NCBI GenBank assembly: GCA_946478525.1
Contig: CAMLCH010000006.1
Coordinates: forward strand, 22,210-86,209
Length of the DNA stretch: 64,000 nucleotides
Direction: 5' to 3'
Source of the DNA: Snodgrassella alvi
GTDB taxonomy: Bacteria > Pseudomonadota > Gammaproteobacteria > Burkholderiales > Neisseriaceae
The translations under genes and the position numbers were made by a program. Shown here one piece after another: positions 1 through 64,000 of this stretch. The notes beneath the pieces are model-generated. The model did not search any database. It was not told the DNA's origin and saw only the letters and a list, made by a program, of their open reading frames with translations. How positions within the stretch are numbered: position 1 is the stretch's first letter; each line of letters opens with the position of its first letter.

Positions 1-687
1 GATATACGTGGCATTATTCAAAAGTCATCTAATGTAGGGACAAGTAAAATTTCTGCCATGTTTACTCCAGAAGAAATGTATAACCTGTATACTTCTGTTG
101 GTTTTGGACGCCGGATGAATTCCGGTTTTCCAGGTGAAACCTCTGGTTTGGTACGTGACTGGCATAAATGGCGCCCTATTGAGCAGGCTACTATGTCTTT
201 TGGTTATGGAATTCAAATGAGTCTGTTACAGCTGGCTCGTGCTTATACTATCTTTACTAACGATGGCGTATTATTACCAATCAGTTTTCAGAAGCTGACT
301 GCTCAGCCAGAAGGTGAACAGATCATCAAACCGGAAACAGCCCGAACTGTTCGACACATGATGACAGCGGTAACTCAGCCAGGCGGTACCGGTTTACAAG
401 GTGCTATTGAGGGTTATGATGTTGCTGCCAAAACGGGTACGGCTAGGATGTTGGTCAACGGCCAATACTCTGCCACTAAACATATGGCTACCTTTATCGG
501 TTTTGCTCCGGCAGACAATCCACGAGTGATCGTAGCGGTGAATATTCAGAATCCAACCGTTAACGGTTATTATGGCGGTTCCGTTTCCGGCCCGGTATTT
601 CGTGAGGTGATGGCTAACACATTAAATGTATTAGGAATAGCACCAACCAAGCCGGTAAAGGATAGATCACAATTAGCCATTAGGTGA
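1..687 (+). CDS. ftsI: Peptidoglycan D,D-transpeptidase FtsI (PBP3), C-terminal part; the 5' end lies outside the window
   Basis: Frame 1 is open from base 1 ([20 protein letters not shown]...). It contains the SxN (SSN) and KTG (AAKTGTA) penicillin-binding motifs and sits directly upstream of murE-murF-mraY. Confidence 0.9.
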
Positions 688-693
688 TAAAAA

Positions 694-725
694 ACAACCT
701 GTATTTAATGCAGGTTGTCTGTTTT
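694..725 (+). terminator. Hairpin (acaacctg / caggttgt) followed by ctgtttt after ftsI
   Basis: 8-bp inverted repeat at 694-701 and 711-718, then a T-rich tail. An attenuator-like hairpin inside the dcw cluster. Confidence 0.45.
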
Positions 726-761
726 ATATTGCTCTGCAATTTTTATTGAAACGAACAAACT

Positions 762-2240
762 ATGTTTTCGCTAAAAAAAAATCTGTCTGCATACACCATC
801 AGTACACAAGTACGGTCATTGGTTATGGGCAGAACATTACGAGTAGACAGTCGGCAAATCCAACCCGGTGACGTTTTTGTTGCTTGTCAGGGCGAATATA
901 CAGATGGTCGCAATTATATTCAGGCTGCTATAGATAATGGTGCGGTTTTTGTTTTCTGGGATGATGATGGCAAGTTTAATTGGCAGAAAGAGTGGAACAT
1001 CCCTAATGTTGGTATAGAAGATTTAAAACAACGCGCCGGTTTGGTGGCTGCTGCCTGTTATGATTATCCGGGTGATAAATTGGCAATCTGGGGTATTACC
1101 GGTACTAATGGTAAAACTTCTATTTCTCAGTGGCTGGCTCAGGCAGCGGATAAACTGGGTCAAAAATGTGCCATTATGGGTACTGTTGGCAATGGATACT
1201 GGCAGCAGCTACAAAACAGTGCTAATACCACTATGGATGCGGTGTCTAATCAGACATGGCTGAAACATTTTGTTGATGATCGCGCTAAAGCAGTAGCGAT
1301 GGAAGTATCCAGTCATGGACTGGATCAGAGTCGAGTTGTTGGTATTCCGTTTAGTACTGCTGTTTTTACCAATTTAACCCGTGATCATTTGGATTATCAC
1401 CAGAGCATGGAAAATTATGGAGCCTGTAAAAAGGCTCTGTTTTACTGGCAGGGTTTGCGCCATGCGGTGATTAATACAGATGATGAATTTGGTGCACAGT
1501 TGCAGCAACAATTGCGTTTAGATTGCCCACAATTAACAGTTTATTCTTATGGCTTCAATTCAGAAGCTGATATACGTATTCATCAATTTCAGGCTAGTTC
1601 TGGTCATATGCAAATGCTTTTGACTACACCATGGGGTGAAGCAGAAATACATACCCATTTGCTCGGTCGTTTTAATGCCCAGAATCTGGCTGCTTGTCTA
1701 GGTGTTCTATGTGCCAATGGATTTGCCTTTGCTGATGTTGTTTCTGTCTGGAATGATATTAAACCGGCTACTGGAAGGATGGATTGTCTGACAGAGAAAA
1801 ATCAACCTTTAGTGGTCGTGGACTACGCCCATACACCAGATGCTCTGGAAAAAGCTTTAGCCACTTTGCGGGAAATTAAACCTGCTAAAAGTCGTTTATG
1901 GTGTATTTTTGGTTGTGGCGGAGATCGTGATGCGGGTAAACGAACGTTAATGGGTTCGGCAGCTGCCGCCGGGGCTGATTGCGTAGTAGTGACCAGCGAT
2001 AATCCGCGTACAGAAGATCCACAAAAGATAATTGCCGATATTTTGCCATCAGTTTCAAATCCGAAACTAGTGGAAATCGATCGTCGTGCAGCTATCAATT
2101 ATGCAGTCAGCCATGCTGCTAGCGAAGATATTATTCTAATTGCCGGGAAAGGTCATGAAACCTATCAGGATATTAACGGAGTAAAACAGCATTTTTCAGA
2201 TTTTGAAGTAGCTCAATCAGCTTTACGTCAGCGTGTCTGA
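762..2240 (+). CDS. murE: UDP-N-acetylmuramoyl-L-alanyl-D-glutamate--2,6-diaminopimelate ligase
   Basis: Mur ligase P-loop GITGTNGKTS, a DNPR motif near the C-terminus (TSDNPRTEDP), and its dcw position. Confidence 0.9.
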   Translation: MFSLKKNLSAYTISTQVRSLVMGRTLRVDSRQIQPGDVFVACQGEYTDGRNYIQAAIDNGAVFVFWDDDGKFNWQKEWNIPNVGIEDLKQRAGLVAAACYDYPGDKLAIWGITGTNGKTSISQWLAQAADKLGQKCAIMGTVGNGYWQQLQNSANTTMDAVSNQTWLKHFVDDRAKAVAMEVSSHGLDQSRVVGIPFSTAVFTNLTRDHLDYHQSMENYGACKKALFYWQGLRHAVINTDDEFGAQLQQQLRLDCPQLTVYSYGFNSEADIRIHQFQASSGHMQMLLTTPWGEAEIHTHLLGRFNAQNLAACLGVLCANGFAFADVVSVWNDIKPATGRMDCLTEKNQPLVVVDYAHTPDALEKALATLREIKPAKSRLWCIFGCGGDRDAGKRTLMGSAAAAGADCVVVTSDNPRTEDPQKIIADILPSVSNPKLVEIDRRAAINYAVSHAASEDIILIAGKGHETYQDINGVKQHFSDFEVAQSALRQRV

Positions 2241-2259
2241 TGGCGATATAGAGATAGAA

Positions 2260-3621
2260 ATGATGCCGATTCTTGATTTAAATTTTATTTGTCAGACTTT
2301 TGGTCGTCAGTTGTCAATGACCAATGCAGCGGTTAACCGAATAGTTATTGACAGTCGCATAATTCAGTCCGCAGATGTATTTGTAGCTATCAAAGGCGAA
2401 CATTTTGATGGTCATGATTTTGTTGATGATGTGCTTGCTAAAGGCGCTTTGTTATGTATAGTCAGTCGTACTGAGTTCAGTCAGGATAAGCGCTGTTTGG
2501 TGGTTGAAGATACAGAAAAAGCATTAGGACAACTGGCACATGCGTGGAGAATGACAGTAAATCCTGCATTACAGGTTTTCGGTATTACTGGTTCCGCTGG
2601 TAAAACCACTGTTAAAGAAATGCTGGCTACTATCTTGCGTCATCATGCCGGTGATCAAGCAGTTTTAGCGACGGCCGGTAATTTTAATAATCATCTTGGT
2701 CTGCCCTTAACTTTGCTGCAACTTAAAACACATCACCGTTATGCGGTAATCGAGATGGGCATGAATCATGCTGGTGAACTAAGTTATTTAACCAGATTAA
2801 CCTGTCCTGATTACGCATTGGTAAATAATGCTTTACGTGCTCATATAGGTTGTGGCTTTGCAGATGTGGCCGATATTGCTCGAGCAAAAAGTGAAATTTA
2901 TCAGGGTTTGGGCAATCAGGGTATTGGATTTACTCCTATAGAGGATGAGCAGTCTGCAATTTATGCTACTGCTCTGCGCGGCAGACGTATGATAACTTAT
3001 GGTACTAAGCAAGGTGATGTTCATGCTGAAAATATCATTTTAGAACCGTTGAGTATCAGTTTTGATCTGCAAAGTCCTGAAGGTGTTATCGCATTACAGA
3101 TTCCGGTGCCGGGACTGCATATGGTACATAATGCCGTGGCTGCCTGTGCAATGGCTCTGAGTGCTGGTGTACCGTTAACTGATTTGTGTGCTTTGGCTAA
3201 TTTTGTTAATGCTAAAGGGCGTTTGCAACAAAAGCGAAGTTTGCGAGGTGCATTGATCGTAGATGACACCTATAATGCCAACCCTGATGCTTTTAGAGCA
3301 GCAGTTGATGTGCTGGCATCTTTTCCGGCTCCTCGCGTAATTGTTATGGGCGCAATCGGTGAATTGGGAGATAATGCTCCAGCTTTACACGCAGAAGTAG
3401 GTGCTTATATACGGGAACGAGGCATTGAAGCAGCTTTGTTTATCGGGGATGATGCGCGTTATGCGGCTGCAGCTTATGGTGCAGCCGATGCCTTTTATGA
3501 GTGTAAGACTGATTTAATCGCAGATTTGCGCAGCTGGGACCAGCAAATGACAACTATTTTAGTAAAAGGTTCGCGCTTTATGCATATGGAAGATATTGTG
3601 TCTGCCCTGGTGGAAAAGTAA
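2260..3621 (+). CDS. murF: UDP-N-acetylmuramoyl-tripeptide--D-alanyl-D-alanine ligase
   Basis: P-loop GITGSAGKTT, DDTYNANP motif, and dcw position. The ORF opens at GTG 2233, but ATG 2260 fits the usual MurF N-terminus better. The start is uncertain. Confidence 0.9.
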   Translation: MMPILDLNFICQTFGRQLSMTNAAVNRIVIDSRIIQSADVFVAIKGEHFDGHDFVDDVLAKGALLCIVSRTEFSQDKRCLVVEDTEKALGQLAHAWRMTVNPALQVFGITGSAGKTTVKEMLATILRHHAGDQAVLATAGNFNNHLGLPLTLLQLKTHHRYAVIEMGMNHAGELSYLTRLTCPDYALVNNALRAHIGCGFADVADIARAKSEIYQGLGNQGIGFTPIEDEQSAIYATALRGRRMITYGTKQGDVHAENIILEPLSISFDLQSPEGVIALQIPVPGLHMVHNAVAACAMALSAGVPLTDLCALANFVNAKGRLQQKRSLRGALIVDDTYNANPDAFRAAVDVLASFPAPRVIVMGAIGELGDNAPALHAEVGAYIRERGIEAALFIGDDARYAAAAYGAADAFYECKTDLIADLRSWDQQMTTILVKGSRFMHMEDIVSALVEK

Positions 3622-3764
3622 GTTCCATCGTGCTTATAAAAGTTGTCACTGACTGTTTAAAGTAAAAAATTTTACTGATTTTAGTTTCTCTGAAAGAATT
3701 TTTTAGAGACATTATATTAATTTTATTAACCGTTACGGCACGTGCTGTAACAAGGGATACAGCC

Positions 3765-4850
3765 ATGTTGTTGTGGTTAGCAGATTTTTTCCATTACTGG
3801 ATTAATGGTCTCCATTTATTTCAATACACCACATTTCGTGCCGTGATGGCGGCACTGACCTCTTTGTGTTTAAGCTTACTTTTTGGTCCATGGATGATCA
3901 GAAAACTGACCGAACTTAAAGTTGGACAGGCAGTTCGAGATGATGGGCCACAAACCCATTTAATTAAATCAGGGACACCAACTATGGGTGGTACTCTGAT
4001 TTTACTGGCCATTACTGTTACTACACTTCTATGGTGTAATTTAGCTAACCCTTATATCTGGGTATTGTTATTTGTTATGTTAAGTACTGGTGCACTGGGT
4101 TTTTACGATGACTGGAAGAAGGTTGTTAATAAAGATCCCCATGGTGTTTCAGCAAAATTTAAAATGCTGTGGCAGTCTGTAGTTGCGATTGTGGCCGGTA
4201 TTGTATTGTTCTATGCCGCACATTTAAGTTCTGCGACAGCATTTATCGTGCCATTTTTCAAAGAAATTGCATATCCACTGGGTGGGGTCGGATTTGTTAT
4301 TCTGACATACTTCGTTATTGTCGGAACTTCCAATGCTGTTAATCTTACTGATGGTCTTGATGGATTAGCTGCCTTTCCAATGGTTTTGGTAGCGGCAGGT
4401 CTGGCTATTTTTGCTTATGTTAGCGGGCATGCTGAATTTGCACATTATTTACAATTACCACATGTACCAGGTGCTAATGAAGTGGTCATTTTCTGTGCCG
4501 CCATTTGTGGTTCTTGTCTTGGCTTTCTATGGTTTAATGCTTATCCGGCTCAGGTATTTATGGGTGATGTGGGTGCTTTGGCTTTAGGTGCTGCGTTAGG
4601 TACGGTTGCAGTGATAGTGCGTCAGGAAATTGTACTGGTGATAATGGGTGGTTTATTTGTAGTTGAAGCGTTATCAGTGATGTTACAGGTGGGTTCTTAT
4701 AAATTAAGAAAGAAACGTATTTTCCTGATGGCACCAATACATCACCATTTTGAACAAAAAGGCTGGAAAGAGACGCAAGTTGTAGTCCGTTTCTGGATAA
4801 TTACTATGATTCTGGTTTTGGTGGGTTTATCTTCATTAAAAATTCGCTGA
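3765..4850 (+). CDS. mraY: Phospho-N-acetylmuramoyl-pentapeptide transferase
   Basis: Polytopic membrane protein with the [13 protein letters not shown] and HHHFE motifs typical of MraY. Confidence 0.95.
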
Positions 4851-4853
4851 TCT

Positions 4854-4894
4854 ATATTGATTCTGGTAATTATCGATATTGATTCTGGTAATTA
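4854..4894. repeat. Tandem direct repeat, 2 x atattgattctggtaatta (19/19 identical, 22-bp period) in the mraY-murD spacer
   Basis: Copies at 4854-4872 and 4876-4894. The core tgattctggt also occurs at 4807-4816 inside the mraY 3' end. Confidence 0.9.
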
Positions 4895-4922
4895 AAGTTA
4901 GAACATTTGGTAGGACTTGGTC

Positions 4923-6263
4923 ATGATTGACTGGCATCGTAAAAAAGTTTTGGTTTTAGGTTTGGGACGAACTGGCATATCTATGCTGGAGTTTCTTACA
5001 CAAGCCGGTGCAGATGTGGCCGGGTATGATGCCAAATTAATAGAGGGCACTCGACAACAGCTGAGTGAACGTTTTCAGATACCTTTCTATACAGATAATT
5101 TAAATTCGATCCCAGATTTTTTTGAGTATGACATATTAGCTTTGAGTCCAGGTATTAGTCAGCGCCAGCCGTTGATTAGCGCATTTCAGCAGGCTGGGGG
5201 CGTGGTACTGGGTGATATAGCTATTCTGGCTGATTTGTTACAGAACACTGAAAGTAAGATCATTGCGATTACTGGTTCAAATGGTAAGACCACAACGACC
5301 AGTTTGGTTGAATACCTATGCCGGCGCAGTGGTTTGGATACAGTTTGCGCTGGAAATATTGGTACACCGGTTTTGGAAGCTTATCTGGCACGTTCTGGTA
5401 AGCCGGCAGATGTATGGGTGCTGGAGTTATCCAGTTTTCAGTTAGAAACCACGCCATGTCTCAATGCTACAGTGGCAGCCGTCTTAAACATATCAGAAGA
5501 TCATCTGGATCGATATGATGATTTACTGGATTATGCTCACGCAAAAGATCGTATATTCTGTGGTGATACCATTCAGGTATTGAACTATGATGATGTATTT
5601 TGTCGTGCTATGGTACGGCATGGACGTGCGGTACGATGGTTTTCTTTGCAACAATCGACAGATTTCTGGTTGAATGCCGACATATTATATAAAAATAACG
5701 AGATTCTAATTGCTCAGCAGCAATTATCTATACAGGGTAGCCACAATGCAGCCAATGTTCTGGCTGCGTTTGCTTTATGTGAAGCCATCGGTATAGCCAG
5801 TTCAGAGCTGATTCAGTATATCGGAGATTTTAAAGGGTTACCGCATCGTGTAGAAAAAGTAGCAGAAATCAGTGGTGTTACCTTTATAGATGATTCGAAA
5901 GGCACCAATGTTGGTGCGACCTGTGCCGCGCTAACTGGATTGAGTTCACCAATTGTGTTGATTGCTGGTGGACAAGGGAAGGGACAGGATTTTACCCCAT
6001 TACAAAAGGCATTACAGGATAAAGCTCGAGCAGTGCTGTTGATTGGTGTTGATGCTCAGGAAATAGGTAATGTTTTACAGGATACTGTATATCCAGTTGA
6101 ATACTGCACCGATTTACCTGAAGCAACCAGACGAGCTTATGCACTGGCGCAAAGTGGCGATATTGTATTGCTAAGCCCAGCCTGTGCCAGCTATGACATG
6201 TTTAAAGGGTATGCGCATCGCAGTGAAGTATTTATCCGTAGCGTGCGTGAGTTACAGGGTTAG
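4923..6263 (+). CDS. murD: UDP-N-acetylmuramoylalanine--D-glutamate ligase
   Basis: N-terminal Rossmann motif [11 protein letters not shown]-loop [10 protein letters not shown], and dcw position. ATG 4923 is preferred over TTG 4917. Confidence 0.9.
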
Positions 6264-6266
6264 CAT

Positions 6267-7421
6267 ATGATCACAGAGTCACGTTTATTAGACCGGAAGT
6301 TATTGCGTCGTGGTGCTACCTATGATCAGTCATTGTTGTGGATGGTAGTATTAATGACGAGTTTCAGCCTGATAATGGTGTACTCGGCTTCAATTGCATA
6401 CGCTTCTCACGATGGTGGCAGTAAATACTTCTATTTGATTCGTCAGGCTATCTTTCTGGGCTGTGGTGGGTTTTTGGGGCTTATTGCTGTACGTATACCC
6501 TTACGTACTTGGAAAATGTTAACGCCATTAATACTATTATTTAGTCTGGTTATGCTGGTTGTGGTACTGGGTATGGGACGTGAAATTAATGGCGCGAAAC
6601 GCTGGATTAACTTAGGACTCATTAATGTTCAGCCCACCGAAATTTTCAAACTGGCCATAATTTTATATTTATCCAGTTTTTTTACGCGGCGAGCAGAAGT
6701 ATTGAAAGAATTTAAGAAAGTCTGGTTTGCTGGCATTCCGGTCGGGCTTGGTTTAGGGCTGATTATGCTGGAACCAGATTTTGGTTCGTTTGTCGTTATA
6801 ACCGTTATCGCTCTCGGGCTGTTGTTTTTAGCCGGCCTGCCGTTTCGCTGGTTTATGGCGGTGGTGGGATTTGGTCTGGTAGCAATGATTATGCTGGTTC
6901 TGTTTGAACCTTATCGTTTGGCACGTGTAACTGGTTTTTTGGACCCATGGGCTGATCCATTGGGGAAAGGATATCAGTTAACACATTCTTTAATGGCAAT
7001 CGGACGTGGTGGCTGGTTTGGGGTGGGATTGGGTGCCAGTTTGGAAAAACGGTTTTACCTACCTGAAGCACATACTGATTTTATACTGGCTGTTATCGGA
7101 GAAGAATTTGGCTTTATCGGTATCATGGTACTGATGTTTTGCTATATCTGGCTAATGGTCCGTGCTTTTTCAATTGGCAAACAAGCCAGAGATCTAGAAT
7201 TATTTTACAGCTCTTTCGTCGCTAAAGGTATTGGTATCTGGATTGGTATTCAAAGTTTTTTTAATATCGGTGTGAATATCGGCTTACTTCCCACTAAGGG
7301 GCTGACTTTACCATTACTATCTTATGGCGGATCGGCAATTATCGTGATTTTAATCTGTATCGCATTACTATTACGCGTAGATTATGAAAATCGCCGAGTT
7401 ATGCGAGGATTTAAAGTATGA
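6267..7421 (+). CDS. ftsW: Peptidoglycan glycosyltransferase FtsW (SEDS family)
   Basis: About 10-TM SEDS protein with the conserved PTKGLTLPLLSYGGS motif, located between murD and murG. Confidence 0.9.
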   Translation: MITESRLLDRKLLRRGATYDQSLLWMVVLMTSFSLIMVYSASIAYASHDGGSKYFYLIRQAIFLGCGGFLGLIAVRIPLRTWKMLTPLILLFSLVMLVVVLGMGREINGAKRWINLGLINVQPTEIFKLAIILYLSSFFTRRAEVLKEFKKVWFAGIPVGLGLGLIMLEPDFGSFVVITVIALGLLFLAGLPFRWFMAVVGFGLVAMIMLVLFEPYRLARVTGFLDPWADPLGKGYQLTHSLMAIGRGGWFGVGLGASLEKRFYLPEAHTDFILAVIGEEFGFIGIMVLMFCYIWLMVRAFSIGKQARDLELFYSSFVAKGIGIWIGIQSFFNIGVNIGLLPTKGLTLPLLSYGGSAIIVILICIALLLRVDYENRRVMRGFKV

Positions 7422-7453
7422 CTAATGTCCAAATAGACGATAGTGAAAAAAAA

Positions 7454-8521
7454 ATGAGTGCTAAAACCTTTATGGTTATGGCCGGTGGTACTGGCGGACA
7501 TATTTTTCCGGCTTTGGCGGTTGCTCAGGCTCTGCAGCAACAAGGACATCATATTGTCTGGCTGGGTAGTGAAGGTGCAATGGAAACACGACTGGTGCCT
7601 CAATATAATATTCCATTGGAAACACTGGCGATAAAAGGTATCAGAGGCAACGGATTGAAACGAAAATTGTTGTTACCATTTACTTTAATCAAAACCATTA
7701 TGACGACACGTTCGATTATTCGAAAATACCACATTGATGGAGCAATTGGCTTTGGCGGTTTTGTGACATTTCCCGGTGGTATAGCGGCAAAAATGAGTGG
7801 TTTACCTTTGGTTGTGCATGAACAAAATGCAATTGCTGGCTTGTCTAATAAGGTTTTAGCCAGATTAGCCAATCGGGTATTGTTTGCTTTTCCTGATGTG
7901 TTTAGTAATCAGAATGGGTTAGTGGGTAATCCAGTTCGTGCGGATATTGCTAATTTATCTGAACCGAAACAGCGATTTGCTGATAGATATGGGCCATTGA
8001 ATATTTTAATTATTGGCGGTAGCTTAGGTGCAGATGCTTTAAATCAAATTGTGCCACAGGCAATTGCTTTATTGCCGGCTGAGCAGCGTCCGAAAATTGT
8101 GCATCAGTCTGGCCGAAATAAATTGACTGTATTAGAGCAAAATTATCAGCAACTAGGCGTTGAAGCAAATTGTACAGAATTTATTACTGATATGTTGTCA
8201 GCCTATCGCGATGCAGATCTGGTGATTTGTCGTGCTGGGGCTTTGACAATAGCGGAATTGACAGCAGCTGGTGTTGGGGCTTTTTTAGTACCCTATCCAC
8301 ATGCGGTGGATGATCATCAAACAGCAAATGCCCAGTTTATGGTTAATAATCAGTCAGCTGTCTTATTACCACAATCTACGCTGACAGCCCAATCTCTGCA
8401 TGATTTACTGATTAATTTAACCCGAGAACAATGCTTGCAGATGGCAATTAAAGCGCGCGCACTGGCTCAGCCGGATAGTGCTGATCGAGTAGCACGTGAA
8501 GTAATGGGATATTTTGAATAA
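7454..8521 (+). CDS. murG: UDP-N-acetylglucosamine--N-acetylmuramyl-(pentapeptide) pyrophosphoryl-undecaprenol GlcNAc transferase
   Basis: N-terminal MVMAGGTGGHIFPALAVA motif. ATG 7454 matches the usual MurG N-terminus; the ORF opens at 7418. Confidence 0.9.
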   Translation: MSAKTFMVMAGGTGGHIFPALAVAQALQQQGHHIVWLGSEGAMETRLVPQYNIPLETLAIKGIRGNGLKRKLLLPFTLIKTIMTTRSIIRKYHIDGAIGFGGFVTFPGGIAAKMSGLPLVVHEQNAIAGLSNKVLARLANRVLFAFPDVFSNQNGLVGNPVRADIANLSEPKQRFADRYGPLNILIIGGSLGADALNQIVPQAIALLPAEQRPKIVHQSGRNKLTVLEQNYQQLGVEANCTEFITDMLSAYRDADLVICRAGALTIAELTAAGVGAFLVPYPHAVDDHQTANAQFMVNNQSAVLLPQSTLTAQSLHDLLINLTREQCLQMAIKARALAQPDSADRVAREVMGYFE

Positions 8522-8593
8522 TATATAGAATTGATTAACCTGTTTAAAGATATTGCCTTAGGCAAATCAGGTCATATAGAAAAGTAATAAAGC

Positions 8594-10012
8594 ATGAAAG
8601 AAAACATGAAAGATCGCATCCGCCATATACATTTTGTCGGTATTGGTGGTACTGGGATGTGTGGTATTGCAGAAGTATTACATAACGAAGGTTATGAAAT
8701 CAGTGGTTCAGATCTGGCTGATAATGCTGCTACGCAACATTTGCGATCAATTGGTGTCTGTATATTTACCGGACATAGTGCTGAAAATATAAAAGGGGCA
8801 GATGTTGTCGTCACTTCAACTGCCGTCAGGAAAGATAATCCGGAAGTTATAGCCGCTAGTGCACATAAAATTCCAGTGATACCTCGCGCAATGATGTTGG
8901 CTGAGATAATGCGTTTTGGTCGCGGAATTGCCATAGCCGGCACCCATGGTAAAACCACTACTACCAGTCTGACTGCGTCCGTATTAGCAGCGGCAGGGCT
9001 GGATCCGACTTTTGTTATTGGGGGGCGTTTAACTGCAGCTGGTAGTAATGCCAAACTCGGTAAAGGTGAATATATAGTAGCAGAAGCTGACGAATCTGAT
9101 GCCTCATTCCTTTACCTGACACCTCTGTTTACAGTAGTGACTAATATTGATACAGATCATATGGATACCTATGATCATGACATAGAAAAATTACATCAGG
9201 CATTTATAGATTTTGTTCATCGCATGCCTTTTTACGGTAAAGCTTTTTTATGTATAGACAGTGAACATGTACGCCAGATTTTACCCAGAATTCAAAAACC
9301 ATTTGTGACCTATGGATTGGATGATAGTGCTGATTTATATGCTACTAATATCACTACTAATGAGGCAAAAATGTGTTTTGATGTCCATACGCGCAAAAAA
9401 GGAATTAAGCCTTTTAGCGTAACAGTCAATATGCCTGGTCGTCACAACGTTTTGAATGCGTTAGCGGTCATCGGTGTAGCTCTGGAAATAGATGTGCCTG
9501 TGACGGCTATCCAGCAAGGGCTGGAAGGTTTTGCCGGAGTGGGACGGCGTTTTCAGAACTATGGTGAGATTACTTTACCTCAAGGAGGTAATGCTTTATT
9601 AATTGATGATTATGGTCATCATCCGGTAGAAATGACTGCAACTATTGAAGCAGCTCGTGGAGCCTATCCGCAGCATCGGCTGGTAGTTGCCTTCCAGCCT
9701 CATCGCTATACGCGTACACGTGATTTATTTGAGGATTTTGTGCAGGTATTGACTAAAGCTGACTGTATCGTATTAACTGATGTATATACAGCCGGAGAAG
9801 ATCCGATTGTTGCCGCAGACAGTAAAGCTTTAATGCGCGCAATCAGAGTGTTGGGCAAAACTGAACCTATATATGTAGCCAATGTCGATGAGATGGCTGC
9901 TACCTTATTAAATATATTGCAGGATGGAGATGTTTTGCTCAATATGGGCGCAGGCAGTATTAATAAAGTACCAGCAATGTTGGTGGAAGCCTCAACTAAT
10001 GAATTAAATTAA
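8594..10012 (+). CDS. murC: UDP-N-acetylmuramate--L-alanine ligase
   Basis: [18 protein letters not shown]-terminus, P-loop [11 protein letters not shown], and dcw position. Confidence 0.9.
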
Positions 10013-10074
10013 GAGTTGCTGAACTCAACATGACTTCAGTAGCGACTGTCATTAAAACAGAAAGAATCATAACA

Positions 10075-10986
10075 ATGAATGATTTTGGTAAAGTTGCCGT
10101 ATTAATGGGTGGTTTTTCCACTGAACGAGAAGTTTCACTGGCTAGTGGTGCAGCCATTTTAGCTGCGTTAAAAAATAAAGGTATCAATGCTCACGCATTT
10201 GACCCAAAAAAGAAGCCATTGTCTGATCTGGTTAATGAGAATTTTGAACGAGTTTTCAATATTTTACACGGTTCATTTGGCGAGGATGGTGTCGTACAAG
10301 GTGCATTAGAAGCCTTGGGAATTCCTTATACAGGTTGTGGAGTAGCTGCCAGTGCATTAGGTATGGATAAATTTCGTAGTCGGCTGGTGTGGCAAGGAGT
10401 AGGTTTGCCGTGCGTACCATTTATCGTATTAAATGATGATAGTGATTTCACTGCCATTGAGGCAGAATTGGGTCTGCCATTATTTGTTAAACCAGCAGCA
10501 GAAGGCAGTAGCGTTGGGGTAATGAAAGTCAAACAGGCAGGTGAGCTGGTTGAAGCTTATCATCAGTTAAAGCAGTTTCATGGTGAAATTCTGGCAGAAC
10601 GAGCCATCAACGGCGGCGAATATACTTGTGCCATTCTCGGTGATCGTGCTTTGCCGAGCATTAAAATTATTCCGGCGACAGATTTTTATGACTATGAAGC
10701 AAAATATCAGCGTGATGATACCGTATACCTGTGCCCGGCCGATTTAACGGAAAAAGATGAACAGCATATGCGTGAATTAACATTGCGCGCTTTTCAGGCT
10801 CTGGGCGGTAGAGGCTGGGGCAGGGTAGATTTTCTGCGCGATGATAATGGTCAAATCTATATTCTGGAGGTTAACACCGTACCGGGCATGACCAGCCATA
10901 GTTTGGTTCCAAAAGCGGCGAATGAGATCGGTTTGAGTTTTGAAGATTTATGTGTTGAAATTTTAAGCCATGCGACTTTGGGATAA
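10075..10986 (+). CDS. ddl: D-alanine--D-alanine ligase
   Basis: KVAVLMGGFSTEREVSLASG N-terminus, ATP-grasp fold, and C-terminal EVNTVPGMT motif. ATG 10075 is preferred over the 10030 ORF start. Confidence 0.9.
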   Translation: MNDFGKVAVLMGGFSTEREVSLASGAAILAALKNKGINAHAFDPKKKPLSDLVNENFERVFNILHGSFGEDGVVQGALEALGIPYTGCGVAASALGMDKFRSRLVWQGVGLPCVPFIVLNDDSDFTAIEAELGLPLFVKPAAEGSSVGVMKVKQAGELVEAYHQLKQFHGEILAERAINGGEYTCAILGDRALPSIKIIPATDFYDYEAKYQRDDTVYLCPADLTEKDEQHMRELTLRAFQALGGRGWGRVDFLRDDNGQIYILEVNTVPGMTSHSLVPKAANEIGLSFEDLCVEILSHATLG

Positions 10987-11737
10987 TGCGCCGGCGTTAA
11001 AACGGTTATGTCGCTGGCTTTATTTTGGCATAATATTGTGTTTGTTGGCAGCAGCAGGAATGTGGCTTGTGCAGTCCCCTTACTTTCCTATACGTCATAT
11101 TAAGGTTGCACATCCATTAAAACACGTGCAGACTGGAGAAATTGAATCGATCAGTAGACAATATTTGTATGGCAATATTTTTAACGTTAATGTTAATGCA
11201 GCCAGAGTTGAGTTGGCAAAACTCCCTTGGGTGGCATCGGCGCAGGTGAAAAGGGTTTGGCCGGATACCGTTTTATTGGAAATCAATGAACGAGAACCTA
11301 TTGCACGCTGGCATACGGGCTTACTGGTTGACACTAACGGGCAATTATTTCAGGCACAAGTGCAGGAGACCTTACCGTTATTGGTGGGGGCGGAAAGTTC
11401 GGTTCGCTTTATGACTGTGAATTTGTTAATATTTGAAAATTTACTTCGTCCTACAGATTTGCATATTCGTGAGCTGCATTTAAGCAATCGTTCTGCATGG
11501 GATATAGTATTAAATAATGGTATTACCCTGCGTTTGGGGCGAGAAGATGTGGAAACAAGGTTGTCCCATTTTATTTGGGCATGGCCAAAAGTATTGCGTA
11601 AACAGGCCAGTGATATTGATTATGTGGATTTGCGTTATCCGGATGGTTTTGCATTACGGCATAAAAATAAAGCCGTAGAACAGCATAGAATAAATGAGCT
11701 ACCACCTAATTCGGACACTAGTCAAAATCCGCTCTAA
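10970..11737 (+). CDS. ftsQ: Cell division protein FtsQ
   Basis: Single N-terminal TM segment followed by a POTRA-like region, located between ddl and ftsA. Its start overlaps the ddl 3' end. Confidence 0.8.
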   Translation: MRLWDNAPALKRLCRWLYFGIILCLLAAAGMWLVQSPYFPIRHIKVAHPLKHVQTGEIESISRQYLYGNIFNVNVNAARVELAKLPWVASAQVKRVWPDTVLLEINEREPIARWHTGLLVDTNGQLFQAQVQETLPLLVGAESSVRFMTVNLLIFENLLRPTDLHIRELHLSNRSAWDIVLNNGITLRLGREDVETRLSHFIWAWPKVLRKQASDIDYVDLRYPDGFALRHKNKAVEQHRINELPPNSDTSQNPL

Positions 11738-11779
11738 CTGGTAAATGAGCAAGCCAATTGATTATTTGTTTTTAAAGTG

Positions 11780-13021
11780 ATGACCATGGTTAAAGGAAAA
11801 AAATACATCAGTGCATTGGATATCGGAACGTCAAAAGTAATTGCACTTATTGGTGAAATACAGGAAGACAACGAAATTCACATTGTTGGTTTAGGACAGG
11901 CGCCATCACGAGGCTTAAAGGCCGGGATGGTAACCAATATTGAAACCACGGCACAAGCTATCAAGCAAGCCATGGAAGAAGCACAGATGATGGCAGATGT
12001 ACCACTGGGCACAGTAACAACTGGTATAGCTGGTAATCATATTCGTAGTTTTAACTCTCAAGGCGTAGTTAAAATTAAAGATGGCGAAGTTAGTCAGGCT
12101 GATATTGATCGTGCCATCGACACAGCAAAGGCAATTAATATTCCGCCTGATCATGATATTCTTCATACTGTCGTACAGGAATTCATCATTGATAATCAAC
12201 CTGGTGTGCGTGAACCAATTGGCATGAGTGGGGTACGACTGGATACACGTATTCATATTATTACCGGTGCAGTAACAGCCATGCAGAATATCCAGAAATG
12301 TGTGAATCGCTGTGGCTTAAACATTGATAAAATGATCTTACAACCTTTAGCCAGTGGGCAGGCTGTTTTGACCGATGATGAAAAAGATCTTGGGGTATGC
12401 GTGATTGATATCGGTGGCGGAACGACCGATATTGCTGTTTATACAAACGGAGCCATTCGGCATACTGCGGTTATTCCGGTGGCGGGTGATTTAATTACAA
12501 AGGATCTGGCACAAGCTTTGCGGACACCGCACAGTGCTGCTGAATATATTAAAATCAACCATGGAGTAGCTTTGGCTAACATGGATGGTCTTGATGATAT
12601 GGTAGAAGTACCCAGTGTAGGTGATCGCAATCCACGGCAGATTTCGCGTCGTACGTTGGCTAGTGTTATCGGACCGCGGGTTGAAGAGATACTGGAGCTT
12701 ACTCTTAATGAATTACGTCGATCCGGCTTTCCGGAAGAAGTACTAACTTCAGGAATCGTACTTACCGGTGGTGCTTCATTGTTACCGGGTATGGTCGAAC
12801 TGGCTGAAGATGTATTTAACCTGCCAACCCGAATTGGTGTACCTAAAGAAATGGGTGGTGTATCTGAGCGGATCCGTAATCCTCGTTATGCAACTGCAAT
12901 TGGTTTATTACAGTCTGCCAGTGAGGATGATAACAAAACGGACGGATCAGTACAGGTAAACAATGAACCGAACCAATCTTGGTTAAGTAAATTTCAAGCA
13001 TGGTTTAAAAACAATTTTTAA
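11780..13021 (+). CDS. ftsA: Cell division protein FtsA
   Basis: Actin-like ATPase motifs (LDIGTSKV, VIDIGGGTTDIAV) and a C-terminal amphipathic helix (WLSKFQAWFKNNF). Confidence 0.9.
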   Translation: MTMVKGKKYISALDIGTSKVIALIGEIQEDNEIHIVGLGQAPSRGLKAGMVTNIETTAQAIKQAMEEAQMMADVPLGTVTTGIAGNHIRSFNSQGVVKIKDGEVSQADIDRAIDTAKAINIPPDHDILHTVVQEFIIDNQPGVREPIGMSGVRLDTRIHIITGAVTAMQNIQKCVNRCGLNIDKMILQPLASGQAVLTDDEKDLGVCVIDIGGGTTDIAVYTNGAIRHTAVIPVAGDLITKDLAQALRTPHSAAEYIKINHGVALANMDGLDDMVEVPSVGDRNPRQISRRTLASVIGPRVEEILELTLNELRRSGFPEEVLTSGIVLTGGASLLPGMVELAEDVFNLPTRIGVPKEMGGVSERIRNPRYATAIGLLQSASEDDNKTDGSVQVNNEPNQSWLSKFQAWFKNNF

Positions 13022-13136
13022 CATTAATTAGATTTAATATGACATAGGTTTTGCGTAAAGTATGGAAGTGTCTATATAATGATAGCTATCTATAAAACGA
13101 ATAAGACTAAAGCGTGGGTTTTGTCAGGAGACATAA

Positions 13137-14315
13137 ATGCAACTGGTATATGATGTAGTAGAAGCAGCTGTCGGTGCCGCAGTCATAAAAGTCATCGGTA
13201 TCGGTGGTGGTGGTTGTAATGCTATCAATAATATGGTAGAAAACGCCGTTGGCGGTATAGAATTTATCAGCGCCAATACCGACGCGCAAAGCCTGCAAAA
13301 TAGTAAAGCTTCAAAACGGATTCAGCTTGGTAATAATCTTACTCGTGGGTTGGGTGCCGGAGCTGACCCGGAAATTGGACGTAATGCTGCAATGGAAGAC
13401 CGTGAGTCTTTGGTCGATGCTATTCGTGGGGCAAATATGTTATTCATCACCACTGGTATGGGCGGTGGTACCGGTACAGGTGCAGCGCCGGTGGTGGCAG
13501 AATTGGCCAAGGAAATGGGGATTCTAACCGTTGCTGTGGTAACCCGTCCTTTTGAATATGAAGGTAAACGTATTCAGGTCGCAAATAATGGTATTGAAAT
13601 CCTGAAAAATACCGTTGATTCTTTGATCGTAATTCCCAACGATAAGCTGACGTCTGCACTAGGTGAAGATGTTAGTATGCGTGAAGCTTTCCGTGCTGCT
13701 GATAGTGTGTTACGTAATGCAGTTGCCGGTATTGCTGAAGTGATTACCAATCCGGGCATTATTAATCTGGACTTTGCGGACGTGAAAAATGTCATGAGTA
13801 TTATGGGCATGGCTATGATGGGTTCCGGTAACGCGCATGGTATTGATCGTGCCCGTATTGCCACCGAACAGGCCATTGCCAGTCCATTATTGGATGATGT
13901 TACTTTAGATGGAGCTCAGGGAGTGTTGGTAAATATCACTACAGCTCCCGGTTGTCTGAAAATGTCTGAGTATAAAGAAATCATGAGTATGATTGATGAG
14001 TATGCTCATCCAGATGCCGCATTGAAATACGGTACTTCTGAAGATGAAAGCATGGAAGAAGGTGAAATCCGCGTTACCATCATTGCCACAGGATTACAGG
14101 AACAGAAAAGCTTGCATCAGCAGCAAGCATCTAATCTGCGTGTCGTACATTCTGCTCAGGCAACTGGCACAGATGATGCCTATCCTGATATTGGTAGTGT
14201 AGTACGTTCAGGACGAAGTGCACGTAGTATGAATCTTGCTGCCGCTGATTTTTCGAATCAGTCAGTACTGGATGATTTTGAAATACCCGCTGTTATTCGC
14301 CGTCAGGCCGATTAA
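13137..14315 (+). CDS. ftsZ: Cell division GTPase FtsZ
   Basis: Tubulin signature GGGTGTGAAPV, the IGIGGGGCNA motif, and a conserved C-terminal peptide (DDFEIPAVIRRQAD). Confidence 0.95.
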   Translation: MQLVYDVVEAAVGAAVIKVIGIGGGGCNAINNMVENAVGGIEFISANTDAQSLQNSKASKRIQLGNNLTRGLGAGADPEIGRNAAMEDRESLVDAIRGANMLFITTGMGGGTGTGAAPVVAELAKEMGILTVAVVTRPFEYEGKRIQVANNGIEILKNTVDSLIVIPNDKLTSALGEDVSMREAFRAADSVLRNAVAGIAEVITNPGIINLDFADVKNVMSIMGMAMMGSGNAHGIDRARIATEQAIASPLLDDVTLDGAQGVLVNITTAPGCLKMSEYKEIMSMIDEYAHPDAALKYGTSEDESMEEGEIRVTIIATGLQEQKSLHQQQASNLRVVHSAQATGTDDAYPDIGSVVRSGRSARSMNLAAADFSNQSVLDDFEIPAVIRRQAD

Positions 14316-14332
14316 TCTTATTTATTTAAAGG

Positions 14333-14365
14333 AGCTGCCCAGAACGATTCTGGGCAGCTTTTTTT
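14333..14365 (+). terminator. Rho-independent terminator after ftsZ
   Basis: Perfect 11-bp stem agctgcccaga / tctgggcagct (14333-14343 and 14349-14359), a 5-nt loop, then a T run. Confidence 0.8.
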
Positions 14366-14607
14366 AATTATTCACATTCAGTTAATGAATTCATGCATTT
14401 CGAATTAATATTTTACTGTTAGCGGATTTTTTACGACACTTTAAATGATTAATTAATATAAATTTGATCAATATTTGTGAATATGTGTTAATAAAAAATG
14501 ATTGATTAGAACCAGAGAAATCGTAATCTGCTTTGGAAAGAACACACTAATCACTTACAATAAACATAGATGACTGCTTTTAAGACAATTTGTTAAGTCA
14601 ATTAAAT

Positions 14608-16923
14608 ATGAATGATGTAACTCCTCAAATTAATCACACTGATGATTTTTTGCTTCTCGGTCAATATGCTGAACAGGCCTATTTATCTTATGCCATGAGT
14701 GTAGTCAAAGGTCGGGCCTTACCTGATGTTGCAGACGGTCAAAAACCGGTACAGCGACGAATTTTATACGCCATGAAAGACATGGGATTGGTTCATGGTG
14801 CCAAACCGGTTAAATCAGCACGTGTTGTTGGTGAGATTCTGGGTAAATATCACCCTCATGGCGATGCTTCTGCCTATGATGCGATGGTGCGGATGGCGCA
14901 GGATTTTATGCTGCGATACCCTCTGATTGATGGTATTGGTAATTTTGGTTCGCGTGATGGTGACAGTGCAGCGGCAATGCGTTATACCGAAGCCAGATTA
15001 ACCCCTATGGCTGAGTTACTGCTATCCGAATTGGATATGGGAACGGTAGACTTTACACCCAACTATGACGGCGCTTTTGTTGAACCAGTAGTATTGCCTG
15101 CACGATTACCAATGGTATTACTTAACGGCGCATCTGGGATTGCTGTTGGTTTGGCTACTGAAATTCCTTCCCATAATCTGCGTGAGATCAGTGCTGCAGC
15201 GGTGGCTTTATTAAAACAGCCTGAACTGGATATAGCTGCACTGATGGACTATATTCCGGGCCCGGACTTTGCCGGTGGTGGGCAGATTATCAGTAAAAAA
15301 GAAGATATTCAGGCTATTTATGCACAAGGCAAAGGAAGTATTCGGGTGCGTGCACGCTATGAGATTGAAAAGCTTGCCCGTGGACACTGGCGTGCTATTG
15401 TCACTGAATTGCCACCTGGAACCTCAGCACAAAAAATTCTGGCAGAAGTCGAAGAGCAGACCAATCCAAAACCGAAAACAGGTAAGAAAAATCTGTCTCA
15501 GGAACAACAAAACACCCGTACATTGATGTTGTCACTTCTGGATCGCGTACGGGATGAATCAGACGGCCAATCACCAGTGCGCTTGGTATTTGAACCAAAA
15601 TCCAGTCGCCAGAATCCTGATGATTTTATGAATACCTTAATGGTACAGACAAGTCTTGAAGGTAATGTACCAATTAATCTGGTCATGATGGGGCAGGATA
15701 ACAGACCTGCGCAAAAGAATCTGAAAGAAATTCTGCGTGAATGGTTAGATTTCCGCTTACTGACAATCACGAGACGATTGCAATATCGTCTTGAACAGGT
15801 TGAAAAAAGAATTCATATACTTGAAGGCAGACAGATTTCCTTTTTACATATCGATGAAGTTATTCGGGTAATTCGGGATTCTGAAGAACCAAAAACGGAA
15901 TTAATGTCTGCATTTGGCTTAAGTGCGATACAGGCTGAAGATATTCTTGAGATTCGGTTACGACAGCTGGCGCGTCTGGAATGGATCAAGCTTGAAACTG
16001 AATTAAATAAGTTGCAACAGGAACGGGATGAATTAACAACTTTGTTACGTGACGAAAAAGCCAAAAAGAAACTCATTATTAAAGAAATAGAAAGAGACAC
16101 CAAAACTTTTGGTGATCAGCGTCGCACCTTAATTGAACCAGCACCAAGAGCTACTTTAACTCAAACTACTGCTGATGAACCTATTACCATAGTGTTATCG
16201 AAAAAAGGCTGGCTTAAAACGCGGGCGGGTCATAATCTGGATCTGAGTCAAACTACTTTTAAAGAAGGCGATGATTTATTGCAGATAGTAGAAGGACGCA
16301 GTATCTGGCCAGTTGTTTTACTGGATTCACTTGGTCGTACCTACACAGTTGAAGCGACCAATATTCCGGGTGGCAGAGGTGATGGTGTTCCTGTTGGCTC
16401 CTTGGTTGAATTGGCTAAGGGTGTTGAAATCGTGGCTATCATCAGTGCATTACCAGAACAATATTATTTACTTGCCAACAGCAGTGGTTATGGCTTTATC
16501 GTACAAATGAAAGATTTAATTAGTCGCACTAAAAATGGCAAGGTTGTCATGACTGTTAATCCTAATGAAATCATGTTGCCACCGGTCATGATATCCACTA
16601 CTAGTTTCCATTCAGCTATGACCAATATAGTGATGATCTCCAGTGCTAATCGTTTGTTGGCATTTCATTTAAATGAACTTAAGGTGATGAGTAAAGGGCG
16701 CGGTTTGCAGCTAATAAGCCTACAAAAAGGCGATACATTACAGTTTGTTACACTTGTTTCCGGTCATGAATTTGTACTGGAGACTCGGGGTAAGCGTGGT
16801 GCCAGCCATCAAGAAACATTACGTATACAGGATATCGCTAATAAACGTGGGCATAAAGGTAAAGAGTTGACGGTAAATGGCAGCATATTTGCTGTTCGTA
16901 GTGATATAGCCATAAAGAGTTAA
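14608..16923 (+). CDS. parC: DNA topoisomerase IV subunit A
   Basis: N-terminus [33 protein letters not shown] and the active-site region [10 protein letters not shown]. Its length of about 770 aa is shorter than typical GyrA. ATG 14608 is preferred over TTG 14590. Confidence 0.85.
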
Positions 16924-16928
16924 TAGTG

Positions 16929-18503
16929 ATGAAAAAAGGCATTGAGGGCTGGCAGCCTTATCTGGATAGACTTTCAGCCTTATTAAATATAGCGCGGGTA
17001 AGTCTGCTGTTCTCAATTATGACTTTTTATGTTCTTACCCGTGATATTGATGGACTGGGCTTATCAGCTGCAAATTTCAATAAAATTGAACTATACAGCT
17101 GGATCAGTATTTATGGGTGTCTGATTCTTTTTTCGATGCTAGTACCACGCTGGCAAAATCAGACAGATGCTCTCCCGAATGTCAATTCAGTCGTAGATAT
17201 CACTATGATAGCCTGGTTAATGAGTATGGCGGGTGGTGTGGATAGCGGCTTTGGTATTTTATTATTGCCTTTTATTGCTTCAGCCTGTCTGTTTAGTCGT
17301 GGTCGGTATCCGATGATTTATGCCGGCTATGTTTCATTGTTTATCACTATCATTACCATTTTTCAACTTGGTCGCGACGGTTTTGATAACCTTAATTTTC
17401 GTATCTGTTCTACGGCCATTATGCTGATTGTTGGTGCATTTCTGGTGGCCGGTTTGACTTCATTTGTGGCTAAGACTTTGGCTCGGTCACAAAATCAACA
17501 GTTAATACAATCACAGTTGTTAACCAATTATAAAAATTTGCTAGTCAGTGCCTTTAACTTTGTACAGGAAGCGGTCGTGGTATTGGATGAAGCTGGGTAT
17601 GTATGGTTAATGAACCGTCGGGCGCAAAATTTTTTTCCAGATTTGGTGGTGGATAAAAAAACCACTCTTTTCAGAGAAATTATGGTCGAGCGTCTACGAA
17701 GGAAGCGTCATTTTTTTGAATGTAGCTGTACTTTAGGTAAGTGGCCAATGCGTGTGCGGGTACGCATGTTACACGAAGCAAATAAACCTTTATTAATTCT
17801 CTCCATGCGCTCAGAAACAGAAATAGATCAGGAAGCAATGGCAATTAAGCTGGCTTCTCTGGGGCAGTTAACAGCTAATCTAGCTCATGAGATCCGTAAT
17901 CCCATGTCGGCTATACGTCAGGCTAATGAATTATTACAAGAAGATGAACAGAACCCGGCACAGTTACGCTTGTTTAACATTATAGACAATAATATTGGTC
18001 GTATTGATAAGATGCTGGAAGATATTAGTACGCTTAATAAACGCGACAAAATAGATAAACACGCAGTGAATTTCACAAAATTCTGGACTGCATTCGTTCA
18101 GGAATTCACCATGATTAAACCAGAGACTCAATATTGTGTGCAAATGTCTATGGATAAAAATCTTTTAGTACTCTGGTGTGATCCGGTGCATTTACAACAA
18201 ATCATCTGGAATTTGATGAATAATGCTTGGCGACATAGCAGACAGGATCATAACGCTATTCAGGTTTTAGTGCGTGAACGTGGGCGTGATAAAATAGCTA
18301 TTATCGTAATTGATAATGGTCCTGGGGTGAGTGTAGAAAATCAATTGCGTCTATTTGAACCTTTTTTTACCACTGAGTCCAGCGGAACTGGACTAGGTTT
18401 ATATGTGGCTCGTGAACTAGCTCAGGCTAATCATGGTCAGCTGAGTTATCATCCGAAAATAAATGGATTCGAGCTGCTTTTACCAAGGATGATAGATGAG
18501 TAA
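16929..18503 (+). CDS. Sensor histidine kinase with a polytopic N-terminal membrane domain (PilS-like)
   Basis: About six predicted TM helices, the H-box LAHEIRNPMSAI, N-box NLMNNAWRH, and G-box GTGLGLYVA. It is translationally coupled to an NtrC-family regulator. Confidence 0.7.
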   Translation: MKKGIEGWQPYLDRLSALLNIARVSLLFSIMTFYVLTRDIDGLGLSAANFNKIELYSWISIYGCLILFSMLVPRWQNQTDALPNVNSVVDITMIAWLMSMAGGVDSGFGILLLPFIASACLFSRGRYPMIYAGYVSLFITIITIFQLGRDGFDNLNFRICSTAIMLIVGAFLVAGLTSFVAKTLARSQNQQLIQSQLLTNYKNLLVSAFNFVQEAVVVLDEAGYVWLMNRRAQNFFPDLVVDKKTTLFREIMVERLRRKRHFFECSCTLGKWPMRVRVRMLHEANKPLLILSMRSETEIDQEAMAIKLASLGQLTANLAHEIRNPMSAIRQANELLQEDEQNPAQLRLFNIIDNNIGRIDKMLEDISTLNKRDKIDKHAVNFTKFWTAFVQEFTMIKPETQYCVQMSMDKNLLVLWCDPVHLQQIIWNLMNNAWRHSRQDHNAIQVLVRERGRDKIAIIVIDNGPGVSVENQLRLFEPFFTTESSGTGLGLYVARELAQANHGQLSYHPKINGFELLLPRMIDE

Positions 18504-19983
18504 CCAGATAGATTTAAAAAAGCCGGTATTAATAATCGATGATGAAGCCGATATCCGCGATCTGATGGAATTAACACTAGTCAAAATGGGGCTTTCAGTA
18601 CAAACGGCTGTTGGTGTAACAGAAGCCAAAAAAGCACTTGATAAACAAGCATTTTCATTAGTTTTGACTGATATGCGGATGCCAGATGGATCAGGGCTGG
18701 AAGTAGTAGATCATATCATGGCTAAAAATCTGGATACGCCAGTAGCGGTTATAACTGCTTATGGTAGTGCCGAACAGGCTGTAGAAGCATTAAAAAATGG
18801 TGCTTTTGATTATCTGCAGAAGCCAATTACATTGGCACAATTACGCACACTGGTAAAGTCAGTGATTAAAATTAATAATGAACAGGCTGTATCAGAAGTT
18901 GTGGATAAAGCTTCTATTAAAAGCAAACCTGTCTCTAAAAATCAGCTGCAAGAAGAAAAGACGTCAGTAGCGGAAGTAAAACCGCAACCTAATCAACGTT
19001 TGCTTGGCAATTCGCCATTAATAGAAGAAGTACGACAACTGGTTGCCAAACTAGCCAACACCAATGTACCAGTTTATATCGCAGGTGAATCTGGAAGTGG
19101 TAAAGAGCAGGCGGCACGCAGCATACATGAGCAATCTTCCCGTAAAGATAGAGCTTTTGTGGCGGTCAATTGTGGTGCTATACCAGAAGCGTTGATGGAA
19201 AGTGAGTTTTTTGGTTATAAAAAGGGTAGCTTTACTGGAGCAGATAAGGATAAAGATGGCTTTTTTCAGTATGCTAATGGTGGCACATTGTTTCTAGATG
19301 AAGTGGCAGATTTACCATTATCAATGCAGGTAAAATTATTAAGGGTTATTCAGGAACGCGCTGTTCGCAGAATAGGCGAGATGGAAGAAAAACGGATTGA
19401 TGTACGCTTGATCTGTGCCACACATAAAGATTTAAATGCTTTAGTTGAGTCTGGACAGTTCCGGCAGGATTTATTTTATCGCCTCAATGTAGTTTCCATG
19501 ACCATGCCGCCTCTACGTGAATTACGTGATGATTTGCCAGAACTGATTCGTATTTTATTGTGCAGAATTCCACAAAGTGAAGATCTGACTTTGACGCCAG
19601 CTGCCCTAAAAGCGTTATGGCAATATAATTATCCCGGTAATTTTCGTGAGCTGGAAAATATTCTGGAGCGAGCGGTAGCATTATCAAAAAATAATCTCAT
19701 TGATGTAGACGATTTACAGATACAAAGCTATCAGTTTGAGACAGCACCTTCTTTAAACCAGAATGTATCAACTCTGGAAAACAAGCTGACGGAAACAACA
19801 GAAACTTTACAAAATTTTCGGCTCGGCTATACACAAATTCAGGATTATCTGGACGAAGTGGAACGTTGTATTCTTGAACAGGCTCTGGCTAGAACTCGCT
19901 TTAATCGCACACAGGCAGCCAAGCTTTTAGGTATCAGTTTTCGCTCTATGCGCTATCGTATGGAGCGGCTAGGTATCAGTTGA
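18496..19983 (+). CDS. Sigma54-dependent response regulator (NtrC family, PilR-like)
   Basis: REC domain (LVLTDMRMPDGSG), AAA+ Walker A GESGSGKE, a GAFTGA-type loop (GSFTGA), and a C-terminal Fis-type HTH (QAAKLLGISFRSMRYRM). Confidence 0.75.
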   Translation: MSNQIDLKKPVLIIDDEADIRDLMELTLVKMGLSVQTAVGVTEAKKALDKQAFSLVLTDMRMPDGSGLEVVDHIMAKNLDTPVAVITAYGSAEQAVEALKNGAFDYLQKPITLAQLRTLVKSVIKINNEQAVSEVVDKASIKSKPVSKNQLQEEKTSVAEVKPQPNQRLLGNSPLIEEVRQLVAKLANTNVPVYIAGESGSGKEQAARSIHEQSSRKDRAFVAVNCGAIPEALMESEFFGYKKGSFTGADKDKDGFFQYANGGTLFLDEVADLPLSMQVKLLRVIQERAVRRIGEMEEKRIDVRLICATHKDLNALVESGQFRQDLFYRLNVVSMTMPPLRELRDDLPELIRILLCRIPQSEDLTLTPAALKALWQYNYPGNFRELENILERAVALSKNNLIDVDDLQIQSYQFETAPSLNQNVSTLENKLTETTETLQNFRLGYTQIQDYLDEVERCILEQALARTRFNRTQAAKLLGISFRSMRYRMERLGIS

Positions 19984-20750
19984 TGGCAGCCAATCTTTCC
20001 ATATTAATCTGCCATGCACCTATACCGGTTTGGCTGGAGCAACAACTCCAACCATTATTTGCCAGTAAGGTACTTAATATGCAGTCGCAGCCTCCTGAGC
20101 AGGGGCTGTATTTAATTTATGATGATGCTGGACTGGGCATGGCTAAAGCGTCAGCGAAAGGTGTTGTGCGGGTTGATTTTGTGCAGGGAAAATTACGTCA
20201 CCGACGCTTATTTGGTGGGGGAGAATTAATTAACCGTGCTGTCAATGCAAAACACCAGCCAGTTGTGTGGGATGCAACAGGGGGATTAGGTCGAGATGCA
20301 TTTGTATTAGCTACTTCTGGACTGAAAACAGTGGTATTTGAACATAATTTTTTTGTTTATTTATTACTAGCTGATGGTTTGTATCGTGCCGGAGCTGATC
20401 AGCAGACAGCCAGTGTCACTGAACGTTTGCAACTGTATTATGGCAGTATACAGAGGATATCTGATAGTCAGTATATTGAACCTTTACCTGATGTGGTTTA
20501 TTTAGACCCGATGTACCCGCAAAAGCAGAAATCAGCTGCAGTTAAAAAGGAAATGGCTTATTTTCATGAATTAATTGGAACTGCAGATGAGCGTAATGAT
20601 CAGCTATTGCTTGAAACTGCTCAGAAAATTGCTCAGAAACGAGTCGTCGTAAAGCGTCCAGCCAATGGTGTATTTTTAGCAAACTGTCAGCCAGCTTTCC
20701 AGTATCAGGGTAAAACTACACGGTTTGATGTCTATTTGCCATTAAGTTAA
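19983..20750 (+). CDS. rsmJ: 16S rRNA (guanine1516-N2)-methyltransferase RsmJ
   Basis: VWDATGGLGRDAFVLA SAM-binding motif and the DPMYP motif typical of the RsmJ/YhiQ family. Confidence 0.8.
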   Translation: MAANLSILICHAPIPVWLEQQLQPLFASKVLNMQSQPPEQGLYLIYDDAGLGMAKASAKGVVRVDFVQGKLRHRRLFGGGELINRAVNAKHQPVVWDATGGLGRDAFVLATSGLKTVVFEHNFFVYLLLADGLYRAGADQQTASVTERLQLYYGSIQRISDSQYIEPLPDVVYLDPMYPQKQKSAAVKKEMAYFHELIGTADERNDQLLLETAQKIAQKRVVVKRPANGVFLANCQPAFQYQGKTTRFDVYLPLS

Positions 20751-20875
20751 TATTTTAAAATTGGAATTATTTTCAAAAATACCCTTATCACCAAACGGAT
20801 TTAAATAGTGATATTTAGTAACTTACTATAGTGCTTGGTAATACCCTTTTGTAAACAATTCATAAAGAAATGGTA

Positions 20876-20911
20876 ATGACTCATGAGCTGATTGATCAGC
20901 TCATGAGTCAT
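20876..20911. terminator. Perfect 16-bp-stem hairpin between the convergent rsmJ and kinase genes
   Basis: Arms atgactcatgagctga and tcagctcatgagtcat with loop ttga. There is no clean T run on either side, so terminator function is inferred from position only. Confidence 0.5.
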
Positions 20912-20966
20912 CGTAATAAATTGATTATTTTTGTGATTAAAAAACAACTTTAGTACTCATTAATAA

Positions 20967-21977
20967 TCAAAATGAATAGCTTGCCTGAATTTCTTCTTTA
21001 CCGGTTAGCTCAGAAATCAAACGATATAACGGATGTAATTGCTGATAGCGACGAGTCGTTTTCAGTAAATATTGTATAAAGCGGTTAATTTCTCCACGGT
21101 ATTTATCTTTACCATCACGATAATATAAGCGAGCAAATATACCTGCTACTTTTAAATGTCGCTGAACACCCATCATTTCAAATTCACGGTAGAAGCGATC
21201 GAATTCAGTACGCACTGGTAATCCTGCTGCTCTGGCTTTTTCCCAATAGCGGATAACCAGATCAAGCACAAATTCTTCCTCCCATTCAATAAAAGCATCT
21301 CGTAATAAGGATACCAGATCATAGGTTATCGGGCCGTATAACGCATCCTGAAAATCCAGAATCCCAGGACGATCTGATGTCAGCATAATATTGCGTACTA
21401 TATAATCACGATGAACATAAACCGATGGTTGATTGCTGATTTCAGCTAAAATCGTGGTAATGGATTGTTGCCATAACTGTTGCTGAGATGCGCTAAGCGT
21501 CTTGCCAAGTTCTTTGTTAACAAACCAGTCTGGAAAAAGTTGCATTTCACGATTAAAAACTATTTGATCATAAATCGGTAATGAATCTGATTGGCTACTT
21601 AGCTGTAGTTTGATCAGTTCATCAATGGCTTCAAGTAACAATAGTTTGTGTACTTCTGTTCGTTGATCTTGTTGTAATGCCGCCAGATAGGGAGTATTAC
21701 CAAAATCTTCCAGTGCCATAAAACCTTGTTTTTTATCGGTATGATAAATAGCAGGTACATTGACTGCCTGAAAAAGATGTTGAACCTTTACGTATGGTTC
21801 TATACTCATCTTATCCGGTGGTGCATCCATGCAGATGACACTGTTGCCATTTTCAAAAGTAGCTCGGAAATAGCGGCGAAAATCAGCATCTGCCGCAGCG
21901 AAATTGAGATCGAAAGACTGTTGTGGATAACATATACTCAGCCAATTTTTTAATGCAGTTTTACGTTGCATGGTCAT
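20967..21977 (-). CDS. Aminoglycoside-phosphotransferase-fold kinase, AmgK-like (anomeric MurNAc/GlcNAc kinase candidate)
   Basis: Brenner motif HRDYIVRNIM and the metal-binding LDFQDA motif. It is divergent from lptD, as amgK is in pseudomonads. No adjacent murU-like gene is present. Confidence 0.6.
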   Translation of the reverse strand: MTMQRKTALKNWLSICYPQQSFDLNFAAADADFRRYFRATFENGNSVICMDAPPDKMSIEPYVKVQHLFQAVNVPAIYHTDKKQGFMALEDFGNTPYLAALQQDQRTEVHKLLLLEAIDELIKLQLSSQSDSLPIYDQIVFNREMQLFPDWFVNKELGKTLSASQQQLWQQSITTILAEISNQPSVYVHRDYIVRNIMLTSDRPGILDFQDALYGPITYDLVSLLRDAFIEWEEEFVLDLVIRYWEKARAAGLPVRTEFDRFYREFEMMGVQRHLKVAGIFARLYYRDGKDKYRGEINRFIQYLLKTTRRYQQLHPLYRLISELTGKEEIQASYSF

Positions 21978-22063
21978 TTTCAGGTTAAAATAAGTGCTAT
22001 TTTAACTGGCAAAGCCACTTAGGTGATACATTGTCCCAATTATTTCCTCCGAAAACCTTGGTA

Positions 22064-24370
22064 ATGGCACTGACAACAGTCTTTTGTGCAATACCTGTCA
22101 TGACATTTGCTGCATCTCCCTTATCTATGGGAGGTGAAGCTGTCTGTACCGCGCCACAAAGACCCAAAAATTTTGTTAAATCTGTACAGCATAGTGGTGA
22201 GGCAAATCCTGGTACTGATATTACCCGTGTTGTTGCAGATAAAGTTACTGGTCAGTCGCAAACACGCGTGCGAGCTACAGGGAAGGTCATTATTGAACGT
22301 AATAATGTGACGCTGAACTCTGACTGGGCTGACTATGATCAGCACACAGAAATTGTCAAAGCTGGCGATAATTATATTCTGGATAATGGACAGGGACGGA
22401 TCAGTGGTCGGCGGGTTACTTATGACATGAAACAAAGTACCGGTGTAGGTGATGCAGGTCGTTTTGAAATGGAAAAAGATAACCGTCGTCTGCAAGGAGT
22501 AGGTGATGAAGTACAGATGGGCGGGAAGAATCGCTACCGTCTACAAAGTGCCAAATTTAATACCTGTAATCCGGGAGATGATAGCTGGTATATCCGCTCT
22601 GACAGTATTGATCTAGATTATGATCAAAATGTTGGCGTCGCACGCAATGCAACCTTAATATTTGGTGGTGTGCCGCTATTTTACACACCATGGATTGATT
22701 TTCCTTTGAATGGAAACCGCAAAAGTGGCTTTTTAGTACCTACTATCAAAGGTGGATCAGATGGAATGGAATTAGTAGTCCCCTATTATCTGAATCTGGC
22801 ACCTAATTATGACGCAACCATTCGTCCTCATTTAATCAGTAGTCGTGGATTACAAATCGGTGGCGATTTCCGATATCTGCAACCGACTTATTCTGGACAG
22901 ATAAGTGCAGAATGGCTGCCAAGTGATCAGAAGAGTGAGCACAAAAATCGTGCCAAAATAGATTTTTCTCATAATCAATATCTGGCTGAAGGATTAAGTG
23001 CCGGTGTGGATTATCATCAGGTATCTGATGATGATTATCAGCGTGATTTCTGGCACGGGGATAAAGGCAGTGAAAATCTGAATCGACAGGCATGGTTAAA
23101 TTATCGCCATAATAATTTATGGGGTGGTACTCTTGACAGTAGATTAATGATACAGAAATACCAAACATTGGCTTCTGAATATGGTTACAGGGATCAGCCC
23201 TATTCAAGAATGCCAAAATTATCAGCCAGCTGGAATCGCTACTTTGGTAAGCATTATGCTTTCCGTGTTTATGCCGAAGCTACCCGTTTTGAAGACAGAA
23301 AAATTAGTCACAAAGATTTTGAGTATAAATTTCCAGATGGTACACGTTTAGTATTATTACCGACTTTCAATGCAGATTATTCCAATGTCTGGGGCTATAT
23401 CCGACCCAAGCTAAGTCTGCATGCCAGTCATTATGAAATGGAAGAAAAAAATAATCGCAACCAACTAAGAAGCATGGATCGAGTTTTACCTATAGTAAGT
23501 GTTGATTCAGGTATGACTTTTGAACGTTTATGGCAAAATAAGAAAAGTAGTAACGGTTTTATCCAGACACTTGAACCTCGGTTGTTTTATACCTATATTC
23601 CGCGTCGTAATCAGGAAAATTTGCCCTTATTTGATACGGCTGAAAACAGTTTTACATATGAACAACTTTTCCGCGAAAATCGCTACTCTGGTCAGGATCG
23701 TGTTAATAATGCCAATTTTCTTACTACGGCTTTACAGACACGTTTATATGATAAAACAACTGGTGTTGAGCGTTTGGCAGCTGGAATTGGTCAGCGATTT
23801 TATTTTAGTCATGATGAAGTCAAGCTGGATGAATATGCACCTAAGAATAAAGAACGAAAACGTTCTGATATAGTTGCATTCGGACGTGCTTCTTTAAGTC
23901 ATCATATTAGTGCTGAAAGTAATTGGCATTACAATCAGGATTTAAAAACTTCTGAAAGCTATAATTTAGGCATCCGTTATACGCCTCAGGCAGGTAAATC
24001 TGTTAGTATGCGTTATAAATATGGTCGTTATGAAAACCTATATGATGATGTATATGGTAAAACACGTTCCATAGATATTGGTTTGCAGTGGCCGTTGTCA
24101 CGAAACTATTATTTAGTTGCACGTGAAAATTATGATTTTAAAAATAGCGTTGCCCTCAATCAGACGGTGGGTTTTCAATATCAGAGTCCGTGTAACTGCT
24201 GGAGTGCCGGTCTTGTTGGCACCCGTTATACTGATGGATACCAAAAACGCAAAACTGCAGTATTATTTCAATTACAATTACGTGATCTGACTAGTGTTGG
24301 TAATGGTCCACTAGGACAGCTAAGTACTCAAATTCCTGGTTACAGCAATTCATATGAGGTTAAACATTGA
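22064..24370 (+). CDS. lptD: LPS assembly outer-membrane protein LptD
   Basis: Signal peptide (MALTTVFCAIPVMTFAAS), a large beta-barrel with aromatic-rich strands, and the lptD-surA-pdxA synteny. The ORF opens at TTG 22031. Confidence 0.9.
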   Translation: MALTTVFCAIPVMTFAASPLSMGGEAVCTAPQRPKNFVKSVQHSGEANPGTDITRVVADKVTGQSQTRVRATGKVIIERNNVTLNSDWADYDQHTEIVKAGDNYILDNGQGRISGRRVTYDMKQSTGVGDAGRFEMEKDNRRLQGVGDEVQMGGKNRYRLQSAKFNTCNPGDDSWYIRSDSIDLDYDQNVGVARNATLIFGGVPLFYTPWIDFPLNGNRKSGFLVPTIKGGSDGMELVVPYYLNLAPNYDATIRPHLISSRGLQIGGDFRYLQPTYSGQISAEWLPSDQKSEHKNRAKIDFSHNQYLAEGLSAGVDYHQVSDDDYQRDFWHGDKGSENLNRQAWLNYRHNNLWGGTLDSRLMIQKYQTLASEYGYRDQPYSRMPKLSASWNRYFGKHYAFRVYAEATRFEDRKISHKDFEYKFPDGTRLVLLPTFNADYSNVWGYIRPKLSLHASHYEMEEKNNRNQLRSMDRVLPIVSVDSGMTFERLWQNKKSSNGFIQTLEPRLFYTYIPRRNQENLPLFDTAENSFTYEQLFRENRYSGQDRVNNANFLTTALQTRLYDKTTGVERLAAGIGQRFYFSHDEVKLDEYAPKNKERKRSDIVAFGRASLSHHISAESNWHYNQDLKTSESYNLGIRYTPQAGKSVSMRYKYGRYENLYDDVYGKTRSIDIGLQWPLSRNYYLVARENYDFKNSVALNQTVGFQYQSPCNCWSAGLVGTRYTDGYQKRKTAVLFQLQLRDLTSVGNGPLGQLSTQIPGYSNSYEVKH

Positions 24371-25332
24371 TGAAGAAGATCTACGGTTTTCTGCTTACAA
24401 CGGTAGTAACATTAACTGTCCACTCTGCCATAGCGGCAGAGATTAAAGCAAATGATAATATTGTTGCTATTGTTAATGATGATGTCATTACTAAGCAGGA
24501 ATTAGATGTGATGGTTAAACAGCTACGCATGCAAATACCTAAGGGTAAACAAATTGATACTAATACATTGCAACAACAAGCATTAACTCATTTGATTAAT
24601 AAGGATCTTTTGATTCAGGCAGCAAAACGTGCCAATATTCAGATTAGCAAAGAAGATGTTAACGAAGCTATTCAAAATTTTGCTGCGCAACGTCATATGT
24701 CTGTTAAAGAATTAATACATAAAATTGCCAAAGAAGGCATAAGTGAGAGCCAGTTGCGTCAAACCATGACCGAAAATCTAATGGTGCAGAGACTTGAACA
24801 AAGTGAAGTAATGGCGAAAAGTCAGGTTACGGATGCGGAAATAGATAGTGCTATTGCTCGTGCCCAACAAGAGGGACGGCAACTACCACCGCCACTGACC
24901 GCTTATAGTTACCACGTCCAACATATCCTGATTAAAAATGATAATGCTGTTTCCCGCAAATTGATTAATCAGATAGCACATCAAGCTCGCTCTGGTGCTT
25001 CATTTGAGCAATTAGCTCGGCAATATTCTCAAGATGGCAGTGCTGAAAATGGAGGTGACCTGGGCTGGTTAGTTGATGGCGAAACGGTACCACAATTTGA
25101 AGCTACATTTAAAGCTTTGCAGCCGGGTCAAATTTCTCAGCCTGTGCGAACGCAGTTTGGCTGGCATATTATTCGATTAGAAGATGTTAAAAGCGATGAT
25201 AGCCCACAACAGCGAATTCGCAACGGAATGCGTGCGGTGTTGGTGCAGGAAAAACGCGATATTTTGCATCAAAATTTACTTAAACAATTACAAAATCAAT
25301 CCTATATTGATATCAAATCTTTAAAAAACTAA
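24370..25332 (+). CDS. surA: Periplasmic chaperone / peptidyl-prolyl isomerase SurA (single parvulin domain)
   Basis: Signal peptide, a SurA N-terminal domain, and one parvulin domain (GGDLGW ... FGWHIIRLEDV). Its start overlaps the lptD stop (TGATG). Confidence 0.85.
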   Translation: MKKIYGFLLTTVVTLTVHSAIAAEIKANDNIVAIVNDDVITKQELDVMVKQLRMQIPKGKQIDTNTLQQQALTHLINKDLLIQAAKRANIQISKEDVNEAIQNFAAQRHMSVKELIHKIAKEGISESQLRQTMTENLMVQRLEQSEVMAKSQVTDAEIDSAIARAQQEGRQLPPPLTAYSYHVQHILIKNDNAVSRKLINQIAHQARSGASFEQLARQYSQDGSAENGGDLGWLVDGETVPQFEATFKALQPGQISQPVRTQFGWHIIRLEDVKSDDSPQQRIRNGMRAVLVQEKRDILHQNLLKQLQNQSYIDIKSLKN

Positions 25333-25399
25333 ATTGGACTAAAGATACATTTTATAAATAAGCATTTTATTGGTTGCTTTTTAATTTTATTACTTTTTT

Positions 25400-26395
25400 A
25401 TGAATCATCAACCCGTAATTGCAGTTACTAGTGGCGAACCGGCAGGTATAGGTCCAGACATCTGTCTGGACCTAGCTAATCCAAACGTAACTACACGAAT
25501 TGTTGTGCTGGGTGATTTAGATCTGTTACAGCAACGTGCGCAGATGGTGAAAAAAAAGGTTAAATTTCAATTATATCAACCTGAAAATAAACCTTTGCCT
25601 GATGTCCTGGAAGTTATTCATATTCCAGTTAAGTCAACAGTAACAGCAGGTGTTCTGGATGTTAAAAATGCTTCTTATGTCCTTGATATACTGAATAGAG
25701 CTTATGAAGGTATTCAAATAGGTGAGTTTGCTGCAATAGTTACCGCGCCAGTCCATAAAGGTGTCATTAATGAAAGCGGAGTTTCTTTTACTGGTCACAC
25801 TGAATATCTTGCAGAAAAAAGCCATACCAAACAAGTAGTCATGATGCTAGCAGGGGGTGGATTACGTATTGCTCTGGCAACAACTCACCTGCCATTACGC
25901 GCTGTGGCTGATGCTATTACTAAGCCATTATTAATACAAGTTTTAACAACTCTGTATCAGGAATTGCAACAGAAATTTGGTTTGCATCAGCCGAGAATCT
26001 TAGTGGCTGGTCTTAACCCACATGCTGGTGAAGGTGGCCATCTTGGGCATGAAGAAAATCAAATTATCATTCCTGTAATCCAGCAATTACAGCAACAAGG
26101 TCTGCATATTACCGGTCCTGTGCCTGCGGATACTTTATTTCAGCCTTTTATGGTGCAAAAAGCAGATGCCATATTAGCTATGTATCATGATCAAGGGCTG
26201 CCGGTTTTGAAGTACGCTGGCTTTGGTGAGAGTGTAAATATCACACTGGGTTTACCATTTATTCGTACCTCAGTTGATCATGGCACCGCATTAGAACTGG
26301 CTGGTACGAAAAAAGCAAAATCGTCAAGTTTATTAGCTGCAGTTGATGCTGCAGTTAATATATGTAAGCAACAAAAAAATATTCCCGTTTGCTAA
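25400..26395 (+). CDS. pdxA: 4-hydroxythreonine-4-phosphate dehydrogenase
   Basis: SGEPAGIGPD N-terminus plus the GLNPHAGEGG and TSVDHGTA motifs. Confidence 0.9.
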   Translation: MNHQPVIAVTSGEPAGIGPDICLDLANPNVTTRIVVLGDLDLLQQRAQMVKKKVKFQLYQPENKPLPDVLEVIHIPVKSTVTAGVLDVKNASYVLDILNRAYEGIQIGEFAAIVTAPVHKGVINESGVSFTGHTEYLAEKSHTKQVVMMLAGGGLRIALATTHLPLRAVADAITKPLLIQVLTTLYQELQQKFGLHQPRILVAGLNPHAGEGGHLGHEENQIIIPVIQQLQQQGLHITGPVPADTLFQPFMVQKADAILAMYHDQGLPVLKYAGFGESVNITLGLPFIRTSVDHGTALELAGTKKAKSSSLLAAVDAAVNICKQQKNIPVC

Positions 26396-26451
26396 ATATG
26401 CATATTGATCTTAAAATCTAAATACGACTATGCGGTATTAGAAAGTTAACG

Positions 26452-27252
26452 ATGGCTATGCCGTTTATTGAAATGAAAGATGTGGCATTTGCCTATGGCG
26501 ACCGCCCTATTCTTAAAAATATTAATTTCTGTCTGGAAGCAGGCAGTTTTACCGCTATTATGGGTAGTTCCGGTAGCGGTAAAACCACATTGTTACGATT
26601 AATAACCGGACAGATTACTGCGCAACAAGGACAAGTGCTGATTAATGGTCGTGATATTGCCACATTCAGTCGTGATGAATTATATCGGCACCGTCGTAAT
26701 ATGGGCGTGTTGTTTCAGTTTGGTGCTTTATTTACTGATTTATCAGTATTTGATAATGTTGCTTTTCCTATCCGTGAACATACCGATTTGCCAGAGCATA
26801 TGATTCATGATTTAGTGATCATGAAATTAAATGCAGTGGGTTTACGTGGCATTGAAAAATTAATGCCTGCTGAACTTTCTGGCGGTATGGCGAGACGGGT
26901 TGCTTTGGCTCGTACCATTGCATTGGATCCGGCATTATTGTTATACGACGAACCTTTTACTGGACTAGACCCGATTTCATTAGGAGTGATTGCCAGTCTG
27001 GTTAGTAAAGTCAATCATTCATTGCAGACAACCAGTGTGATGGTAACCCATGATATTCAACAATCTCTGGATATAGCAAGTCATGTTGTTTTTCTGGCGC
27101 ATGGTGAAATTATTTTTTCTGGTTCGCCACAAGAAATGCGTAAGCTTGATTCTCCCTGGGTAAACCAGTTTATTCATGGACAGGCTGACGGACCAGTAGC
27201 TTTTCGTTATCCGGCAACCACCACACTACAACAGGATTTAGATATCGCGTGA
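26452..27252 (+). CDS. mlaF: Phospholipid ABC transporter ATP-binding protein MlaF
   Basis: Walker A GSSGSGKTT, signature LSGGMARRVALAR, and Walker B LLLYDEP. It heads the mlaFEDCB-mlaA run. Confidence 0.85.
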   Translation: MAMPFIEMKDVAFAYGDRPILKNINFCLEAGSFTAIMGSSGSGKTTLLRLITGQITAQQGQVLINGRDIATFSRDELYRHRRNMGVLFQFGALFTDLSVFDNVAFPIREHTDLPEHMIHDLVIMKLNAVGLRGIEKLMPAELSGGMARRVALARTIALDPALLLYDEPFTGLDPISLGVIASLVSKVNHSLQTTSVMVTHDIQQSLDIASHVVFLAHGEIIFSGSPQEMRKLDSPWVNQFIHGQADGPVAFRYPATTTLQQDLDIA

Positions 27253-28028
27253 TGAAAGCAATTATGCAACTGGGTGCAAAAACCCTCAGTTTTGTTCAGC
27301 ATCTAGGGTGCGCAACTTTATTTCTGTTTGCCGCTTTACTGCGCAGTGGTACCGTTTTGCGTCGTCCACGTCTGATGATTCGGCAAATGTATTTTTCCGG
27401 CGTTTTGTCAATTATCATCATTGCTGTCTCCGGTCTTTTTGTGGGCATGGTGTTGGGTTTGCAAGCCTATACTCAGCTGGCAAAATTTAAGTCGGCTGAT
27501 ATTCTGGGTTATATGGTCGCAGCAGCTATGTTACGTGAGTTAGGCCCAGTACTGGCGGCAATATTGTTTGCCAGTAGTGCCGGTGGAGCCATGACCAGTG
27601 AAATTGGTCTGATGAAAACAACTGAACAGCTTGAAGCCATGAATGTTATGGCTATTGATCCGATAGCAAGAGTAGTCGCACCCCGTTTTTGGGCTGGCGT
27701 GATTTCTATGCCTTTACTTGCCTCTATATTTAATGTGGCAGGCGTGTATGGTGCCTACTTGATTGGCGTTAAGTATTTTGGTATGGATAACGGAGTTTTC
27801 TGGGGACAAATGCAGAGCAATCTGAATATTCATTATGACGTCGTGAATGGCTTGATTAAATCTTTGGTATTTGGCGTAGTTGTTAGCCTGATAGCCGTTT
27901 ATCAAGGTTTTTACGCTAAGCCCACTTCAGAAGGCATCCTGCGAGCTAATACACGAACAGTTGTGTCCAGCTCTCTTACCATACTGGCAGTGGATTTTAT
28001 GCTAACCGCACTGATGTTTACCAATTAA
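27252..28028 (+). CDS. mlaE: Phospholipid ABC transporter permease MlaE
   Basis: Polytopic permease with the LRELGPVLAA motif. It is translationally coupled to mlaF. Confidence 0.85.
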   Translation: MKAIMQLGAKTLSFVQHLGCATLFLFAALLRSGTVLRRPRLMIRQMYFSGVLSIIIIAVSGLFVGMVLGLQAYTQLAKFKSADILGYMVAAAMLRELGPVLAAILFASSAGGAMTSEIGLMKTTEQLEAMNVMAIDPIARVVAPRFWAGVISMPLLASIFNVAGVYGAYLIGVKYFGMDNGVFWGQMQSNLNIHYDVVNGLIKSLVFGVVVSLIAVYQGFYAKPTSEGILRANTRTVVSSSLTILAVDFMLTALMFTN

Positions 28029-28051
28029 GATATTGATCAACAGGTAATAAT

Positions 28052-28561
28052 ATGAAAAAAAATAGTCTGGAAATGCTGGTTGGCCTATTTGTATTAATAG
28101 GTATAGTGGCAATTCTATTTTTATCCTTTCGTGTGGCGGGAGGTAATGGTCTTGGTTCTTCTCAACCAACCTATACTTTGTCAGCTTCATTTAGTGATAT
28201 AGGTGGCTTAAAAGCTCAGGCTCCGGTTAAAGCTGCCGGCGTAGTGGTCGGTCGAGTGGATAGTATAGTTCTGGATCCCAAAACTTATTGGGCTAAAGTG
28301 ACTTTAAAAATTGATAAACAATACCAATTTAGCAGTGATACCTCTGCTCAGATTCTTACCTCAGGACTATTGGGAGATCAATATATCGGACTACAGCAGG
28401 GTGGTGACTCTGATAATCTCGCTAACGGCGATACCATCAGTATCACCAGTTCTGCGTTGGTTCTGGAACAACTGATTGGAAAATTTATGACCAGTTTTGC
28501 TGAGGGTAATGCGAAAAGCAGCGATAAATCCAATAGTGGGACTGCTTCGGCTACTAATTAA
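28052..28561 (+). CDS. mlaD: MCE-domain protein MlaD
   Basis: N-terminal anchor followed by an MCE domain (GGLKAQAPVKAAGVVVGRV). Confidence 0.85.
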   Translation: MKKNSLEMLVGLFVLIGIVAILFLSFRVAGGNGLGSSQPTYTLSASFSDIGGLKAQAPVKAAGVVVGRVDSIVLDPKTYWAKVTLKIDKQYQFSSDTSAQILTSGLLGDQYIGLQQGGDSDNLANGDTISITSSALVLEQLIGKFMTSFAEGNAKSSDKSNSGTASATN

Positions 28562-28613
28562 ATTTTTATCTGAAAAATGACAGAAAATTGAAAATAATTT
28601 AAAGGATAATACG

Positions 28614-29216
28614 ATGAATTTTAATAAATCTGCTTTATTAGCTTCTCTAAGTATTAGTGTGATGAGTATTAGCCTTGCTTTTGCTTCTCCGCAGCAAGCC
28701 GTTACTCAGCTTAAAGGAAATGCCACTCAAGTACTTAAAATTTTAAGCAGTGCTAACGGAAAAAATGATAATCAGGTGCGTCAGCAAGCTGAGAATTACG
28801 CTATTCCATACTTCGATTTTACCCGTATGACCGCGCTGGCAGTTGGTGCGCCGTGGCGTACAGCTACACCAACTCAACAACAAGCCTTGGTGGCAGAATT
28901 CAAAACATTATTAATTCGTACCTATTCCGGTACTATGTTGAAATTCAAAAATGCCAAGGCAAATGTTTATGACAATCCTGTGGTATCCAAAAATGGTCGT
29001 GAAGTGATCATCCGGGTAGATGTTACTGCACCAAACAGTAAACCAGTACGTATGGATTATTCAACCTATCAATCCGGTAATACCTATCGCATTTTCAACG
29101 TAGCGGTGGAAGGTGCTAGTTTAGTAACTGTTTATCGCAATCAGTTCAACCAAACCATTAATCAAAAAGGTATTGATGGATTAATTGCCGATTTACACGC
29201 AAAAAACGGTAAATAA
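28614..29216 (+). CDS. mlaC: Periplasmic phospholipid-binding protein MlaC (Tgt2/MlaC family)
   Basis: Signal peptide, a size of about 200 aa, and its position after mlaD. Confidence 0.8.
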   Translation: MNFNKSALLASLSISVMSISLAFASPQQAVTQLKGNATQVLKILSSANGKNDNQVRQQAENYAIPYFDFTRMTALAVGAPWRTATPTQQQALVAEFKTLLIRTYSGTMLKFKNAKANVYDNPVVSKNGREVIIRVDVTAPNSKPVRMDYSTYQSGNTYRIFNVAVEGASLVTVYRNQFNQTINQKGIDGLIADLHAKNGK

Positions 29217-29218
29217 AT

Positions 29219-29503
29219 ATGCACACCGACCTACAGGGCAGCACGATCAAATTTTATGACACAGTAACGATGAATACCGTGCATGAACATGATTACCAGC
29301 GGTTTTGTAATTACTTTAAAACCGGTAATATTAGCTCTATTGATCTCAGCGAAGTTACTGAAGCTGACTCTGTTTGTGTGGCTTTATTGGTGGCAGCAAA
29401 ACGACTGGCACATCAGCACCAATTTGACTTAAACATCACCAGTGTTCCGGCTGGACTGATCACGTTGATGACACTGTATGGTGTAGAGGAATCCCTGCAA
29501 TGA
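29219..29503 (+). CDS. mlaB: STAS-domain protein MlaB
   Basis: About 94 aa, with a STAS-like pattern (DLSEVTEADSVCVALLV), located between mlaC and mlaA. Confidence 0.65.
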   Translation: MHTDLQGSTIKFYDTVTMNTVHEHDYQRFCNYFKTGNISSIDLSEVTEADSVCVALLVAAKRLAHQHQFDLNITSVPAGLITLMTLYGVEESLQ

Positions 29504-30393
29504 GTAGAACAAAGCTGATAATTGTTAGTTTGTTATTGTCTTTCAGTACTTTTAGCTGGGCAGAGCAAACCTATCGTGATCCTTATGAAAGTTATAACCG
29601 TTTTATGTTTAACGTGAATGACCGTTTGGATCATTACATCATGACACCCGTGGCTCGAGGCTATCGCAAAATAACTCCGTCACCTGTTCGTACTGGTGTG
29701 AATAACTTTTTTAATAACTTACGTGATGTTGTCAGCTTTGGTAGTAACTTGTTACGTCTGGATATTGAAAAAGCCAGTATTGATCTTGTGCGTGTCGGTA
29801 TTAATACGACCTTTGGTTTAGGCGGGTTAATCAATTTTGCTGATGCTGGGCAAATTCCGAATAATAAGAATACATTAGGTGATACTTTTGCATCATGGGG
29901 CTGGAAAAACAGTAATTATTTTGTCTATCCATTCTTTGGCCCGTCTACAGTTCGTGATTCACTTGGAAGCAGCGTTAGTTATGTTTTCCCGGTGCAGAAT
30001 GCAATTTTTAAAGATTCTGCTGTCCGCTGGAGTGTGACTGGTCTTAATGGAGTGGCAACCAGAGAATCATTACTGGATGTAACCGATAGTCTGGACGAAG
30101 CAGCATTAGATCGGTATTCGTATACTCGTGACATATACATGAAACTGCGCAATAAACAGGTAGGTGGATCCTTGTTCACAGCAGATAATGAAGAGGATGT
30201 TGATATAGATAGTCTCGTGCCTGCTGACAATAATTCTGATAGTGTACAAAAATCGAAACGTGCTTATACTTCGTCTGTACACAAAGGTAAACCGAAATCT
30301 AATAAGAAAAAATCTATTTCTAAAGTGGATGACGACAATACCTCTTTATCTGATATGCCAGATTCAGACGCAGTTACCAACTCAGCGGATTAG
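29500..30393 (+). CDS. mlaA: MlaA/VacJ family outer-membrane lipid-asymmetry protein
   Basis: VacJ core (DPYESYNRFMFNVNDRLD ... GLGGLINFA ... FGPSTVRD) with an ATGA overlap with mlaB. It has no lipobox Cys and carries a long low-complexity tail. Confidence 0.85.
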   Translation: MSRTKLIIVSLLLSFSTFSWAEQTYRDPYESYNRFMFNVNDRLDHYIMTPVARGYRKITPSPVRTGVNNFFNNLRDVVSFGSNLLRLDIEKASIDLVRVGINTTFGLGGLINFADAGQIPNNKNTLGDTFASWGWKNSNYFVYPFFGPSTVRDSLGSSVSYVFPVQNAIFKDSAVRWSVTGLNGVATRESLLDVTDSLDEAALDRYSYTRDIYMKLRNKQVGGSLFTADNEEDVDIDSLVPADNNSDSVQKSKRAYTSSVHKGKPKSNKKKSISKVDDDNTSLSDMPDSDAVTNSAD

Positions 30394-30463
30394 TGTGGTA
30401 TAAAATTCAGGAACAGCTGAAAACAGGCAATAATTCATTAGCTTGCAGAACAGGAACAGTGCC

Positions 30464-30826
30464 ATGTATGAAGTTAATCGTAGTGTATTTTTACTGATTC
30501 CGTTAGAACCTTTCTGGGCATGGTTGGAAGATTTACCTGATATTAATCTGGATAATCTAACTTTAGACATGCTGCAGCAGGATGCAAATGCCTATCTGAT
30601 TCCCAGTTGTGAGGATAGCGATGAATTATGGGCGGAAATTGAGGGTCGCTATCTGGACATTTTCTCTGCGGAACTGGCTGACTGGTGTGAAAATGAAAAT
30701 CTGTGGCCACAATTGACTTTAAACAGATTTAAATCTTGGTTTAAAGTTAAATTCTCCATGATAGTTACTGATTTAACTGCAGAAGAATTAGTGCGAGAAG
30801 AGTTTGTACCGTTTGAATTAAATTAA
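30464..30826 (+). CDS. Acidic hypothetical protein of about 120 aa
   Basis: ORF with a plausible ATG at 30464, followed by a strong terminator. I recognise no motif. Confidence 0.5.
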   Translation: MYEVNRSVFLLIPLEPFWAWLEDLPDINLDNLTLDMLQQDANAYLIPSCEDSDELWAEIEGRYLDIFSAELADWCENENLWPQLTLNRFKSWFKVKFSMIVTDLTAEELVREEFVPFELN

Positions 30827-30840
30827 TTTTTTTTTCAGTA

Positions 30841-30870
30841 AAGCCTATGTAAATCACATAGGCTTTTTCC
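30841..30870 (+). terminator. Rho-independent terminator
   Basis: 10-bp stem aagcctatgt / acataggctt with a 5-nt loop and a T run. Confidence 0.7.
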
Positions 30871-31031
30871 GTCAATTCTTTACTGTGTTAAAATATGTTG
30901 ATAAATATATCAGATTCGGCATTGGTTATATTAATTCAGAGATGATTAATACAGACAAAATATAACCAAATCTAACTGAATCCGAAATATAGGTCATAAT
31001 TATTTAGTGTTATCTGCGTGAAATAAATCAT

Positions 31032-31658
31032 ATGTTGACAAAGAGTAAAGTAGTGACGCGTCGCCAGTTACTCATAACTGGCAGTGCTGCCATTATTGGC
31101 ATGATGGTAATACCTAAGCCTGCATTAGCCGGGGCACAACGGGAAGAAACATTGGCAGATGATGTTGCCTCAGTAATGCGTAATTCTGTCAATAGTGTTA
31201 ACCCGGCTCGCTTACTCTTTAAGTCACAGGCTGAGGCTAATCGCTGGTTACAGGCTATGTCTGCAAGAATGGAGCGCTATGTCCCTGATGCTTACGGACG
31301 CACACGTCTGTTAACCAATATTCAATACGAGACCATGCGAGCTGGTCTGGATACGCAGCTTATTCTTGGCCTGATAGAAGTTGAAAGTCGTTTTCGTCAA
31401 TATGCTATTTCCAATGTTGGTGCGCGAGGCTTAATGCAGGTTATGCCATTCTGGGTCAGACAAATTGGACGGGCTGAACATAACTTATTTGATGTGCGTA
31501 CTAATTTACGTTATGGCTGTACTATCTTACGCCATTACCGTAATCGAGAGAATGGTAATATGGTTCGTGCATTGGCGCGTTATAATGGTAGTCTGGGACG
31601 TACTACCTATTCTGATGCTGTTATTGGCGCTTGGCAAAAGCACTGGCAATGGACATAA
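31032..31658 (+). CDS. Lytic transglycosylase (SLT domain) with a twin-arginine signal peptide
   Basis: Tat motif TRRQLLITGSAAIIG ... ALA, catalytic region LIEVESRF, and the GLMQVMP motif. Confidence 0.8.
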   Translation: MLTKSKVVTRRQLLITGSAAIIGMMVIPKPALAGAQREETLADDVASVMRNSVNSVNPARLLFKSQAEANRWLQAMSARMERYVPDAYGRTRLLTNIQYETMRAGLDTQLILGLIEVESRFRQYAISNVGARGLMQVMPFWVRQIGRAEHNLFDVRTNLRYGCTILRHYRNRENGNMVRALARYNGSLGRTTYSDAVIGAWQKHWQWT

Positions 31659-31736
31659 TCAGTATTATTTAGTGAAATATAAGTTTTTAACAAGGCTTGC
31701 TTAATCTGGCAGCCTGAATCCATATAGGAAACCACC

Positions 31737-32249
31737 ATGTCTGTTAATAAAGTCATTTTGGTTGGTCGTCTGGGTCGTGACCCCGAAACACGATATATGC
31801 CCAGTGGCGATGCAGTAACCAATTTTTCTATTGCTACTGATGAGCAATGGCGTGATCGTAACGGAGAGCGCCAAACGCGTACGGAATGGCATAACATTAC
31901 CCTTTTCGGTAAATTAGGTGAAATTGCCAGTCAATACCTGCGTAAAGGTAGCCAGGTATTTATTGAAGGTCGTATTCAAAGTCGTAAATACAATGGTAAA
32001 GACGGAATTGAACGTATAGCATACGATATCATTGGCAGTGAAATGAAAATGCTGGGTAGCCGCAATGATAGCGGCAGTACCGGTTACGATCAAATGAGCG
32101 GAGGAGGTGATTACGCTCCGAGCACAAATACCAATCAGGGAAATTATGATACCGCCAGTGCACCACCGGCTGCTCCACGCCGTCAAGCTCCGCGTCCAAC
32201 GCCCGCAGCAGCACCGGTTGATGATATTGATGATGATATTCCGTTTTGA
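31737..32249 (+). CDS. ssb: Single-stranded DNA-binding protein
   Basis: OB-fold N-terminus ([22 protein letters not shown]), a Gly/Pro/Gln-rich linker, and an acidic tip DDIDDDIPF. Confidence 0.95.
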
Positions 32250-32285
32250 GTGAGAAAGATCAAATTGATCAAAACCAGAAATATT

Positions 32286-32322
32286 AAACCCTTTAAATAT
32301 TAAAATATTTAAAGGGTTTTTG
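32286..32322 (+). terminator. Rho-independent terminator after ssb
   Basis: 15-bp AT-rich stem aaaccctttaaatat / atatttaaagggttt with loop taaa, then tt. Confidence 0.7.
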
Positions 32323-32391
32323 TATAATTCAAGTAATGTAGTTGTAATATTATAAATATACAAATTTTATTACCATGGAAAGAAAACAACT

Positions 32392-32823
32392 ATGAAAAAA
32401 ATCCTTTTTTTATTATTGCTTCCAATTACCTGTTTTGCACAAAATGAAATAAGTATTTTGGGGGAAATAGGTACTCGGAGAATTAGTTCAGTCATAAATC
32501 ACGGAGCTGGTTCATATTGGATAAATAGAGATCTAAAACAGGATTCAGATCGTTATGGTAGTTATTTAAATCTTAATGCTGATGGTACTTTCACTTCATG
32601 GAACTTTATGCCATGTGATAACGATTGTTTTTATTGTTCGCACGGTACCTTTAAAAAAGTTGATGAAACACATGTACGATTACAAATCAATTCATATTCA
32701 TATTCACAATCGGAACCTTGCCCAAGTGGAGGAATAACAGATACAAAACCACGAGATTTGGGTATTTTTGAAATTAAATCCTCTGAAGATGGTTATGAAT
32801 TAATAAAAGTAAATAATAAATAG
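32392..32823 (+). CDS. Small secreted Cys-containing hypothetical protein (143 aa)
   Basis: Signal peptide MKKILFLLLLPITCFA/QNE and a mature part with a CDNDCFYC cluster. It lies in AT-rich DNA. I recognise no family. Confidence 0.55.
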   Translation: MKKILFLLLLPITCFAQNEISILGEIGTRRISSVINHGAGSYWINRDLKQDSDRYGSYLNLNADGTFTSWNFMPCDNDCFYCSHGTFKKVDETHVRLQINSYSYSQSEPCPSGGITDTKPRDLGIFEIKSSEDGYELIKVNNK

Positions 32824-33116
32824 AAAATATATTCAAAAACAATAATTTATTTACCATTATTATGAATGGTTCTGCTGCTTTTGGGTTAGGAGATATTAAG
32901 CCAGAAGTGGCTCTTCCAGTCATGAGATGATATTTCTTTTCTACAAATTCCTTCACAATTGCAAATGATCGAAATCTGCAAAATTTTTGTGGATTTCGAC
33001 CACTGTCCTTTAAAACTACGTTAATTCAGGATCTGTCGGAATAATCCAAGTTGGGTTGATTTAGCCGTATAAGTAATAGTAATGCGTTTAGATATGGGCA
33101 GTATCAATTGTTGTCG

Positions 33117-33605
33117 TCACTTGGGAACAGGTGTAAGTTGATATTTACTTTTACCCGTTAAAAGTTGGTTAAATTTATCTAAAAACTCTGCTACATCTTC
33201 ATCTTTACGCTCTGGAATGTCCAAATTAAAAAAATTAGAGTCGATTTTATTAGCACGAAAATAAATTTTATACCCCGATCGATCAAACTCTGACACATCA
33301 TACATTTTTTCTGCTAAAAATATTTTTGGGATTGAATCAAAAAAATCATTAATACCAGTGTACATACTAATTGCTTCAACGTCTTCGCACCGAGTAACAT
33401 TATTTTTTTTAGCACAAATTTTCTTGTATTTAGTAATATATTTAGGTGTAATCCTAAAAAGTAATATTGAGTTAGGCTCTTCAGGTATTGATTGATAGAT
33501 ATTAAATTCAGCATAATCAGGATGGAGATAGATTATTTTTGCATCAGCAATAAAACCTATATTTAAAAGAAAAAATAACCAACTCCAAAAAAATTTTATT
33601 TTCAT
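33117..33605 (-). CDS. Small secreted hypothetical protein (162 aa)
   Basis: Signal peptide MKIKFFWSWLFFLLNIGFIADA, located in AT-rich DNA. A degraded paralog of its 3' end lies at 34402-34575. Confidence 0.55.
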   Translation of the reverse strand: MKIKFFWSWLFFLLNIGFIADAKIIYLHPDYAEFNIYQSIPEEPNSILLFRITPKYITKYKKICAKKNNVTRCEDVEAISMYTGINDFFDSIPKIFLAEKMYDVSEFDRSGYKIYFRANKIDSNFFNLDIPERKDEDVAEFLDKFNQLLTGKSKYQLTPVPK

Positions 33606-34401
33606 TATCGCTCCTTAATCTATTAATTCAATTTCAGGATTTTGTAGCTTATAGTCGCTTATGTCTCCATCATACATTCGCTAATCTATTTTATCCAGAA
33701 ATATATTTGTTTTACATCATAATAGCTCTGAATAGGATAAGTATTCAATATGATATTACATTGGGCATCAGCAAAATAACTTTCTATTTTGTATGCCACA
33801 AAATTATTATGTTATCTGGGATCAATAAAATCCAATCCGGATAAAAATAGAGTTGGGAGAGTGTTAATGAAGTTGTATTTATCTTGGTACTGAAATTTTC
33901 ACTTTGTGCCCAAGAATGAAATTTGCCATGCTTTAAAGAGCAGCTTTTGACATGATATCTTGTTACCAAAACAGCAGTCATTGTATAAAACAGCATTGTC
34001 AGAAAAAAACAATTAATTCATATATTTTATGACAAAGAGCATTAACGAAACAAATTTTTAATTTTTGTACTACTAGTTTAAGGTGGAGGAATATAGCTTG
34101 ATTTTCTTAAAAAGGTTTCTGGAACAAATTTAAAAATATCATCAAGATCCTAGATATGGTTCTTAAGGACGATCCAAAATCAATTTATACTAAAGTCAGT
34201 ACAAATTGTGTGTGTAAGAATGATTGAGTTGGCAGATATTTTATCGATAATGAGCGTTCGGATAAAACTTAATGACCATATTTACGATCCTCAATAGTGA
34301 TGAAATATTCTGATGACTTGGTATTTAAGCCTTTGTCGTAAAGCTCAATAATAGTCATATCAAAAACAGTAAAATAGGTTTTAATGTTTATGTTATTTGC
34401 T

Positions 34402-34575
34402 TTATTTTTCCATTATTAAAGGTTTAAATTGATATTTACTTTTACCTTTATCTGTTAAAAGCTGGTTAATTTTATCTAAAAAGTGCGCTACATCTTTATC
34501 TTTACGATCTGGAATGTTTGAACAAAACCAATGACAATTGTTCAGAAAATTAGCGCAAAAATGCACTATATAGCT
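34402..34575 (-). pseudogene. Truncated paralog (C-terminal ~57 codons) of the 33117-33605 gene
   Basis: My minus-strand translation is SYIVHFCANFLNNCHWFCSNIPDRKDKDVAHFLDKINQLLTDKGKSKYQFKPLIMEK*. The intact gene has GYKIYFRANKIDSNFFNLDIPERKDEDVAEFLDKFNQLLTGKSKYQLTPVPK*. Clear nucleotide similarity runs about 34421-34518 versus 33130-33220. An in-frame stop lies immediately upstream. Confidence 0.7.
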
Positions 34576-35184
34576 TTAAATATCATGTATTTTTTATGAA
34601 ATTTGCATATAATTAAAACAATTGATGATTAAAAATAGATTTTAAAATAAAGTATTTTTATATCAGATTAAATGGTCTACTGAGTCCCATTGATGCTGTT
34701 ATTTTTTACCAAACAATTAAATTTCCATTTTTTACCACTAGACCATATTATTTCTCTGATTGTATTGTTTCTGCTATTAATTTCTTTTTCTGTAAATATA
34801 TTTTAAACTAATTCTGAATTCAGTAATGAAGTCATCTGCTTTCTCAATAAACATTTATGTCAGTAATGCTATTCCAGAAACTGGGTGAATTCAATAAAAC
34901 CATATGAAATAATTAAATATTCAGATTAAATATATCTTTGAAAAATAGAGATTTCTAAAACATGTATGTTGTCTATCGAAGCTGGCTAAAAACTCAGTCT
35001 ATTCATAAATCAGGCTTTGGTTTGCCCAGTTAATCTAAGTAATGAGAATAAAAGCTAATAATGAAAAATCAAAAAATTTGGGTTAATTTCAAGTTAGATT
35101 AAATTGGCTGATTATTCTATAAAATAGTCGTTTTAAACGTTGCTATTTTATACCGGTCTGCTAAAATAACACATATGGAACTGC

Positions 35185-35218
35185 GCAAGCCGCCAAACAC
35201 TGGTCGGCTTGCTTTTTG
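35185..35218 (+). terminator. Intrinsic-terminator-like hairpin in the greA leader
   Basis: Stem gcaagccg / cggcttgc (35185-35192 and 35205-35212) followed by ttttt, about 55 nt upstream of the greA ATG. Confidence 0.5.
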
Positions 35219-35272
35219 TTTTAATGCGAAATACCGTTGTTGCACTGAACGGCGGTATCTTGGAGAAATACG

Positions 35273-35749
35273 ATGCAAAAAATTCCGTTGACCGTGATTG
35301 GTGCCGATTTGCTAAAACAGGAGCTGCAACAACTCAAAAGCGTGGCTCGTCCTGCTGTAATTGAAGCAATTGCTGAAGCACGTTCGCATGGCGATCTGTC
35401 GGAAAATGCAGAATATGAAGCAGCTAAAGAAAAACAGGGCTTTATTGAGGGCCGTATTGCTGAAATTGAGCATAAACTTTCACTGGCACACATTATTGAT
35501 CCAAAAGAAACTAATGCTGATGGTAAGGTAGTTTTTGGGGCTACTGTGAAAATGCAGGATCTGGAGACAGAAGAAGTGGTTAGTTACCAGATTGTTGGTG
35601 AAGATGAAGCGGATATTAAACAAGCAAAAATCTTTGTTGGTTCGCCCATCGCACGCGCATTGATTGGTAAAGAAGAAGGTGATGTAGCTGAAGTGCAAGC
35701 ACCAGGTGGGGTGCGCGAATATGAAATTCTTGAAGTGTTTTATATTTAA
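35273..35749 (+). CDS. greA: Transcription elongation factor GreA
   Basis: [22 protein letters not shown] ... [14 protein letters not shown] is the classic GreA coiled-coil with its acidic tip. Length is 158 aa. Confidence 0.95.
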
Positions 35750-35810
35750 ACTGTCTACTTATAAAAAATGTTTACTGTTTTGCACTAATTTAGTCGGATG
35801 AAAATACGCA

Positions 35811-35840
35811 AGCGATTCATGAAATGAATCGCTTTTATTT
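35811..35840 (+). terminator. Hairpin terminator after greA
   Basis: Stem agcgattcat / atgaatcgct with loop gaa, followed by tttatttatt. It abuts the yhbY stop codon. Confidence 0.6.
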
Positions 35841-36129
35841 ATTCTGCCGGGTCCGCTTTGCGGCGGAATAATACCAGTTGTTTGCCAATATGCTGAATTA
35901 ATTCGGCATGAGTAGCTTTACATAATTCTTCTGCAATGGCTATACGCGCTGCACGATCGTCACCTGCTACCTGTACTTTAATCAGTTCATGTGCATCAAG
36001 ATTACGATTGGTTTCGGTGATGACTTCACTAGTCAGCCCGTGCTGACCAATCAATACTACTGCATGTAATTGATGTGCACGAGCTTTTAATGCCATTTTT
36101 TCTTTACTGTTTAATTTATCTGTTGCCAT
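35839..36129 (-). CDS. yhbY: Ribosome assembly RNA-binding protein YhbY (CRM domain)
   Basis: About 96 aa with LKARAHQLHAVVLIGQHGLT ... ELIKVQV. It is divergent from rlmE-ftsH, as in many proteobacteria. Confidence 0.85.
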   Translation of the reverse strand: MATDKLNSKEKMALKARAHQLHAVVLIGQHGLTSEVITETNRNLDAHELIKVQVAGDDRAARIAIAEELCKATHAELIQHIGKQLVLFRRKADPAE

Positions 36130-36425
36130 TTTACTTTCCGGATTGATTACGACCTGATTAGCTTGTTATTCAAGTTAGATTTAGAGTTAAGCTATTTTAA
36201 ATGAGACCGACGATTTTTTATAGTTGAGAGTGTCTGTTTATCTGAATTAAAAATAAAATTGAAAATCAGCATATTAATAAGGTATTTCTTATTTTAATTA
36301 AATTATAATTTATAAAACAATCAGGTATATTTAAATTTTGTGATATTTGTATATTATTGGTAATATTTATTCCATTTTAATTAGTTAGCAAAAATTAATA
36401 TCTTTTCCGTTAAGTCATTATAATT

Positions 36426-37009
36426 ATGAAATTTTCGCAGATTTTGTGCCTTGGTATACTAAGGGTTCTGGATACCTTTATTTTCAGATTAGTTGCAGGG
36501 CTTGGGTTGTGCGTGGTTTGTCTGCCTTTAGTGTCGCATATGTATGCTAGAAGTAGCATCAAAAACCAATCTCATTATTCTTTTCAAGTTGCGTATTTCG
36601 GTTTAATGGTACTTTTACTCAGGTAAATTATAGTACTAATAAAGATTTCAAACCGGAAAATACGTCATTTCTGGCCAAATTTCCCAGTGGGCAGGATAAA
36701 TCATCAGATGGTAATTATTCCTTCAGTTATAAGGTACTTAAAGAGGAGCCACAGCTTCAATTGATTGAGATTGAAACTATTGACCTGGATGATGATAGAA
36801 ATACATGGGCAACATATGTTGCTACGGCCGATACTATTATGCCATTGAGTACCAGAATTGAAACTCCCGGTTATCTGCTGCTGAGCGCTCTTATAGCTTT
36901 TATTCTGGTGCAGCTAATGAAACAATTTATCAGATATTTGCGCTGGAGTATTATTATGCCAATCTATTCAGATACACAAAATGATTACACAAAAAAAGAT
37001 ATGGAATAA
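36426..37009 (+). pseudogene. Possible frameshifted membrane-protein gene (two overlapping ORFs at 36426-36626 and 36557-37009)
   Basis: The frame of ORF 36761-37009 stays open back to 36557 with no ATG, and it overlaps the end of ORF 36426-36626. Both parts contain hydrophobic helices. The DNA is AT-rich. Confidence 0.3.
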
Positions 37010-37158
37010 AACCTAAGCAGCATGTTTGATTAATTGCTGAATTTAGTTTATGAATAAAACTATTTATGCTGATGAATTTATCTTTTATATAAGGGTAAAT
37101 GCTGTATTCTGTCGCAATTTCACGCTACAATAGGGCGGGTTTTTCAAGAATTTGCGTC

Positions 37159-37779
37159 ATGGGTGTTCGTTCTAAATCTTCCAGTGCTTGGCTCAACGAG
37201 CATGTTAACGATCATTATGTTCATTTAGCACAGAAAGAAGGCTACCGCGCACGTGCGGCTTACAAGTTGCTGGAAATTAATGATAAAGATCATTTAATTA
37301 AGCCTGGATCAGTGGTGGCTGATTTAGGCAGTGCCCCAGGTAGCTGGTCGCAGGTTGCTGCTAAGCTGGCAGGTTTTCAAGGACAGGTATTTGCTTTGGA
37401 TATTTTGCCCATGGAGCCGATAGAAGGGGTCAAGTTTATTCAGGGGGACTTTCGCGAAAATGAAGTGCTGGTTCAATTTGAACGATTACTAGCTGAATGC
37501 GAATTAGATCTTGTAATTTGCGACATGGCACCCAATATGTCAGGAAATAATATAACTGATCAGGCCAGAAGTTTTTATCTTGCTGAGCTTGGTTTGGAGT
37601 TTGCTCAAGCACATTTGAAACGCGGTGGTGACTTTTTGGTCAAAATATTTCAGGGCGTTGGTCAAATTGAGTTTCAACAGGCAATGAAGGATAATTTTGC
37701 TCAAGTGCTTGTCCGTAAACCTAAAGCTTCTCGAGACCGATCTAATGAAATTTATTTATTGGGTCGTGGAAGGAAGTAA
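37159..37779 (+). CDS. rlmE: 23S rRNA (uridine2552-2'-O)-methyltransferase RlmE (FtsJ)
   Basis: SSSAWLNEHVNDHYV ... YRARAAYKLLEI ... DLGSAPGSWSQV motifs. ATG 37159 matches the usual N-terminus. Confidence 0.9.
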   Translation: MGVRSKSSSAWLNEHVNDHYVHLAQKEGYRARAAYKLLEINDKDHLIKPGSVVADLGSAPGSWSQVAAKLAGFQGQVFALDILPMEPIEGVKFIQGDFRENEVLVQFERLLAECELDLVICDMAPNMSGNNITDQARSFYLAELGLEFAQAHLKRGGDFLVKIFQGVGQIEFQQAMKDNFAQVLVRKPKASRDRSNEIYLLGRGRK

Positions 37780-37857
37780 TGACAGATCAGTGTTGCTATG
37801 TGGTGTTGTACTGATTAACCAAGGTAAACAACAATTATTTAACCTCCTTAGGAGTTT

Positions 37858-39840
37858 GTGATAGTGCGGAATACCGTAAAAAATCTTTTGGGCTTGTTGG
37901 TGTTGGCTGTGTTTTGTATGGCCGCATTCAATGCAGTTAGTACTAAAAAAGATAACAAGCAAATTGAATATTCGCAGTTCATGCAGCAGGTAAACAAGGG
38001 TGAGATTACCAGTGTAAATGTTGAAGGTTCGCTGGTTAATGGCTTTCAGCTTGAAGGTAAGCGTAACGATAATTCTTCATTTATTGTGAATGCACCGACT
38101 CCACTTGAAGCTAATTTCATCAGTACCTTGCTGGCGAAAAATGTGCGTGTTAATGTCATTCCTGAAAAGAAACCCAGCTTTCTGAGTAATCTGCTCGTCA
38201 GTATGTTGCCGTTATTACTGGTGGTAGGTGTATTTGTTTATTTTATGCGCTCAATGCAAAGCGGTGGTAAAGGTGGAGCATTGTCTTTTGGCAAAAGTCG
38301 TGCTCGGTTGATGGATAAGGATAGCAATAAAATTACTTTTGCTGATGTAGCCGGTTGTGATGAAGCCAAAGAAGAAGTTCAGGAAATTGTAGAATATTTG
38401 CGTGCTCCGCAGCGTTATCAGTCTTTAGGCGGGCGTGTGCCACGCGGGATTTTAATGTGCGGTAATCCGGGTACTGGTAAAACATTGCTTGCTAAAGCGA
38501 TTGCCGGTGAAGCTCAAGTACCCTTTTTCAGTATTTCCGGTTCTGATTTTCTAGAAATGTTTGTCGGCGTGGGTGCTGCCCGCGTACGTGACATGTTTGA
38601 ACAAGCGCGGAAAAATGCTCCTTGTATCATTTTTATTGATGAGATTGATGCAGTAGGTCGCCAGCGCGGTGCTGGTCTTGGTGGTGGTAATGATGAGCGT
38701 GAACAGACTTTGAATCAGTTGCTGGTAGAAATGGACGGTTTTGAAAGCAATACTACGGTAATTGTCATTGCGGCTACAAACCGTCCTGATGTTTTGGATC
38801 CGGCATTAATGCGTCCGGGTCGTTTTGACCGGCAAGTGGTTGTACCATTACCAGATATCCGCGGTCGTGAACAAATTCTGAAAGTCCATGCAGAAAAAAT
38901 ACCTTTGGATAAATCAGTAGATTTACCTGTGCTGGCACGTGGTACCCCTGGATTCTCTGGTGCTGATCTGGCTAATCTGGTAAATGAAGCCGCTTTGTTT
39001 GCTGGTCGTCGCAATAAGTCCAAAGTTGATATGGGTGACTTTGAAGATGCGAAAGACAAGATTTATATGGGACCAGAACGTCGTTCTATGGTCATGCATG
39101 AAGATGAGAAAAAAGCCACGGCTTACCATGAATCTGGGCATGCAGTTATTGCTGAGACTTTAGAATTTACTGATCCAGTACATAAAGTCACCATTATGCC
39201 GCGTGGTCGTGCTTTAGGTTTAACTTGGCAGTTGCCGGAGCGTGATCGTATCAGTATGTATCAGGATCAGATGCTCAACCAGATTTCAATCCTGTTTGGC
39301 GGACGCATTGCAGAACAATTGTTTATTGGTCGGGTATCTACTGGTGCTTCAAATGACTTCGAACGGGCTACTCAGTTAGCCCGAGATATGGTGACTCGTT
39401 ATGGTATGTCGGAAAAGATGGGACCGATGGTATATGGCGAAAATGAGAGTGAAGTATTCTTAGGTCGCTCTGTCACCCAATCGAAAAATATTTCTGAAAA
39501 AACTATGCAGGAAGTTGACGCAGAAGTTCGACGTATTATTGATGAGCAATATGCGGTTGCTTACAAGATTTTGGATGAAAACCGCGATAAGATGCATACT
39601 ATGGCCAAAGCTCTGATTGAATGGGAAACTATTGAACGGGATCAGGTGTTAGAAATTATGGCGGGTAAGCAACCAAGTCCGCCAAAAGAGTATAATGACA
39701 ATATTATTCAGGAAAATGCCGCAGAAAACCCTACTGGTGAAACAGAGGCTGAGGCTACCTCAAATGAGTCTGAGCAAAAGGGTTCAGTAGAAACTGACAA
39801 AGAAGAAAAGTCTGTTGAACAAGAAAAAGTACCGGAATAA
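37858..39840 (+). CDS. ftsH: ATP-dependent zinc metalloprotease FtsH
   Basis: Two TM segments, Walker [14 protein letters not shown], the SRH region, and the zinc site HESGHAV. Confidence 0.95.
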
Positions 39841-39853
39841 TGATTGATGAATA

Positions 39854-39880
39854 AACGGTAGCCAACAGGCTACCGTTTTG
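39854..39880 (+). terminator. Rho-independent terminator after ftsH
   Basis: Stem aacggtagcc / ggctaccgtt with loop aaca, then a ttttg tail. Confidence 0.7.
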
Positions 39881-40188
39881 TTATTTGGCCAACTGTTTTT
39901 TAAATTATTCTGTGGTAGCCAAAATTTATCCGGTTATCACGGTCAATAATGAATTAATTTTTATCGGCAGATAACAGCTTGCTGATTTAATAAAAATAAT
40001 ATGTAGTTTATTTAGATTTCAGCGGTTTACTAATCTTAACGTCATAATAACGAGTTAAACTAAGAATTGGGTCGTCAGTATGATCTCCGTGATAACTAAA
40101 AGTTATAAAAAATGGGTAGACAACTAAACAATTGATGACAAAAGACAAAAACAAAGTCCGAATTAAATGAAATTGATTGGTAGTTTAA

Positions 40189-41067
40189 ATGATGAATAAA
40201 AATATTGCTTCTGAACAGTTATTTTGGCAATGTGGTCGTTTTCAGTTGTCTTTGCAACAGCCTAAAATTATGGGGATTGTTAATCTGACGCCGGATTCAT
40301 TTTCTGATGGTGGGCATTACAATCATTCTATAGTTGCTGCACTGAAGCATGCTGAACAATTGCTTTCAGATGGAGCTGATATTCTTGATATTGGCGGAGA
40401 AAGCACTCGCCCAGGCTCGGCTTATGTCTCGGCACAGGACGAATGGCGGCGAATCGAACCAGTTCTGCGGGAACTGATAACATGGAATATACCAATAACG
40501 GTGGATACTCGTCGGGCATGGGTAATGCAACGCTTAATTGATCAGCAGTTAACGGATGGTATTAATGATATTCAGGCACTGGAAGATGAAGATGCAGTAA
40601 AGGTGCTGGCGAGTGTTGAAAAAATGGGCATTTGTCTGATGCATATGCAGGGACAGCCTGAAACGATGCATTTACATCCTATTTATGAAGATGTGGTATC
40701 GGAAGTAGGACAATATTTACAGCGACGAGTGGCTGTTTGTGAACAAGCTGGTATAGACCGACGGCGTATTACTATCGATCCGGGCTTTGGTTTTGGAAAG
40801 ACTCAACAGCACAATATCATGTTGATGCAGCACTTTCATGAGTGGCAAAGTCTGGCTGCCTGTCCAGCCTTGATTGGTATTTCACGTAAAAAGACTATTG
40901 GGACACTAACTAATGAAAAAGATCCAGAACAACGTGTTACAGGCAGTGTTGTAGCCGCAATAGCTGCAATAGCAAGAGGGGCCTCGATTGTGCGCGTACA
41001 TGATGTACGTGCAACAAAGCAAGGTCTACAGGTATGGGCAGCCATGGGCGGACAATTGTCAGTGTAA
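40189..41067 (+). CDS. folP: Dihydropteroate synthase
   Basis: IMGIVNLTPDSFSDGG and DIGGESTRPG motifs, plus the ftsH-folP-glmM synteny. Confidence 0.9.
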   Translation: MMNKNIASEQLFWQCGRFQLSLQQPKIMGIVNLTPDSFSDGGHYNHSIVAALKHAEQLLSDGADILDIGGESTRPGSAYVSAQDEWRRIEPVLRELITWNIPITVDTRRAWVMQRLIDQQLTDGINDIQALEDEDAVKVLASVEKMGICLMHMQGQPETMHLHPIYEDVVSEVGQYLQRRVAVCEQAGIDRRRITIDPGFGFGKTQQHNIMLMQHFHEWQSLAACPALIGISRKKTIGTLTNEKDPEQRVTGSVVAAIAAIARGASIVRVHDVRATKQGLQVWAAMGGQLSV

Positions 41068-41488
41068 TTAAGCTTATTGTATCGAACAGAAAATGTTTAA
41101 ATAATTGCATACACCAGTTATTTAGTCTTTTTGATTGTGGCAAATAGTTTACTGGTTTTGAGAAATATTAGATATTTACTTTTATTGATAGAACGTAGCT
41201 AAACAATAATGATAGGTTAAAGTGCTCTAATTAGTTATTGATAGTAATACAAGTATTAATTGTTATTATTTGTGCAGAATAGATATTTTTAATATTTAAC
41301 AGGCTTTTGTTCTTGTACAGGATAAAATACCCTGGTCAAAGCTGGTTTCAGCGTAGATTAATGAAGAGTTTAGGAATGTAAGGCCGATATAAAGTTCTTT
41401 GTAGTCAGATGCGGGTGTTTTATTTACTGACTTAAGGCGCTTAGCTGTTTTACAATGTTTACTTTGTCGCAACCAATTGGAGAGGATA

Positions 41489-42832
41489 ATGGTTAAGAAG
41501 TATTTCGGTACAGATGGTGTGCGTGGTGAGGTTGGAACATATCCGATAACGCCTGAATTTGTGCTGAAACTGGCTTATGCTGCCGGACATGTGTTGGTGC
41601 AGCATGGCTTAGACCATCAGCCTACAGTATTAATTGGAAAAGATACTCGTATTTCGGGTTATATGTTAGAGGCAGCGATGGAGGCTGGTTTTACTGCTGC
41701 CGGAGTGAATGTACTGTTAACAGGCCCTTTACCTACTCCTGGAGTAGCTTATCTCACCAGAGCATTACGATTGGATTGTGGCGTGATGATATCTGCTTCA
41801 CATAATGCTTTTCATGATAACGGGATTAAATTTTTTGCTGAGGGTGGCGTTAAGCTTAGTGATGAGTTGGAACTGGAAATAGAAGCAGAGCTGGATAAGC
41901 CAATGCAAACTGTTCCTTCGACACAGTTAGGACGAGCTCGACGGATTAATGGCGCAGTTGACCGATATATTGAATTCTGTAAATCTACTTTTCCGAATCA
42001 TTTTCATTTGCGTGGTCTGAAACTGGTAGTTGATACCGCCAATGGTGCTGCCTATGCTGTGGCGCCCAAGGTATTTCATGAGCTGGGAGCAGATGTGATC
42101 AGTATTGGTGATAAGCCAGATGGTTATAATATTAATCATAAAGTAGGCGCCACTTATATAAAATCTTTGCAGGCTGCTGTATTACAAAACGAAGCTGATT
42201 ATGGCATTGCACTGGATGGCGACGGTGACCGGTTAATGATGGTCGATAAGGTTGGCAAGGTTTATGATGGTGATGCGCTGATTTATATTATTGCTAAAGC
42301 ACGTGCCCATGCGGGTACACTGAGCGGTGGTGTTGTCGGTACTGTAATGACAAATCTGGCTATGGAGCAGGCTTTTACACGCGCCAATATAGATTTTGTT
42401 CGTGCTAAAGTAGGTGATCGTTATGTGCTGGAACAGCTGCATCAACGTAAATGGGAGTTAGGTGGTGAAGCCTCTGGTCATATCGTTTGTCTGGATAAAC
42501 ATAATACCGGTGATGGAATTATCGCTGCATTGCAGGTATTTGCTGCTATGCAGGTTTTGCAACAGGATTTAGCCAGTATTCTTGCCGATTGGCAACCATT
42601 CCCGCAGACCATGATTAATGTCAAGATTGAAAGAGATCAGGACTGGGAAAGTATTGCCAGTCCGGTTGCAAAAGAAGTTATGGCTGAGTTAGGTGATAGT
42701 GGTCGGGTAGTGTTGCGACCTTCTGGTACTGAACCAGTTGTGCGTGTAATGGTAGAGGCAAGGCAGGCGGAAGCAGCGCAGAATGCCGCTGAAAAAATTG
42801 CTAATGCGATTATGGCCGGATTAGCCGGATAA
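41489..42832 (+). CDS. glmM: Phosphoglucosamine mutase
   Basis: [11 protein letters not shown]-terminus, active-site [13 protein letters not shown], and GDGDR motif. ATG 41489 sits behind a ggagagg RBS. Confidence 0.95.
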
Positions 42833-42868
42833 TCTGTTGCTAAGAGATAAGAGAAAGACAGGCATAAT

Positions 42869-43540
42869 ATGTTTGCTTTGTTAGAAGCTTTTTTTACTCA
42901 ATATGGCTATATAGCAGTTTTTTTTGTGTTGGTCATATGTGGTTTCGGAATACCCATTCCTGAAGATGTGACTTTGGTGGCAGGTGGTGTGATCGCCGGT
43001 TTGGGTCATGCTAATGCGCATATTATGTTTGCTGTTGGTATGGCTGGTGTACTAACCGGTGATAGTCTGATGTTTGTTTTAGGTAGATTATACGGCGACC
43101 GCATTCTTAAGTTCAGGTTTGTGCAGCGACTATTAACACCACAGCGATATGCACAGGTACAGGATAAATTTAGTCGTTATGGTAATCGGGTTTTATTTGT
43201 CGGTCGATTCTTGCCCGGATTACGTGCTCCGATATTTCTTACCGCAGGGATTAGTGGAAATGTTTCAGCATTAAAGTTTTTTGCGATGGATACATTAGCG
43301 GCGTTAATATCAGTGCCGGTCTGGATCTATCTGGGAGAATACGGAGCAGAGAACGTTGACTGGCTAATGCATAAAGTACACCAGTTTCAAGCCGGTTTGT
43401 ATGTTGCTCTTTTCATTGTTGCTTTAATTGTTTTTTATTACTGGCGAAAAAAACGCCAGCGCTCTCTATTTTTTAAGAATAAAATTGCGGAAATCCGTCA
43501 GGCTCGTTCTGATAGAATGAATAAAAAAGAAGATGCTTAA
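42869..43540 (+). CDS. DedA-family inner-membrane protein
   Basis: Polytopic protein with the characteristic GRFLPGLRAPIFLTAG motif of the DedA/SNARE-associated family. Confidence 0.8.
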   Translation: MFALLEAFFTQYGYIAVFFVLVICGFGIPIPEDVTLVAGGVIAGLGHANAHIMFAVGMAGVLTGDSLMFVLGRLYGDRILKFRFVQRLLTPQRYAQVQDKFSRYGNRVLFVGRFLPGLRAPIFLTAGISGNVSALKFFAMDTLAALISVPVWIYLGEYGAENVDWLMHKVHQFQAGLYVALFIVALIVFYYWRKKRQRSLFFKNKIAEIRQARSDRMNKKEDA

Positions 43541-43583
43541 TAGTTAAATCATTAACGCCGGATATATTTTACTTACTTATAAG

Positions 43584-43615
43584 AAAAGACAATTCGAAGA
43601 TTGTCTTTTTTATTT
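43584..43615. terminator. Bidirectional terminator between the dedA-family gene and plsY
   Basis: Stem aaaagacaat / attgtctttt with loop tcgaag. It is flanked by A and T runs on both sides. Confidence 0.6.
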
Positions 43616-43620
43616 TGTCT

Positions 43621-44223
43621 TTATTTTGTGGCACCAATTTTACTCTCTTTACCACTTAATAAATTTTTAATATTACTTTTATGACGATATAGCACCAGTA
43701 AATCAATGATAACTATTGCTATGATCCAATTGTGATGCGGTATAAACCACCAGGCAACAAACGGACTAATTAAAGTAGCAATTAAAGCGGCCAGAGAAGA
43801 TACTTTAAAGCCAAAGGCCATAATAAGCCATACGGCAGCACAAATGAGTGCTGTAGGCCATGATAAAGCCAGTAAAACACCCAGTGCAGTAGCTACGCCT
43901 TTACCACCCTTGAATTTAAAAAATAGTGGCCACATATGCCCTACTAATACAGCCACAGCAACTATTGCAATGGTATTGTTATCTAGTTGCCATGCAAATT
44001 GGTAATAACTGGCCAGCCAGACTGCTAGCCAACCTTTTAAGGCATCTCCCAATAGTGTTAATGCAGCTGCACTTTTACGCCCTGAGCGCAATACATTGGT
44101 GGCGCCGGGATTACCTGAGCCATAGCTATGCGGATCTGGCATGCCCATACAACGGGAGACAATGACAGCAAAAGACAGGGAACCAAGTAAATAGGCACCG
44201 ATAATTGCTAAGTAGTTCGACAT
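43621..44223 (-). CDS. plsY: Glycerol-3-phosphate acyltransferase PlsY
   Basis: SGNPGATNVLR and FKGGKGVAT motifs in a polytopic protein of about 200 aa. Confidence 0.9.
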   Translation of the reverse strand: MSNYLAIIGAYLLGSLSFAVIVSRCMGMPDPHSYGSGNPGATNVLRSGRKSAAALTLLGDALKGWLAVWLASYYQFAWQLDNNTIAIVAVAVLVGHMWPLFFKFKGGKGVATALGVLLALSWPTALICAAVWLIMAFGFKVSSLAALIATLISPFVAWWFIPHHNWIIAIVIIDLLVLYRHKSNIKNLLSGKESKIGATK

Positions 44224-44281
44224 AGAGCTGGATCTTTAGTCTACAATTTCAAAATTAACATTTTAACTGAGCAGGTGAGAC

Positions 44282-44641
44282 ATGGATACTATCTTTTTGC
44301 ATGGTCTGAAAGCTGAGACATTGATTGGTGTATATGAATGGGAGCGTCAGCAGCAGCAAAGTTTAATATTTGATATTGATATTGGTACTGATTTTCAAAC
44401 TTCAGCACTGAGCGATGATATTGCCGATACCATTCACTACGCGCAGGTGGCCGACGATCTGCGTACAGATTTGGCTACGCAGAAATTTTTATTGCTAGAA
44501 ACGCTGGCTGAATATGTAGCGCAGTTTATACTGACGCGATATCAGGCCGAAGCAGTTAAAGTAAAAGTCGTCAAACCCGGTATTTTGCCGGCGGTTAACG
44601 AAGTAGGTGTGATGATTGAACGCTACCGAAAAAGCCAATAA
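44282..44641 (+). CDS. folB: Dihydroneopterin aldolase
   Basis: 119 aa with the N-terminus MDTIFLHGLKAETLIGVYEWER, typical of FolB. Confidence 0.85.
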   Translation: MDTIFLHGLKAETLIGVYEWERQQQQSLIFDIDIGTDFQTSALSDDIADTIHYAQVADDLRTDLATQKFLLLETLAEYVAQFILTRYQAEAVKVKVVKPGILPAVNEVGVMIERYRKSQ

Positions 44642-44673
44642 ATACCAACTGGACGAAATGGAGGGCAGGAAAG

Positions 44674-45291
44674 ATGAAACATCCGGTAATGACGGTTGCT
44701 CAAATGAAACATTGGGAAGCTGAACAAGATCGTCAAGGTTTCAGTTATGCACGAATGATGGAAAATGCCGGCAGTCGAGCAGCTATGGATATGGTACGGC
44801 GATTTGCCCAACAGGAAGTGCTGGTGCTGTGCGGTAAAGGTAATAATGCTGGTGACGGGCTGGTACTTGCACGGATATTGGCAAGCAAGGGTTGGCCTGT
44901 GAATGTGATGTGGTTACAGGGACAGCAACTTTCTGTTTTGGCAGAGGCTAATCGTTTGCAATTGCCTTCCGAAATACAAATAGTGTCTGTAGATAAGCTG
45001 ACTAACTGCTTATCTTCGGTAGGTATGGTGGTGGATGCTGTTTATGGAACCGGGTTTCACAGCTCTTTATCACCAGTTATCCAGCAATGTTTTGCTGCTG
45101 TGGGCAAAAGCAAAAGTTATAAAATAGCACTGGATATGCCTAGTGGTGTTGGTGGTGATGGTGGAATCATTGCCGATGGTTGTTTTCAGGCACAATTAAC
45201 CTATGTTTTTCAAGCATTAAAACCCGCACATTGTCTGCCAGAAGTGCAGGCATTATGTGGAGAAATTAAGTGTGTTGATTTACTGGATTAG
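44674..45291 (+). CDS. NAD(P)H-hydrate epimerase domain protein (YjeF N-terminal domain only)
   Basis: CGKGNNAGDGLVLARIL, VDAVYGTGF and ALDMPSGV motifs of the YjeF_N/NnrE domain. The ORF stops where the dehydratase domain would begin in fused Nnr proteins. Confidence 0.75.
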   Translation: MKHPVMTVAQMKHWEAEQDRQGFSYARMMENAGSRAAMDMVRRFAQQEVLVLCGKGNNAGDGLVLARILASKGWPVNVMWLQGQQLSVLAEANRLQLPSEIQIVSVDKLTNCLSSVGMVVDAVYGTGFHSSLSPVIQQCFAAVGKSKSYKIALDMPSGVGGDGGIIADGCFQAQLTYVFQALKPAHCLPEVQALCGEIKCVDLLD

Positions 45292-45705
45292 TAGGGATAG
45301 TGTTGATAATGATCACAATATAACTCAGCAAGCACGTTAGCAAAGATGTTTTTGAGTGTGAAAACGCTATGAAGGTGTATTAAATCATGAACTAATAGGT
45401 TAGATAAGATTTTAACTATAAAATAATCAAAACAACGAACCATTATCATGCGGGAAATTTAACAAAAATAAGCCATATAAATGTTTATAAAGATTTTATT
45501 GTGATAATTAAGGAGTGATAGCCAAATAACTAGGTATTGGAAAAGCCAGCAGGTTATCAATCAGAAATGTTGGCGTATCATCATATCTCTTAGCAATATA
45601 CTATATTTTAAGGAGGTGTAAAATTCACTTTATAATATATAGTCTTACCAAGTTTAATTTTTAAACTATGGTTTATGCTTATTTGGAATATATTTGGAAG
45701 ATAAT

Positions 45706-46644
45706 ATGGATACATTAAGTTTCTCTTTGGATAATCTAAAACGAAGAATTTATGACCCTAAAACACGTAAGAATTTTGATGAAATCTATAAATGCTATGT
45801 TAATGGATGCTGCCGTTCAGCTATGGTGATGTTATGGTCAGTAGTTGTGTGTGATTTATTATTTAAATTACAAGAAATGATAGATATTTATTCAGACAAA
45901 CCTTCTAAGGAAATAATAAATGATATCAAAGAGGAACAAGTTAAAAACCCATATTCATCTGTATGGGAAAAGCACATTTTAGAAAAGGTTCACAATAAAA
46001 CACAGTTACTAGATACCGCCTCAAAAGAAATACTGAATAATATAATGAAAATCAGGAATATGTGTGCTCATCCAGTTTTAAATGATAATAATCAATTGTA
46101 TGAACCTACAGCCGATTTGACTAGAGGTTATATTATAGATAGTGTGAATTATTTATTAGCAAAACCCCCATTTCTTTCCCAAAAAATAACATCTACACTT
46201 TTAAAAGATATAGAGAGTATTAAAAATATTTTTCCAGATGATAAATCATTTAAGATATATTTAAATTCAAAGTATTTTAGTGCTTTAAGAGGTGATGATG
46301 TAGCAAAAGTATTCCGAGATTTGTGGAGAATAGTGTTTAATAAAAATAATGACGATACCATTAAAAATCGAGATATCAATTACAGAGCATTAATTATTTT
46401 ATATGATAAAGAAAAAAATATTATTAATGACGAAATACAGCAAAATCAATCAATATATTCAAATATATTAACTGACGACGATATTATTGAAAAACTGATT
46501 TTATTTTTATCCATAAAACCCATGATATACCGAGCGTTAAGTACGGCAACACAACAGATTATACGTAAGGCATGTGAAGTTAGTCTGAATAATTTTGCCG
46601 TAGCATTTTTTTTATCAGAATCAGAACACCAGAAAATCATTTAA
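45706..46644 (+). CDS. Hypothetical protein with an Rx4H (HEPN-like) signature; reading frame ends just after a T8 tract
   Basis: The alpha-helical N-terminal ~150 aa end in NNIMKIRNMCAHPVLND (an R-N-x3-H motif). The gene is very AT-rich and lies in an island between core genes. ATG 45706 is preferred over TTG 45694. Confidence 0.55.
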   Translation: MDTLSFSLDNLKRRIYDPKTRKNFDEIYKCYVNGCCRSAMVMLWSVVVCDLLFKLQEMIDIYSDKPSKEIINDIKEEQVKNPYSSVWEKHILEKVHNKTQLLDTASKEILNNIMKIRNMCAHPVLNDNNQLYEPTADLTRGYIIDSVNYLLAKPPFLSQKITSTLLKDIESIKNIFPDDKSFKIYLNSKYFSALRGDDVAKVFRDLWRIVFNKNNDDTIKNRDINYRALIILYDKEKNIINDEIQQNQSIYSNILTDDDIIEKLILFLSIKPMIYRALSTATQQIIRKACEVSLNNFAVAFFLSESEHQKII

Positions 46645-47033
46645 AAGATGTTATTGGGAAGATAAAGTCAAGCTCCATTGATCAGTTTAAGAATACTATT
46701 ATTGGTGAACAACAATTTAAATTAATAGAAAATATATGTTTAGAACTAGGCCGACTTGATATATACAGGGAATTAAGGATAATGTATTACGTTATTAGTT
46801 CTTCATTTTATGAAGCTGATCATCGCTTTTCTGAATGTATTGAACCATATTCAGATAGTTACACTGAACAAGAATTGATTATATTGTTAGAGGGTATTAA
46901 CTCTAATAGCCAAATTTATGGAAGAGGCAATTTTAGTGATGATGATAAAATAGTTATCGAAAAAGCTATGCAAAAATATCCTAACATATCATTAATGAAC
47001 TATGATAATTTAAAAAATAGATTAGATATTTAA
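46593..47033 (+). pseudogene. Downstream reading frame, likely the detached C-terminal part of the HEPN-like gene
   Basis: My translation shows the frame open from 46593, 189 nt upstream of its first ATG at 46782. It overlaps the end of the upstream ORF across the T8 tract. Confidence 0.5.
46606..46613 (+). repeat. T8 homopolymer at the junction of two overlapping reading frames
   Basis: Counted directly from ...gtagcattttttttatcag.... A ninth T would fuse ORF 45706-46644 to the frame that runs 46593-47033. Confidence 0.9.
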
Positions 47034-47641
47034 TTATTTGTAGGATTTTTATTCTAAATTAATGAAGGATATTATTATTTTTGTATGATATTTGAAGCAT
47101 CACTTATTGTCTATAATTAGTATTTATGTAAATATAATCTCTAATTTATTCCAAATTAATCAGCCATGTCCAAATTTTTTTATTTTATAAAATTAGTTAT
47201 GATGGCAGAGAGTTTTTATTTAGAATCCCCGATAATGGGATGAAGTTTGATAAAAACTGAGCTGATATTTTATTTTTCAGCAAGGAAAATGCTGTGCAAA
47301 TGACAGGAAAACACGGGTTTTAATAAATCAATATTTGACTGGATAGATGAAAATCATCATTTATCTGATAAGGAAGTATAATATCTTTTAGATGGAATTA
47401 AATCATAATTGCAAATTAGGCGTTTAGATATCTTTATTCAAACGCATTATCAATAACTGTGCAAATGATTTGTTATAAATAATCCAGATTGATAATTTTT
47501 AAAATAGATTAATTTTTATATTATACTTAGTTAATATAACTATTTTTGCTGCGTTTGTATTATCTGAATATCACATTGTCTTGGCTCTGATAGTGGAGAT
47601 ATTTTTGACTTACCTGACGGGGCTGCGAATCATGATTGGTA

Positions 47642-47956
47642 ATGGATATGGACAAATCAGAGTTTTCTCATGAGCAACTAGTTGAGATTAACCAGAGAGC
47701 TAATGAATTAGGTAAGGCTCTTGATCAATTTGCTCTTGATCTACGACATAAATATCATTTTTACCCTGATCTAACTGTTCATGCATGTGGAACAGCTTTA
47801 GGTAATATGATTAACATAAATATGCTTGTCTATCATCTGTGTCCTGAATTAGCACCACCATATTTACATGATACTGATTATTCCGTTGTTGTTGAAAGGA
47901 TCAAACAAGAAAAACAAGAGTTTGATAATGAGATAGCGCGATATGAACAGAAATAA
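47642..47956 (+). CDS. Hypothetical protein of about 104 aa
   Basis: ORF with ATG at 47642 (the track starts at TTG 47636), followed by a hairpin and T run. I recognise no motif. Confidence 0.4.
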   Translation: MDMDKSEFSHEQLVEINQRANELGKALDQFALDLRHKYHFYPDLTVHACGTALGNMININMLVYHLCPELAPPYLHDTDYSVVVERIKQEKQEFDNEIARYEQK

Positions 47957-47980
47957 GCTGCAAAATCTTTGTGAAATTAA

Positions 47981-48008
47981 AAAAAGCCCCAAACGAGGCT
48001 TTTTTTGT
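47981..48008 (+). terminator. Terminator-like hairpin (aaaaagcc / ggcttttt)
   Basis: A short GC core flanked by an A run and a T run, directly after ORF 47642-47956. Confidence 0.5.
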
Positions 48009-48259
48009 TTAGCTTACAGTCTATGACTTAATAGCGCTTTAGCATGTACCATAAAATTTAATAGCTCGTTTATGATACAGACAGCTTGTAATGGTTCTAG
48101 CGCCCCTGTTTCAAGCCACATTTTATCTTCTGCCAGAAAGAGCAGGCAGCGGCATAAGCACTATAACTAATACCTTGCATGCTAATATAATTAAAGCAGC
48201 TATTTTAAGATTTAATTATCTAGTTAGTTAGTTTTAATCATTGTGCTAATCACAATTAA

Positions 48260-49645
48260 TTATAATGTCCGCGAATAATGCGCTGCAGTTCGTTTCTGGC
48301 GTAAATAATAATCAAATATCATCGCAATGTTACGAATAAGCAGCCTTCCTTTCGGGGTAACATGTAATTTATCTGTGCTCAGTTCCACTAAACCTAGTTG
48401 TGCCAGTTGTTTCAGATCAGTCATTTCAGCAGCAAAATAATGCTGGAATGGTTGTGGAAGTATAGTGGTGTAATCCAGATAATTTAGTTCAAAATGGCAC
48501 ATTAAATCTTGGATAACGCGCCGGCGTAATAAGTCATCTGCATTAAGTTGATAACCTCGCAGAACAGGCAGGCGGTTTTCATCTAGGGCTTGATAGTAGG
48601 CGTTTAATTCTTTTTCATTCTGGCTGTAAATATTGGCAATTTTGCCGATACTGGATACGCCGATAGCAATTAAATCGCAGTCGGCATGAGTCGAATACCC
48701 TTGAAAATTGCGTTGCAGGCGATTTTCTGCCAGTGCGATAGCCAGCTCATCTTCCGGTTTGGCAAAATGATCCATACCAATAAATATATAACCATTTTCC
48801 AACAGGTAATGAATGGTATTTTGTAATATATCCAGTTTGGTTGTGCTATCAGGTACAGCTGCGGTATCGATACGACGTTGAGGTTTAAATAAATGTGGCA
48901 GATGTGCGTAGTGATACATGGCAATACGGTCAGGCTGTAAATCCACTATATGTTGTAGTGTTTCCTGCATGGAAGATTCGCTCTGGTGGGGAAGACCATA
49001 AATTAAATCCACGCTAATAGAATGGAAACCATTGTCACGCGCCGCTACGATTACGGTTCGGGTTTCAGCCTCACTTTGGACGCGATTAACTGCTTTCTGG
49101 ACGATCGGATTGAAGTCCTGAATACCCACGCTCATACGGTTAAAACCCAGTTCTCCCAGAAAGGCGACAGTTTGGGCAGAAACGTTGCGTGGATCTATTT
49201 CTATTGAGTATTCACCATCTGTAGTGAAGGTGAAGTATTTACGGATTGTAGTAAAAATATGGTTTAGCTGTTCGGTATTGAGAAAGGTTGGTGTTCCTCC
49301 GCCGAAGTGCAGTTGCGCAAGCTGTGGTTTACCAATCCAGTGCTCTGCTAAAAGTGCCAGTTCTTTGTCTAAATATTGGATATAACGATCTGCTCTGGTG
49401 GTGTCTTTGGTTATAATTTTATTACAACCGCAATAATAGCAAATGGTATTGCAAAATGGGATATGCACATACAGTGATACTGGTTTGCTGCCAATATGTT
49501 GCTGTAGCTTAGCCTGTAATTGGCTAGCAGTAAATTCAGGATAAAAACGGTCAGCAGTAGGGTAGGAGGTATAACGCGGGCCTAAGGAAGGCAATGATGC
49601 GATTAAAGCGCGATCAAATTCTATGGCATATCTAAGTGTTTTCAT
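48260..49645 (-). CDS. hemN: Oxygen-independent coproporphyrinogen III oxidase (radical SAM)
   Basis: CxxxCxxC cluster FCNTICYYCGC, the HemN N-terminus (YTSYPTADRF), and a length of 461 aa. Confidence 0.9.
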   Translation of the reverse strand: MKTLRYAIEFDRALIASLPSLGPRYTSYPTADRFYPEFTASQLQAKLQQHIGSKPVSLYVHIPFCNTICYYCGCNKIITKDTTRADRYIQYLDKELALLAEHWIGKPQLAQLHFGGGTPTFLNTEQLNHIFTTIRKYFTFTTDGEYSIEIDPRNVSAQTVAFLGELGFNRMSVGIQDFNPIVQKAVNRVQSEAETRTVIVAARDNGFHSISVDLIYGLPHQSESSMQETLQHIVDLQPDRIAMYHYAHLPHLFKPQRRIDTAAVPDSTTKLDILQNTIHYLLENGYIFIGMDHFAKPEDELAIALAENRLQRNFQGYSTHADCDLIAIGVSSIGKIANIYSQNEKELNAYYQALDENRLPVLRGYQLNADDLLRRRVIQDLMCHFELNYLDYTTILPQPFQHYFAAEMTDLKQLAQLGLVELSTDKLHVTPKGRLLIRNIAMIFDYYLRQKRTAAHYSRTL

Positions 49646-49902
49646 CGGGTGTTACAGTTAATCTTTGATTGAATATAGGTGTTTAAAAGTCAGAATAATA
49701 GTTATTTGTGTTAGAATAAATACGTGTAGCTTTTTAGCTGTAACCAGGAAAAAATACTTTCAATTAAATCAGGATTGAATTGAATTTTCAATCTATTCTG
49801 CTGAAGTTAGTCATTAAACTATACATATTTGATATATATTAGAATATCAAAATAGTATATGGTTGGCAATGGATCGGTAAACTTTAGATTATTATTATTA
49901 CT

Positions 49903-50643
49903 ATGATAAAAATACACAAACAGAGTGAAATAGTACAAAATTTATGTGAAAAATGCTCTTTTCATATACTGTGCATGCCTGTAATGCTGAATGATAAAGA
50001 AATAAATGAACTCGATAGTGTGATTCGTCATAGCAGACGTTTGAAAAAGGGGGAATATCTTTTTCGCGCTGGTGAGCCTTTTCGTTCAGTATATGCCGTG
50101 CGTACGGGCTTTTTCAAAACTATTGTAAATAGTCAGGATGGTCGCGATCAGGTTACCGGATTTTTTATGTCCGGGGAGCTACTAGGGCTGGATGGTATTT
50201 GTAATAATTTTTATAGTTGTGATGCAGTCGCTCTGGAAGACAGTGAAGTATGTGAACTGCCGTTTATGAATCTTGAACACGCCGGTAGTCTGATTCCCGC
50301 AGTGCAGACACATTTTTATAAGCTGATGAGCCGGGAAATTGTGCGTAATCAGGAAATTATGCTGATGCTGGGTAATATGCGTGCGGAAGAGAGACTGGCT
50401 GCATTTTTGATGAATTTATCACAACGGTTAAACAATCGTGGTTTTGCAGCCAATGACTTTATTTTGCGCATGTCTCGTGAAGAAATAGGCAGTTATTTAG
50501 GGCTTAAGCTGGAAACGGTAAGCCGCACTTTATCTAAATTTCAACATGAAGGTTTGATTAAGGTTGAGCATAAGCATATTCAGTTGGTACAGCCATGGAT
50601 TTTGCATGAAATCGTGCTTAGTTGCCAAAAAGCAGTAGGTTGA
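49903..50643 (+). CDS. fnr: FNR/ANR-type oxygen-sensing CRP-family transcription regulator
   Basis: N-terminal Cys cluster CEKCSFHILC, a cNMP-like domain, and a C-terminal HTH (EEIGSYLGLKLETVSRTLSKF, with E--SR as in FNR). It is divergent from hemN. Confidence 0.9.
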   Translation: MIKIHKQSEIVQNLCEKCSFHILCMPVMLNDKEINELDSVIRHSRRLKKGEYLFRAGEPFRSVYAVRTGFFKTIVNSQDGRDQVTGFFMSGELLGLDGICNNFYSCDAVALEDSEVCELPFMNLEHAGSLIPAVQTHFYKLMSREIVRNQEIMLMLGNMRAEERLAAFLMNLSQRLNNRGFAANDFILRMSREEIGSYLGLKLETVSRTLSKFQHEGLIKVEHKHIQLVQPWILHEIVLSCQKAVG

Positions 50644-51665
50644 TATTTCGAAAAAATGGGATGGTAGCCGTTTTCTGCGCAAAAGCCTTTTCTTATTTCA
50701 ATTTAGGTAGATGGTTTGCATTTACCATAGTCTTTAAAAATATCGCTCAATATTTTTCAGAATAAGCAACGTATGTTGCAATAAAATATGATTCAAAGTC
50801 TGTATTAGTTAAAATAAAACTCTTATACTCTGAATATCATGAAAAATCTATTTATAACAACTGGAGTAGAAACTATAAAAATTTTAGTCAACAGAATAAA
50901 GATATAATATGACTATGTTATTTATATCAGATTGGATAAATATCCATCAACAGAAAATAAGATATGTTAAAAAGAAAGCTTCGTCAATTGGGCTAATGAT
51001 GCTTATAAAAATAGTTAACAATCTGAAATAGCTAAATTAAATGCTTCAGGAGAAATAGCAGCCCATCTTTATTTTGCTGATCATTCTATAAGCTCTAAGT
51101 GCCTAATGATTCATTGCGTAGATGAATAAAAATAAATAATTAGACGTACAGGTTTAATATGTTAAATGAATCTATAGCAAAGGTATAAATATTACTTAAG
51201 ATAAAGAAAACCAATATTTCCTGATAAAGACTATTTAGGTGCCTAGTTTTATTATTTTAACCTGATGGTACACTTGAAGTAACTAAAATAGTTCAATGTG
51301 ATAATTATAAAGTCATCCAATCAAAGAAGGTGAGTGGATGGCAAAAGATCCTGTGAATATCTCATATAATTGGCTTAAAATGCCTATATTTGCTAGCAAA
51401 ATGATTATCTTGAGATGAAACACAGGGAAAAGCAAAAAATAGCAGAAGGTTTTCAATTCCCCGAAAATTGAACAAAGATAATGATAATCCTAGAATAAAA
51501 TATTATAAATATTTATTGGTTTCTTAAAATATTTTGCAATTACAGTTTTTTAGATCTGCAAATGTACATAATGGCCACCAATTGAAAAAGAGTATTGAGA
51601 GCCTGATTAAGGTCGCCAATATAACTTCATTAGCTTAATCAAAAGTTTCATTAATTGCGCATAAA

Positions 51666-52448
51666 TCAACCAAAATTGGCCATTGCGGCAAGTTTGAGTG
51701 TGTCTTTGCCATAAATCTGCGCAGTAAAGTGGCGCATCCAGCGTATTTTACGCAGGCTGGTTTGAATAATGGTCTGGGTTTGCTCTGGTTGCTGAGTAAT
51801 AAACTGATGCCATAATTGTAGTGCTTCTGTAGCAACGCCAAATTCAGTCATCAATTGTGCACCAGAATGCAGATAACACAATAAATCGCGCGCTTGGCAG
51901 TGCGGTAACGTCATGGCTGTAAGTGGATCATCCTCAAAATCGATAAATCCTATTTGTCGGTCATTAATAAAGATCATGTTACGAGCGAAGCACTCACTTA
52001 GATACTGTTGTTGCTGATGTACCTGAGCAATAGCATTAAGACCCAGTAACCAGCGTTGAAGCAGAGTTTGTTTTTCTTTACGGCACGCCCACCATTCTGC
52101 TTCGAGATTCTTTTCTCCGATATTACTAATCATGGTGGCGGTAGTTTGTTGTGCCAGTACTTTAGGCACACAGATACCGGCTTGTGAAAGTGCATGCAAC
52201 CGTTGTACTTCTGTTCGTAATGAGGAAACGCCTCCCAGATTGGGAACCGGTTGTAACAAGTTTATACCGGTAATTTGCTGGGCAAGTTTTAACAATCGAT
52301 ATCGCCACATGCTGTTACGTGTACCAGCCAGTCTTACCCAAACGACTTCGCCACTAGTTAATGTGTGCTTTTGCATTAATTTGCTTTGCTTGCCCAAGCA
52401 TTGCTGTAGTGCTTGCTGGTGAAAGGTGGAGTAATTGGTTTCTGACAT
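51666..52448 (-). CDS. Protein-kinase-like fold protein (LPS kinase / RIO-like family candidate)
   Basis: About 260 aa with an ...ARNMIFINDRQIGFIDFED... arrangement that resembles a catalytic-loop Asn plus a metal-binding Asp. The assignment is by eye only. Confidence 0.4.
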   Translation of the reverse strand: MSETNYSTFHQQALQQCLGKQSKLMQKHTLTSGEVVWVRLAGTRNSMWRYRLLKLAQQITGINLLQPVPNLGGVSSLRTEVQRLHALSQAGICVPKVLAQQTTATMISNIGEKNLEAEWWACRKEKQTLLQRWLLGLNAIAQVHQQQQYLSECFARNMIFINDRQIGFIDFEDDPLTAMTLPHCQARDLLCYLHSGAQLMTEFGVATEALQLWHQFITQQPEQTQTIIQTSLRKIRWMRHFTAQIYGKDTLKLAAMANFG

Positions 52449-52765
52449 TTGTGTTTTTAACTGGCTATATAATGAAGAATGATTCTACTATAGTTGTGGT
52501 TTTATCTTGGTTCAGCAATTTAAAGTAAAAACTTTTATTCTAACAATCGGATTAAATTTTTTTAAAATCTTTGATTTTGATTATATTAGAAAAATTATTA
52601 TTCAATATATACTTAGTTTGTAAAAATAAATTAATGATTTAAGGATTAAGGTAGGAAAATTATATGGATATTTGTTAAAGCCATAGGGTGTGTTGAAAGG
52701 TTTTAATATAATATTTTGCTGATCGGTACAACTAGTATGAGCAATAAAAATAATGTGAAAATTGT

Positions 52766-52792
52766 GCCAGTTATCAATTACAGATAACTGGC
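52766..52792 (-). terminator. Hairpin terminator downstream of potC
   Basis: 10-bp stem gccagttatc / gataactggc with a 7-nt loop. On the minus strand it is followed by a T-rich stretch. Confidence 0.6.
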
Positions 52793-52816
52793 ATATTGTT
52801 ATTTACTTGGTTTGGG

Positions 52817-53680
52817 TTATTGATTTTGGTTGTAAGCCTCAACCATTTCCCTTTCGCGACGAGTACTCTGACGCATCATCAAGTAGTTAAAGCCAATCGC
52901 CATTGTGCCAACTAGAGCAATGATGATGGTCGCTAATACGTTCATTTGCGGATCCAGTCCCAGTTTGATTTTGGAAAATATGATCATTGGTAAAGTAGAG
53001 GAACCTGGTCCGGAAAGGAATGATGCGATCACTAAATCATCCATTGATAGGGTAATGGAGAGGAGGAAGCCGGAAGCTATCGCAGGTGCGATCGACGGCA
53101 AGGTAATTAAAAAGAAAATTTTTAAGGGCCGTGCGCCTAAATCTTTTGCTGCTTCTTCTATTGACTGGTCCAGTTCAAGTAATCGAGAACGGATAATTAC
53201 GGTAACATATGACATACACAGGGTGGTGTGCCCAAGCCAGATGGTAAAAAAACCTCGCTCAAAATAAAAGATATTTATGGCGCTATTTTGTAAAAACATC
53301 TGTACTTGAATAATCAACAGCAGCATGGATAATCCGGTAATGATGTCAGGCATAACCATCGGTGCTGAAACCATACCGGTAAATAAATTGCTACCACGGA
53401 AACGTTTTATGCGTGCCAAAGCATAACCGGCTAATGTACCCAATACTACGGCGGCCGCAGCAGAGCAAACGGCAATGCGGACTGATAACCAGACAGCATC
53501 CAGTATTTGTTCATTATGCAGCAGTTTGCTATACCATGCAGTTGAGAATCCTCCCCAGATAGTAACCAGTCGTGAACTATTAAAAGAGTACATGACCAGA
53601 ACCACTAATGGCATATACAGGAATAATAATCCCAATAATAGCATCCCTTTCAGGAACCATGAGGATTTTGGCTTATGCAT
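52817..53680 (-). CDS. potC: Spermidine/putrescine ABC transporter permease PotC
   Basis: Six-TM permease with an EAA-type loop (EEAAKDLGARPLKIFFLITLP). It overlaps potB. Confidence 0.85.
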   Translation of the reverse strand: MHKPKSSWFLKGMLLLGLLFLYMPLVVLVMYSFNSSRLVTIWGGFSTAWYSKLLHNEQILDAVWLSVRIAVCSAAAAVVLGTLAGYALARIKRFRGSNLFTGMVSAPMVMPDIITGLSMLLLIIQVQMFLQNSAINIFYFERGFFTIWLGHTTLCMSYVTVIIRSRLLELDQSIEEAAKDLGARPLKIFFLITLPSIAPAIASGFLLSITLSMDDLVIASFLSGPGSSTLPMIIFSKIKLGLDPQMNVLATIIIALVGTMAIGFNYLMMRQSTRREREMVEAYNQNQ

Positions 53681-54641
53681 GGCTAGATCCTTTTTCTATT
53701 TCTCTGTTTTCAAAACGATGGAAAAGAACAATGGGAATAACCAGCAGCAAAACCATGATGACAGCTAAGGCTGAAGCTAATGGCCAGTTGTTTTCATTAA
53801 AGAATGTTTGCCACAATACTTTACCAATCATCTGATTTTCTGTACCACCGACCAGTTCAGGGATAACAAATTCCCCAATAGCTGGAATGAATACCAGCAT
53901 TGAACCGGAAATAATACCGGCTTTGGATAATGGCAGAGTAACTGAGCAGAAGGTTTTAATAGGGCCTGCACCAAGATCCGCAGCGGCTTCCAGATAGCGA
54001 TTATCAAGTTTCACTAATTGGGTATAAAGTGGCAGTATCATAAATGGCAGATAGGCATAAACCATCACTAAAATAAGTGAAAAGTTGTTATAAAACATAT
54101 CTATCGGACTATCAATGATGCCCCATTTGAGCAGATAAGTATTGATAATACCATTACGTCCCAATAGGCTTATCCACGCGTAAACACGTAATAAAAACGA
54201 TGTCCAGAATGGTAACATGATGGCCAGTAACAAACCGTTGCGGTATTTTTCCGGTGCACGTGAAATGGTGTAGGCAATAGGATATCCGGCCAGCAAACAA
54301 ATGAAGGTAGTAATGAATGCCGTTTTAATGGATAACCAGTAAGCCAGTAGAAAGGTATTATTACCCAGATTACCCAGAAGCATTTGTCCGAGAGAATGCC
54401 AGAAATCATTAAAAATTTCGCTATAATTTTGATAGCTGATGAGGATATTCACTCTGCCCATATCCTCATTGACTATGTACAAAGGAGTATATGGTGGAAT
54501 AGCGATATCTTGTTCGGCAAAGCTGATTTTTAATACGATAATGAAGGGTACGAGAAAAAGTAGCAGCAACCATACATAGGGAATGCCAACAACTACTCCC
54601 TGTGAAGGGCGTAGCCCTTTGAGGCGATTAATCCAATTCAT
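53673..54641 (-). CDS. potB: Spermidine/putrescine ABC transporter permease PotB
   Basis: Permease with an EAA loop (LEAAADLGAGPIKTFCSVTLP), located between potA and potC. Confidence 0.85.
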   Translation of the reverse strand: MNWINRLKGLRPSQGVVVGIPYVWLLLLFLVPFIIVLKISFAEQDIAIPPYTPLYIVNEDMGRVNILISYQNYSEIFNDFWHSLGQMLLGNLGNNTFLLAYWLSIKTAFITTFICLLAGYPIAYTISRAPEKYRNGLLLAIMLPFWTSFLLRVYAWISLLGRNGIINTYLLKWGIIDSPIDMFYNNFSLILVMVYAYLPFMILPLYTQLVKLDNRYLEAAADLGAGPIKTFCSVTLPLSKAGIISGSMLVFIPAIGEFVIPELVGGTENQMIGKVLWQTFFNENNWPLASALAVIMVLLLVIPIVLFHRFENREIEKGSSHA

Positions 54642-54660
54642 AACAAAAACCTCAATGCCA

Positions 54661-55791
54661 TTAGTATGTCAGCGGGCTGGCCTGAGTATCTGGCCAGCTG
54701 ATATAAACTTTTTCTTCCCATGTTGGCATGGGTATATTGCTTTGTTCCCAGTATGAGGACAAAACCTGACTTTTAATGATTTTTCCTGATGGCAACTGAA
54801 TGTGAAAAATACCGAAGCTACCTAAATAAGCAATTTCTTTCACAATGCCCACTGACCAGTTATATTCCTGCTGTGGTTGCTCACGATAGATGTTTATATC
54901 CTCTGGACGAATAGAGAGCCAGATATCCTGATCTTCGGGTCCGCTAATCCCGTGACCCAGATAAACCAGTTGTTCAATATCAGAGCAATGAATGATGGTA
55001 TGATCAGAACCGTCTTCGGTAACGATTCCAGGCAAAATATTGGTTTCGCCCATGAATTCAGCAGTAAAACGGCTGTTTGGGTAGTCATAGATATCAGATG
55101 GTGTGCCTACCTGCATAAGTTGTCCATCTGACATGATGGCAATACGCGACGCCATTGTCATGGCTTCCTCCTGATCATGAGTAACCATAATGCAGGTGGC
55201 ACCAACTTTTTCCAGTGTATTGACTAGTTCAAGCTGGGTTTGTTGGCGAAGTTTTTTATCCAGTGCACCTAGTGGTTCGTCCAGTAAAAGTAATTTAGGG
55301 CGTTTAGCCAGACTGCGTGCTAAAGCAACACGTTGTTGTTGTCCGCCTGATAACTGATGTGGTTTACGTTTGGCGAATTTGGTCATTTGCACCAGACGCA
55401 GCATTTCTTCCACACGGGCAGCAATTTCATCTTTCGGCAGTTTGTCTTGTTTCAGCCCGAATGCAATATTTTGCTCTACAGTCATGTGTGGAAATAATGC
55501 GTAACTCTGAAACATCATGTTGATGGGACGATCGTAAGGTTGCAGCTTGGTAATATCCTCACCATCGAGAATAATCTGTCCTTGTGTGGGTGTTTCCATT
55601 CCTGCCAGCATGCGCAATAAGGTGGATTTACCGCTACCGGAGCTACCTAGCAAGGCAAATATTTCATTTTTTTCAATGGTCAGATTGACATGGTCTACGG
55701 CGTAGTTATCGCCAAAGGTTTTGACGATATCTTTAATCTGTAAGTAATGTGCCTGATCAACATTGGGCTTGGTAGTTGAGTTTTCGCTCAT
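54661..55791 (-). CDS. potA: Spermidine/putrescine ABC transporter ATP-binding protein PotA
   Basis: Walker A GSSGSGKST, signature LSGGQQQRVALAR, Walker B LLLDEP, and a C-terminal TOBE-like domain. The internal ATG 55791 (MSENSTTKPN...) is preferred over the 443-aa ORF start. Confidence 0.9.
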   Translation of the reverse strand: MSENSTTKPNVDQAHYLQIKDIVKTFGDNYAVDHVNLTIEKNEIFALLGSSGSGKSTLLRMLAGMETPTQGQIILDGEDITKLQPYDRPINMMFQSYALFPHMTVEQNIAFGLKQDKLPKDEIAARVEEMLRLVQMTKFAKRKPHQLSGGQQQRVALARSLAKRPKLLLLDEPLGALDKKLRQQTQLELVNTLEKVGATCIMVTHDQEEAMTMASRIAIMSDGQLMQVGTPSDIYDYPNSRFTAEFMGETNILPGIVTEDGSDHTIIHCSDIEQLVYLGHGISGPEDQDIWLSIRPEDINIYREQPQQEYNWSVGIVKEIAYLGSFGIFHIQLPSGKIIKSQVLSSYWEQSNIPMPTWEEKVYISWPDTQASPLTY

Positions 55792-56233
55792 GATAAGTTG
55801 CTCCAGAATAATCGTTCCAGCCAATGCAGTGTATATGCAAATGTTCTGTGGTGTATAAAGAACGATGCAAAAACAAGTCTGCTCCTGCCTTAAGAGGGTG
55901 CATTGTATGCAAGCATTTTGTATGGGGCAATGGAATTTAAGTGTTAATACATTAAAATTCCATTTATCTTGGAAATCTTTGCATATAAACAAATATTTAG
56001 TGAAGCAATATTACTTAGATTAAATTTTGTTATGACAAAATAACGCAACTAATTGCCGTTTTGTATAAATGAAAATGCAAGTGATCAGGCCGTATTTCGA
56101 ATGCTGCAAATAAGTGTTGTATTATAGCGCTTAAAAATTGATATTTGGATAAAGTATGCTGGTTTTTGATTCAGATGAATGATTTTAGTTGTAATGGTCA
56201 CCATTACTGAAATAATGGCTGAAAATAAGATTA

Positions 56234-57472
56234 GTGGAAGCCATTTATGGCAGAAAAATAAGTGTTATTAACGAGGTTTATGTGAACAAAAAAGTATTAC
56301 TTGGCATTAGTGGTGGTATTGCAGCATACAAAAGTTGCGAGCTGGTGCGGTTGTTGAAAAAGGCAGGCCATCAGGTTAATGTGGTGATGACGCGTGCAGC
56401 AAAGGATTTTATCAGCCCAACGACATTTCAGGCTCTTAGTGGTGAACCGGTTTTTTTAGACACCCATGATGCTAATAGTGGTAATGGTATGGCCCATATT
56501 AATCTTTCCCGCCATGCTGATGTGATGCTCATTGCGCCGGCCTCAGCTAATACGTTAGCTAAAATAGCTCACGGGGTAGCTGATAATTTGTTGACTACGT
56601 TAGTGGCGGCACGCAGTTGTCCGCTAGCCGTAGCGCCGGCGATGAATGTGCAAATGTGGAATAACCCAGCTAATCAACGTAATCTGGCACTATTAAAGCA
56701 GGATCAGGTAAAGGTGTTTGGTCCGGAGGCAGGAGAACAGGCTTGCGGAGAAATTGGCAGTGGGCGCATGCTGGAAGCTGAAGATTTAGCTGATTTGCTG
56801 GCTGATCTGTGGTCGCCATTATTATTAGACGGTAAAAAAGTTTTGATTACGGCAGGGGCAACATTTGAAGCAATTGATCCGGTACGCGGTATTACTAATA
56901 TTTCCAGTGGCCAGATGGGGATGGCATTGGCTCGTGCCTGTCGCGCTGCAGGGGCATCCGTATCGTTGGTTTACGGTCAAATACAGACAAAAATACCTGC
57001 TGGATTGAGTTATTATGAACAAGCGATTAGTGGTGATGCTATGTACGCTGCAGTTCATCGTTTGATTGATCAACAGGATGTGTTCATTTCTGTTGCAGCT
57101 GTAGCCGATTATAAAGTGAAAAATCGTAGTGAGCAGAAACTGAAAAAGCAGGATGGCAAAAATGTTCCGGTTATTGAGCTCACAGAAAATGCTGATATTC
57201 TTGCCTCTGTGGCAAAATTACCTGATCCGCCGTTTTGTATTGGTTTTGCTGCAGAAAGTGAACATGTACTCCAGTATGGTCGTGCTAAACGCTTAAAAAA
57301 AGGGGTGCCATTATTGGTCGCCAATCAGGTTTCTCTGGCAATGGGTAAAAGCACCAATCAGGTTATTTTACTAGACGATGAAGGAGAAATCGCTTTACCG
57401 CAAATGAGTAAAGACGAGACTGCCACGGCTATCATTACTCGGTTGGCTCAATTATTAAACAGCTCGGTTTAA
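56234..57472 (+). CDS. coaBC: Bifunctional phosphopantothenoylcysteine decarboxylase / phosphopantothenate--cysteine ligase
   Basis: Flavoprotein N-terminus (KVLLGISGGIAAYK) and a CoaB domain (ITNISSGQMG). The start is uncertain: GTG 56234 or GTG 56282. Confidence 0.9.
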   Translation: MEAIYGRKISVINEVYVNKKVLLGISGGIAAYKSCELVRLLKKAGHQVNVVMTRAAKDFISPTTFQALSGEPVFLDTHDANSGNGMAHINLSRHADVMLIAPASANTLAKIAHGVADNLLTTLVAARSCPLAVAPAMNVQMWNNPANQRNLALLKQDQVKVFGPEAGEQACGEIGSGRMLEAEDLADLLADLWSPLLLDGKKVLITAGATFEAIDPVRGITNISSGQMGMALARACRAAGASVSLVYGQIQTKIPAGLSYYEQAISGDAMYAAVHRLIDQQDVFISVAAVADYKVKNRSEQKLKKQDGKNVPVIELTENADILASVAKLPDPPFCIGFAAESEHVLQYGRAKRLKKGVPLLVANQVSLAMGKSTNQVILLDDEGEIALPQMSKDETATAIITRLAQLLNSSV

Positions 57473-57537
57473 TTTAACTTAGCTTTTTAAAATGACGTTA
57501 TTTATGTTTTCAATTTATCTATGTTAAAGAATGGTTT

Positions 57538-57999
57538 ATGAGTAATTCTCAATTATCTGTACAAATTAAAATTTTACATCCGTTAATGGCTGATCAGTTA
57601 CCTCAATATGCCACATCTGGTTCAGCTGGGCTTGATCTACGAGCTTGTATTGAACAACCGATAACTTTGCAGCCTGGAGAAACCTATCTGGTTCCAACCG
57701 GATTAGCTATACATCTTGCTGATCCAAACTATGCTGCACTGATTTTACCGCGCTCCGGTTTGGGACATAAAAACGGTATTGTATTGGGTAATTTAGTTGG
57801 ATTGATTGATTCAGATTATCAAGGTGAATTAAAAGTATCGTTGTGGAATCGTGGACAAGAAAAGTTTGTTATCGAACCGTTAGCGCGCATTGCGCAGATG
57901 ATGATTATTCCAGTTATGCAGGCGAATTTCACCGTAGTAGAGGAGTTCGCACAAAGTGACCGTGGAGAAGGCGGATTTGGTAGTACCGGTCATCAGTAA
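57538..57999 (+). CDS. dut: dUTP diphosphatase
   Basis: [24 protein letters not shown] and [10 protein letters not shown] motifs. Confidence 0.95.
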
Positions 58000-58023
58000 T
58001 CGAATTATTGCTATACAGATGAA

Positions 58024-58058
58024 AAGCAAGGTATCCCTCCGGGATAACCTTGCTTTTT
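58024..58058. terminator. Hairpin terminator between the convergent dut and ppk genes
   Basis: Stem gcaaggtatccc / gggataaccttgc (one bulge), followed by ttttt. Confidence 0.6.
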
Positions 58059-58125
58059 GCCATGGCAATGGCGTTGACCTTTTTTAGTTTATCTGTTTCA
58101 GATGCAATTATAAAGACAACAATAT

Positions 58126-60189
58126 TTATTGCTGGCTGTAACGATCAATCAAAGTTTGCTGCATATTGACAGGTGCTTCGGCGCTAGTTCGTTTTATACG
58201 GTGATATTCACCGCTGGGTTGCATCATCCAGGCACACTGATTATCAGAAAGTGCCAGCAAAAGAGCTTCTTTAATTATGCGATGTTTTAAATCTGTTGTT
58301 TCTATTGGGGTACAAATTTCTACTCGTCTAAATAAATTGCGTCCCATCCAGTCTGCACTGGATATCCATAACTTACTCTCACCACCATTAGTGAAACAGA
58401 ATACCCGCGCATGTTCAAGTAAGCGACCGACTATGGAGCGTACTCTGATGTTTTCGGACAGGCCTTTAACACCCGGACGAAGAATACACATTCCGCGAAT
58501 AATTAATTCTACCTGTACACCAGCCTGACTGGCTTCATATAATGCTTCAATAATAGTCGGTTCAACTAATGCATTCATTTTGGCAATAATACGTGCCGGT
58601 TTACCGGCTTTGGCATGCTTAATTTCTTCTGCAATGCTGTCCAGAAGCATTTTATGTAAAGTGAACGGACTCTGAGCGATTTTATGCAGATTGTTAGGTT
58701 GACCTAATCCGGTAATTTCCATGAAAACGGTATTAATATCACCGGTAATATCATTATCGCAGGTCATTAATCCTAAATCAGTGTAGATACGACTGGTTCC
58801 CTGATGATAGTTACCGGTACTGATATGGGCGTAGCGTTTCAGTCTGCCTTGTTCTCTGCGCACTATAAGCGCCATCTTAGCATGAATTTTATAGCCAAAT
58901 ACGCCAAATACAACGTGTGCTCCTACGGCTTCTAACTGACTTGCCCAGTTAAGGTTGGTTTCTTCATCAAAGCGCGCCATTAACTCCACAACTACAGTGA
59001 CTTGTTTACCGGCTAATGCTGCTTTCATTAATGCTTTGACCAGATCGGAATTGCTGCCGGTACGATAGATGGTCATTTTAATGGCAATAACTTTAGGATC
59101 TTCAGCCGCCTGCTGAATGAAACGTACCGTGGGTTCAAAAGACTGATAGGGATGGTAAAGTAGAACATCTTCCTGCTGAATTACGTCGAATAAATTGTGA
59201 TTTTTATTCAGTGAAGCTGGGATACCCGGAGTGAAGGGTTTAAATTTCAGATCATTTCGCTCAATCATGTCCGGAACAGCCATTAAACGTACTAAATTAA
59301 CCGGACCATTTACTCGGTATAGTTCATCCTTACTGAGATGAAAATGACTGAGCAAAAAATTGTACACATGTTCTGGACAATTATCAGCAACCTCCAGTCT
59401 AACCCCCTCGCCGTATTGCCGATCCTGTAATTCACCGGCAATCGCCACACCGAGGTTTTCAAGATCTTCTTCAGCTACACTTAATTCACTGTCGCGCGTC
59501 AGCCTAAACTGATAACAGCCTTTTATATTCATGCCAGTGAAAAGGGTATGGACATGAGCATGTAAAATTGATGACAGAAATACAAAGCCCTCGTGACCGT
59601 CGCACAGTTCTTTAGGTAATTTCAGAATACGAGGCAAAATACGTGGTGCCTGAACAATTGCCATACCGCCTAAGCGACCAAATGCATCTTTGCCTTCCAA
59701 TTCTACGGCGAAATTAAGTGATTTATTCAGTAAACGCGGGAAAGGATGAGAAGGGTCAAGACCTATTGGCGTCAATATCGGTAATAATTCATGGCGAAAA
59801 TATTCAGCAACCCATCGTTGCTGTCCTTCGTTCCAGGAACTACGTGGATAAAAGGAGATACCTTTTTTGCGTAATGCCGGAATTAACTCATCATTAAATA
59901 TGCGATATTGTTCAGCAATAATTTTATGTGCTTCTACCGTTACATTAGCAATAACTGTATCTGGTAATTCACCATTAATCAGTGGAATTTGCGGAGCTCG
60001 CTGCTTGGTACGACGTAACCATGCCATTCGTACTTCGAAAAATTCATCCAGATTAGAAGAAACAATACACAAAAAGCGTAAACGCTCCAGTAACGGAATC
60101 TGCTCATCTTGGGCCTGTGCCAGTACACGTCGATTAAAAGCCAACAGGCTCAATTCCCGACAAAGTAAGCGAGATTGCGATTGGGACAT
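58126..60189 (-). CDS. ppk: Polyphosphate kinase 1
   Basis: 687 aa. N-terminus ELSLLAFNRRVLAQA, SNLDEFFEVR, and two PLD-like HKD-type regions (IHAKMALIV ...). Confidence 0.95.
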   Translation of the reverse strand: MSQSQSRLLCRELSLLAFNRRVLAQAQDEQIPLLERLRFLCIVSSNLDEFFEVRMAWLRRTKQRAPQIPLINGELPDTVIANVTVEAHKIIAEQYRIFNDELIPALRKKGISFYPRSSWNEGQQRWVAEYFRHELLPILTPIGLDPSHPFPRLLNKSLNFAVELEGKDAFGRLGGMAIVQAPRILPRILKLPKELCDGHEGFVFLSSILHAHVHTLFTGMNIKGCYQFRLTRDSELSVAEEDLENLGVAIAGELQDRQYGEGVRLEVADNCPEHVYNFLLSHFHLSKDELYRVNGPVNLVRLMAVPDMIERNDLKFKPFTPGIPASLNKNHNLFDVIQQEDVLLYHPYQSFEPTVRFIQQAAEDPKVIAIKMTIYRTGSNSDLVKALMKAALAGKQVTVVVELMARFDEETNLNWASQLEAVGAHVVFGVFGYKIHAKMALIVRREQGRLKRYAHISTGNYHQGTSRIYTDLGLMTCDNDITGDINTVFMEITGLGQPNNLHKIAQSPFTLHKMLLDSIAEEIKHAKAGKPARIIAKMNALVEPTIIEALYEASQAGVQVELIIRGMCILRPGVKGLSENIRVRSIVGRLLEHARVFCFTNGGESKLWISSADWMGRNLFRRVEICTPIETTDLKHRIIKEALLLALSDNQCAWMMQPSGEYHRIKRTSAEAPVNMQQTLIDRYSQQ

Positions 60190-60285
60190 AATAAATACCT
60201 TTGACTGTTTTAATGTGTCAGTATTAGTCAGTTAATTTTAAGGGTATTAACCTTGTCACTAATCTGGCTGAGGGTCAAGTACTAT

Positions 60286-60825
60286 TCATTCAGTAAGTAA
60301 CCATGGGTTTTGAATAAATTGGCATGGATTGTTATAATTCAATACTTTAGCATAATTTCCTGCGGCAGTGGCATTCGGCGGGATATCCTTGGTTACGACA
60401 CTTCCGGCGCCGATGGTCGCATTATCGCCAATACAAACATTTTCAATTACATTACAATTTGGACCAATATAGACATTATCCCCAATAGTAGCGGCACTTC
60501 CCAGATTGGCACCGATGACCGTATAAGGAGATAAATTGACATTATTACCCAGACGGGCGGAGTGATTGATAATTAATGGGCCACCATGGCCGATATATAA
60601 ACCATAGCCGATGCTGGTATGGGAGCTGATAATAATGCCACTGCGCTTTTTTTGCCAGACATACATCGGATAGGCTAACTGGTGCCACCAGCCAGAAGCT
60701 GAAGCCAATCTAAGCCAAAAAGTAAAACGAAAGCCACGGTTTAACAAATATTGTTTAATAAAAGTACCCAAATCGGTACGACCACTATATCGAAATAAGT
60801 CGCTTTTAATCAGCTCAATAACCAT
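60286..60825 (-). CDS. Hexapeptide-repeat O-acetyltransferase (serine acetyltransferase-like family)
   Basis: Left-handed beta-helix repeats (IGDNVYIGPNCNV ... IGDNATIGAGSVV). The N-terminal region resembles polysaccharide-type CysE/WcaB acetyltransferases. Confidence 0.7.
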   Translation of the reverse strand: MVIELIKSDLFRYSGRTDLGTFIKQYLLNRGFRFTFWLRLASASGWWHQLAYPMYVWQKKRSGIIISSHTSIGYGLYIGHGGPLIINHSARLGNNVNLSPYTVIGANLGSAATIGDNVYIGPNCNVIENVCIGDNATIGAGSVVTKDIPPNATAAGNYAKVLNYNNPCQFIQNPWLLTE

Positions 60826-60854
60826 AGATTTTGAATTTAAGCCATTTAGTATAT

Positions 60855-60886
60855 AAAAAAAGCTGTTCTATTTAATCTAGAACAGC
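60855..60886 (-). terminator. Rho-independent terminator after yggX
   Basis: Stem gctgttcta / tagaacagc. On the minus strand it is followed by ttttttt. Confidence 0.6.
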
Positions 60887-60895
60887 CAATGTAAA

Positions 60896-61168
60896 TCAGT
60901 TTTCTTGCGGAGTATAACCACTGATCTGATCAGCACCTTCTCCAAAAAAATAATTTTCCATTTGCTCACTGATGTATTCTCTTGCACGCGGATCAGCCAG
61001 ACTCAAACGGTTTTCATTAATAATCATTGTTTGATAACGCAACCAGCCGTCCCATGCTTCTTGCGAAACATTTTCATAGATTCGCTTACCTAATGCATTT
61101 GGCAGAGGTGGAAATTTTAATCCGGGTGCTTCCTTATCCAGTTTGATGCAATGTACCATGCGACTCAT
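60896..61168 (-). CDS. yggX: Fe(2+)-trafficking protein YggX
   Basis: 90 aa with [17 protein letters not shown] ... INENRL, typical of the YggX family. Confidence 0.85.
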
Positions 61169-61592
61169 ATGACTTCCTTATGGCAATTCAGGTAAAAAAT
61201 AGATTGTAAAAGATTTTTTGCTTTTGCGGTTATCGTAAGCAATGAATTACAAGATAAATTGGTTTTTGTATCAATGTAAGTTATTAAGATAATTATTATA
61301 ACTATAAATTTGTAATAATCTAATAATCATCTTATTAACATAAGGATAGACACAATATATGGAATTATTGCAATAATTTATTTATGTGAGCTATTAATCG
61401 TATTTAAATTATTATTTTCAAATTAAGTTTAGTATAAAATTAAGCAGTATTAGAACTTAAACTTAATTTAATTCTAGTTCATGCTATGGCTAAAATTTAG
61501 CTTTCTGTTAATAAATAATTATTTGCAAATTCTACAAATTACAGAAGTCAGTAGCTTATTCAGTACGCTAATGTAATCATACGAACTGCTAT

Positions 61593-62381
61593 TTATCTAA
61601 CCGACATTAAATAAAATAACTGCATGATTAATATCGTCAACGCTACAATTGATGCCAGAGTCCAATTGAATTCTTTGGATAATTTATCCTGTTGATGATG
61701 AAGATATTCGGTTTTAGCATGGATAGCATCCGTTTTTTCAATGGTATCATTAAGCAATAACGGAACATCAGCCTGTCGCTGTGTTTCTCCTGGCAGTAAA
61801 GTAAAAACAAGATTATTAAGATTGCCGATATTACCATTCATTTCGATATTGGTCGCCCCAGCTTCCGGTACAGGGACCGGTGTATTAGGATTATTAACTA
61901 CAGAAGATGTCTGCAATGATTCATTATTGATAAGTTGTTTCTGCGGATTGCTTGTGTTTACTGCCTTAGCAACATTTGGTGTCCGTATTTCAAATTGATG
62001 GCTGGATGGTTTTAATAGCGTGTTCAGATTCGGGGGAGATTTTTCCGCCGATATTTGCGTTGTCGACCGAACTGAATTACTGGCTTGAACTGGTGATGGC
62101 ATATGTTGACGGTTGGCTGAGGCGTTTTGATTCATGCTTAGAACACTGGACAACATGTCCATCACTTCAGCAGCATGGGTGGATGAATTAGCCGATGAAC
62201 TGTTGTTTATGCTTACTTCCTGCTTGGCTGATGAAGCTGATTTTCTGGCAGCCGTTTTCGATACAATGGTAAAACGATGCTGGCATTGCCGGCATTCAAT
62301 ACGACAACCACCAGTGCTTGGTGGGGTAACATAATTTTCCCTATGACATTTGGGGCAGATTACAGTCATCGTTTTAGTCAT
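61593..62381 (-). CDS. MJ0042-type zinc-ribbon protein with a low-complexity linker and a C-terminal TM helix
   Basis: CPKC ... CRQC zinc ribbon at the N-terminus, an S/N/P-rich middle, and a terminal TM (WTLASIVALTILIMQLFYLM). It is located after prmA. Confidence 0.6.
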   Translation of the reverse strand: MTKTMTVICPKCHRENYVTPPSTGGCRIECRQCQHRFTIVSKTAARKSASSAKQEVSINNSSSANSSTHAAEVMDMLSSVLSMNQNASANRQHMPSPVQASNSVRSTTQISAEKSPPNLNTLLKPSSHQFEIRTPNVAKAVNTSNPQKQLINNESLQTSSVVNNPNTPVPVPEAGATNIEMNGNIGNLNNLVFTLLPGETQRQADVPLLLNDTIEKTDAIHAKTEYLHHQQDKLSKEFNWTLASIVALTILIMQLFYLMSVR

Positions 62382-62504
62382 AATGATTACAGCTAACTTG
62401 AATGTTAAATTAAAGGGTTAACCCAGCATGATCTGCATAATAGCATTAGCATAACAGAATTAAGTCAATCTCTAAACCACAACAGGTAATATTTAAGCAT
62501 ATTA

Positions 62505-63416
62505 TTATGCTTTTTTGGTACCACTTATGCATACCCAACCATCGTTTAACCGCGGCTGGTTTAATTTAAACCATTGTGCATAAATACTGCTAAGCTCATC
62601 TGTCTGTTCAGCCAGAATACCAGACAGAACTATTTGGCCGTCGGTACGGGTTCGCTCGGCCAGCATTTGTGCCAGCAGACGCAAAGGATTTGCCAGAATA
62701 TTTGCAATAACAATATCAAATTGTTCGTTTTCGGGTAGTTCATCAGGTAAAAAGAAACGTGCTTCAACCTGATTTTTCTGAGCATTCTCCCGGCTGGCGC
62801 GAATGGCTTGTTGATCAATATCCACACCAGTAGCACTTTGTGCCCCTAATTTTAATGCAGCAATAGTCAGAATACCGGATCCGCAGCCATAATCCAGAAC
62901 TTTTTCACCGCCATGAATATTTTGATCCAGCCACTGTAAACATAAATGTGTAGTGGGGTGGCTGCCAGTACCAAAGGCAAGACCGGGATCAAGTTGTAAA
63001 TTAATAACATCTGCCTTAGCAGGTTGTGTATGCCATGAGGGCGTAATCCATAATCTGGGTGAAATCTGAATAGGTTCAAATTGCGATTGGGTTAATCGCA
63101 CCCAGTCCTGTTCCGGAACAGATTCCAGATAATAAGCAGGCACAGCAATAGCGCAAGCTTGAGCAGCTTGCTGCACAATGATATTAATATCAGCCTGTTC
63201 ATCAAATAGTGCTACAATGTTGCTTTGTTGCCATACTTCTTCTGTAGGCATGTCTGGTTCACCAAAAATCGGCTGTTCATTTTCACTGCCGGCATTGGCG
63301 TCTTCAATGGCTGTACTGAGTGCACCGTGCTCAATCAGCGCATCGGATAAAACATCCACCTGATCCTGAGGTACTGTAATGACAACTTGTTGGTAATGCA
63401 TAATTTCTTTTATCAC
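62505..63416 (-). CDS. prmA: Ribosomal protein L11 methyltransferase
   Basis: LDPGLAFGTGSHPTT and VLDYGCGSGIL motifs, plus the accC-prmA synteny. Confidence 0.9.
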   Translation of the reverse strand: MIKEIMHYQQVVITVPQDQVDVLSDALIEHGALSTAIEDANAGSENEQPIFGEPDMPTEEVWQQSNIVALFDEQADINIIVQQAAQACAIAVPAYYLESVPEQDWVRLTQSQFEPIQISPRLWITPSWHTQPAKADVINLQLDPGLAFGTGSHPTTHLCLQWLDQNIHGGEKVLDYGCGSGILTIAALKLGAQSATGVDIDQQAIRASRENAQKNQVEARFFLPDELPENEQFDIVIANILANPLRLLAQMLAERTRTDGQIVLSGILAEQTDELSSIYAQWFKLNQPRLNDGWVCISGTKKA

Positions 63417-63443
63417 CGTAACGATAGGTTTTATATAAAACTT

Positions 63444-63468
63444 AAGGCAGCCACTGCGGCTGCCTGAA
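63444..63468 (-). terminator. Hairpin between accC and prmA formed by an inverted pair of a DUS-like motif
   Basis: Arms aggcagcc / ggctgcct with loop actgc. The right arm reads GGCTGCCTGAA. Confidence 0.5.
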
Positions 63469-63499
63469 AATTAAAGGCGCAATGTGTGCCTATTGTAAA

Positions 63500-64000
63500 T
63501 TATTTTTCGCTTTCTTTGTGTTTTTGTAACCATTGTTCAAGATAATGGATACTTTCCCCACCTTTAATGAAACCCGGATCGACAAAAATATCTCGATGCA
63601 GATTAGTATTGGTTTTAATACCGGTGATGGCTAACTCATTCAAAGCTACGCGCATTTTGGCAATTGCCTCTTCCCGATTACGACCGTGAGTACATACTTT
63701 ACCAATCATACTGTCATAGAAGGGAGGTACGGTATAACCCTGATAGATATGACTATCAATGCGAACCCCATTACCACCAGGTTGATGACAACTCGCTATT
63801 AAGCCCGGACTGGGTACAAATGTGTAGGGATCTTCAGCATTAATACGACATTCAAACGCATGGCCACGCAGAGTAATATCTTTTTGGGTGTAGGACAGTG
63901 GTAAACCAGAAGCAATACGGATTTGTTCCTGAACAATATCCACACCGGTAATCAGTTCTGTAATTGCATGTTCGACCTGTACGCGGGTATTCATTTCGAT
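63500..64000 (-). CDS. accC: Acetyl-CoA carboxylase biotin carboxylase subunit, C-terminal part; the 5' end lies outside the window
   Basis: [15 protein letters not shown] motif and the biotin carboxylase C-terminal domain. The frame is open to the window edge. Confidence 0.9.

Follow-up and report, generated by a model that had tools for sequence, protein, structure and literature searches.

The window, a 64,000-nucleotide stretch of contig CAMLCH010000006.1, holds an AT-rich island between nnrE and hemN, and the main open reading frame (ORF) of this island encodes an R-N-x3-H motif. The locus raises the question of whether the island carries a working anti-phage defence gene and, if so, of what kind. 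The island and its neighbours are as follows.

44674-45291, plus strand: nnrE, left neighbour of the island
45292-48259, no strand: AT-rich lineage-specific island (GC content and comparison with Snodgrassella alvi loci)
48260-49645, minus strand: hemN, right neighbour of the island

The GC content of the island is 0.286 (28.6%), compared with 0.395 (39.5%) for the whole window and 0.42–0.45 for the flanking nnrE and hemN. Only 0.07% of the equally long stretches of the window have a lower GC content, in agreement with the strong AT-richness described in the initial annotation. Snodgrassella alvi keeps the gene order but has a NUDIX gene in the nnrE-hemN slot, and similarity to its loci ends at positions 45287 and 48260. 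The island is therefore a lineage-specific insertion, as had been supposed. A decayed NUDIX gene surviving in the island was considered and rejected, because tblastn and blastn detected no remnant. A search of genome contigs with NnrE gave a single species-level relative, an uncultured Neisseriaceae MAG, and an exact-protein look-up of HemN in the contig index returned no record. AT-richness, patchy distribution and frequent degradation are common among defence genes.

The island shows none of the marks of an integrative mobile element (integrase or recombinase, tRNA target, att-type direct repeats). No integrase-like ORF was found in the island by the ORF list and a profile search, a tRNA scan of the window found no tRNA, and a search for att-like or inverted terminal repeats of the island gave only short AT-rich matches at chance level. 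The searches thus bore out the earlier statement that an MNT antitoxin, an integrase, a tRNA and clear att repeats are absent. Rfam families were found neither in the island at a permissive threshold nor in the whole window at the gathering threshold. A promoter scan gave 24 sites against 22 expected in shuffled sequence, and so no promoter is claimed. The segments 45292-45705 and 47034-47635, described initially as free of long ORFs, indeed contain none above 55 amino acids.

The main ORF and its N-terminal features are listed below.

45706-46644, plus strand: ORF1, homologue of DARNA/PD-T7-3, 312 amino acids (PADLOC, PDB 9wxf, RefSeq identity)
45706-46182, plus strand: HEPN RNase domain, residues 1-159 (PDB 9wx2, AF2, Foldseek)
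46054-46071, plus strand: catalytic motif R117-N-M-C-A-H122 (sequence, alignment of 36 homologues)

ORF1 encodes 312 residues from the ATG at 45706 (316 from a TTG at 45694), and its product is identical to RefSeq WP_303802426.1. Its identity was provided by PADLOC and a PDB sequence search. The PADLOC profile PD-T7-3 (PDLC04108) matches ORF1 with an E-value of 1e-107 over profile positions 3-306 of 432, and the out-of-frame sequence that follows with 5e-23 over positions 303-429; together, the two half-gene matches cover the whole profile. In the PDB, ORF1 matches the dodecameric 'Dandelion' entry 9wxf (E-value 8.5e-85), and the out-of-frame part matches 9wwz/9wxf (about 1e-13). The crystal structure 9wx2, 'Dandelion-hepn', matches residues 1-158 with an E-value of 1.3e-48. 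Pfam, NCBIfam and PHROGs gave no meaningful match for either half of the gene or the small ORF of the island. Pfam, one of the checks proposed initially, has no model for the intact allele (described below) or the E. coli protein either. A literature search on the name 'Dandelion' found nothing relevant. We identify the gene by homology as a chromosomal copy of DARNA (PD-T7-3, 'Dandelion'), a single-gene abortive-infection system. The DARNA family is already known, and WP_303802426.1, a 'hypothetical protein' in RefSeq, is here assigned to it on the same grounds.

The N-terminal domain belongs to the HEPN superfamily, having both the all-alpha fold and the Rx4-6H motif. The AF2 model of residues 1-160 (pLDDT 92) is all-alpha with seven helices, and the motif lies at the end of the helix 104-121. 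The top natural Foldseek matches of this model are all HEPN proteins, in line with the structure prediction that had been suggested as a test, but their E-values are weak (0.25 or higher). The best match is 2hsb (probability 0.99, TM-score 0.63 on the target), and further neighbours are 2q00, HepT (7bxo/5yep) and AbiV (9bj7). For the model of the whole 312-residue product (pLDDT 90), Foldseek found nothing below an E-value of 0.38; the Dandelion entries are apparently missing from that library. R117 (codon 46054-46056) and H122 (46069-46071) are invariant in the 36-sequence family alignment and carry the same numbers in E. coli DARNA. The motif is therefore not a chance match, and its initial designation as a HEPN catalytic signature holds.

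PD-T7-3 was described by its anti-phage defence phenotype (Vassallo et al. 2022, PMC9519451) and is now named DARNA (Puteikiene et al. 2026, bioRxiv 10.64898/2026.02.22.705581). According to the latter study, E. coli DARNA is an abortive-infection HEPN tRNA anticodon nuclease triggered by ssDNA presented by phage SSB. Its HEPN domains pair to form composite RNase sites from R117 and H122, which the alpha4-alpha5 inter-helix loop closes, and twelve subunits form a two-layer complex. The protruding, all-helical C-terminal domains bind ssDNA presented by phage SSB, not by host SSB; the active enzyme cuts tRNA anticodon loops, translation stops and the infection is aborted. Mutations that break the dodecamer, including E347A, and changes at the ssDNA-recognition residues F368 and W406 abolish activity (bioRxiv 10.64898/2026.02.22.705581). 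The residues after about position 160, in which no motif had been recognised initially, correspond to this ssDNA-sensing domain. Nor is the module type unusual, as had been thought: the family is experimentally validated and consists of a single gene without an antitoxin. The absent MNT partner is explained by the same fact.

An intact conspecific allele of 442 residues aligns over its full length with the 456-residue E. coli protein (39% identity over 441 aligned positions, E-value 3e-113). The two proteins share the length class, the two-domain layout in a collinear alignment (approximately 50% identity in the first 310 residues), the R117x4H122 motif at identical positions and a stand-alone gene with no antitoxin. 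F6, N33, K201, E347 and F368 are also conserved here, F368 being replaced by Tyr in other alleles. In contrast, R98 is replaced by Lys and K204 by Arg, K69 is Glu in the window haplotype, and the position of W406 is Gly or Lys in this lineage. The family as a whole does not conserve the latter position either, so the mode of sensing may be different here. The genomic settings differ as well: the homologue sits between core genes on the chromosome of a Snodgrassella-like member of the Neisseriaceae, whereas E. coli DARNA lies in a P2 prophage hotspot, the PDB Dandelion sequence being 100% identical over 440 aligned residues to ORF1 of the prophage P2-EC30 Z-region (AJ512676.1). Family members occur on 161 plasmids and one P2-like prophage. 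In the closest relatives from outside the species (53% identical), the gene immediately follows a 997-residue DEAD/ResIII/SWI2_SNF2 helicase-family gene, probably a restriction subunit.

Among other HEPN systems, the HepT-MntA (HEPN/MNT) toxins (PDB 5yep, 7bxo, 7ae6) share the fold and the Rx4-6H RNase motif and rank with the top structural matches to the N-terminal model. However, no MNT nucleotidyltransferase antitoxin gene lies beside the homologue, and no island ORF matched a nucleotidyltransferase family in a profile search, unlike what a HEPN/MNT module would show. The homologue is also three times as long, with a sensor domain of its own, and DARNA is controlled by ssDNA sensing, not by AMPylation. 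AbiV (PDB 9bj6/9bj7), Csm6, PrrC, RloC and ApeA are likewise effectors with HEPN RNase activity that halt translation in the infected cell; PrrC and RloC are anticodon nucleases like DARNA, and AbiV is a structural neighbour of the model. They have no detectable sequence similarity to the homologue, differ in partners and triggers and lack the Pds5-like C-terminal domain.

In contrast to E. coli DARNA, the window gene is interrupted at codon 307.

46625-46626, plus strand: frameshift site at codon 307, an A-run of 2 instead of 3 in the intact allele (GAAACA to GAACA; alignment with the intact alleles of the conspecific contigs L009, L015 and L016)
46627-47033, plus strand: out-of-frame remainder, codons 308-442 and stop, distal part of the ssDNA-sensor domain (PADLOC, PDB)

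A single missing A distinguishes the window from the intact 442-residue allele in L009, the preceding 980 bp being identical; the split by a frameshift noticed initially is thereby accounted for. The T8 run at 46606-46613 was rejected as its site because the alignment places the lesion in the A-run. ORF1 consists of codons 1-306, followed after E307 by five out-of-frame codons (HQKII) and a TAA stop. A second frame, open between 46593 and 47033, encodes the continuation of this protein. An uninterrupted ORF of about 430-456 residues with a C-terminal ssDNA-sensing domain is present in L009 and L016 but absent in the window. The 312-residue product still has its HEPN domain, but its C-terminal domain is reduced to the first half; residues 308-442 are lost, among them the positions that align with E347, F368 and W406 of E. 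coli DARNA.

By homology, the intact allele would pair its HEPN domains into composite RNase sites closed by the alpha4-alpha5 loop and assemble in two layers of twelve subunits in total. Its C-terminal domains would bind ssDNA presented by phage SSB, leading to cleavage of tRNA anticodon loops, a stop of translation and abortion of the infection. The ssb gene of the host is located at 31737-32249 of the window. Through the missing A, the protein loses the equivalents of E347, an inter-hexamer contact, and of the ssDNA-recognition positions 368 and 406. The window allele is thus most likely a null, unable to assemble properly or to sense ssDNA, and the gene most likely an inactivated copy (pseudogene) of a known anti-phage family. 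The PADLOC and PDB matches agree with the initial proposal of a single-effector abortive-infection gene, but the supposed working module appears to be a relic. Some activity might remain in the 312-residue product, whose HEPN catalytic residues are intact.

Metagenome contigs of the same species carry further alleles at the same site. L009 (442 residues) and L016 (452 residues) are intact, and four other independent knock-outs were confirmed at the DNA level: K68*, Q78*, a 1-nt deletion at codon 175 and an 813-bp deletion. The last removes the following segment.

45508-46320, no strand: 813 bp absent from the commonest conspecific allele, comprising the upstream/promoter region and codons 1-205 (blastn against L001/5, L002/7, L004, L006, L008, L013 and L017)

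The junction of this deletion carries a short microhomology (GATTT..TGTG). At least three of the four lesions recur in contigs from different samples, and broken copies make up about half of those observed. Counting the window allele, the gene has therefore been knocked out independently at least five times in this Snodgrassella-like species. We assign a probability of about 0.8 to the whole explanation, that is, a copy of DARNA broken by a one-base deletion and forming a null allele in a population of recurrent knock-outs.

An assembly or sequencing error, with a working 442-residue DARNA encoded in the organism, is an unlikely alternative. The lesion does lie in a short homopolymer on a background identical to L009; the contig index has no exact entry for ORF1, and JGI metagenomes scanned for the exact pattern spanning the lesion contained neither form (0 matches). 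However, an A2/A3 run is only weakly prone to errors, and the identical 312-residue product is recorded in RefSeq (WP_303802426.1), Logan and ENA (two contigs), although these records possibly come from the same reads. The four other knock-outs, at least three of them recurring, indicate that loss of function is common in the population.

Less probable still is that the truncated HEPN protein functions on its own, as a sensor-less or differently regulated RNase or as a dominant-negative or regulatory partner, perhaps with a separately translated C-terminal fragment. It keeps the catalytic residues, the gate loop and the HEPN dimer region, and its model is confident; a downstream in-frame ORF starting with ATG (46782-47033, 83 residues) could supply the fragment, but this is only the last fifth of the protein. 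The three residues required in E. coli DARNA all lie beyond the frameshift. Moreover, K68*, Q78* and the 813-bp deletion destroy the HEPN domain itself, which suggests plain loss rather than a selected truncated form. We consider it highly improbable that some ribosomes regain the original frame by programmed -1 frameshifting near CAG-AAA-ATC and so make the full-length protein. The reading frames share approximately 50 nt and an A4 run directly precedes the stop, but a reading of the sequence reveals neither a canonical X-XXY-YYZ slippery heptamer nor a downstream structure. In the intact alleles at this site, as in every other family member, the gene is a single ORF, and the lesion itself is simply a recent deletion in a haplotype that is otherwise unchanged.

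The recurrent knock-outs are accompanied by weak constraint. The dN/dS between DARNA alleles is 0.65-1.0 (about 0.8), compared with 0.05-0.12 (about 0.1) for hemN, and the gene thus evolves almost neutrally in this species. Together with the five or more knock-outs, this indicates that DARNA is being lost, or is cycling between intact and null states, in this Snodgrassella-like species. The amino acid replacements cluster in codons 65-115 (the predicted alpha4-loop-alpha5 RNA gate; 12 replacements, 0 synonymous changes) and in the predicted distal sensor codons 339-423, and include the positions aligning with K69, F368 and W406 of E. coli. A tentative and rather doubtful reading is that the locus preserves, at the population level, a natural record of what a bee-gut symbiont lineage gains and pays by having an abortive-infection nuclease that senses SSB/ssDNA; an ongoing arms race with phage SSB and autoimmunity-driven recurrent loss, instead of simple neutral decay, would then underlie the pattern. 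The alleles (intact, two frameshifts, two nonsense mutations and one 813-bp deletion) form a natural variant panel for the part requirements and cost of DARNA in a host-restricted gut symbiont. Defence inventories drawn up from genomes should leave the window copy out of the active systems.

The remainder of the island is occupied by a spacer and a separate cassette.

47034-47574, no strand: non-coding spacer, GC 0.238, with no recognised feature (ORF list, Rfam, composition)
47575-48187, plus strand: separate 616-bp cassette, not part of the DARNA system (nucleotide identity to Snodgrassella communis)
47642-47956, in the plus-strand cassette: conserved 104-residue orphan gene
47978-48007, in the cassette: terminator-like hairpin

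The 104-residue ORF was rejected as a partner or antitoxin of DARNA. The cassette is a separate segment with 94.8% nucleotide identity to a Snodgrassella communis locus without DARNA, at a different site (rpsO-pnp), and the ORF is also unchanged where DARNA is destroyed. A PDB sequence search with its product gave nothing, and the protein has only 7 representatives among 1.8 billion proteins. Between strains, 3 of 4 differences in the ORF are synonymous in two comparisons and 1 of 2 in a third.

The initial annotation had proposed a single-effector abortive-infection gene with a HEPN domain and a frameshift, lying in an acquired island. This reading is right, and the copy in the window is most likely an inactivated, degraded member of the DARNA family (also called PD-T7-3 or "Dandelion"). 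The function and structure of this family are already known. The island is bounded by the stop codons of nnrE and hemN. The relevant features are as follows.

44674-45291, plus strand: nnrE (YjeF_N/NnrE, Pfam E-value 1e-31)
45292-48259: AT-rich island
45706-46644, plus strand: ORF1, 312 aa (ATG at 45706, TAA at 46642-46644)
46054-46056 and 46069-46071: R117 and H122 of the RNMCAH motif in ORF1
46593-47033, plus strand: second open frame, continuing ORF1
47575-48187: separate unit, GC 0.365
47642-47956: ORF of 104 aa
47978-48007: terminator-like hairpin 3' of the 104-aa ORF
48260-49645, minus strand: hemN (Radical_SAM and HemN_C)

The described AT richness was confirmed: the GC content is 0.286 in the island, 0.395 in the whole window, and 0.445 and 0.418 in the flanking genes, and just 0.07% of window stretches of this length are lower. 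The two segments noted as poor in ORFs, 45292-45705 and 47034-47635, hold none longer than 55 aa, and the R-N-x3-H signature noted in the main ORF is present as RNMCAH.

Searches of Pfam, NCBIfam, and PHROGs gave no match to ORF1 or the second frame. One PADLOC model, PD-T7-3, fits both pieces, with E-values of 1e-107 for ORF1 (profile positions 3-306 of 432) and 5e-23 for the second frame (positions 303-429). A PDB sequence search retrieved the 12-chain entry 9wxf "Dandelion" (8.5e-85 for ORF1 and 1e-13 for the second frame), the isolated domain 9wx2 "Dandelion-hepn" (1.3e-48 over aa 1-158), and the Dandelion C-terminal domain, 9wwz. The Dandelion PDB sequence is 100% identical over 440 aligned residues to the ORF1 of the variable Z-region in E. 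coli prophage P2-EC30 (AJ512676.1). Based on the PADLOC and PDB matches, the gene belongs to a family already characterised by experiment and structure.

PD-T7-3 came out of a functional selection in E. coli; it defends against T7 and gives stronger protection against T-even phages (PMC9519451). A 2026 preprint renamed it DARNA and described a two-domain protein: residues 1-159 form the N-terminal HEPN domain carrying R117x4H122, and residues 160-456 form a Pds5-like helical C-terminal domain. The protein assembles into a homododecamer that must be intact for activity, and the interface substitutions F6A and N33A+E347A abolish this activity (bioRxiv 10.64898/2026.02.22.705581). The active sites are occluded by loop 81-85; RNA is contacted by K69, R98, K201, and K204, and ssDNA is recognised via F368 and W406. 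When triggered by ssDNA presented by phage SSB, not host SSB, DARNA cuts tRNA anticodon loops, and its activation leads to abortive infection (same preprint).

R117 and H122 are invariant in a 36-member family alignment with identities down to 34%. The AlphaFold2 model of aa 1-160 is all-helical and of high confidence (pLDDT 92, pTM 0.87). In a Foldseek search against the PDB, its best natural matches were all HEPN proteins, with weak E-values (at least 0.25): 2hsb (probability 0.99, TM 0.63 normalised on the target), 2q00, the HepT toxins 7bxo, 5yep, and 6m6w, and AbiV 9bj7. The remaining top-ranked matches were de novo designed helical proteins, and the 312-aa model gave no Foldseek match. 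The Dandelion entries were not among the results and seem to be missing from that PDB copy. Weak as they are, the structural hits point the same way as the strong sequence match to the solved domain 9wx2, and we therefore regard the HEPN assignment as established.

Exact look-ups of FolB and NnrE, both encoded nearby, yielded conspecific metagenome contigs. One of them, L009, carries an unbroken 442-aa gene at exactly the same site (L009:3702-5030), and window positions 45635-46615 are identical to it. The window lacks one A of the GAAACA of L009, in the A-run 46625-46626 at codon 307; ORF1 therefore ends as E307-HQKII-stop, and codons 308-442 go on in the other frame to 47033. A lesion in the T8 run 46606-46613 was ruled out, because the comparison with L009 places the missing A at 46625-46626. 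The protein of another allele (P0175) has an in-frame SE duplication where the frameshift sits. RefSeq contains the identical 312-aa protein as WP_303802426.1 ("hypothetical protein [Snodgrassella alvi]"), and Logan and ENA also list this sequence, on two contigs. We nevertheless assign a small probability to a sequencing error, because these records possibly derive from shared reads.

In the truncated product, the HEPN domain and residues 160-306 are still present, as is the gate loop, which reads NPYSS here and DPYSP in E. coli. The distal C-terminal domain is lost, and with it the positions equivalent to E347 and F368, both conserved, and to W406, which is G here. In E. coli DARNA, activity is abolished by dodecamer-breaking interface substitutions including E347A, and separately by F368A or W406A (bioRxiv 10.64898/2026.02.22.705581). 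On this basis, the allele in the window is most likely null.

Only the allele series within the species is out of the ordinary. Other conspecific contigs carry four more independent lesions in this gene at this site, all DNA-verified.

K68* (AAG to TAG): L015
Q78* (CAA to TAA): L027-L030; truncated product recorded on 8 contigs
1-nt deletion in a T5 run, codon 175: L031 and L032 (two samples)
813-bp deletion, window 45508-46320: L001/L005, L002/L007, L004, L006, L008, L013, and the GTDB representative MAG L017

With the 813-bp deletion, the gene has lost codons 1-205 together with its upstream region. This is the oldest allele, because its remnant has extra stops and indels and is just 92-93% identical. 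Among the listed members of the 90% cluster, 11 of 15 are full length (442-454 aa, on ~18 contigs); truncated forms are found on ~15 contigs and the deletion on 7, so about half of the copies seen are disrupted. An 11-bp indel at 45680-45690, just upstream of the start, separates two haplotype groups (versus L016 and L027-L030) and in the other group lengthens the N terminus in frame (MVYAYLEDN-), so that its products measure 452-454 aa.

Pairwise dN/dS among DARNA alleles is 0.65-1.0 (0.80 between the intact L009 and L016), versus 0.05-0.12 for hemN in the same contigs. The replacements are unevenly distributed. Codons 65-115 show 12 replacement and 0 synonymous differences between the haplotype groups, for which the neutral probability is ~0.05 (~22% synonymous sites; small counts), and codons 339-423 show replacements in a mosaic pattern. 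Among the positions that vary are 69 (E/K), aligned with the RNA contact K69, and 368 (F/Y) and 406 (G/K), aligned with the ssDNA-recognising F368 and W406. The pattern corresponds to relaxed constraint, possibly with diversifying selection mixed in, although the latter is not proven.

The nearest named relatives of the window NnrE are from Snodgrassella alvi and S. gandavensis (61-64% identity), and the sole GTDB species match is an uncultured Neisseriaceae MAG. S. alvi loci have the same gene order (ftsH, folP, glmM, dedA-like, plsY, folB, nnrE, then hemN, fnr, and a 260-aa gene), with a minus-strand NUDIX hydrolase gene and no DARNA in the nnrE-hemN slot; their nucleotide similarity to the window ends at 45287 and 48260. 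Comparison with these loci revealed no NUDIX remnant in the window island. Because all conspecific contigs reaching the slot contain the island in some form, it is a lineage-specific replacement, fixed in the species and absent from the sister species. These comparisons are consistent with horizontal acquisition. In line with the initial annotation, searches of the island gave no integrase, tRNA, or att repeat.

The family is clearly mobile: 358 relatives were found across Gammaproteobacteria, Chloroflexi, cyanobacteria, and Bacillota, with copies on 161 plasmids and one in a P2 prophage hotspot. The nearest relatives outside the species share 53% identity (L021-L025, e.g. L021:1377-5727), and some of them stem from the metagenome series that also yielded the species of the window. 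They follow a 997-aa DEAD/ResIII/SWI2_SNF2 gene at a distance of 25 bp, with an HTH_3 gene nearby, which looks like a defence-island context.

The 104-aa ORF in the 3' part, a conserved orphan gene, was considered as a DARNA partner and rejected, because it lies in its own 616-bp cassette, which is also present in Snodgrassella communis (GCA_000695565.1) at another chromosomal site, between rpsO and pnp. The whole 616 bp are 94.8% identical, whereas housekeeping proteins of the two lineages diverge far more (NnrE, 61-64% versus named Snodgrassella species); the segment thus looks like a recently exchanged small cassette. The ORF is under purifying selection, as most of its nucleotide differences are synonymous (3/4 in two strain comparisons and 1/2 in a third). 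Its protein has 7 representative relatives among 1.8 billion proteins. The spacer 47034-47574 (541 bp, GC 0.238) has no recognisable feature.

At the other border, a 53-aa minus-strand ORF (45288-45449) overlaps the nnrE end. Several metagenome contigs annotate it as a gene (53-61 aa); it matches no homologue or family and is probably a spurious gene prediction in AT-rich sequence. Some conspecific contigs encode a shorter NnrE of 181-182 aa instead of 205 (L010:3460-4284, L011, L027:3006-3551, L028). In L010 its 3' end is rearranged or duplicated, with window 45116-45403 recurring after 45206, so the nnrE-island junction is variable as well.

A second AT-rich island, 32250-35220, lies between ssb (31737-32249) and greA (35273-35749) and is the lowest 3-kb stretch of the window (GC 0.284). 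Its ORFs of 143 aa (plus), 162 aa (minus), and 70 aa (minus) have no Pfam or PADLOC family, and ~1.2 kb lack any ORF of at least 70 aa. A ~1 kb AT-rich spacer (50644-51665, GC 0.28, no ORF >50 aa) separates the fnr/crp-like gene (49903-50643) from the 260-aa gene (51666-52448). Its counterpart in S. alvi (L018) is only 126 bp, and the conspecific MAG L017 differs from the window by an indel around 51227-51427.
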